Below, piece after piece: positions 1 through 64,000 of a DNA stretch of 64,000 nt (position 1 is its first letter; every line of letters begins with the position of its first letter). The stretch lies in assembly GCA_039096225.1 (NCBI GenBank), contig JBBPEB010000013.1:1364001-1428000 (forward strand). The letters are read 5' to 3'. The DNA is from Blastocystis sp. Blastoise. Lineage: Eukaryota > Protista > Bigyra: Opalinata. The position numbers were made by a program, and so were the translations under genes. The notes beneath the pieces are model-generated. The model saw only the letters and a list, made by a program, of their open reading frames with translations, searched no databases and was not told where the DNA came from.

Positions 1-46
<46 letters not shown>
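1..46. repeat. (TA)n microsatellite in a TIM50 intron
   Basis: Pure TA run. Confidence 0.95.
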
Positions 47-50
<4 letters not shown>

Positions 51-1698
51 TGTTTATGGTATTAATTAGAATCATTATATACATTGCAATAAGATTCTAA
101 TTCATCTTCATTCAAATCTTTCATGGGTTCCGTTAATTGTACGTTAAAGATCCATTTGCCGTTAGCTTGATCATAGACCATCATCGGTAATAAGCCAATA
201 ATATCTGGAGAATTAATATAATAAGCACCATAACGAAGAACATCTATATATATATATATTATTAGAATAAGTATTATAATATATAGTATTATAGATTATA
301 GAGATAATAATATATATTATATATATATTATATATACCTAAAGGAAGAGAAGTAGAGATTCTTTCGTCTTCTTTTTCTTGTTTGAAATTCGTTTGCTCAA
401 ATTGAGGAGCAAAACGCTTAGCACGTGCTTTCTCTTTTTCTAACTGACGTTCCTTAACTAATTCTTTAAATCCTTCATTATAATTCTTAGATCCTCCAAT
501 CTTCTTGATATATTCACGGGTATCTTCAACATCTTGCTCCACAATATCTATATATATATATAATATAAATAATAATAATATAAATAATAATAATAAGAAT
601 AAGAATAAGAATAATAACTATATATATATATATATACCTTGTAATATAGGTATAATATCTAAGAGAGAAGTATCTTTCTTGGGATTCACTTTCTCAATCT
701 CAGGAATAACTAACATATTTTCATTATTAACAAAATGGTTTTCATCAATATCAATAATAATAATATTTTTAGGATCTCTATTAATAGTATTAATATCACG
801 CACTTTCTTTCCTTCAACGCTCTTCCATCCATCTTCATATAAAGACATATAAGGTAATTGTAAAGGATCTACCTTATGGATTAAATCGTCTGAAATCATC
901 TTACTTTCATCACAAGCAAATACAATTTCATAGTCAGCAGCAGCTAATAATAAGAATTGATCGAAATTAGCACGTTTATAAGAACGTAATCCGGAATTCG
1001 GATTAAAAACTTCACCTGTAACACCGTGTTGTAAACGAATAATAAGAGTACGAGGAGCCTTCTGATTATCAGGCACATAAGGATCCTATACATATATATA
1101 TATTATATATATATATATATAGGAAGAAGAAGTAATAATATTTTTATTTTTATAATTCATTATAACTATTAATACTTATTATTATATAACAATACTAATA
1201 TTATTTATAATAATACATAGTACATTAAACATAATAAATAAACAATAACTATAGCATATATTAATATAATAAATATTATTATAAATAAAAATAATTCTTT
1301 ATATACAGGAAGTCTATTATCATTTTGTTCAAGAACATTTTGTTTTAATTTATACATAATAGGATCCATTAATTCATGATATGTACCAGCTACAGTTTGT
1401 TTGTAGTTTTCAACAGTTATAGATTTGAATTTCTTTTGAGTTTCATAAGCTTCATAACCAGCAATAGCAGCGACAGTTCCTATAACTCCACTAGTGATTA
1501 ATAAGGGAGTACGATTAGAAACAGTCTTGCTAATTGTAGGAAGAGGCTTGGTACGTGCCGCTTTAACTATATTTTCCTTAGGAAGGACAAACTTTTCACT
1601 AGAACTAGAAAAGGATCTTTCCATTTCTTTCATTATTTTTGAACCAGCTGCTCTCATAGCCTAACGACGTAAGTCAACTATAACGAAGAACATACCAT
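1..1698 (-). CDS. TIM50: Mitochondrial/MRO import translocase subunit Tim50 (NIF/FCP1-like domain); multi-exon, 3' end runs off the window
   Basis: ATG at 1698-1696, 35-nt GT-AG intron 1661-1695, basic/Ser-rich presequence-like N-terminus, single TM (LLITSGVIGTVAAIAGY), then LP|DPY..PRTLII..KRANFDQFL..YEIVF..KVDP..RDINTINRDPKNIIIID..DTSLLDIIPILQ..VEDTREYI, matching the Tim50 NIF domain. Confidence 0.85.
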
Positions 1699-1941
1699 TT
1701 TTATCTACCTTTTGCTTATTACAATAGAGTATGTTGGATTTCTTTTTTGTGTATGGAGAAGAAAAGAAAGAGAACCTCGTTATTATTTTTGTTTTTCCCG
1801 TTGAAAGTCCTTTTGAGTATTCACATGGTTTCACATTGAAAATGACTGAGAAAACTCAAATTTTCGTGGGAATGTTTTTTGCTTGATCATTTTTTTAAAG
1901 TGCTTTAATTCTAAATTCTATCCTTCTAAAACAATAAAAAC

Positions 1942-2632
1942 ATGTCAGATGAAGCACTAAATGTATTGTCTGTAGCTGCATATGGAGAATATGAAACACT
2001 AAGGGATATGTTGACAAATGATAAAGATCTTGTAGACTATAAGGATTCGTTTGGAATTTCTCCTTTGATAGAAGCATCAAGAAATGGACAGTTGAATGTA
2101 TCTACAAGTGGTTCTATATGTCATACATAATTATCTTAGGCAGTAGAAGTGCTGTTATCATTCCATTGTGATGTTAATCAGACAGATTTATCAGGTAAAA
2201 CAGCTTTACACTATGCTGCTGGAGGTATATTTTATTATCAAATATCTTTTTTTATATTATTCTATTTATTATCATTCTATTTAGGTGGTTATTTGCCCAT
2301 TGTAAAACTACTTGTTGAAAACAATTGTTTAGTAAATCAACAAGTATATTATGTTTGTTTATATTTATATTTATTATTATTATTATTATTATAAGGATAT
2401 CGATGGAAAAACAGCTCTCCACTGGGCGAGTTATAATGATGAAGATGGTATATATACTATATATATAGTTTATTTATTATATGAATACATCGTGATTTCT
2501 ATAGAAATAGAAAAATATCTGATAGGTCACAAAGCAAATGGGAATATTTTAGATAATAATGGATTACCGGCATTAAAATGGATGATTCCTTTTATGAAAA
2601 ATAAACAAAAACTCTTTAATCAAACAGAATGA
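1942..2632 (+). CDS. Small ankyrin-repeat protein, 5 exons
   Basis: Spliced product has GISPLIEASRNG, GKTALHYAAGGG, GKTALHWASYND ankyrin motifs; four canonical GT-AG introns; TGA at 2630-2632. Confidence 0.9.
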
Positions 2633-3496
2633 TTCTTTGGTATTTATTAATGTATATATATATATATTTTGTTTATATATATATTTTATAGATATATGTT
2701 TAATATCTTTTAGATGTCCAGTGTTATGTTTTATGATTTTTTTTATCTATTTATAAACTCTACGAGCACGTAAAGACAATTCTTATTTTGATCTCATTAT
2801 TTTTTTCTGTATATACATAATAATTTCAAAACACTTTTTTTTTCATTAATTCTTTATTATATACAAAAACTAAAGTTAAATTAAGATATATATTGACTAT
2901 TTTTATTATACTAGACTTCTATTTTCTTATTTACGAGTATTCTAAATATAAATGAAAATATTCATACTATTAAAAACGTACGTATCCATATTCTCGATTC
3001 ATAAATGAATTATTATTACTAGATATCCATGAAATCAAGATAACTATATATTTTAAAAAGGTGTTTTCAAATATTACAGAAACAATCCTCTCAAAATACG
3101 TTAATAGCTATATAATCAGTATATAACTTTATATCCTATAACGAATCACAGATATCTTCTAGTTAAAGAGCAAAGCATAATGATAATCATGCTATTTTAC
3201 AAAAACCCGAAAAAAAAAGAAAAATGAAAAATAAAATATCCTATAGCCAATCAAATTGTTTCGAATAAATAATTGTCAAATGACTACGACTTTTTTCTTG
3301 TATGGTGTTGAACATCAACTCAATTTTTTGTTTGTAGCAAAGACTCTTCTTTTTTACAAGCTCGCTTTTTTCTTTGTTTCTTTTTTTTTTCTAGAAAAAA
3401 CAAAATTAATCTTCGATTAATTAAAAGAAACCTTTATTATTATCAACTGCAAATTCTAAATAAACTCGTCGATTTTACACTTTATCAATTTCAAAA

Positions 3497-5111
3497 ATGT
3501 CTTCTAATAACAAATGTTGTAGTGCCTGGCATTGGATTAAGCCTATTATAGCTGGTCAAATTGTTTCCTGGTTAATTACTGGAACAAGTATCTTTAGTGA
3601 AAAAATTTCAGGATATGGAATCAATCTTGCTATGTTTCAAAATGTTTGGATGTATTTCCTTCTCATGTTCTTCTATTTTATCAAAGTCTGTCAATCTGGA
3701 TGGAAACTTAAAGTATATTGTGTTATTTATGGTTATTTTGTATTGTGTTTATTGTGTTTATTCTATTTATTATATTTATATTATTTATTATATTTATTAT
3801 ATTTATTATATTTATTATATTTATTATATTTATTATAGTTATTATCATTATTATATTTATTATATTATTATATTTATAATTATTATAAAATCTGCTTGGT
3901 GGAAATATACTATTATTGCTTTATTGGATGTTGAAGCTAACTTTGTCGTTGTCAAAGCTTATCAATATATATCCTTCTATAAATATTTATATATATATTT
4001 ATGTTTATATTTTTTTAACTATTCTTCTTTTAAAATGTATTCTTTAATTCAGTATATGCATCAATCCTTAGTATTATGTTAATGGATTCTATTACTATTC
4101 CCGTCTGTATGCTCTTTGCTTTCATCTTATTTAAAGCTAAGGTATTTATACATAGATTATTATTATAGTATTTATATTCATACTATATATATATATAGTT
4201 CCGTTGGAATCACTTCGTAGGTGTTATTTTGTGTATAGTTGGTCTTGCTATCTTTATTACTATTGATATTCAAAAGGCTACTGACTCTTCTACTCCTGTT
4301 GTCAATGCTACAGAATATATATTAACTTCTCTCTATCAAAATGCAACTGAAGCACCCACTATTGCTCCTCAAGATGATTCTACTCTTCATATTATTGGAG
4401 ATTGTCTCGCTATGTTAGGAGCAGTCTTATATGCTATTTCAAACCTCTTCCAAGAATATCTAGTCAAATCCTATGATATGTTTGAATTCTTATCTATGAT
4501 GGGTGTAAATGGTACTATAATTGGATGCATTCATTTCCTCTGTACAGAACTCCCTGAAATCATGAGTACTCAATGGACTGTTGATATTATTCTCTGTTTT
4601 GTTGCTTATGCCATCCTCCTTATGTTCATGTATCTCTGTACTGCTTTATATATATATTATATATATATATAATATCATGAACTCAAACTCCTATTTTACT
4701 TCTTCATTCATCATTCTTTACGTTATTACTTATTTCTTATATATCTTCTATATATATATATATAGTATTTCATGAGTATTGCTGATGCTACTTCCTTTAA
4801 CTTGAATTTATTAACTTCTGATGTATATGCTGCGTTCTTATCTTACTTCATCTTTGGTATTATTCCTGGATATGTCTATTATATATCTCTTGTACTCACT
4901 ATTGTTGGTCTTATTCTCTACTATATTCAAGGATATAAATCAGTATTCAAACCCAATGGAGAAGAAGAACCAAAGAAAATTGAAAGTATATATGATTTAT
5001 TATATATTTATATATATTATTTATTAGTCTATTTTTATCACTTTGATTCATCTGTTTTATATTCTATATACTTTTTTTTCTATAGAAAGTGTAAAATCGA
5101 CTCCTGTTTAG
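3497..5111 (+). CDS. SLC35F1/F2-family DMT-superfamily membrane transporter, 6 exons
   Basis: GQIVSWLITGT, LLDVEANFVVVKAYQY, GDCLAMLGAVLYAISNLFQEYLV, ATSFNLNLLTSDVYA are hallmark SLC35F motifs; stop TAG 5109-5111; three of five introns non-canonical (see findings). Confidence 0.9.
3969..4057 (+). other. U12-type (minor spliceosome) intron with AT-AT ends
   Basis: Donor ATATCCTT, branch TTCTTTAAT at 4040-4048; removal restores AYQY|ASILSIMLMDSITIP collinear with the SLC35F consensus. Confidence 0.75.
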
Positions 5112-5321
5112 AATTGAATGTTGATAATAACTTTTTATTGATTTTACTTTTATAGTAATTCTTCATATGGTTTTGTTATATCTGTTTAAATATACTTTTT
5201 TTGTGTATGCAATTATTATTATTTTTAAATTTGTAAAGAAATAGTTAATGAATAAAACAAGGCATAAAATAGTCTATAATTATAAAAACACAAATAAGAT
5301 AGAAACACACATGAAAAATAA

Positions 5322-6444
<1,123 letters not shown>

Positions 6445-6936
6445 TATCAATCCTTTATAAAAAAATAAAACAAAAGTTGAATTGATCAAGCAAAACTATT
6501 TCTTAAAACCTCAAATAAACAGCTCGAATATTTATGGTTATTCTCTTTATTTAGAAATTTTTTAGAGTATTTATATCTATCTGAATATGCATATTGTTTA
6601 TTAGTGACTACATTATTAGATATCATCATTCCATAAAGAGCAATAATTACTTATCTAATAACTCTTTAAAATCAGATTCTAAAATTTTGTGATCATTTTC
6701 TGTAGTATTTTAGTTTTTATATACTCTCACGACACGCATGCGACATTCCTGTATTGAACAAATTTAAGCATTTTCCGAAATATAAAGAAAACAAAAGTCA
6801 TAATAAAATGTGTTAACTTTCAATATGTAGACTCAAAACCGACAACATATTTGACTTAGAAAACAAAAGATAATATGTATATATAGCAACTAACGTAATT
6901 TAAAGAATATACATAAAATAATAGATATATCATAGA

Positions 6937-6995
<59 letters not shown>

Positions 6996-6996
<1 letters not shown>

Positions 6997-7500
6997 TATT
7001 CGTGTTTAGCTTCCATGAGAGGTACTTTATTATCTTGTTCTTCTTGAATTTGTTTTGTATGTTCTTTACGTAAGCTAGAATGTCTGTTAATAGAGAATTC
7101 AGAAGTAGCTCTTGCTTTATTAACAAGATATTGAGTTCTCTTATAATGTGTATCTGTATCAACTACAGGTGAATTTGTAGGACGAGACTTCGTCACAAAA
7201 TAAGTAAGTGTGAAAATTAATGTAAGTACCAAATAAACAATACTAGCAATCAAAGTTCCATTAGCAGCTAATTCTTGATCTTCTACACCAGGAACACGTT
7301 GATACTTTAACATTAAATAGAGCCAAAACTATAAGAAAAAAGAAATGAGTATTGTTTTGAATAGTTGAAAAAAAAAAGTAATATAGAGCATACTAGAAAC
7401 ACAGTTCCCATTGCACAATAAACTAGGCCAACCATATTTTCTAAAAAGCACATAGACTAAGAAACAAATTGAACAAGATACTTCCAGGAGTTTTACACAT
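6996..7500 (-). CDS. Small two-TM protein resembling RNase kappa / V-ATPase subunit f, with C-terminal extension
   Basis: Spliced MCKTPGKNMVGLVYCAMGTVFLFWLYLMLKYQ..ELAANGTLIASIVYLVLTLIF; two GT-AG introns; TM spacing and A.N..IA..Y pattern resemble RNASEK. Confidence 0.5.
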
Positions 7501-8643
7501 TTTGTTGATATGCTTCTTTATTAGCTAAGTTTACTAAAATTTATACAAAAACCTTCTTGTATATACTTTAAATGAATATTGAATTGTTTTGTTAAGCAAA
7601 ATAGAGAAAAACGAATTTCAAGAATATTCATTGTATTTCACTAAATAATTGGAGAGAACCGTGGTTATAAAAAGAGTCGTTTTCTATTGAAAGATTTTCT
7701 GGTTTTTGAAATAATTCATCTTAATCACTACTATTTTGGATATGTATATAGGAATTAGAATGCTAAACGTATGTCTATGTTTTAAATATGTATTAAAGAA
7801 CTCACATACGACAAAATTAAATCACGGAGATCATTTTTTTCATAATAATGTATTCTGAAAAACGTATTGTAATGTACATAATCAAACTAATTTAAACATG
7901 TAGAGAATTTGATTATGTTAATAAATGTTTTATAATAACACAACTTATTTCGTTTTATTTTTCAATCTTAAAATGTTATTGGACCTTTTCATATCATATA
8001 TATCTGATTTATATAATTCAGATATTTCAAAATAGTGATAATAAAGAGATCACTCATAGGAAAGAAAAATAAAAAACCGGGCATTGTTAAATAATATTTG
8101 AGACTGATAAATTACATTTTATATATTCTCTGTCAAAAGATAGCTTTGATTAAATTTGTGATACAGATACAACGAATTTATTTTTTTGTTTTTTATAGAA
8201 TTCAAGTTCTCACCATTTATGTGTATCATAAAATAAACTTTATCCATCAAAAATACGCATAAATCTTTGTTTAATAGGCTGAAAAAAGAAACAAAGTCTA
8301 AGACTGCAATTTTATAAACGGACCTTTCTTCATTCATGGACCATTATTAATTATCCAATGAATTGCTAAGTTGCGGTTATTCTGTATGGAAAGAAGTGTT
8401 TCTGGAACAATCTTAATTAAAAAGACAAATAAGATGAAAGATTTCATTTAACCAAGGGAAAATAATGGATTATAGCTAATTTCATCCGTATTAGTCGGTT
8501 TACGTGGAAAACCATCAAACCATTAATTCATTCAAAAGACATGTCAGATTTTTTATTATTGAAGTTATCTCTAAACTTTTTGTAAGACAATTATCTCACC
8601 ACAGTATGTTGTATAAGTTCTATATTTGTCTTATTTTCAATAG

Positions 8644-8898
8644 ATGGGTAAGGGTTCTAACGTACAAAAGAAAAATGCTGCTCGTGAAAAGCACTTAAAG
8701 GAAAGCCAAAGAGCTCAAGGTGGCGGTGGTGCTGCTGGTAGAGCTCTCAGAGAAGGTGGTAATGCTCAGAAGATTATTTGCCAAATCTGCCGTACTTCTT
8801 TCATTTCCACTCAAAACCGTTCCCAATTTGAAATTCACAGAGAATCAAAACACCCTAAAGCTACTTTCGAAGAGTGCTTCCCTGATAAAACTGATTAA
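8644..8898 (+). CDS. ZNF706/4F5-like small C2H2 zinc-finger protein
   Basis: MGKGSNVQKKNAAREK..CQICRTSF..HRESKHPKATFEECFP; probable 40-nt 5'UTR intron 8604-8643 ending directly before the ATG. Confidence 0.85.
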   Translation: MGKGSNVQKKNAAREKHLKESQRAQGGGGAAGRALREGGNAQKIICQICRTSFISTQNRSQFEIHRESKHPKATFEECFPDKTD

Positions 8899-9465
8899 AT
8901 TTGCTCGTTTAATATGTGTGTGTGTAATGTGTGAATATCTTTTTTGTGTTTGGTTTTTCTCATTTTATAATGTCAATAACGTAAAAATATTGTAATTTTC
9001 CTTTTGTTATGATATAAGTGAAGCAATATCTTTTGAATAATCAGCTATAAGTGAACAACTGTGAATTGATGTTTCTATCTACAATATAATATTCCTAAAT
9101 TGGCTTTATTAATACTTCAGAATACTTATCTAAATATAAATGATGATATCTGATTACGACTAAAGTGAATAGTTACCAATTAGTTTTCAATTAATATGTT
9201 TTCTTTTTCTCCATAATAGTAGTCATTTTACATGAATTGTTATTTGTACTCATTGAAATGACTTGAATTTTTATTATTATTATAGTATTTGATATAGTAT
9301 TAATCAAGGATATTCTAAATATATATAAAAGAGAAACCCTACGATAATTTTGATAAATAAAAGGAATAAATCGAAAATAATCGTGATTTTAGAAAATGGT
9401 TTCTAATACTCCTTTCAATTATCCAAAACTATTTTTAATTCCAAGTCAGTCCCATTCTATTTACA

Positions 9466-9935
9466 ATGAGCCACGAAGAAATTATAATTTTAGATTTCGG
9501 TTCTCAATACAGTCACATCATTGCTAGACGTATTCGTGAATTCAACATTTATTGTGAATTACACTCTTGTCTTGTTGATGTCTCTGTTTTTGAAAGCAAA
9601 CCTCTTCTTAAGGGTGTTATTTTCTCTGGAGGTCCTATGAGTGTTTATGAAGAAGGTGCTCCTCATGTTTCTGAAGCTGTTTGGAATTACATTCTTGAAA
9701 AGAAGCTTCCTCTTTTAGGTATTTGCTACGGTCTTCAAGTATGTATTCATGTTTAATATCAAACATTGTTATATATTATATTTGCTTCTATTTGATTTAT
9801 TATATATTTCTTTCCTTTTTTCTATAGGAAATAGCTTATCATTTTGGTGGTGAAGTTGCTCCTTGTGATAGAAGAGAATATGGTAAGGCTATGGTTCGTA
9901 AACTTGAATTAGAAGGTATGCAAAGATTATTATTA

Positions 9936-10031
<96 letters not shown>

Positions 10032-11762
10032 CAATATATAATATATAGGTGAACAACAAACTATTGCTAATAAATTATTTGCTGATTTACCTGAAGAATT
10101 CCAAGTCTGGATGTCTCATGGTGATAAATTATCTAAGGTTCCTGAAGGTTTCTTTGATATTGGTGCTACTATTTCTGCTGAACATGCTGCTATCGCTTGT
10201 CCTAATCATACCATGTATATATATATAATATGTTTGTTTTGTAATCTATATATTTTTAATTCAATATTGATGTGATTTTTTTTATTTTTATTTTATTGAT
10301 TAGTCTATTTATTCTTGTATTATTTTTTTTTTAATGATTTTATTATTTTTATTATTCTTTTTTATTATGATTCCATTAATAAGTTATTATATATATAATA
10401 ATAATCTTATAATACACTCCTTCTAGTTATGGTATTCAATTCCACCCTGAAGTTACTCACACTCCTCTTGGTAAAGTTCTTTTAGGTAACTTTGCTAAGT
10501 CTATTGTTAATTGTAAGGCTGATTGGTGTATGGGATCTTTCGTTGAAGAAACTATTAAGAAGATTCGTGAAACTGTTGGTGAAGAATCTCATGTCATTGG
10601 TGCTGTTAGTGGAGGTGTCGATAGTACTGTTGCTGCTGTCTTATTAAATAAAGCTATTGGTAGTCGTTTTCATGCTATTCTTGTTGATAATGGTGTTCTC
10701 AGACTTAATGAAGCCAAAGAAGTATAATTATATATAAGTATTCTTTATTATACTTTTTATTATTTTATTATAAATTATATTATTTATTTAATATATATAT
10801 ATAGGTTGTTGATAGATATCATGCTAATAATATAGATATTCAATGTGTTGATGCTTCTGAATTATTCCTTGGTTTATTAAAAGGTGTGGAAGAACCTGAA
10901 AAGAAGAGAAAAATCATTGGTAATACTTTTATTGATGTATTTGAAAAAGAAGCTGATAAGATTAAACAGAAGTATGGTAAAGTAGAATATCTTCTTCAAG
11001 GTACTTTATATCCTGATGTAATTGAATCTACTTCTTTCAAAGGACCTTCTGCTACTATTAAGTCTCATCATAATGTTGGTGGTCTTAAGGAAAATATGAA
11101 ACTTAAACTTATTGAACCTCTTCGAGAATTATTCAAGGATGAAGTATATATATATTTATATATATATTTTTATTATTATTATTATTTTTATTTATTTATT
11201 TTTTTTTTTTTTTTTTTTTTTAAATTAATTTTTGTTACATATATATATATTAGGTTCGTGCTGTAGGTACTGAATTAGGTCTTCCTCACAATCTTGTTTG
11301 GCGTCATCCTTTCCCTGGTCCTGGTTTATCTATTCGTATTTTAGGAGAAGTTACTAAAGAGAAATGTGATATCTTACGTCAAGCTGATCATATCTTAATT
11401 GAAGAATTACAAAAATCAGGTGAATATGATAAGATTAGTCAAGCTCTTGTTGTTTTAACTCCTATTAAAACTGTAGGTGTCATGGGTGATGGCAGAACTT
11501 ATGAAAGAGTATTTATATTATTATATTTATTATTATTTGTTTATTATTAATATTATTATTATTATTATATTTATTATATTTATTATAAGTTGCTGCTATT
11601 CGTTGTGTTACTTCAACTGATTTCATGACTGCTGATTGGTATAGATTCCCTTATGATTTATTAGCTCATATTTCTAACAGAATCATTAATGAAGTTAGAG
11701 GTATCAATAGAGTCTGTTATGATATTTCATCCAAACCTCCGAGCACCATTGAATGGGAATAA
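9466..11762 (+). CDS. GMPS: GMP synthase (glutamine-hydrolysing), 7 exons
   Basis: [77 protein letters not shown]. Confidence 0.98.
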
Positions 11763-12022
11763 ATAATATTCCTCTTCCTTTTATTATATTTTATACCAAT
11801 TCTTATTAGTTTTCTGTCTAACGAATTATTCTAGTTTTGTTTCACATACATATTACACATATAATAGTCGTTTTAATATCATTTTCAATTCTTAAAAAAA
11901 TTTAAAAAAAAAATCACACTGCATATAATAAGTGGTATATTCTTATTAAAAAAAATACATTTCTGAAATAAAACACAAAACTTGAAAAACAGGCGTTTTG
12001 ATTATAAGACTTATTAGATTGT

Positions 12023-12571
12023 TTACCAGTCATCATCATCATCACCACCGAAGAGACCACCAGCACCACCTAAGTCTTCTTCTTCTTCTTCTTCTTCCTT
12101 CTTTTCTTCTTCTTCCTTCTTTTCTTCACCAGCTATATAAATATAAAATATGAATAAGAATATAACAAGTAAAAAAAAAAGTATAATGAAAAAATGTATA
12201 ACAAAAAAAAGGCACAATGAAATAAAGAATTATGAAAAAATAAACTTACCAGCAGCAGCAGCGGCACCAGTAGCAGCTACGGGAGTAGCAGAGGCAGAGG
12301 GGTGGAGAAGTAATTCGTCAATATCCTTAGCACCAAGATATTTGGCGAAGAGCATAGGCCAGTAGGGTTCAACGGTAACGTTAGCAGCATCTAAAAGCTA
12401 TATTTGAAATAAATTAGTCAATTGCATGTTGTTATGAAAAAATAAAGTTGATAATTGTCACAAAATGGGTAATTATATATTTACAGCTTGAATCTTTTCA
12501 GCAGAAACGTTGACACCACCGTCGTGGAGGATAAGAGTAGCATAAGTACAAGCGAGTTCACTGTTGGACAT
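12023..12571 (-). CDS. RPLP1: 60S acidic ribosomal protein P1, 3 exons
   Basis: MSNSELACTYATLILHD..VEPYWPMLFAK..Ala-rich hinge..EEEEEEEDLGGAGGLFGGDDDDDW*. Confidence 0.95.
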
Positions 12572-12957
12572 CGTGTATAATCAAAAGCCAGAAAACAATT
12601 GTAATATTTAATAAACCAAGAAAACTTGAGTTTTCTAAAGAAAAATAAGGCCCTTAATTCACATATTAATTTGGTGCATCATCAGTTTATTTTTTTCTTT
12701 CAGGATCATTTTTCAATAAAACTATATAGGTCATTCTGGCTCCTTTCATTAGACACAAAAAACGAAAATAATCAAAAAACTAATTAGGAAAAACTCAACA
12801 TTTTTACTGCCAAAAATACTGAATAACCAAGAAATTATCGCATCCAAAATGGGGACACAAAAAAAATGGAAAGAAATTGTTTTGCTTGATATATAGTGAA
12901 AGACTCATCTATATTGTGTATTATCAATAAAATATATATAAGAAAACTATATACAAG

Positions 12958-14677
12958 ATGGTAACGTTAACGAAAGATCAAATTAAAAAATTTGTTGATG
13001 TATATTTCCATATACTTAATATTATTTATTTTATTTCTCTATCTTAGGACTCTTCATTTGAAATGTATGAAGGAGAGGTTAAAAAATATCCCACTTCTTT
13101 CCGTCATTGGTGGAGATACATCAAAGCAGCAGGTACTCAAGACCCATCTTTTCTGTACACTGTTTATGAAAGAGCTCTTGTTTATTTACCTGGTAGTTAT
13201 AAATTATGGCATAATTACTTGTTAGAGAGAGTTTCTCATGTATTTCTTATCCATTTTTATTGTTATCTTATTTTATTTTAGGTTAAAGATTACTGTATAA
13301 CTGATCCTGTATATAATGAAGTCAATATAATATTTGAAAATAGTCTTACATTCATGAATAAATATCCTACTATATGGAAAGAATACTGTGAATTTTTAAT
13401 GCTTCAGAAAAAAATAACGAAAACACGTCGAACTTTTGACAGAGCATTACAAGTATATATATATATTATTTATTATTATTTATATAATATAGTGTTTATT
13501 ATTATTTTTATAATATAGTGTTTATTATTATTTATATAATATATTATTTATTATTATTTATATAATATATTATTTATTGTTATTTATATAATATAGTGTT
13601 TATTATTATTTCCATAATATATTATTTATTGCTATTTTTATAATATAGTGTTTATTATTATTTCCATAATATATTATTTATTGCTATTTTATTTCTATAT
13701 TATTCTTTATACATATTATTTTTTTAATCTTATTATTATTCTAGACTACTATTATATATTCAACAAAAAAAAATAAAACTTTAACTATTACTAATACATA
13801 TCTATATAGGCATTACCTATTACTCAACATTCTAAATTATGGCCGGCGTATCTTAAATTTGCCCGCGAATGTGATGTCTGGGAAACTACTATGAGAATAT
13901 ATAAACGATATATATTATTAGAACCCTCCTTCAGAGAAGAATATGTTGAGTATTCATATGTTTATTATATTTATTATTATATATTTATTATAGTATATAT
14001 TATTATTATTATTATATATGTTTATTATAGACTATATTAATATATTATTATATATGTTTATTATATATTTCATCATCTTCTTCTTCATCATCTTCCTCTC
14101 TTATCATATATATATATATAGTTATTTATTGTCTATCGAGCAATATGATGAAGCTGCTGTGCAGATGTCCATATGTTGTAATGACCCCTCCTTTGTCTCC
14201 AGTAAACAAACAACCACTTATGGTCTCTGGCTGAATCTGGCTGAATTACTTACTAAGCATCCTAAAGATATTAAAAGCGTCAAAATTGAACCCATTCTTC
14301 GAAACGGACTGAAACGATTTCAGGAAGATACAGGCAAATTATGGTGTTATTTAGCTACTTATTTTATTAAAATTGGTAACTTTGAAAGAGCTAGAGACAT
14401 GTATGTTTAATTAAGATTATATTTATTATGTTATTTATTCTTTTTTTATCATTTATTTATATTATTATTATAGGAAATATTTTTATTCTTTTTTTTTCTT
14501 CTATATATATATTATTTTATGTATATTCAATATATATATTACTCTATATAATATAGATATGAGGAGGGAATAAAGAGTGTTATGTCTGTTCATGATTTCT
14601 GCCTCATTTTCGATAGTTACAGAAAATTTGAAATGCAATACTTAGAAACAGTTATTAATAATGTATATATATATATC

Positions 14678-14721
<44 letters not shown>

Positions 14722-15826
14722 TTTATTACTTCTTCTAAACATTATTTATGTTTACTATATATATATAGATGGCAGAAGAAGAAGAAGAGCCTGACGATGA
14801 CGATGAAGAAGAAGAAGAAAAAGAACTTCGAGAATTGGATGATGACGAAGTCGACGTCGATCTCCTTGAACGACGCGTCACTGTACTATTAGATCAACAA
14901 ACACTTCTCATTTCAAGTGTACGACTTCGACAAAACCCTAATGATGTCAGTCTATGGCTGAAACGTGCTGAAATATTCAAAGCTATGGGTAAAGAGAAGA
15001 TTCCCGCCGTTCTTTCTACTTATAGAGAAGCTACTAAAACTATTGATCCTACAAAAGCTATAGGTATATATATGTATATATAGGGTTTATTTTAATACTA
15101 TTATCTATATTTATTTCTATTCTATATCTGTATATATATATATATATGTATAGGTAAATTAAGCGATGTTTGGATTGCTTTAGCCAAATATTATGAGCAG
15201 TTTAATGACGTTACACAAGCCGTTAAGGTGTACAAAGCTTCTATGGATGTACATATATATATATTTAATATTATATATATATATATATAATGTTATTAAT
15301 CATGTCCATTTATTTATATATATATATATAGGTACCTTATAAATCAGTGGATGAATTGGCGAATATATACTGTGAATGTGTTGAACTCTACTTGCGTCAT
15401 GATCTGTACGATGACGCACTCCTTCTGTTACAACAAGCTGTTGAACCCCCCAAGAAGGAACGTATGACTGCTGCAGCCAGGTATACATATTATCTTATAT
15501 ATATTATGTGATATATATATAGACAGGAGAGTGGTCATCATAACATATCCACTCGTGACCGTCTCCATAAGAATCAACGTATTTGGAATATGTATATCGA
15601 TTTAGAAGAGAGTCTGGGTACTGTGGACAGTACTCGATGTGTATATAATAATCTTATTTCTATGAAACTTGCCACACCTCAAGTATATTTATATATATAT
15701 ACTACTACTACTACTACTACTACTTTTATTTATTCTACTTATTCTCTTTTTATTATATTATATTGATGTACAAATTACAGAAATCATTGAAAATATATAT
15801 ATTTCCTATGATTAGAATATATTACC

Positions 15827-15908
<82 letters not shown>

Positions 15909-16099
15909 GAACATCTTAAACTACGGTGCCTTCTTACAGGAGCATCAGTTATATGAGGAGTCCTTTAAGATCTATGAGCAAGGAACCAGTCTCTTTCCCT
16001 ACCCTAATAATAAAGAGATTTATACTGTATATTTGAAACAATTTATTGAGAGATATGAAGGCAAAAAAGTGGAACGAACTAGAGAAATATTTGAACAGG

Positions 16100-16135
<36 letters not shown>

Positions 16136-17099
16136 TTTAAACTAAGTACTTTTCATCTTTCTTCTTCTATTTCTCTTTAACTATATATATATATATATAT
16201 AGTGTATTGAGGCTACTCCTGCTGATGCGGTTCGTGATATATATATATCTTTTTCGAAGTTCGAAGAACAATATGGTCTTGTGAAGCACATGATGGCTCT
16301 TTTAGATCGTTGTTTAACAACTATTCCCGCGGAACAGAAATATGATTTTATATTATATTATATCAGTAAAGCTGAAGAATATTATGGTATAACAAAGACT
16401 AGAGAGATTTATGAAAGAGGATTAGAATTATTACCTGATGATAAAGTGAAAGATTTAGGATTAAGATTTGCGGATGTGGAGAAGAAGTTAGGAGAAGTGG
16501 ATAGAGCAAGAGCTATATATACATATATAGCACAATTCTGTAATCCTAAAACTGTATTATCTTTCTGGAGTACTTGGAAAGAATTTGAAGTATATTTATT
16601 ATTATTTATTATTATTTATTATATTTATTATATTTGTTATTATTTATTATTATTAAATAAACTTTATTATATTAAAATAATTATATATATATAGATGACC
16701 TATGGTAATAAAGATACATATAGAGAAATGTTACGATTAGAACGATCTATTCGAGCTCAATATGATCAAATTGAAGTCTTACCCACTGATTTCTTTGATA
16801 ATACAAATAATAGTGGTGTTGCTCCTGTTACTGATGGTTCCGTTCTTCCTGGATTCACAAAAGCTGTCACTGAAAATGGTCAATTCGGATTGATGAATAG
16901 TGCTACTGATTCTATAAGTGAATTAGAACAGAAAGCTCAGAAACGTCTAGGAGAAGAGAAAGATGATGATATTGAAGAAACGAGAAAGAGAATGAAACAA
17001 GATCCTAGTATATTAGATACTCTAGGAAAAGATGAAATGGCTGTCGATATTAATTTTGATGGAGTTTCTTCTGAACATAATATGGATAAAGAAATGTAA
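12958..17099 (+). CDS. SYF1: Pre-mRNA splicing factor SYF1/XAB2 (HAT repeats), 13 exons
   Basis: YERALVYLPGSYKLWHNYL, KTRRTFDRALQALPITQH, VRLRQNPNDVSLW, LGEVDRARAIY, GNKDTYREMLRLERSIRAQY; all introns GT-AG. Confidence 0.96.
13470..13695. repeat. Intronic minisatellite (~25-nt unit TATTATTATTTATATAATATAGTGTT)
   Basis: About 8 degenerate tandem copies within a SYF1 intron. Confidence 0.75.
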
Positions 17100-17183
17100 A
17101 TCCTATTAAATATATTCATTATATATATAATATATTGTTTTTATATATCATTTCTTTATTATTTGTTTTGTGTATTCCTCCTT

Positions 17184-17191
17184 TGTTTGTT
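17184..17191 (+). promoter_or_regulatory. TGTTTGTT putative 3'-end processing motif downstream of SYF1
   Basis: Exact TGTTTGTT ~85 nt after the stop; the same motif lies at 31694-31701 after NVL; this motif is the known polyadenylation-site signal of Blastocystis. Confidence 0.45.
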
Positions 17192-17340
17192 TAGAGAGAG
17201 ATGGAGTATAGTTTAGTGAACATTTGTAAATAAATACATATAAACATAGTTTTAATTTGTAACAGTATGTAGATCACAATAATTAATGCTATGCAAGTTT
17301 TTCAATAAAGAAATATATATTGAAAAAGTATTTTTTTATA

Positions 17341-17600
17341 CACATGCTACACTTGTAGGCAGGTTTTTGTTGTTTAGCAAAGTGGCGCTTGGACCACCAC
17401 AGACAGCCTCAAAAACAACCACCGCCTGGTGCTGGAAAAACCACATACCGACGGAAAGGTTACCACCAACCGGCGCTTCGAGGACCATTTTTGACTGTGA
17501 ACAATTTTTTTTAAGAAGCAGTTTCAGAAATATTTTTGGCGGAAACAACACCACTTTTTGCCTCTTGACGAACATAAACACGCGAAATAAAAACACATAT
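17341..17600 (+). mobile_element. GC-rich island, putative left terminal inverted repeat
   Basis: CACTTGTAGGCAGGTTTTT (17350-17368) and ACCACCAACCGGCGCTT (17462-17478) recur inverted at 25306-25324 and 25206-25222. Confidence 0.45.
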
Positions 17601-17789
17601 TTACTCTTATTTAGCGTAAAGTGGGTATTAATGACACATTAACAGGGTCTAATAAGTTATTTTAGAAGTCATTTACATTTAATTAAGATTCTTTTTTATT
17701 CTCAAAACAACTCATTTTCATCTCAATTGTAGTATAATAAAATAACAATAAAAATAACAAAATACAAAAATAATAAATAAATAATTAAT

Positions 17790-18355
17790 AAATTAACATA
17801 GTATTTTAATATGTTTAACAGCCATCCCAAAGCATTGTTTTTTGACCATTTTGAGTAGCTATAAAAATGTAATTATAGAAATGTTGATAATATAATAATA
17901 ATAAATAACATACCTTATATAGAATATATCAAAAGCAATCGTCCCTTCTAATTCTATACCAGTTCTGACAGCCTATAAAAAGAAAATCATAGAATTGATC
18001 AAAAATATAATAATAATAAATAGCATACCTTTTACAAACACATCAAGCGCCACCTCATCTTTAGTTTCAAAACTATTCTGAAAGACTATAAAAAGTTTAA
18101 AATAAAAAAATGATAAAAATATAATAATAATAAATAGCATACCTTGAACACACACATCAAGAACCGATTATACTTCAAGGACCACCAGCTAGAAGAAGAC
18201 AACTTTCAAACCAAGTCATTCCTGTTCAGTAGAGCACTAAAGACGAAGTCCTAACTTAATCCAAGAAAAACATTGTGCTCATCTTCTATTTGTTTGAGTC
18301 ATAAATGATAACTATATAATAGAATATATGTAAGAATAATGATACATACCATCAT
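17790..18355 (-). pseudogene. Degenerate spliced gene remnant with a duplicated exon/intron junction
   Basis: Several GTATG donors and TATAG acceptors but exons contain stops; the ~45-nt block AAAAATATAATAATAATAAATAGCATACCTT..ACACATCAAG occurs at ~18001 and ~18115. Confidence 0.35.
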
Positions 18356-20407
18356 AATTCAAAAACAGCAACAACACAATATTTAATAAATAAAAAAATT
18401 ATGTGAAAATCTTTTATAAAAAAAATTAAAATCCAGCCCCAAAACGGAATTTGTAAAAAATTTCACTACATAAAAACAAATTTTAATTTTACCCCCTCAG
18501 TGGTTTCTCTTTTTTTATCTCTTGAGAGACTGAATACTAAAAAGTTAACATAGTTTAAATGTTACTGTCTATTTATAATCAATGACTATTATTTTTATTT
18601 TTGTGTTATGGTAAGTAAAATTAGGTCACTGAAAGAGCAATGACCAATTTTGAACACAATGAAAACCATATTGTGTTTAATTGTGTAATTATATTAATTA
18701 TATACTGCTTCATTATGATAGTTAGGTCATTTAAAAAAAGAAAATGTTAAATCTGATATACTTTTACAAACTGATTGACTAATTCTTTAAAAATATTTTT
18801 TATGAATAATTACTGGTTCTTTTTATTGCTACATACTTGTAGAAATGAATGTATAAAGAAATAAGTTTTTAGTGAATCAATTCAAAGAGTATTAATAGAA
18901 ATTAAAGTGTAAAAAAAAATATTACTATAAACAAAACTATATATGTATAAACCTCTTACTTATTTAGCTAGAAACGTTAATAATAAACTAATTAATATTC
19001 TTATGATATAAAATAAAAGAAGAAATAAATAAATTAAACAAAATAATATTATAAACGAATATATATATAGTATTTAGTAGATAATAAAAAGAATAATAAC
19101 ATGAAATAGTAATTAAATATATATAATATTTTATTCCAGTTTATTATGTTCATAAAGCGTTCGTTCGATTGATTGTAAGAGAAGTTAACAGAAGAATGGA
19201 TAGAGAAGCTTATTTTATATAAATAATACTAATAATAATAAGATATAGATTTAGTATAATAGATTAAGAAGAAGGTAAGATTAATAATAATAATAATAAT
19301 AATAGTTATATATACTAATAGCTTCATTAATTTAAAACAACTAAATATAATCTTCTGTATATATATAAGAAACATAAACTTCATTTTCCCCTATATATAA
19401 TTCTTTTATAGCTCCTATATTTTAGCTATTATTATTTCATCATTTTATTTAATATTCTTCTGTTATTGTATAGTTAAAAAAACAAGTTGATACAATACAT
19501 ACCTTTAAATATATATGTATAATAAAGTGGCATATAGTAAAGAATGTCAGGCTTCATATATATATTGGGATATAAATTGAAGAGAAGGGATATAAATTAA
19601 TAGAATTGCAGCATAATCTGACTTTCAAAATCATTTTGATAGTTGTTGAAATTGTTCATGACATAATAGGAGAGATGAGGAAGTAGTATATATATAGAAT
19701 CATAGGTATCAGATCTATATTGACCCACAATTTGTGAGAGTAGTTGAAGACCTAAAAGGGGAGGTAAGGTGACTGTAGTGGGTAGGCAGTGGGTAGAGAC
19801 GGTAGTGGGAGGGGTTTGAATGGGTGTTGGGGAGGTAGTTGTTATATATAGAGAGGAATCAGGATTTGTAGGTAGAGAGAATAGGTAGGAGATCAGAGAA
19901 GGAAGTAAAGGAAGAATTTCTTTTTTCATAATATTAATATAACTCTTTAATAAGTTGACAATAAGTACATATACATCTAATGTATTAATATATATAGAAG
20001 AGAGAGAAGTAATCATATTCATAATCTCTATTAATTCTTCATTTACATGTAAATAAAAAGGATTTAAATCTGGTTGGCGGGGAAGAGGGACTGATGAATT
20101 CTCAATTTGGCGGGAACTGAATGTTTGTAATCCATCAAGAATAGATGTCAAACAATTTATTATATAAGTCATATAATCATCTATATATATGTATATATAA
20201 TAATAATAATAATAATAAATATTTACAAATATATAAATATAAAATATAATCATAATCTTAATAATAATATATATAATTACGAATAATTTGTTCATTAGAA
20301 ATATTATTATTTGAGGGGTTTTGGTTATGAATACAGGCACTTATATTGGATATACAGAAACGAATAGAACTCTATATATATGTATATATATATGCTGAAA
20401 TATAAAC

Positions 20408-20464
<57 letters not shown>

Positions 20465-20858
20465 TTTATATACCTTATGAAAATCAAAATCTTGTCGAAG
20501 TAAACGTGTGAATGAACATATTTCAAACAATATATATAAGTATTCTAAGGGTAGTGAAGAAGGTACTGAAGGGTAGGGAGAAAGAAGAAGAGAAGGCTTA
20601 TATAATAATAATAAATATAATAATAATATCAAATATAATAATAATAATACATATAATAATATATGCATACCTTAAGTAATGTATATAGTTCTTCTAGTTG
20701 TTCATCAGTAATAAATATTTTATGTATATATTTATTTAGTAAATATCCACTTCTCTTCATAAGTCCTTTTTCTTGGCATTGTAAACCAAGTATATATATA
20801 GAGAAACAAACGTCATATGTATTCTCCATTGAAGAAAGAAGATTTGTATATCTATAAC

Positions 20859-20923
<65 letters not shown>

Positions 20924-21083
20924 ATAGTAAATAATAATAAATGTGATAATAATTATAAGTCTATATTTACCTATATATAGTTTCTTCAAGAATAGAAATA
21001 ACAAACACATGCTTATGGGCAGCATAATCGCGGTTATTCGAGAAACACATTAACATATTCACAACAAATGGACCCATAGAATC

Positions 21084-21153
<70 letters not shown>

Positions 21154-21560
21154 AAAAAAGTAATGCAACCAATTTAGATATAATAATAAAAAAAAATAAA
21201 ACAATAATAATAATAATAATAATAAACATTATAATAATAATGCTATATACCCTTCAATGTTGAGTCTCCAAATACAGATATTAAATGATAAAGAGCTTCT
21301 ATATATCTCCATGTATATTTCGAGTGATCCCCGCGGGGATCAGCAAGATTTTGTTGAAGTTGTTCTAAGAGTAATGTAACATAGCTACCTACTTTTGTAG
21401 GATTATTCTTTAATATAGTTTGTGCCAATTTATAAACTTTTGTTTGATAATCATATATATCAATGTTAAGAGATAAATCTTCAGATAAATCAAAATTTTC
21501 AGGGAACCTATATATATATATAATATTATGTAGATTCTAATTGAATCAATAATAATTTAA

Positions 21561-21685
21561 ATAAATAAAATAAAATAAAATAAAATAAAATAAAATAAAA
21601 TAAAATAAAATAAAATAAAATAAAATAAAATAAAATAAAATAAAATAAAATAAAATAAAATAAAATAAAATAAAATAAAATAAAT
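21561..21685. repeat. (TAAAA)n pentanucleotide microsatellite in an XPOT intron
   Basis: ~24 tandem units. Confidence 0.95.
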
Positions 21686-22264
21686 AATATATATATACAT
21701 CATTTGTTGAATAATCGAGTCCATGACAGAAGGGAGAAGAGATAGAGAAGGGAAGAGAGAGAGGAAATAAGGTTGTTCAATATGACTGCAATAATCGTGG
21801 AAATGAAGGAAAATTAATAAAGAACGAGTAGAATAGATTTAAAATAGAATAAAAATAGAATAGTATAAATATGAAAGGATATAATTAATATTTCAAGAAC
21901 AGGGTATACACAGGGTGAGGGATAAAATGTGACTTTCCCAAGGAAATCGAGAGATATAGAGAAATAAATAGAAAGAAGAGATGCAAGACGATTATCAGCC
22001 TGTATAATAAATGGAATAATAAATATAATGATAAAATAATATTAATAAAAAAATAATAATGATAATAAGTAGAAAATAAAAATAATAAATAGAATAATAA
22101 AACATAATAATAAATAGCTATATATAATATATACATCATTCTTAATAAATACATGAAATTGAGCCAGTTCATATCCAATAATATTAATCAGTTCCGCTAG
22201 AATAACAAGGAAGTCCATATCAATATCTACAGGAGAAGAGAAAGAAAGAGAAGGAGAGAGAGTA

Positions 22265-22391
22265 GTATATATAGAAGGTAAGAAGTTAAAGAAGAAGAGA
22301 TAGTTGTATATATAGAAGGAGAGAAATAAATGTATTAAATATAATAATAAAATATAGAATAATAATAATAATAATAATATATAAAAGATAT
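22265..22391 (-). other. Probable U12-type AT-AC intron in XPOT
   Basis: Donor ATATCTTT, branch TTCTTTAAC, AC acceptor that restores the frame into TLSPSLSFSSPVDIDMDFL; exact acceptor less certain. Confidence 0.55.
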
Positions 22392-25149
22392 ATATTGAGT
22401 AGAATGAGACAGTTAATCTTATCATCTAGACTCATACCTTTATCAATTATCTATATATAATAATAATAATAATAATAATATACTATAGCTATCATCAACT
22501 TTATTTATTGAATATATTATAAAAGTCTTCACAAAAGCCATTAATAAAATGAGATGAATTCGATATATATAAGTCAAAATATTTATGGTAATTCTGTAAT
22601 ATTCATAGACATATACAGAACAGACTCTATATATACATATAAAAAATAATATGTATACTAAGTATAATAATAATTTAAGAAATAGGTATAATGATAATAA
22701 TATATATACAATCATTTCACTATTATTACAATCTAAATAACACCCCAATTGTGATTTAGTAATACAGAAAGAACGGTTTCTAACAAACTATGTTAATAAT
22801 AAAAAATATAATAATAGTAATAATATACAGTTTATTAACCTTCAACAAATAGTGCTTTATTCACGATTATATATAGAAGAATTGAAAAAGAGACATACCT
22901 ATAGAATAAGGACAGTAATTAAGGAGACTATATATATATTAAGAGTAACTATTATATTTATATAAATAATATTATAATAAATAAAAGAATACATAATAAT
23001 AATATAATCTATATCTTCATTTATTGTGTTCATTAACGAATATTCTTTATGATAATAGTGTTCATTTTAAAGCTCTTTCTGTAAGTGACATTAATTGTTT
23101 TTGTATAGATATATAGAATAAGGAATACTATCAAGAGACTAAGTATAAGAAAATTGAGAAGACAAAGAAGGTATTGAAATACTATTTATAAAGATACTAA
23201 AGATTATGATTATAATAAAGATGATAATGATATATATATACAGAATATATTGTTTATTTTTATATAATGAATTAAATATAGTAGTAATAGAAGCAGATTC
23301 AGTATGTATTTTAATATATATTTTAATACATTTGTAAACTATAGAATAATAATAATATAATAAAAGGATAAAAGGTAATTATAATAATATATATAGTGTA
23401 TATATATGGTTTTCTATAGATTCAATAAGACAGATACATAATAAATTTCTATAAAAACTCACTATTTCTGTTAGCTTGTTCATTTGAATATACCTGTAAA
23501 GTATTATTTAATTAATATATATATATACTATTATTATAAATTTTGTTAAAAAAACATCTTTCTTTTGTATCTTACTTTTTATTATTTTTGTATATAATAA
23601 TATTATTTAAAAACCTAAATATAAATAAATATAAATATATTCATATATATTAAATAAAAAATGTATATATATGTATATATTCTTCTTAATAATAAAAAAG
23701 TATACATATATACCATCATATTCAATTAAAATTGTTTTAAACATCATTTGTTAATTAAAAATTTCCTATATAAACCATAAATAAGATAAAAACTATTATA
23801 AAAAATATATTATTAAAAAAATATTATTAATAATTAAAAGTAATATATATATATATAATAAAATATTGAACTATAGAACTAACTGTAAATATACAATAAA
23901 ATAACTATATTCAGTATATTTAAAGTTAATATAATTAGAATAGCATTGTAAAATAATATAAATTAAATAAAAAACAAAATTAAATAAAAAATATATATGT
24001 ATAAATATTTACCTATAAGAATTTTTGTATTTGTTTTTGTTTCTTAATTTTGAATATTTAATAACCCAAGATGACATTATTGTAGTATATTTAATATCCT
24101 AAATTAAAATAAATAAATAATATAAAATAATAAATATATACAAAAAAAAATGATCTCCCATTCTCTCCCATTTTGAATTTCTTGAATTTATTTTGATTTG
24201 AAACTGTTCATATACCTTTTCAGAGTACCTTGAATCATTCCAATTATCAATAACCTATATAAAAATAATAATAATTATCAACATTTACAATACTTAGTTT
24301 AGCATACTTCTGACTACTTTATCACAATTGAATCACTGTCTAATAGCTTCAGGTACTGTCAATAACCTATAAATACAAATAAATATGAATATAATTGTAA
24401 TTAAGTTTTTGAGTTTCAAATAAAAAGAAAATATTAATACTACAGAGATGATATATACTTCCTGAGATAGCTAGAATAAAAAATAAAATATAAATACTAA
24501 TAATTCATTCAGAATATGTATTTAAAATGCTGCTTTTTTTTATAAGAAAATAAAGTTAATTTTTTTTATAAGAAATTTACAGTGTAATTCTTTTAATACA
24601 AAGTCAGTCGCCACTGAATTTTCTTAAAACAGAAAAAGTCTGCCTACTATTTAACTTTAGATTATAAAAATCATTGAATTATTATAAATGGATTTATTGA
24701 TAAAACTATTAATTATATTTGTTTGTACCGTTTTGAATGAAGAAGAATTTGTGTATAGAATGTTATTCATTAACTTTAATAAGAATAAAAAGGAAAAAAA
24801 AGCTAATTTGTTAAAAATATTTTTTTTGATATCCTTAAATAAAGTATTCATATAATGTGTCTACCAAGTATTCTAAGCACAGTCAAATGCAAATTATTCA
24901 ACAAGAAGATAATTAAGAAAATGTTGATATAATCGTAGTATTCTTTTTAATTTTATTTAAGGTTCTTCTAACTGTCCTCATCAAAATAAACCCAGTAGAC
25001 ACCTATATTCAACAGTTTAATACAATATTTTTCCATCACCATTAACTAGTTGTTTCTATAACATTTTCACATCAATTACAAGTATCATCGACTTTCCAAA
25101 CAATATATATTATTCATATTAAAAATTATATACTCTAATACAAAATAAT

Positions 25150-25332
25150 TAAAAAAATGTAATGTTGTGTTTGCTTTTTATAAAAAAATACACAAAATGA
25201 GTATCAAGCGCCACTTGGTGGTCAGAAAGTCGAGGTAAAAAAAGATTTAAGAGCGTGTTCATTTTTTTTGGCGCTTAGGGGTACCACCAAATGGGGCTAC
25301 ACGGGAAAAACCTGCCTACAGGTGCTATCCCT
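25150..25332 (-). mobile_element. GC-rich island, putative right terminal inverted repeat
   Basis: Reverse complement shares 18/19 and 15/17 nt blocks in the same order and similar spacing with 17350-17480. Confidence 0.45.
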
Positions 25333-26505
25333 AAATTTCCTAAAAAAGATAGATAATCAAAATTATTATGATACTCCATACATCATAAAAATAAGAAACA
25401 ATACTTATATTTTATATTTGGATAAAAACAGCAAAAATAAAATGAATCAGCTGCTCTTTAAAGAAATAGTCATAATAATAGCTATAGTCAGGCATAAATT
25501 TGATAATGATTTCATTGTTTATCAGCTTGTGTTGAATTTATCAAAAAAACGATAGAACAGAACAATTCTTTTGAAAAAAAGAACTGTTAACTATATCAAA
25601 TAATAAAATAATTGTTAAAACAGTCAGTAATAATACTTTAAATATAAAATATTCAATTTATCTTTTAAAATAGAGCATCCTACATAGAAATCAGAAGCAA
25701 TCACAAATTATTTTTCGTTTTTCAATGTGTAGATCTAATTCCTTATATAATACATTATATCTAAATAATATAGAAAACGAAAAATAATAAAAATATTTTC
25801 AATGAACAAGCTAGTTCTACTAATTACAATAGAAAACAAATACATTAATTAGTCCATCATGTGTAAGACATAAAGATGTATTTAACTACAAATTTTAAAA
25901 TAATAAAAAAATATTTTATTGTTTGTTAAACCAAGAAGTAAATATGCTAGTATAAAAACTAAAATTTGATAAATATATTTAAAAAAGTGTTTTTTTATTA
26001 ATTTATTATTAATTTATTATTTAATGTTTTTGTATAATAATTAAATTAATGTTGAAGTCCATTTAGATTTATAGAAATAAAATCAGACAATGAATCTCAA
26101 TATGAATGTACTTTTAATTTTTGATTTACGTATTTATCAAACTTATTATCATTTAAAAGTCATAAAAAACAATGCTATTATTCAATATCGCACAATTGTG
26201 TTGACAATCCAAACTATAATGTCTGTGAGTTAGGATAATAATTATTTGAAATAATTTACTTTAAATATATAAATATTTTCTGTATATCAAAAATACTTAG
26301 TTACCAAAAACAAACAAATTTATTATATTTTTAAACAAGATTTCAGTGATTTTATAGTTTCATTCTCATTTACAGGTAAATTAAATATGCTTGCTATAAG
26401 GATTGAATATTTCAAATTGCTTATAGAAGAGAATCAAATTAATTTGCGTAGACATTTTCAAGAGTATTATGCATACATGATCAAATAAGAAAAATCTAAC
26501 ATACA

Positions 26506-26579
26506 GCTCGCATAGCTCAGTCGGTCAGAGCACCGTGCTAATAACGCGGGGGTCGCCGGTTCGATCCCGGTTGTGAGCA
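26506..26579 (+). tRNA. tRNA-Ile (anticodon AAT)
   Basis: Acceptor GCTCGCA/TGTGAGC+A, D-arm TAGCTCAGTCGGTCAGAGC, anticodon arm CCGTG-CTAATAA-CGCGG, T-loop GGTTCGATCC, followed by a TTTTT Pol III terminator. Confidence 0.96.
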
Positions 26580-27069
26580 ATCTTTTTGATTTATTTTTGT
26601 ATATATGTTTTTTCATAAGAGTACCTTTTAATGTATAATTTTAAGCATATAATCTTTTATTCACTTAAAAAAATAATTCTTATGATATTTACTATAATAT
26701 TTATTTCATCTGAGATACAAGAAACTGTTCAATCTATTGATCCATCAAAAATAATCCATATATTTCCATATTCGTTTTTGCTCATTAGAAAGTGTGATAT
26801 ATAACATTGATATAAACCATAGAATAATCTAATGAAAAAAAAAGGAAATTCTAAAAAGTAATTTTTTTTGAAAAAGAAATTTTCTTCGATTTGAGTGTAA
26901 AAATTCAATGTGGAGAATATATGAAAAAGTTATACTAAGTATTAATAATTATTAACCCGTGTTCATTGTATTCTCAATAGAAAAGTTTTTTTTTTCAACG
27001 ATTTTCAGCTCCTTTCAATATTATTTTGTTTGTTACCTTTTATCTTTTTTCTCGATATTGTCTTTTAAA

Positions 27070-31622
<4,553 letters not shown>

Positions 31623-32539
31623 ATTATTATATATTAATATAGATATGAAATATTTCATATACATTTTTCTATTCTCTTTACTTGAATATTTTTTGTTTGT
31701 TTTATATTTAAACGTTTTCTATCCTCTTTGTTATGTGTTTTTTAACTTAACTAAATAATACTATATATTATATTTTTATTATTATAATAGATTTACTCTA
31801 TTCTTAGATAAGAAAAAAAACACAATAATAATTACTAAAAAAATGACGAATTCCAGTAAAAATGATAATATATTAACATTGATAAACATATTCGTATCTA
31901 TTGACTTTTAGAGTTAATTATGACATTTTATGGAGACTCAAAAATAAAGCTATATGTTCCATTAAAAAAATATATTTTTGTTTTTTTCAATGAAGCGATC
32001 GAATGCAAATTAAAATTAAAAAAAAAAATAACTCAGAAAAGGATGATATGTTTATGAAAAGAGTCAAATAAATAGAAAGTATTCTGTTTTAATAAATAGT
32101 GTCATCAATGTTCCTCAAATAGTTGATGAAAATGTTAACTTTTAGTACATGAATTTTGCCTAGCAAAGAGACTGATAAGACAGAAATAAGAAACTACTTT
32201 AATAAACTGGACATCAGTCATTTCTAGATTCAGATACTTTCATACGTACTAATTTGTAGTTCTTTCTGGAAAACTAAAATAAGCGAACAAATATAATCTT
32301 TAGTAAAAAAACTGAGTATATATTCATTATTAAAAACTTGCATAAAACCTTCTTTTCATAATAAAAACCACTTGGTTTGTCCTGTTTTTTGGTTTTTATT
32401 CATAAATAGTGAGAATTTATTGGTTAATTCAGCCAATTATCTTGATTATGAAAGTCAATTTAGATAATAATTTAAACACATTTTCTTTGTTTGAATTATC
32501 ATATACACTTTGTTATTTATAATTTAACATATATAAACA

Positions 32540-33520
32540 ATGGATGAATATGCTAAATATTATAACTTTCCAGAAAATGATATATGCAAAAAATTAATTT
32601 CTGATGAATACGAATATATCAGCAAAAAGAGCAATCATGGCAACTTTGATAGAGATTGTGTAACTCAACTTGTTCGTTTACTTCACAATGATGTTGAGCC
32701 TTCAGAAGAAGATATCGATAAATTTTTCGTCAATGGAAATACTTCTGTTACATGTGATGAATTCAAAACTGTTTTCTTAAAATTAAAGAATCCTGATAAG
32801 AATATTCAAGTCAAATCTATTTTCCAAAAAGATGAAATGAATGGTATATTTTAAAATATTTAAAGAGTTCCTCATCCAATATTATCAATTATTCATGTCT
32901 TTTGAATATATAGTTATTCCTATGAAGACACCTAGTTTCAATGTTATTCATTATAACACACCTACACTGACTATTTCTCCTATACGTATTCAAAAATTTG
33001 TAAATATATATATAAATATACTATTTTTTTTATTAATATTGATATATTTTAATTATATATAAATATTATAAATTTATATGTATATATATATAGAAATCTA
33101 AATCAATGTTCAAAGGCTTTCATGAACGTTTTGTCAAATTTGAAGATGTATATATATTATTATGTGTTTTTATTTATTATTTATTATTTATTATTATTTA
33201 TTATTATTTATTATTATTTATTATTATTTATTATTATTTATTATTATTTATTATTGTTTATTTATATATATTTATCTATGCTATTCTGTATTATTATAAA
33301 TTATTAAACTATATTATATATACTATACTATACTATACTTTATATAACGTATAGAATGCTTTTACTGTTAATGCTCAAGCTTCTGAGGGAGAACCTACAA
33401 AGACTATTCAATACTCAAGTATTATTGGTATTAATGAATATGTATATAATATACTCTATTTACTATTATTTTATTCATATATATATATGTTGAACTTTTT
33501 TATTCTATTTCAAGATGAAT

Positions 33521-33557
<37 letters not shown>

Positions 33558-36500
33558 ATTGCTATTATTTTTATAATATATAATTTGTCTACTATATATA
33601 TATAGAAGGATAAGAAGAGTAGCCCCTATTTATTCTCTATTAAAATGAAGGATGACGAAATGATATTTAAAGGAGCCAATGATCATGAAATGAAGTATAT
33701 ATATATATATATATATACTACTTAATATATTACAAATAACTTATGTTTCTTTAAATATATATACATATACATATATATCTTTATTAATATTATTTTAATA
33801 TATTTGTTTTTTAGAATAATATAATATAAATAATAATAAACATAATTATATAATTATATATAGGGAATTTATGTCTACCTTTGCTACTGTCGTAGCTCTC
33901 TATTATGCTTCTAATGGGTTTAACGATGATGATATGTTTATGAAGTATATATACTATATATATATACTATATATATAACATAATATAATTCTTTTTGTTT
34001 ATAGTTTTATAGAAGCTGGTGCTGATTTGAATGTTTCTTATGATAATTCTCGTCCTCTTCCTATAGTAGGATATCTAGTGAAACTGAAGAAATATGATTT
34101 AATAAAGAAGTTGATAAAAGAGAAAGGAGCTAAACCTGAAGTATTATTACGTTGGTCTCTTGTTATTACCGATAAAGCTATTACTCCTATGGATATACAT
34201 CGTATATTTACTGATTGTGGTATAGATATAAGTATATGCTCTGATGATAATACGAATATGACTCTTCTCTTATATTATGCTTATTATGGTAAATATAGAG
34301 AGATTGAAGATCTTATTAAGAATAATGAGGATAGTCGTGTAGCTACTTTATTCAGTGCTAGTACTACAGAACGAGATACTGCACTTCATATAGTACTGAC
34401 TTCTCCTGAAATTCGTAATAATGAACAACGAATTAAATTGGCTATGCTTATAGCTCCTCGTTGTACTTCGTATTTGAATAGTAATTGTCAGACTCCTCTA
34501 TTTATAGCTATTCAAATGGGGGCTATAGGTTTATGTTATTACCTTACACTTACTGTTCGTGGTAGTGGCTCTATACGTGATATTAATGGAAATACTGTAC
34601 TTCATCTTGCTATTAAGGCTGGATTATTGACTTATGCTCGTTATTATATGCAAGTCGATAATCTTATTCAATATTCCGATGCCGATTACCGCGGGGATAC
34701 TTCCTTCGTATTAGCTATTAAGAGTGAAGATGAAGAACTTGCTTGTAATATATTTAATAAGAATAATAATGTAGTATATCACCCTAGTAAACAATGGTCT
34801 AAACCCGATACTAACAAAGATACTACATTACATCAAGCTATTAAGTCTCATATGTCTACTTTATGTGATCTTATTATTAATAAATGTCCAGATACATTAC
34901 AAGTCTATGATACTTTAAATCAAACTCCTTTACATATTGCTATTAATAATGGTGTAGATCATACTGTAGATACTTTATTAAATACTCCTTCTGTTCGTGA
35001 ATATATTAATATGACCAATAAACCAGATAATCAAACACCTTTACATTTAGCTGTTAAATATGGTTTATATGATTTTGCTATGACTATGTATGATAAGGGT
35101 GCTGATGTTACGATTCAAGATAGTCAAGGTCTTACTCCTATTCATTTATTAGTATTATATCAACTTGGATTATTTAGTGCTGAACAAAAACATATGATGT
35201 CAGATGATGAAATTGTTACTTTAATGAATAAATTCTTAAGTAAACCTTGTGATATATCTGCTATAGCTACTTATGATAATCAAGGTATAACGAATGAAAC
35301 TGCTTTACATATGGCTATTCGTGGAGGTGCTAAGACTTTGAAATTAGCTCAAAAGTTATTATTACATCAAGATTCTCTCGTTACTCTACGTGATAGTAAT
35401 CAATGCACACCTTTACTTCGTGCTGTACATAGTGATAATATTGATATGTTACGTGCTTTAGAAGAGAAACATGCTTCTATTTTAGATGTAGATATCAATG
35501 AAGATTATCCTCTTCATATTGCTGTTCAAAATAATAATGCAGATATTGTGGAATATCTTGTTTGTACTGCTAAACCTAATAGTTATAGAAGACTTTGGGA
35601 TAGAAATGGCTATTGTCCTATTCATTTAGCTGCTCAAAAAGGTTATTCTGCTATATTAAAGAAATTATCTGTAAATTTAATCGATACTAATGTTCGTTCT
35701 CGTGATGGTTTAACTCCTTTGATGATTAGTATTCAAACTCCTTCTGTCGAATGCTTTAAGTATTTATTAGATAATAAAGCAGATCTCTTATTACTTTCCA
35801 ATGATAATAAGAGTTTATTTGATATCTTAGGAGAATGTATGAATAATTCTACTGAAGATTATAAAACTATTGCTTGTGAATTATTGAAATATAAACAATA
35901 TTTTGAATCTAATTGTTTTACTAATAATCATTCTTATGAAGATTTATATAAACGTTTCCAGAATGAGCTCTTTATTAATATGGAAGATATAACACCAGCT
36001 ACTCTTATAGATCCTATGATATCATCAAATCAAGACAGTGTTCCTATATATGATTCTCGTGTCCATGTTCCTCAACCTGATATACCTATACCTTCTTCTC
36101 ATTCTACTTCTAATATTATTAAACCAGCATCTTTCTCTACATCGAATATTCCTAAACCTGCGTCTATGCCTGTACCTGTACCTGTACCTGTACCTACACC
36201 TACACCTACACCTGTACCTGTACCTGTACCTACTCCTGTACCTACTCCTATTCCTGTATCTACTCCTATTCCTGTACCTACTTCTGTACCTACTCCTATT
36301 CCTGTACCTACTCCTGCTCCTATATCTATGTCTATACCTGTACCTAAACCTGCTCCTACTCCTATACCTACTCCTATACCTACTCCTATACCTACACCTA
36401 TGCCTAGAAATACACCTGAACCTATACCAATCTCTATTCCTGTACCTATACCTAAACCTGTACTTTCACGTGAATCTACACCTGTACTTACACCTGAACC

Positions 36501-37181
36501 TGAATCTGTACCTATGCCTGATTCTATTCATGATTCTATTCCTGAACCTTATGTTATTCCTCAACCTAAAGGACCTTCTCTTGGAGAACTTGCTAAAGAA
36601 CGAAAGACTAAAGAAAAACAATTATATGATCTTCGTGAAGAATTAAATAGAGTTCAAAATGAAGAAATTAATGCTCGTAATTCTATTAATACTCAGATTG
36701 AACTTAAGGCCAAACAAATAGTTGAATCGGATGTGGGTCGACAACGAATTGATAACCTAGTTCAACAACTTACTGCTAAAGATAAGAGTGTATGATATAT
36801 ATATATATATATATTATACTCTATTATATTATAATATATTATTAATATATATATATAGTTATCAATGAATGAAGCTGTGAATCAGGCTACTTCCAAATTC
36901 TATTCTGCTATTTATAAACGTACTCAAGAAAAGGTATATATATATATATATATACATACTTATTATTTATATTCCATATATAGAATACTATTAATATTAT
37001 ATCTCTATCTAAAATACTATTTTCTATTATTATTATTATATATATATAGTGTTATTCTCAATTAAGTGACTTCCCTAAGAGAATCTCTGAAATTCGTGCT
37101 AAGATTGAAGTTTTACAAATTGAAGTTAAATCTTTAAGAAATATTTTAGCTCCTAGTGAAGTTATTCCACCAACAAACTAA
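32540..37181 (+). CDS. Large protein: EF-hand-like N-terminus, PH domain, multiple ankyrin repeats, Pro/Thr/Val repeat linker, C-terminal coiled coil; 9 exons
   Basis: [23 protein letters not shown] (EF-like), [43 protein letters not shown] (PH), repeated TPLH/TALH motifs, (PVPTP)n; TAA 37179-37181. Confidence 0.8.
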
Positions 37182-37537
37182 TTTCTGTCTTTCTTTTTTT
37201 GTTGAATCAATATTTTATAAATAAATTCTTATATTCATTGTTCTGTTTTCATTATTGTATTTCATTTTCTTTATTTTATAATATAAAATTGGTTTCTTTT
37301 CTTACTTTTAGTTTGCATTTATAGAATTTTGTTATATTTTTATATTTATATACCACATAGTTACTCTATATTAAATTGAAGAAATATTTTCACACTCATT
37401 TTTTATGTTTAATAAAATAACAGGAAGATTTTATTTTGTGGAACAATTGAATGTTTTCCTCTAGAGAATTAAAAAATATTCATGGTTTTTCTTTTGAGAA
37501 ATGTATTTTTGTTTTATCATTCTTGTTTTCTATTAAT

Positions 37538-39432
37538 ATGGGTTGCTGTCAATCAAAACCAGATGTTGCGAGTGAATTCACAGATACTGTTCATGATGAA
37601 AGTGGAAATGAACAATCAGTAAAACAAAAGATTCTTTCTGGAGATGTTGCTTCTAATGATGGATGCTCAATTGTGTACAATGTAAATAGGTTATCGATAT
37701 AATTATTCATATTTATTTTATAATTAGATTCCTCAAGGAACAATTTTTCAATTACCTAATGTTGTTTCAGGATATGCTAATATCACATGTATAAATGGAA
37801 GAGTATATTTTATATTATTTGAAGTTACTAAAATGAATTTATTTATTTTATTAGGTCTGTATTACAGAAAATGGTGTTGATACTATTGTTGAACAAGCTC
37901 AAGTTATACAACATAAGAATACTGACAGTTTGTTTGCAAAACCCATTAATTGTATTTCATGTAGTATTCAATTTGATGGTCAATCTGTTCAAACTCAACG
38001 TATATACATACTTTTATGAATATACTGATTTTTTTTAATATTAATAATATTATATATTATTTAAAAGAGTTCATTCTATTATGAATATAAATGAATATAT
38101 ATATAAATATTATTTAAGAATTAATTATATTATGAATATAAATGAATATAAATGAATATATATAAATATTATTTAAAGAGTTCATTATATTATGAATATA
38201 AATGAATATCTATATATATATTATTTAAAGAGTTCATTATATTATGAATATATATGAATATCTATATATATATTATTTAAAGAGTTCATTATATTATGAA
38301 TATATATGAATATCTATATATATATTATTTAAAGAGTTCATTATATTATGAATATATATGAATATTTATATAGATGCTGATGGTTTTGTTGTTGAGAAAA
38401 GTACGGTTCAAGCAGTTAAGCATGAAGATCAAATTGAACGTTTATTTGTAGCTGAGAAGGATGACGTCGCATTTAAAGAATTGGAAATGAATGAACTTCA
38501 TTTATTAGTACTTATTCTAAATGATCTGTATATATATAATTAGAAAGATGATTTTATTATTATTATTATATAATTAATATATTGATTCTATTAATTCTAT
38601 ATTTCATTTTGATTATGAATGATTATATGTATTTATATATATAATACTTATTAAGGTATAATTATTAACATCAATAATAATAATAATTATTATTATTTAT
38701 TATTATAAATAGAATAAATATATATATATATATATAGGAAAAGTACAGTAAATCTCGTTAACATGTCGTTTCCTATAAAAGAAAGTGATATTAAAATGCG
38801 TATACAATTATATATATATATATTTAAATACTTTTTCTATATTATTCATTCATATATATTATTACGTGTCATTTCTACAATAATAATAGATAACAATATA
38901 TATATATATAGAAGATTTATGTGGAAAAGATAAGCGTGTAACCTGTTTCATTGTATTTATAAAGAAGAATCCTGTGGGAATTGCGACTATAGTTAATAAT
39001 CATCAAAATAAAGATATTCTAGAGATTTCATATATGCTGAGTTCTTCATTAAAAGGACAAGTATATGTATATATATATATATATATTCTAAATATTCTAA
39101 ATATTCTAAATATTCTATATTCTATAGTAAATTAAATATAATAATTTCAATATATATTTCTACATTAAAATAACTATGTTATTTCTCTATAGAATTATGG
39201 TGTAAAAACATTGATGTTATTATTATATTATATTAAGAAGAATCGTCCCTGTGAAACTATAGCTATTCAATGTTATGAACGTAATACTAATACTGTAGAA
39301 CTATTAAAATCTCTTCATTTCGTAGAGAATAATGATTATGCATTTACGTCTCTTTTAAATGTAGAAGAAAAGGTGATTTTCTTTAAATTAGGCTATGAAC
39401 ATCTCGATGATATATTAATCAATTTCAAGTAA
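37538..39432 (+). CDS. N-acylated (MGCCQS) protein with C-terminal RimJ/RimL-type GNAT acetyltransferase domain, 7 exons
   Basis: MGCCQSK myristoylation/palmitoylation motif; NPVGIATI..EISYMLSSSLKGQNYGVKTL..CYERNTNTVELLKSLHF fits GNAT motifs A/B; canonical introns keep frame. Confidence 0.7.
38050..38365. repeat. Intronic minisatellite (~50-nt unit ATATATTATTTAAAGAGTTCATTATATTATGAATAT..)
   Basis: About 6 tandem degenerate copies. Confidence 0.85.
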
Positions 39433-40053
39433 AATAAATATTTCATTAGAAATTGTGTTTTCTCTATTCGTCTATACATTATTATATATCAATAATTCGT
39501 TATTTCTTTTTTCTCGTAGATATTTATATACATCAGTATTTGTAAATTTCTTTTCTAACTCCTAGTTTTATATAAATCTTAGTATGTTTTTCAATTTCTA
39601 TTTTTTTTTCATTATTCTATATCGTATTTGTTAATTTCATCTTTTTTTGTTGTCTATTATTCTTGCTTTTGTTTGTAGATAGTATTATAACTACTTGACA
39701 TGATTATCTCTAATAAATATAGTTTTAAATGCATCTTTTTCATATTATCATTTTATTCAGGAAAACTCAATGATTTATTTCAAGACAGAATCGTTAAATA
39801 AATAAAATAATAATATAATAAATTTTGTTTTAGATTAAACAAAACAAATATTGAGAAGAAATCAAAAAATATATAAATGCATATATAAAAACAAAAAAAA
39901 ATATATATATAAGCTTAAAACAACTTGTATGAAGAAAAACAAGAAGAAAAAATGTTAATAAAATATATATATATTGAAAAAATAGATATATAAAGCATAT
40001 GATTAGAGAAAAGAGAATAGGATATAAATATATAAATAAACTTATAATTCTTA

Positions 40054-41094
40054 TTACAGTTTATCAATCATATCATAAGAAGGAACAAAGAAATAAGCCC
40101 CAGTAACTGGTTTTATATAAGTTAAAATAGAATCTACAATTTGGTCTTCTGCTAAACCATTCATTGATTTTAATATAGAATCATGATTATGTAGAGAAGA
40201 AGCATAAGCAGTAAACCATAGTCCTTTTTCACCAGAAACACTAGCATAAGGCATAGATTGACGAACTATTTGTAATTGATTTCCATTCTCCGATACATCT
40301 GCACGAGATATATGAGCTTTCATTGGTAAAGGACTCAATTCTGTACTATCATTCTTTGTACGACCAATGACTTGTTCTTGCTGATCTATATCTAATTTCT
40401 CCCATTTCTTCAGACGATGAACATAACGTTGAACAAAAACATAAGAACTAAAATCTTTAGTAATTGCTGCTTTCTTTCTTTCATCATGTCCATGAGGATT
40501 CATTGTTCCATCAATAAAACCAGTTAAATCACGACCATTCTTGTAAGAGAATCCAAATTGTTCATCAACAAGAGTCAAGAGATCATCACTTCCATTTAAT
40601 AAAGATACAATCTTACGAGCAGCATCTAAATTAGCATCAAGTTTAGCACTATGTATATGTATATAAATATCTGTCTGAGTAGCAGGAGACTTTCCATAAC
40701 CAGGGAAATTAATTAATTCAGGTGCAGAACTCAATAACTCAGTCTTTCCATCTATTAATTGCTTCCACATTTTCTTTCCGAATGATATGGTTCCTGTGAT
40801 TTGTGTATCATGATCTCTGGAGTAGAGAATAAGAACATCACGGAATTTCTTAATAGCATTAATCAAATAAACTGTTCTTTCATGATCTAAAATGTCATAT
40901 TTAACATCAAAAATACCAAAGTATGCGAAAGGATCTCCTTCAGGCAAAATACCATTCTGAAAAGGCTCATCCATTGTGATTAAAGTACGTTTGAGAGTCT
41001 GAACATTAGCTGTTTTATAATAGACACAAAAGATCATAGCAACACCAAGCAAACATAACAGTTGACGTTTTCTATTGTAGGATAACATGATCAT
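40054..41094 (-). CDS. Dyp-type (dye-decolorising) heme peroxidase, YfeX/DypB-like, intronless, with N-terminal signal anchor
   Basis: PATQTDIYIHI, RDLTGFIDGTMNP (GXXDG), QEQVIGRTK, AHISRA (proximal His), IVRQSMPY (distal Arg), PVTGAYFFVPS. Confidence 0.95.
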   Translation of the reverse strand: MIMLSYNRKRQLLCLLGVAMIFCVYYKTANVQTLKRTLITMDEPFQNGILPEGDPFAYFGIFDVKYDILDHERTVYLINAIKKFRDVLILYSRDHDTQITGTISFGKKMWKQLIDGKTELLSSAPELINFPGYGKSPATQTDIYIHIHSAKLDANLDAARKIVSLLNGSDDLLTLVDEQFGFSYKNGRDLTGFIDGTMNPHGHDERKKAAITKDFSSYVFVQRYVHRLKKWEKLDIDQQEQVIGRTKNDSTELSPLPMKAHISRADVSENGNQLQIVRQSMPYASVSGEKGLWFTAYASSLHNHDSILKSMNGLAEDQIVDSILTYIKPVTGAYFFVPSYDMIDKL

Positions 41095-41474
41095 AAGAGT
41101 ATATAATTGTAAGAATAATATATGAAAGAAAAAAATCTATTTAGGTTCTTTAAATAGAATCACGAGAAAATGATTCTTTTCAGCTGTATTTTCATTCGTT
41201 TTCAAGTTTTTATGTGTATATTTAAAAAAAATAACGTAATTACTATAATAAATAGGAATAAAATACTTGTAAATATATATATGTATATGTACATACATAT
41301 GAGCAAAAATGATGCCTGAAACTATTATTATTGATGTATGAAAAAGAAAATAGTTTTAATTTTGACGAAAATAACAACGGAACAACTTATAATATATTCA
41401 GTGTATCATTAAATAATTACTTTAATGAATACAGTTATAGGATTAAAAAAAAATAATAAAATGATTGTAGCAAT

Positions 41475-42200
41475 TTAAGGAAGAGGATCGAGAACACATC
41501 CTTTTTGAAGAATAATATTAGCATAACGTGCAGTTTCACTAAATAATAATTAAAAAAAATTAGATTTCATTGATAAGAGGAAATATTTAAAACTATAGGT
41601 AAATGAAAAGTTGAAATAAATCATAAAACAAAAATAATTATTTGAAATAACTTTGAATTGAGAATAAATGATGATATATGATTAAAAAGAAATAAAAAAA
41701 CTTACCCAGTAGCAACAACACAATAGCATTTCTTAGCACGTTCATAGAATTCAAATCTTTCGACAAATTCCATCTTAATCTAAATAGAATAGAATGATAA
41801 ATGATTTGAATAGTAGATGAAAAAAATATATGTAAATAATATTAAAAAAATAAGAAAAAATGAAGAAATCACATACAGGTTTGCCTTCAGATTCACTCAT
41901 GATCTTTTCGTATTCATCATAGACAGGAATAACTAAGTCTTTATCACATTCCATCTTTTGCATAACCATAGCAGGGCAATCGACATAAAGATCAAGAGGC
42001 ATCAAACGGCAGATACCAGTGAGAAGTCTAGGAATGTCATGACCATCACAACGAATAATACCTCCAGGACAATTAGAAGCAATAGAATCAGCAGGGAAGT
42101 TGTTATCGGCAAGAACGATTTGATCACCATGGCCCATTTTAGCAAGAATACAAAGTAATTCTGGGGGAATACAGCTGGATATACCTTTGAGAGCAGGCAT
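41475..42200 (-). CDS. fucU: L-fucose mutarotase (RbsD/FucU family), 3 exons
   Basis: [65 protein letters not shown]. Confidence 0.95.
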
Positions 42201-42404
42201 TGTATAAAAACAAGCAGAAAACTGAAAGGAAGAACAATGAAATAATAATGTTCTGGGTTGTATCAACAAAAATGTTAACTATTTTTCATGGAAATACATC
42301 AGCGAACCTCTATTCTTTTAGATATAACAGTGAATATTTACAGATTTTTTGTTTTTATCTTTTTATTCTTATTGTTCTGAGAGATAGGTTAATTGTGATA
42401 AATT

Positions 42405-43632
42405 ATGAGTATAGGGCTACTGGACAATAAGAAAGTGAATAAGATCTGCGTATACCTGCAGGCTGTTGGTGAAAGATTGAAGTTTAGTGAGAATATTATC
42501 GCAAGTTCTATCATATTTTATTTCCGATTTATAAGAGATGGACCAAAAAATACATTTGAAGATTATATATTAGGTACAGCGTGTTTAATGCTTGCTTCAA
42601 AAGTATATTTTGTTTATCTATTTAGTTCTATATGAGATTTATATAATCAATTTATGAAAAATGATATAAATTGACTTTCTATATAGGCTCACGACGAAGA
42701 TCGAAAGATTCGTGATATTTTAAACTGTTGTGAATTGATATCTAAGGGAAGAGTGATTGAAGAGCTGACAGAAGAGTATTTTACTATATATAATTAAAAC
42801 TATGGTATTTCATTTGATAATTCTCTAGATACTGGAAAAAGAAAGATAAGATTGTTGAATGTGAACAAGTTTTATTACGTACCCTTGCGTTTGATGTTGA
42901 ATGCACTCATTCGTATATAGTTATTCTCGATATTAAATAAGAAAATGATTATTCTTTGATATCTGTTTTTTTACTATTAATAATATTTTCTCTAGATTTC
43001 CTTTTATGTTGAATTATGCTCATAGTTTGCATATACCTGCAGAGGTTGTTCAAGTTTCTTGGGCTCTTTTAGTAGATAGTTATTCTACAGATATAGTTAT
43101 GAAATATAAACCTTCTTTATTAGCTGTCTCCTCTATATATATAGCATTACAATTTGTACCTGTATATTTTATTTTTTTGTGTTTTATTATTTTATTATTT
43201 TATTATATTATTATTTTATTATATTATTATGTTTTATTATGTTATTATTTTATTTATATTATATTATTATATTATTTATATTATATGTTTTATTATATTA
43301 TTATCTTATCATTCAAATAATATATTAATCCTAATATATATTTTATTTATCAATACATATATATCGTATTCTATCTATTATTATTTACATTATTTCATGA
43401 AATATATTATTATATATGTATATAGAACTCTATTGTATTACCTCGTGTACATGGTGGCTGGTGGTCTATTTTTGATTGCAAGTATATATGTCTTTATATA
43501 TAAATATAATACTGATTTCTTTATTGTTTATATATGTTTTCTTATTATAGAACCGAGGAAGTTAAGGATTGCTCATTAGACTTACTTTCTATATATGAAA
43601 CTATTAATAGTAACAATACTACACATTCATAA
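42405..43632 (+). CDS. Transcriptional cyclin (cyclin Q/L/K/T group; most like cyclin Q/FAM58), 6 exons
   Basis: GTACLMLASK, RKIRDILN, EEYWKKKDKIVECEQVLLRTLAFDV, SWALLVDSY..YKPSLLAVSSIYIAL, WWSIFD. Confidence 0.8.
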
Positions 43633-44081
43633 CACTTTCTTTTCAACTTTTTCAACTTTTTTATTATACTTTATTTTTTTTATTTTCCACATTTTTCATT
43701 TTTTCTCTAGTTGATTTTTTCTTTGATTATAGTAACATATTATGCTAATGCATAATTTAAAGATTCATTTTGTTTGATTTTTTTATATATTAAAAACAAG
43801 AATAATTCCATGTAGCAAATCATGATAGTAACGACAAGAAAGTATTTATAGGAAAAATGTATAACATATGAAAGAAAAAAACATAGAATATGTCTTCCCA
43901 CCTTCTCCTTGATTATTTTCACAAATTGGCTCCGAATATTTGAAAAAATCATCTTTTTAAAATATTGTTGCTTATTTTCTTGTTCTTTATCCGTTCATTA
44001 ACAATTGTAAATAGTCATTATTAGTATTCACAAGAAGTGAACATTGTTTCTATAGATTTAGTGAAATTAAATAGAATAAGA

Positions 44082-45285
44082 ATGGAATCCTCAAATTCAA
44101 ATGGTGAAACTCTACCTCAACAAGATCCTAACGTTGATATTGAGATGGAGGAGTTAGATAAACCTATACGTAGACAGCGTTTAATGATAGAAAAAATTGT
44201 TTTAGAAAATTTCAAGTCATATGCTGGAATTCAAGTAAATAATACTTCCAGAATATTTATATGATTATTTAAATTTCTTCTATCAAAATTAATATCTATT
44301 TAATATCACTAGGAAATTGGTCCTTTTCATAAATCGTTTACTTCTATTGTTGGACCTAATGGGAGTGGCAAGTCAAATGTTATTGATGCCTTACTATTTG
44401 TATTTGGTAAGCGTGCATCAAAATTAAGACTAAAAAAAGTTTCTGAGTTAATTCACAATAGTGCCGAACATCCTAATTATACATATGCAAGCGTAGCTGT
44501 ATATTTCACAGATATTGAAGATCAAGAAGATGAAGATGCGTATGTTTATTCTATTATATGTTTTATATACAGAATAGTTATATATATATTATTTTATTGA
44601 TTTGTTTACTTTAAAATAACTTTATGAATAGAAATTTTATTTAGTAATTTTAATATATATATAGATATATATACATATATTTATCTATTTTATTATAATA
44701 AATATATATATAGATATATACGTATTCCAAATACTCAGATAAAAATAAGTCGTGTCGCCCGTCGTGATAACCAATCAGATTACTATATAGATGACCGAAA
44801 AAGTTCTTTTAGGGAGGTAACAGAATTACTTAAAGGTAGGGGAATTGATTTAGATAATAATCGATTTCTTATTCTTCAGGGAGAAGTCGAACAAATAGCA
44901 CTGATGAAACCTAAAGTATATATATATATATATATAGAATAATAATAATAAAAGTTATTAATCGTTATTATAAAGATATTATTATTATTATACATGAAAT
45001 ATTAATCTTTTTTGCTATAATGATATGTTTATATGTTATGTATAATAATAATAATTATATATGTTATCATATATGTATATATATATATAGTCAACAGGTG
45101 AGAATGATGAAGGGTTATTAGAATACTTGGAGGAGATTATTGGTAGTAATAAGTATATACAAGATATAGAAGAGAAGGAGAAGGAGATGGAAACTATTAA
45201 TGAACAACGACAGGAACAACTCAATAGAGTTAAAGTATAGATATAGTAGTGTTATCTGAGATATTATTATTATTATTATCTGAGA

Positions 45286-45327
<42 letters not shown>

Positions 45328-45328
45328 C

Positions 45329-45389
<61 letters not shown>

Positions 45390-46451
45390 CTATATATATC
45401 TATATATATATAGTTAGTACAAAAAGAGAGAGATGGATTAGAAGATGCTAAAGTCGAAGCAGAAAAATATATAGATTTAGAGAGAGATATACTTGTCAAG
45501 AAGGGATATATAGTTCAAAAACAACTTGTTATGGAGAAAGAAGGATTAGAAACACTTGAAACAAAACGTAACGGACTGGAACAGTCATTTAAAGAAAAAA
45601 CTGATAAATATAAAGAAAATGAGGCTGTCTTAAAAGAAAAATCTGCTCAATTTCATAAAGTAGAAAAAGATTATGAAGAAATAACCGTGAATATGCAAAA
45701 AACAAAGGAACAATATAATACCTTTGAAAGAATGGTATCTATATATTTGTATAGTTATTATTAAGTCTATTCATATATATTTTTTTCGTATTATTATGAT
45801 TAGTATACTTATTATTATGTTAAATATAATATTTATTATGATCCAATAGGATATTGAATATCATGAGGAACTAAAAGGATATAAGAACACAATTAAACAG
45901 TTAACCAATAAGATTACAAGTTCTACAAGTACTATCGAATCAAATACCAAAAGCATTTCTGATTATGAAACATCTCTTCCTCAATTGCAAAAGACGTTAC
46001 AATTCGCACAGGAACAGAAAGATATTGAAGAGGAGAAACTAGAGAAACTCATGACACAATTAAAAGAAATTACAAAAGATCTTCGACAGAAGAAGGAAGC
46101 TATACAGGTATATATATATAGAATTATATTATAATAATAATAATATATAGAAGAAAATGAATCCGTTATTACAGCAAAAGTCTGAATTTGAGAATAAGAT
46201 GCGTCTGATTGATACTGAAATGGATTGTATAACGAAAAGAGACCATCAGCAGGAACAGGAACGTGTTGATTTATATAAACAAAAAGAGAACCAAGAAAAT
46301 AGTTTATCACAATATAAAGTTGAATTAGAACAAACAAAACAATTATTCGAAACAAAGAGTAAGGAGATGGAGACAGTTAAGAATGCTATATATATGTTAA
46401 ATATGGATATAGAACGTATTATGGGAGAATTAAAGAATAAAAGACAACAGG

Positions 46452-46495
<44 letters not shown>

Positions 46496-49400
46496 TGCTG
46501 ATATACGTAGTCTAGGAACAACTGAAACAAGTCGAGTAATAACCGCGATTATGCAACAAACTAAAGATCGTATATATATTATATTATATATTATACATTA
46601 TCTATTATCTATTATCTATTATCTATTATCTATTATCTATTATCTATTATCTATTATTTACTATCTATTATATACAATATATAATATAAAATAAATAATA
46701 TATAATATATTATATATAGAAGGTGCATTAGTAGGATTAGGTATATATGGTCGTTTGGGAGATTTAGGAACTATAGACAAAATGTATGATATTCCCGCGA
46801 GTACCGCCTCTGGAGCCTGGGGAGATCTTGTTGTAGAGACAACCGATGACGGTCAACGCGTCATCGAATGGTTGAAACGAGAGCACGTGGGTAAGATTCG
46901 ATGTATTATCTTAGAGAAATTAAAATATATACAAAGTTATATGAATAATCCCTTCACAGCTCCTAACGGAAGTAAACGTCTTTTCGATCTTATTAAACCC
47001 TCTCAAATAAAGTTCCTTCCCGCCTTTTATTACGCGCTAAGAGATACTTTAGTCACCAATAATCTTGATACTGTATATATATATATATATATATAGAATT
47101 ATTATTACATATATATCTAGATTTATTATAGCATATATAAATATATATATATATACTCCATAGGCTGTTCAATTATGTTACAAAGAGCACGTGAGTGGCC
47201 GAAGAGTTGTTACATTGAATGGCCAATTAATTGATTCGAATGGTACAATGAGTGGTGGCGGTAATAGTCAAAGACGCGGGCAAATTCGTTTGAGTGGTGG
47301 TAATTCTCGCGCCAGTAGCATGGGTGGGAACACTGATAATATTGAGGATGTCGAGAAGGCTGTTGCACAATTAGAGGGGGATCTAGAACACAAACGAACA
47401 GAATTAACAAATAATAAAGTATTAAAATGATCATAAATTAAGTTTTTTCCTTTATGCGTGTTTCTCTCTGTTTTATTTATCATATATATATTATTATATA
47501 TTTATATCCTTCTATATATATCATTATATAGATGACCCAAAAGACGTTACAGGATAGTTTACAGTCGTTACAATTAAAGATATCTAAGATCCAGGCAGAT
47601 CTCCAGTCCGTTACAGATTCCCTCCAATCAATTGATCAACGTATTTCCCTCCTTCCTGAGCGCGGGATGATGGACACAGATGACAAACTACATGATTTAC
47701 AGGTATATAGAAATATAGTATATTTTAAGTATAAAATGATATACATATTGTTATCTATGTATATACTTATTGTTATATATATATATATAGGTATCAAAGA
47801 AGGAGTTAGAGTCATCATTTGTGCCTATAAGGGAGTCAATCGATCGCTATATGGAGGAGATGAAGGAGAACGAGAAGGAGATTAATGCCAGAGGAGGAGA
47901 AGGACTCAAAAAACAACAAACACTCACAAAGAGATCAACTGATGCCTATGAACAGACACAAAAAGATATTTCAACTACTACTATATCCATTAAGAATTTA
48001 ACAAAGCAGCAAAATAAGTGTATTAAAGAGAAGCAACAGATGGAGAAGGAGAAAGAAGACATCGAAGAGAAAATCAAAAACACGAAAGAGAAATTCGCTT
48101 CTATTGAACAGGATGCTATTAAAGTATCTATTTATATTATTAATATTCTTTTATTTTTATTATTAAGATATGTTAGCTTATTATTATATTTATTATTATC
48201 TATATATAACATTATTTTTTCTATAATTTTTATTATTATTATCTATATGTATATATTATATTTTCTATATAATTTTTATTTATATATATGTATATATATA
48301 TAATTCTTTATGTATATAGGTTATGAAGGCATTTGAAGCTGCTCAAAAGGCAATGGAGGGAAAAGAAGAAGAATTAGAGGAGATTCGCGGGCAGTTTGAG
48401 AAATATAAGAAAGATAGTATGACTTTAAAGAGAGAAGTAGAAGAAGTTAAAGAGAAGAAGGAAGAAGAAGAAAAGAAAATAGAAGACAAGAAGAAAAAGA
48501 TAACTGGTTATGAAACACGTCTCAATGTATTTAAACGTGATTATAAGTCTCTTCAAGAAGAAATAGAAGTATATATATATATATAATATATATATAATAT
48601 TTATTATTACTATATAGGAAGATTCTACTGAACAAAATAAGCAGATGGAAATTGAACCTGAACAGCGTATATTTATAACAATATTTATAACAATATATAT
48701 ATAATAATATATATATAGAGCCAGAAGCTACTGTAGCTCCTATGACGATTGAAACTCCATCTGAATCTAATGATAACATCATTAATAGTCCTACCGATAC
48801 AAACCCTTCTATTCCCGCGGGGACTGCTGCTTCCTCCTCGGATGTATTTAGTATTGCTGATGAAGATATAGAGGGTATTAACATAAATGCTTTAGAAAGA
48901 GATATATTAAGATTAGAAGGAGAAAAAGATATACTACAAAAACAAGTTAATGTTGGTGCTATTCGAGAGTATATATATATATATAAGATATGTATATAAA
49001 TAATAGTATAATATATAATAAATTAATAATATATAATAAATTAATAATATATAATAAATTAATAATATATAATAAATTAATAATATATAATAGATTAATA
49101 TATAATATCTTTATTTTTTTATAGATATAATAAGAAGAATAGAGAGATGATGGAACGTGAAAAAGAACTCGACGAAGTGACCAATTCACGTGATCAGAAG
49201 CGAAAAGAATACGACGATTTACGAAAAGAACGATTAAATATGTTTATGGAAGGATTTAATGAAATTACACTTAAATTGAAAGAAATGTATATATATTTAT
49301 ATTAAAATAATATCTTATTATATGATAATATCAACGTTTCTTTTGAGTAAACCATGATATTTCTTTATAATTCTTATTATAATTATTCGAACTATATACA

Positions 49401-50013
49401 AAATAGTATTCTAACTACTTATATATATAAATATTCTAATAATATGTTATTATTATTATTACTATATATATAATTGATTCATAGGTATCAAATGATTACG
49501 TTAGGAGGGGATGCAGAACTGGAATTAGTAGACAGTTTAGATCCCTTCTCAGAAGGAATAGTATTCTCTGTTAGACCCCCAAAGAAAAGCTGGAAGAATA
49601 TATCGAATTTAAGTGGAGGAGAAAAAACATTATCGTCTTTAGCACTTATTTTTGCTCTTCATCATTTTAAACCAACTTCTCTATATATATATATATTATT
49701 GTTAATAATATAAATTAAATGTTTTCATTTACCATAATAAATATATATATATTTTTTTATTATCATATATATATTTATTAGATATATTTTGGATGAAATT
49801 GATGCAGCTCTTGATTTCCGAAATGTATCTATTGTAGCACATTATATTAAAGAAAGAACGAAGGATGCACAATTTATTATTATTTCATTAAGAAATAATA
49901 TGTTCGAATTAGCAGATCGACTTGTCGGTATTTATAAAACAAATAACGCAACCAAGTCAGTCACTCTTAATCCTAAGCTCTTAGCTGAAAAAATGAATAT
50001 TCAAAAAGAATAA
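44082..50013 (+). CDS. SMC4: Condensin subunit SMC4, ~18 exons
   Basis: LENFKSYAG, IGPFHKSFTSIVGPNGSGKSNVID, DLDNNRFLILQGEVEQI, hinge GRLGDLG, GGDAELELVDSLDPFSEG, LSGGEKTLSSLAL, DEIDAALDFRNVSIV. Confidence 0.97.
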
Positions 50014-50621
50014 TTTTGCTAATTTATTTATTTATTTGTTGTATTATGTATTTCAACATTATTTTTTATTTTATGTGTTTTTCTATGTCCTATCTATCCT
50101 ATACTATTACACTTTTTTGTTTTTTCTTTTCTTAGAATAGTATGAAATTTGTATTCATTGTTTTGTTACAAATTACGGATTTTCATTGAAAACTTCATAA
50201 CGATTTAATTATAAAAATAATAATAGTTTAGTTACTATGAAAGTAAAACTATATTATATACATATTTTATTGTTATGACTGAAAATGACTTAAAGGAATA
50301 CTATATTTTTCAGTTGTGTTTCATAATTGGCGGTAAAATTTTAAAAAATTGGCAGAAAACTGGAATTGTAAAAAACACAAAAAAACAAAATAAAATTCTT
50401 GTTTTTTATTTTTAAGACATGCTTCTTTTTTAGAAAAAATGGACAAATATTGATGTACAGTGATCATGAAATGGAAAGCTATCATGAAAATGATCAGTTA
50501 TTTTTATGATAAATATACGATCTTATTCATATTTAATCCACTGTACACTTTGAATTTTTCATTATTTGTCAATTATATTTGGTAAATATCAATTGTTCAA
50601 AATAAAAACAAGAACACTAAC

Positions 50622-51758
50622 ATGGGTAGAAAAAGAGCAGATTGTTGGAGTGAATATGGAGAAATTCAAGAAGGAGGTAGTTTCAAAGCTAGACGTGTAA
50701 AGTGTAGTCACTGTGGCCATGAATTGACTGCTCATGCTAATCGAATGAAAGAGCATCTACGTCAGTGTAGTTCTTATCGTGATGTATTTTATACACTATA
50801 TATTTTAATATAAATGGATCATATCATTATAGGCATTAACTAAAGGTCAAGCGAGACAAGTTGACTTATCTACTGTAAGGTATGAAACAAGACTTGGAAA
50901 TGATATTCAACCTGAATATTCACTTCCTCAAATAGATGTATGTCTTTTATCACAAATTTGTTGTTTATTTTTTTTGTAGACTTACCGTACTCATAGTTGT
51001 TTACGTATGGGTATTGTTGGAGGAAGACCAGGATCTTTCATTGGTCCAGTTCACATAACAGCAGGTATTTTTTTTTTAATTGTTGATTTTCGTTGAATAC
51101 AAATAATTCATTTAATAAATATATATGATTATATATTATAGCTCTATTCATTATTATATTGTATAGCTACAATGGATCGAAGGGCTAAATTAGTTTGTGG
51201 TTGTTTTTCAAGTGATATAGTGAAATCAAGACAAGCAGGTACTCAATATGGATTACCTAGAAATAGAGTCTATAAATCGTATATATAGAGATATAATATT
51301 AATAGATACTATTGTATAATAGAATATTATAAGTTTTTATTATATAATAGAGTGTATTCTAATTATATAATAGTATATATTCTAATAAATAGTATTATAA
51401 AATTATATACTATATATATATATAGATTTGATGCTATGATAGATAAGGAATTGCGTCTCCCTGAGGCTGAGAGAATGAACTTCGTTGCTATTACTACACC
51501 AAATGACTTGCATTTTCAACAAGCTATGAGAGCTGTCCAAGTAAATATGAACCTATTATTATATGCATTATTTAACTTATATACTATTAAACTATGTCTA
51601 TATATATATATATATATAGAATGGATTTCATGTGATGTGTGAAAAGCCGTTATGTATAACAGAAGAAGAAGCGTTACAGTTACAGCAGGAAGTTCGTGCG
51701 AAAGGAGTTATTTTTGGAGTTGCTCACGCATATACTGCATATCCAATGGTTCGACAAG

Positions 51759-51789
<31 letters not shown>

Positions 51790-52577
51790 ATTTATACTTA
51801 TATTACTCACTTTTATATCATTTTTATAAAGTATTCTTAATAATACTCCTATAGTATATATATAAATTGACTATTATATATATGTATATATTACAATGAA
51901 ATATATCCTTTAGGCACGTGAGATGGTGATGAATGGTCATTTGGGTCAGATCTTAGCCGTACGAGTGAAGTATCTTCAGAGTAGCGGGATGGGAGAGAGG
52001 GATCGCCGCGTTTGGGCCAATCAGGCGCAACGAGTAGGAAATAGCTATTGCTTTGGAGATATCGGTATACATGCATATAATTTAATGAGATATATAACGG
52101 GACTACACCCCCTTCGACTCTCCGCTTGTCTTAATCGAATATTTGGAAATAGAACACTAGATGACTATGGTATATATATTATATTATATACTATACTATA
52201 CTATTATATTATATTATATTATATTATATTATATTATATTATATTATATTATATTATATTATATTCTTTTGATTCTTTTTAAAGTTATTTTTACCAAATT
52301 TCTATATGTTGTTATTTCTTATTATATTCACTATATATTATATATATGTATATATATATAGGTACATGTACAATTCAATTGAAAGGTGGTGGTATGTGTT
52401 CTATAACTGCTTCCAAGATCTCTCAAGGTAGAATGAATGATTTATCTATAGAGATTGATGGATCCATGGGATCGCTCGAATGGCATCAAGAGAATCCTAG
52501 TGTATACTTCTATATACATATATATATATATATTATACTATAGGAATTAGTTCATCGACATGTAGGTCTACCTAAAC

Positions 52578-52611
<34 letters not shown>

Positions 52612-53375
52612 TATTCTCTGTATTATTATTCATATACATAATATATACATAATATATATATATATAGATTTTTAGTAGTAATAGTGGAGGGTTTTGTGAC
52701 GCAGACTACGTCAGAAGAGCAGCAAGATTGCCACAAGGACATCCTGAAGTATATATATATATATATATATTATTATTATTATTATTAGTTTTTATTCACC
52801 TTGTTTTTATTCTATTTTATTCTATTTATTTAGGGTTTTATTGAAGCATTTGCAAATTTATATAATTCTTTTTTTAATGATATTGAAGCACATGATCATG
52901 GTCACGTGGTAGATCTATCAAATTCTAAATATATATCCTTTTTATTGATACTTTTTTATATACATACTATCATTTTATATCTTAGAATTATGTGTTCTAT
53001 ATTATAATTTATATATAATCAATAGATATTCTATATTATAATCAATATATAATCAATAGATATTCTATACTATAATGTATACATAAAATAGATTCGCTGC
53101 TATTTTTCTTTAATTCTCTTTACCCTACTATATATGATGGTGTAGATGGTATGTCCTTTTTATATCGTTGTTTAGAGAGCAGTCAACGAGATGGTTGTTG
53201 GATAGACTTCACATCAACACTGGAAGCACAACCTCTCTTTGATACTACGTCTGTTCCCGCTATTCCCTCCTATGAACCGCTATCCGTACATTCTGTACCC
53301 GTACCCGTACCTGTATCTACAGATGACGCCGTGAGTGTCAATGGTAATAATAAACATACAATCGTCCCCAACTAA
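50622..53375 (+). CDS. BED zinc finger fused to a Gfo/Idh/MocA-family NAD(P)-dependent oxidoreductase, 12 exons
   Basis: Exon 1 CWSEY..VKCSHC..ANRMKEHLRQC (BED) splices in frame through introns 50784-50832 and 50938-50979 to LRMGIVGGRPGSFIGPVH..TTPNDLH..HVMCEKPL..GDIGIHAY..RLPQGHPEGFIEAFANLY..YPTIYDGVDGM. Confidence 0.88.
52933..53123 (+). other. U12-type AT-AC intron in the Gfo/Idh/MocA domain
   Basis: ATATCCTT donor, TTCTTTAAT branch, CTTTAC acceptor; restores Y|PTIYDGVDGM. Confidence 0.9.
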
Positions 53376-53882
53376 ACAATAATTAAATAATCAATTTTTC
53401 TCCTTTTTATTTAGTACTTTATACATAAAAAGTATATATATATATATTTATTAAAATATATTTCTTATGTATATAAAAACTGTTCTTTCTTTTGTAGTTT
53501 ATTATTATATCTTTTATTAATATAATAGATTTTCTATTTTTCATTTTTCAATATTTTTCTATGTTTTTATTTGTCATATATATTTATTGTTGTCTCTCTT
53601 TCATAATTATTGCTGGCAATTTTTTAAGTTTTAATTTTTTTTTAATATTTTATATAAGAATATTTATATTCATAATTTTGATTACATTTTTGATTATTTG
53701 TTTTTACTAGCTTTTCCTTTTTCTAATGATATTATTTTATTACTTGTGTTTTGTTAAGTATATAATATTTCTAACTACAAAACACAATCGAGAATATCAT
53801 ACATAATAGACAAACAATAAACAGAATAGAAAAACAGAAAAGTTATACATACTAATCGAATATGTATATAAATATAAACAAA

Positions 53883-54661
53883 TTAATTTTCACGAGGTTT
53901 CTTATGAATAAATTCTGTACCTTGGACGCCCGTTGAACCAAAACCACCAGCACCTCTATACATGTAATATATATTATAATATATATTATGAATATATATA
54001 TATGAATATTAATATATATATATATGAATATTAATATATATATATATATATAATGAATACTTAAAATATATATAAATATATATAATAAATTTTAAATATT
54101 AAATATATATATAATGAATATTAAAAAATATATATAATGAATAATGTACCTAGATGTTTCAGGTAATTCATCCACTTCAGAAATGTCAGCCATACATATT
54201 CTTTCAATAATTAATTGAGCAATACGATCGCCTTTCTTAACTATATATAATAGAAGATATATAAGTAATATATAGAAATAATAAACAAATATATATATAC
54301 TTTCAAGATCTTCATCGTTATGATTAAAAAGAACGACACCTACAGGACCTCTATATATAGAGTTTTATTATATAAATTATTCAAATATATGCGTATATAT
54401 ATATATATACCTATAATCAGCATCAATAACACCAGCGCCAACATCAATAAATTTTTTCCAAGCAAGTCCAGATCTAGGAGCTATTCTTCCATAAGTATTA
54501 GGAGGACACATGATGGATAAATCAGTAGCAACAATTCCTTTGCCATGAGCTTTGATGATACATTCCTTAGCAGCAAATAAATCGTATCCAGCAGCAAGAG
54601 GTGATCCTCTCACAGGGGTTTGAGCATCTTCACTAAGTTTCTTAATATATAAAGTTTCCAT
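53883..54661 (-). CDS. DUT: Trimeric dUTP pyrophosphatase, 4 exons
   Basis: [45 protein letters not shown] (motifs 1-5). Confidence 0.97.
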
Positions 54662-54754
54662 AGATCTTAAGAATAGAAATGTTTTTTGAAATGTTGAGAT
54701 AATATGATTATTAGATAACATTTTCTTTTCAAATTATATAAAATTGTGTGCTTC

Positions 54755-54765
54755 TTGGCGCCAAA
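54755..54765 (-). promoter_or_regulatory. E2F-like site TTTGGCGCCAA upstream of dUTPase
   Basis: Matches TTTSSCGC consensus ~100 nt upstream of the ATG of an S-phase gene, in otherwise AT-rich DNA. Confidence 0.5.
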
Positions 54766-55267
54766 TGACAAATTTAACCGCCTTTTTTCATTTCCAAAGT
54801 TTTAACCATCAATTATCTATTTATCTTATGTATCATGAAAAACTATAACGTGATATTGGACTATGAGTTAAGGTGCTATAAAGATAAGTATTTTTTGCGA
54901 TATCGTTGTTGGTAATCAGACTTTTGTTTCAATGGAGTCAATCATAATAATTATATACCAACGTTATATTTAATAAAACGATTCTGTGTATTCATAAATT
55001 CAAGTTGTAAACAAAAAACATTGAAAAATAGTCATGTTTTAACACATTTGTATTTGATGAACTTGGTCTGTTAAATGAATGTGTTCGTCATTAAAACAAT
55101 GGTCATATGTATAATTGCGAGTTGCTATATTAAATATGAAATGAATAATTCCTATATTTTGTGAAACAAATTTTTTATATTTATTTCTGTTGTTTTCTTT
55201 AAGATTTCTTTTCTATTTAAAACAAACAATTAAAAAATCAATGTTGTTCATGTAAATATCATTTTTT

Positions 55268-59058
<3,791 letters not shown>

Positions 59059-59414
59059 TTTATAAAATAAGATTGTTAAAATAAAATAAGTTGAAGATAT
59101 CTATCTCTATTGATATTATACTTGGAAAAATTTGTTCTACCTTGCTGACGAAGTATTCCAGTTGATTCATAAAAACCAAAAGAAAATCTTTATTAATTAT
59201 CAAATACTGACTTTTTAAGTAAGGTATTGGTGGCATGATGCGAGACATTTTCGAAATTGACCAAGAAACACCTAAAAATGGAGTTCAAGCTTTTCTTGCT
59301 TTTTTGAAAGAGAGTTTGTTTTTATAAAAGAAATCCATTATAACAAATATTTCTTCTGAAATTTTATAAAACATAGTTATATTACTTTAACCAGTACATA
59401 TGAATACAAAACAA

Positions 59415-60699
59415 ATGGAAATACTGACTTGCCAACGAAAAGGTTGTAGTCAAATAGCTTGTTTCTGGTATGCTAAACAATTTTCTATATATATATATAC
59501 TTTAGTTGTTCAAAATGTTTGACAGCTTGTTATTGTTCAGCAAATTGTCAAAAAGAAGATTGGTCTAATCACAAGTATTATTTATTTTAGCTTGTATGAG
59601 TAGTGTATTTAGAAAAGTATGTAAAAAGTTAAGATTGGTAAATGAAGGAAAATTAAAGCCGACAGATTCGTTAGATTCTATTTTTACAAAAGATAAATTA
59701 GATAAAGTTGAAGAGAATTCAGATAGAATTACAGGAGTTGCTGTTCAGACTATTGAGATTGCAAAGTCCATAAGTAAGCCTGAGTTAGAACCAAACCCAG
59801 ATTATATTGAGTCTAAAGTAAAGAATGATAATAATTCCGTCGATACAACAATAACACAAGAATCTGAATATGGATCGAGTTCATTAGATGTTTCATCCAA
59901 GTCTAATATATCTAATCAAGATATTCAAAATGATCATTCTTCAAAAACACACAATATATCCTCAATTCTTCATGAAGATCAAAAGACTAACGAGAAATGC
60001 ATATCAAAGTCTGATGAATCTATTGATAATAATCATATCGAGAATAAGGATACTGTTTCTTCTAGTTTGAATAAGAATAAGCGTTCATTAGATGGTTTAG
60101 AACAGAATGACACAACAGTAGATGGCTATGTCAATAAAGCACCAAAAATAGAAGGAGAAGAATGTATATTATATTATACTATATTTATTTTGTGACTATT
60201 CTAATAATGATTCTATATATTATATGTTTATATAACATACTATATCTTTTAGTATTACATTCTTCTTCTCCTCCTCTCTCTACAATTACTCCTACTTCTC
60301 CTCCTTCTCCTCTCTCTGCAGATACTTCATTCCCTATTCATACAGTACCTCCTACTACTCTATCAACATCAACTTCTCTTCCACCTCCAGTATTATGTTC
60401 TCCTGATCATTCCCGCGGGACAACAACATCTCTAGATACAGTCTTAGGAACATCTATTCCTATAACTAAACCAATAGATACATATATGAATACAAAAGGT
60501 AATGTGACTTCTAGTGATAATGGATCGAAGAATAAATTAACAGATCTTAGTGATATGATACTTCCTTTATGCTATAAAGTATTAATATCACTAACAGTAG
60601 ATCTCATTCAAAAAATTGAAAATTATATTTTGAATTAACATATTTTATTTATTTTTATTGTAATAGTATAGAGTTAGTATATTTATGTTATTGTGTTTA

Positions 60700-60732
<33 letters not shown>

Positions 60733-60826
60733 GTTATGGAGTAAAATGTAGATCTGCATTTCGAATTCGAAAAGCCAAAAAAGCAGCATGCTTAGATGAT
60801 ATTGTCTCTATTATAAATGTATAATT

Positions 60827-60924
<98 letters not shown>

Positions 60925-61070
60925 ATTGATTGATGATATGGCAAAGAAAGGATTAATTATAGATAAGATCACAGTTGTACTTCCCTTTCAAGTATATATT
61001 ATTCATATACTTAATATTCTTATATTTATATCAACTATTATATATAAATTAATATTTCTTTTTAAAATTA

Positions 61071-61103
<33 letters not shown>

Positions 61104-61755
61104 GATTCAGACAACAATAGCTACCCTCTATCAGGCCATGGGAGATTCCTTTGGTGCTCACGAAGTCCTTAATAAATCCCTCTTTGATAGTAAATCTGAA
61201 TGGCCAAATACTGGTCCTGAAGCGAGATTCTGCACAAGATGTGGCACAAGAAAAGGAGTATTTATATGATTCTATTAATATTTATGTTTAGTATTGTTTA
61301 TAATATTATTATGATTATGATTATACTATTATTATTATTACTATATTGATTATTGATTATTTATAGAAATTGGTTCCTCATAAGAAATTATCGAATATTT
61401 TCATGTGTGAAAGTTGTTCTGAATTCTATACTGAAGATGGATGGGATAAAGAAGTATATATATATATAGTTGATAACTGATATACTAACTATCACTTACT
61501 CCTATACTATTCTATATATATATATGTATATATATATGTATATATATATATATATATATTAGGAAGGTGCGGATATTTATTGTAGATGTTGTGGTGACGG
61601 TGGTTATATTACTTCTTGCGATATATGCCATCACTCTTTATGCGAACGATGCAAATTACTTCATTATGGAGAAACAGAAGTATATATTTATTATTATATA
61701 TTATTACTATATATTTTCATTTATTATTACTATACTATATTATCTCATTTATATA

Positions 61756-61794
<39 letters not shown>

Positions 61795-61898
61795 TCTCCA
61801 ATACCATAACAAATGATCCTTATCAATGTGTATTATGTAAACAGAATGAAAATGGTAATTATGATTATTTAAAGCCAGGAGTTACTCTTCCATTATAA
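59415..61898 (+). CDS. zf-MYND + ADD (ATRX/DNMT3-type) zinc-finger chromatin protein, ~10 exons
   Basis: CQRKGC..CSKCLTACYCSANCQKEDWSNHKKVC (MYND); CTRC..H..LSNIFMCESCSEFY..EGADIYCRCCGDGGYITSCDICHHSLCERC..YQCVLC (ADD); TAA 61896-61898. Confidence 0.85.
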
Positions 61899-62734
61899 CT
61901 CTTTTTCTCACTTTATTTTTACATATTATCATCATTTACAAATTTATTCTTTCTTCTCTTTTTTCTTTTTTCCTATATGTATTATTCTCTATTTGTTTTA
62001 TTATATAAGTATTTGTTTAGTATTCTCTTGGTTGTTGTTTTATTCGATTATCTCCAAATGTCATTATTATTATATTTCTTTATAAATAATCAAATTTAAT
62101 TCAATGTCTTGCATAAACTAATCATCACTCATCAAGATATAAGATTCTTGAAATATCAATTGATCGAATATAATAAATATTTAATAGGATGACCAAAAAA
62201 GACTGAATCCTTGAAATAATGTCTTCTTTTTTTTATAACATGAAAAATAAATAAAATTATAGCTTAGCATACTATTTCATCATAACTGGTAATAACTACA
62301 TTATCATTACTAACACATTGATGACATAAGTTTTTTTATAATGTTAACCATTTCATATTTGCTATTTATTGATTGTTTTTGATTACTCATGTCTATCGAT
62401 TGTGTATATTCTGGAAAGATTTCTTGTGACAATGTACAATATTTTAATTTTTTTAAAGCAAATTTTTATTGAAATTATAAATACATGTATTCAAATAGTA
62501 CATTTATTTTAGAAATTGACAATAAAAAGTTCATATTAGAAACCAATTAGTGATTTATTAAATAAAAGAATCTGTTAACGATTATTTGTGTTTTCTATGT
62601 GTACTTTTTGAAATTTTCAAGATTTAATAATCAAATTAGATTCTTCTCGATAATACTCATTATTTTCATCAACAAGCGCTTTATTATATTATATAATATA
62701 TCTTGATAATAGAATACAGCAATAGAATATTGAT

Positions 62735-64000
62735 ATGGCATCAAATAATAAGATTCCCGTATTCAAAGCAGGTATTGTCTCTTATTTTATTATAATAATG
62801 TTTCTTTAGGTGATGAATGTATTGCTAAACTTGGTGATAAATGGTACCCAGCTAAAGTTCTTGCTGTGAACTTGGTCAAGACTGATCCAACTCAAAATAA
62901 ATATTATATTCATTATCCTCATGTAAATCACATTGAGATTATGTTATTCTATGCATTTATGTCATTATAGGTTAATAGAAGAATGGATACTTGGCTTGGT
63001 GTCAAAGAAGTTGCTCCAAAAGAGCATGAAAAAGTTCCAGTATATTACTATTTTAAATTGTAGATAATGGAGTAACAATATATTTATTTCTAGATTCCTG
63101 ATAAGTCAAAACTAGTGGATCACATTGTATTTTTGAGTTAAGTTTTTTGTAATTATTTATAGGAGAAATTTGAAATTCAAGGATTGAAAATCCAAATATC
63201 GGATTCTGTATATATTTCTATGATTGTTTAAATATATATATAAATATATATATACATATATATATATATAAAATCTATCTTTTGATTGTTTAGAATGTGA
63301 TTAATTTTATTGAGCCTGAACATACAACAAATGAAGGAATGGATGAAGCCTCTATTCGAGAACATGAAGAAGTCACGAAAGTTAAAGTATATATATATAT
63401 ATATGTATTATTTTATATTCATTATCTGTCTATGTATCATGTAGTATAATAGTAATTCTATTTGTATAATGAATCATGTATATACTATATAGAATATTCA
63501 AAGTATTCAAATAGGTAAATATCATGTAGAAACATGGTATTTCAGTCCATTCCCTAAGGAGTGTTGGAGTTCAGGCATTCAAGAATGTGTATGATGATAT
63601 ATATTATATTTATTCTATTTATTCTATTTATTCTATTTATTCTATTTATTCTATTTATTCTATTTATTATTATTATTTATTCTATTTATTATTATTATTT
63701 ATTCTATTTATTATTATTATTTATCATCCGATATATCTATATATTTCTTTTAATTTATATTTATTTTAACATTTTAAAAATTTTATAGATTTATCTAATA
63801 TTATTTTATATAACTTTTTTTAATATTATATATAGTTATATATATGTGAGTACTGTTTATCTTTCTTTACTACAGAACATCAACTAGAACGTCACTCCAT
63901 GAAATGTAAAGCTATGGTATATATGTTTATTTATTTCTACTTTTTTATTCATTCCATATATATCTTCTTTTTATTACTATTTTAGTAAATATATATATAA
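62735..64000 (+). CDS. MYST-family histone acetyltransferase (MOF/Esa1/Tip60-type) with chromo-barrel domain; partial, continues past the window
   Basis: WYPAKVL..YYIHYPHVNRRMDTW, REHEEVTKVKNIQSIQIGKYHVETWYFSPFPKE, LYICEYCL..RH..KC. Confidence 0.93.

Follow-up and report, generated by a model that had tools for sequence, protein, structure and literature searches.

Yeast Gal80 is an NAD(P)-binding, non-catalytic protein of the Gfo/Idh/MocA fold that regulates transcription; it masks Gal4 and has no DNA-binding domain. PutA, BirA and NadR are bacterial enzyme-repressor fusions, and Rex, CtBP and NmrA are NAD(H)-sensing regulators. Blastocystis is the commonest eukaryote of the human gut, and to our knowledge its sensing of nutrients or redox state is almost wholly unexplored. 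Human GFOD1 and GFOD2 are Gfo/Idh/MocA homodimers that have lost their enzymatic function and act by partner binding (PMC11612644).

The gene described here lies in the window (the whole stretch of 64,000 nucleotides of Blastocystis DNA that was analysed) and encodes a Gfo/Idh/MocA oxidoreductase with an N-terminal BED-like finger, a mostly disordered linker of about 40 aa and an acidic C-terminal tail. What is new in this family is that the finger is conserved above the catalytic half, and that one clade (B-type) is devoid of the catalytic Lys and His yet keeps the Gly-rich loop of the Rossmann domain; the window copy belongs to the other clade (A-type). The protein has no specific sequence relationship to Gal80, because the sequences closest to it in this analysis are bacterial enzymes; a catalytic loss like that of Gal80 is seen in the B-type clade, whereas the window copy keeps the catalytic residues. 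GFOD1 and GFOD2, unlike the Blastocystis protein, have no zinc finger. With PutA, BirA, NadR, Rex, CtBP and NmrA the likeness is a functional analogy only, that of one polypeptide linking a cofactor- or substrate-binding fold to gene control: their folds and DNA-binding domains are unrelated, and none of them combines a BED finger with Gfo/Idh/MocA. Outside Blastocystis, this architecture was found neither among 1.84 billion representatives nor in the literature searches, in agreement with the original prediction that no such protein had been described, and in the databases the gene family is confined to Blastocystis.

Gene layout and the finger-enzyme transcript

Exon modelling in the window gives a gene on the plus strand at 50622-53375, with 12 exons and 11 introns, encoding 526 aa (Table 1). 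The original prediction had noted two phase-0 introns joining the finger to the enzyme in frame; introns 1 and 2 are indeed GT-AG and of phase 0, but the whole gene has 11 introns, not two. The NCBI counterpart is 'hypothetical protein WA158_004065 [Blastocystis sp. Blastoise]', from a gut protist of tortoise origin, and our exon model is identical to the NCBI protein (P0034) apart from residues 433-442.

Table 1. Exons and selected introns of the gene, in window coordinates.
Feature	Coordinates	Strand	Content
Exon 1	50622..50783	+	BED-like C2HC zinc finger, aa 1-54; basic MGRKR start, W9, aromatic at position 12, C28-x2-C31, H45-x3-C49
Intron 1	50784..50832	+	49 nt, GT-AG, phase 0; same position spliced out in the relative's cDNA
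Exon 2	50833..50937	+	Linker, aa 55-89, 35 aa
Intron 2	50938..50979	+	42 nt, GT-AG, phase 0
Exon 3	50980..51064	+	Bacterial-type part begins (LRMG...); Rossmann Gly-rich loop G100-S108 at 51010-51036
Exon 4	51167..51278	+	Rossmann beta2, conserved SSD motif
Exon 5	51426..51540	+	Rossmann domain, TPN..H motif; PF01408 weak on exon 5 alone
Exon 6	51620..51757	+	CEKP motif, K202 at 51644-51646; PF01408 29.5 bits
Exon 7	51914..52169	+	C-terminal domain; shortened loop; GDIGIH 52058-52072 (D288 52058-52060, H292 52070-52072); PF22725 45.6 bits
Exon 8	52362..52501	+	C-terminal domain beta-sheet; predicted dimer interface
Exon 9	52544..52579	+	12 codons
Intron after exon 9	52580-52667	+	Absent in relative L005
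Exon 10	52668..52748	+	Ends in GHPE
Exon 11	52834..52932	+	GFIEAFAN...; based on homology to cDNA-supported P0001; NCBI model stops early, 52900
Intron 11	52933..53123	+	U12-type AT-AC; orthologous AT-AC intron removed in cDNAs L003 and L004
Exon 12	53124..53375	+	Last helix of the enzyme, acidic disordered tail of ~50 aa and TAA stop

The joining of finger and enzyme, originally read from the genomic sequence, is borne out by cDNA. In a relative that is 73% identical, two independent full-length cDNA contigs (L003 from Logan and L004 from ENA) encode the 526-aa fusion in one spliced frame and lack all 10 introns of the genomic locus L005; the ATG is preceded, 8 codons upstream, by an in-frame stop. 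In this A-type relative, other contigs yielded three partial products that likewise join exons 1-2-3 in frame, and in the B-type cDNA contig L021 the linker exon 2 is spliced in frame to the Rossmann exon. The run X1 contains 40% of the sampled words of 50400-53600, with an exonic share of 49%, which is compatible with spliced RNA without being a proof of it. On the cDNA of the close relative, finger and enzyme are one gene and a single fusion of expressed type. If the finger exon were instead a separate small gene or upstream ORF, with the oxidoreductase beginning only in exon 3, at the LRMG Met, this would agree with the bacterial homologues, which start about 11 residues before that Met, and with L021, which stops exactly at the exon 1/2 boundary. 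Such an artefact of the gene model is nevertheless highly improbable in view of the full-length and partial cDNA products mentioned above, the phase-0 structure and linker exon conserved in seven lineages, the upstream reading frame that remains open in L021 and the independent prediction of the fusion by the NCBI annotation.

Judged by the searches, the finger exon is a non-chance feature: used as a query against the 1.84 billion representatives, exon 1 retrieves its orthologues with E-values of 1e-18 to 1e-25. An alignment of 18 sequences shows no change at C28, C31 or H45 and hardly any at C49; all four zinc ligands are invariant in 7 Blastocystis lineages, and the aromatic pair formed by W9 and Y/F12, N-terminal to the first Cys, is found in all lineages. 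The finger is basic, with a pI of 9.1 and a net charge of about +4. The predicted BED-type finger with its basic MGRKR start is present in exon 1, with a Pfam zf-BED (PF02892) score of 18.5 bits, which is slightly below the cut-off of 20.6, and zf-BED gave no match at E<0.01 on the full-length protein P0001; the phmmer neighbours of the finger (P0007, P0009 and P0010) are above the Pfam cut-off.

The finger has the same signature as those of ZBED1/DREF, ZBED2, ZBED3 and hAT transposases such as Hermes (PMC7471704, PMC10368747) and may share their beta-beta-(beta)-alpha topology; its predicted model (pLDDT 78) gives best TM-scores of 0.58 to ZBED2 (2djr), 0.55 to ZBED3 (9l4j_E) and 0.48 to ZBED1 (2ct5), all with Foldseek E>0.1. 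The sub-threshold zf-BED score and these non-significant E-values count against a regulatory reading of the finger. In contrast to the BED proteins and hAT transposases, the Blastocystis finger is joined to the fold of a metabolic enzyme: only Gfo/Idh/MocA domains follow it, with no hAT, RNase-H-like or dimerisation domain. No related finger or hAT domain was found nearby and no other copy of the finger was detectable in the Blastoise genome; a search of this genome with PF02892 gave no match, the positive controls being likewise silent. The distant relatives of the finger come from sources too scattered to point to one origin. Of the chimera proposed in the original prediction, the combination of a BED-like finger and a bacterial-type Gfo/Idh/MocA enzyme in one gene stands, whereas the capture of the finger from a transposon is unsupported, with no related finger in the genome and no hAT domain attached.

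The enzyme body and its bacterial relatives

The Gfo/Idh/MocA body of the window copy is complete and, as had been predicted, its Rossmann Gly-loop, CEKP and D-x3-H (GDIGIH) motifs are all intact. The catalytic Lys, K202, lies in the sequence GFHVMCEKP, the family consensus at this place being GxxVxCEKP (PMC11612644), and D288/H292 form the acid/base pair. On P0001, PF01408 scores 62 bits and the C-terminal domain models PF02894 and PF22725 score 78 and 61 bits, respectively. PDB 3v5n is matched with an E-value of 7.6e-74.

The closest homologues outside Blastocystis are finger-less proteins of about 398 aa with 44-49% identity, and those with a named source are bacterial (Planctomycetota), which is consistent with the bacterial type first assigned to the oxidoreductase. 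The bacterial subfamily of 3v5n, 7d5m, 7d5n and 3dty (e.g., from Bremerella and Tuwongella) is colinear with residues ~93-475 at this level of identity and shares with the Blastocystis protein the Gly-loop, [DE]KP, D-x3-H and GHPE-F-EAFAN motifs. However, the bacterial proteins have no finger, linker, acidic tail or introns, whereas the Blastocystis proteins have in common a deletion of 5 residues in the loop of exon 7, to which the diverged substrate-loop region noticed earlier corresponds. The solved structures of this subfamily were deposited merely as 'oxidoreductase', the bacterial gene neighbourhoods inspected for its homologues gave no substrate hint, and the search of exon 7 against the genome contigs confirmed no relative. 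The NCBIfam equivalog models all scored far below their cut-offs, with a weak resemblance to levoglucosan, inositol and xylose dehydrogenases, so that no substrate can be assigned.

The predicted full-length model shows a folded finger, a disordered linker (67-93), an enzyme body with a pLDDT above 90 and an acidic C-terminal tail of ~50 aa (477-526) that is likewise disordered. Oligomerisation of the body had been proposed originally, and the homodimer prediction gave a score of 0.32 compared with 0.00 for the best of 3 controls, a pass that may reflect the memory the model has of solved family dimers. The runs were concordant in at least 94% of contacts with a partner pLDDT of at least 88. 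Of the 30 proteins solved as pairs of one chain, 21 attained the mark used for dimers, compared with none of the 23 solved as single chains.

Conservation and candidate roles of the two clades

Finger, linker and Rossmann exons precede the enzyme exons in six further Blastocystis lineages (L005, L009, L013, L014, L015 and L016), and the fusion is older than the split of at least seven lineages. The finger is the best-conserved part of the protein, with 28 of its 54 positions invariant across the seven lineages, and the first ~20 residues of the linker exon are conserved in all of them. Between clades A and B, identity reaches 63-70% in exon 1 compared with 39-45% in the catalytic half. Values of dN range from 0.03 to 0.30 with synonymous sites saturated, and dN/dS, where computable, from 0.11 to 0.20. 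Selection has constrained the finger more strongly than the enzyme.

In the B-type clade, all seven sequence lineages carry CE[S/T]P and SDLGxQ, the catalytic Lys being replaced by Ser or Thr and the His by Gln, yet the Gly-loop is retained in the five loci read at that region (5/5) and the beta2 Asp in both lineages for which the corresponding exon was read; GFOD1, in contrast, has lost cofactor binding. The B-type branch measures 2.47 substitutions per site within a monophyletic Blastocystis clade (SH-aLRT 99), both figures coming from a quick tree. The two types are located at different loci: SMC4 lies upstream of the A-type, and the four B-type loci that have readable 3' flanks are followed by a Nucleotid_trans gene. 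They may be paralogues with different jobs.

Since the finger is better conserved than the enzyme and one clade has replaced the catalytic Lys and His, these comparisons make a conserved non-catalytic role likely for the family, a pattern that marks a function other than metabolism. As the best explanation of the whole we tentatively favor, somewhat short of even confidence, a dimeric enzyme fold with fingers that would couple the cofactor or ligand state to gene regulation. The body would dimerise through its C-terminal beta-sheet, as is usual for the family, and would bind NAD(P)(H) and possibly also a sugar-like ligand, while two flexibly tethered basic fingers would anchor the dimer to a sequence-specific partner, DNA being the most likely one. 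It is plausible that the finger provides the tether for a Gal80-like, cofactor-sensing role. Because its Lys and His are intact, the A-type could be enzyme and regulator together, as PutA is, and the B-type, like Gal80, would serve for sensing or scaffolding alone. It is possible, but we consider it doubtful, that a laterally acquired bacterial sugar oxidoreductase and a BED finger constitute a one-polypeptide, metabolite- or cofactor-sensing DNA-binding regulator, bifunctional in the tortoise and related A-type lineages and purely sensing in the widespread B-type lineages. The original prediction had proposed a Gal80-like switch for the window copy itself; the loss of catalysis with the fold kept is found in the B-type sister clade only, and K202, D288 and H292 are kept in the window copy. 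If the regulator reading were true, the protein would correspond, in a eukaryote, to PutA or Rex, and would amount to a Gal80-like switch that itself carries a DNA-binding domain. Should the finger bind DNA, the family would offer a rare case in which an enzyme gained by lateral transfer has come to serve eukaryotic gene control, and a natural series from enzyme to pseudoenzyme-regulator.

The catalytic residues of the A-type and its basic finger on a flexible tether would also suit an enzyme that is brought to chromatin or nucleic acid by its finger and would act as an oxidoreductase on a sugar-containing substrate or change NAD(P)H locally with no sensing. This is improbable: the B-type clade keeps the finger but not the catalytic Lys and His, so that catalysis at the target cannot be what has been conserved, and we know of no such substrate in Blastocystis.

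BED fingers are also able to mediate protein contacts, and ZBED3 takes part in the SCMC complex. As the window copy retains all catalytic residues it may simply still be an enzyme, namely a metabolic sugar or cyclitol dehydrogenase whose finger is an accessory zinc module (for protein contact, stability or localisation) that neither binds DNA nor regulates, the B-type being a dead enzyme that serves the same partner as a scaffold. A metabolic enzyme agrees with the presence of all catalytic and cofactor motifs in the window copy and with the weak NCBIfam likeness to levoglucosan and inositol dehydrogenases. An accessory finger is in line with the sub-threshold zf-BED score, with ZBED3, which is among the best structural matches of the finger and works via protein contacts, and with GFOD1, a Gfo/Idh/MocA pseudoenzyme that functions by protein binding (PMC11612644). 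It sits poorly with the strongly basic character of the finger and with the basic arm at its N-terminus and its aromatic signature, both of the kind usual in BED fingers that bind DNA, and it hardly accounts for the greater conservation of the finger than of the enzyme across clades. We regard this explanation as a real possibility, albeit an unlikely one.

The last intron and the public gene model

Even if the finger binds no DNA, the locus is useful for the correction of a public gene model and as a clear example of introns, a U12 intron among them, being gained by a gene that came from bacteria. A GT-AG version of the last intron (52900/53092), which is that of the NCBI model, was rejected and the AT-AC intron was preferred, because only the latter version fits the cDNA-supported relative; the NCBI gene model mis-splices this intron. 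U12 introns are already known from Blastocystis (PMC5608401). In intron 11 the 5' signal is ATATCCTTT, and the branch-site-like element TTCTTTAAT is located 10-18 nt ahead of the 3' AC.

Gene structure and the last intron

The window is AT-rich (GC 0.25) with abundant short TA-rich introns, and its low GC and long introns agree with those of tortoise Blastocystis isolates (PMC12129017). The 12-exon model of the gene at 50622-53375 on the forward strand, drawn from coordinates only, gives a product of 526 aa. All the elements originally claimed for a BED-type finger in exon 1 are there, and the two short canonical phase-0 introns described after it are found in the model, with lengths of 49 and 42 nt and GT-AG borders. 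When Pfam was run exon by exon, zf-BED scored 18.5 bits on exon 1, below the cut-off of 20.6, GFO_IDH_MocA 29.5 bits on exon 6 and GFO_IDH_MocA_C3 45.6 bits on exon 7. In the alignment, the bacterial homologues have the LRMG-Gly-loop stretch of exon 3 close to their N-terminus. Intron 7 (52170-52361) holds a long run of a 10-nt tandem repeat, TATTATATTA-like.

Exons of the fusion gene in the window
Feature	Position	Strand	Remarks
Exon 1	50622-50783	+	finger; MGRKR start, W9, Y12, C28-x2-C31, H45-x3-C49
Exon 2	50833-50937	+	linker, 35 aa
Exon 3	50980-51064	+	oxidoreductase start, LRMG-Gly-loop stretch
Exon 4	51167-51278	+	12-exon model
Exon 5	51426-51540	+	12-exon model
Exon 6	51620-51757	+	Pfam GFO_IDH_MocA match
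Exon 7	51914-52169	+	Pfam GFO_IDH_MocA_C3 match
Exon 8	52362-52501	+	12-exon model
Exon 9	52544-52579	+	12-exon model
Exon 10	52668-52748	+	12-exon model
Exon 11	52834-52932	+	12-exon model
Exon 12	53124-53375	+	12-exon model

A search with the protein of a relative returned the NCBI entry for this gene (P0034, 'hypothetical protein WA158_004065 [Blastocystis sp. Blastoise]', 526 aa, encoded on a contig of 2.16 Mb), identical to the 12-exon model apart from residues 433-442. Database queries were individual exons or database proteins such as P0034 and P0001, and the spliced model served for direct comparison. The GT-AG intron of the NCBI model (52901-53091) starts from a weak donor, GT at 52901, turns these ten conserved residues into unrelated ones and was rejected.

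The last intron of our model (52933-53123) carries ATATCCTTT at 52933, a branch-site-like element, TTCTTTAAT, and AC at 53122-53123. The AT-AC splice gives the junction ...SNSKY/PTIYDG, which aligns with ...MNAKY/PTITDG of the relative and with bacterial ...YPN..DG. As judged by homology to cDNA, this U12-type intron brings back the conserved sequence; in L005, the genomic locus of the relative, the tenth intron (7650-7700, ATATCCTCT...TAC) is spliced out of both cDNAs. U12 introns in Blastocystis are already known (PMC5608401). Since the host gene is of bacterial origin, this one would have been gained after the transfer, and since L016, a locus of the sister clade (B-type), has a GT-AG intron (3737-3764) where the clade of the window (A-type) has AT-AC, the intron type seems to have switched between the clades. 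The 88-nt intron 52580-52667, between exons 9 and 10, is missing in L005, the B-type locus L009 has zero introns from exon 5 through exon 10, and intron gain or loss is still ongoing in the fusion gene.

Transcript evidence and distribution of the fusion

Querying 1.84 billion representative proteins with exon 1 (phmmer) retrieved 22 proteins, the best match being P0001, an A-type protein of 526 aa with a finger identity of 81%. It is coded on a 1,670-nt Logan contig (L003) and its near-twin P0023 on a 1,752-nt ENA contig (L004), each with one unbroken reading frame and an in-frame stop 8 codons 5' of the ATG. The ten short introns (31-51 nt) of L005, a locus of metagenome origin (GC 0.43), are absent from both contigs at an alignment identity of 99%, and three partially spliced variants on other contigs (P0024-P0026) start with the finger or run on into the enzyme. 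Finger and enzyme therefore form one mRNA and one reading frame in this lineage, 73% identical to the window protein, and the proposed fusion is thus borne out there at the cDNA level. For the window's own strain it is a prediction, from conserved structure and the independent NCBI model. The BED-like finger and the bacterial-type Gfo/Idh/MocA protein are a real, conserved fusion, and a gene-model artefact is highly improbable. The B-type cDNA contig L021 starts exactly where exon 2 does and stays in frame over the junction with exon 3 and on into the enzyme. It also contains a second reading frame of 193 aa (1386-1964), 50 nt past the fusion-gene stop, which may belong to an adjacent gene if the contig is a read-through or a chimera.

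Exon-1 products P0027 and P0030 are present on many metagenome contigs, and the long enzyme exon of L009 retrieved seven further lineage variants (P0153-P0160). Longer loci (L005, L009, L013, L014, L015 and L016; GC 0.37-0.51, introns of ~30 nt) were compared by tblastn, and in every one fetched the finger, linker and Rossmann exons precede the enzyme exon by 0.5-0.9 kb, in that order. The fusion gene is single-copy in the window's genome, where no relative of the finger was detectable elsewhere. The other, non-Blastocystis finger matches scanned with Pfam had no Gfo/Idh/MocA domain, and our literature search found no paper joining it to a BED finger, in agreement with the original remark that no described protein is known to have this architecture; NCBI lists the protein as hypothetical, and its family seems to be restricted to a single genus. 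The fusion is a variant of kinds already known, namely regulators derived from enzymes, fusions of BED fingers and genes that Blastocystis acquired laterally.

SMC4 (seen at 49789-50013) ends directly upstream of the gene, so that the finger exon is the first coding exon after it, and SMC4 also lies directly upstream in L005 (2943-5546). A Nucleotid_trans gene is found downstream in four of five B-type loci, two of them also with a downstream TPT gene, and upstream genes vary; because the flanking genes differ, A and B may be paralogues. On the minus strand (~53880-54800), ~500 bp from the fusion-gene stop, lies a convergent gene, a putative dUTPase by its C-terminus (GGFGSTG-like end).

Origin of the enzyme and catalytic loss

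The best non-Blastocystis matches to the enzyme are proteins of ~398 aa with 44-49% identity; those with a named source are from Planctomycetota, one on a 6.5-Mb Bremerella chromosome among bacterial genes, which agrees with the bacterial type first assigned. This distribution suggests that the enzyme was acquired from bacteria; the acquisition must be older than the Blastocystis radiation, since the lineages have intron positions in common. A quick tree (IQ-TREE; 9 sequences from Blastocystis, 50 from bacteria) puts the former in one clade (SH-aLRT 99) and, with a midpoint root only, points to no donor. The solved relatives (3v5n, 7d5m, 7d5n, 3dty) are deposited merely as 'oxidoreductase', and NCBIfam indicates no substrate.

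Characters of the two Blastocystis clades
Character	A-type	B-type
Members	window, L005/P0001	L009, P0154-P0158, P0160/P0181
EKP motif	CEKP	CE[S/T]P
D-x3-H motif	GDIGIH	SDLGxQ
TPN motif	TPN	SPT or TPT (three lineages where region read)

The Blastocystis sequences split into these two clades, and at the sequence level the B-type one lacks the family's catalytic Lys and His (7/7 lineages). It keeps the Glu of EKP (7/7 lineages), the Gly-rich loop (5/5 loci in which this part was read) and the beta2 Asp (two lineages with that exon read). The B-type branch is very long, at 2.47 substitutions per site. A-type and B-type sequences share 63-70% identity in the finger exon and only 39-45% in the catalytic half; within B the values are 74-96% and 60-79%. 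All seven lineages compared have the same residue at 28 of the 54 finger positions, eight of them consecutive in the His-ligand helix, and exon 1 has a non-synonymous divergence of 0.03-0.30 with saturated synonymous sites (dN/dS 0.11-0.20 where computable). Constraint, as read from these alignments, is stronger on the finger than on the enzyme, and this, together with the B-type loss, points to the finger and not catalysis as the constant of the family. The conserved job of the protein is probably non-catalytic; the window's A-type copy may also still be an enzyme.

Predicted structure and possible role

The finger modelled alone (18-sequence alignment, pLDDT 78) has a helix after two to three strands, with top TM-scores to ZBED2 (2djr, 0.58), ZBED3 (9l4j_E, 0.55) and ZBED1 (2ct5, 0.48), no Foldseek E-value being significant for this very small domain. 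As a lead only, most of the nearest named clusters to residues 1-130 in a protein-atlas feature search carried BED families (scores 0.78-0.80). The full-length P0001 model shows a folded finger and an enzyme body predicted with confidence, joined by a linker (67-93) that is disordered, as is the acidic tail (477-526). The pI is 9.1 for the finger and 4.4 for the tail. The two-copy prediction of the enzyme body supports binding through the family's usual beta-sheet interface, with a score of 0.32 against 0.00 for the best of three controls, contact agreement between runs of at least 94% and partner pLDDT of at least 88; among solved proteins, 21 of 30 pairs of one chain and 0 of 23 single chains reach this mark. 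The prediction agrees with the oligomerisation first proposed, although this pass may reflect model memory because many family dimers are already solved.

The dimeric body would bind a cofactor or ligand and carry two tethered basic fingers, whose partner would most likely be DNA because this is the usual target of BED fingers with this signature (PMC7471704, PMC10368747), and the protein would then work as a switch of the Gal80 or Rex kind that brings its own DNA-binding domain. As a whole, we regard such a regulator as possible, at somewhat less than even chances. In the main alternative, which we judge somewhat less likely still, the finger would serve for contacts with proteins, as the ZBED3 finger does, and the protein would be a metabolic enzyme in the A-type or, likened to GFOD1 (PMC11612644), a scaffold in the B-type. 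In the acidic tail (window 53230-53372), the A-type proteins share a short conserved stretch around VPAIPSYE, which can partly be recognised in L009 as well and may be a docking motif.
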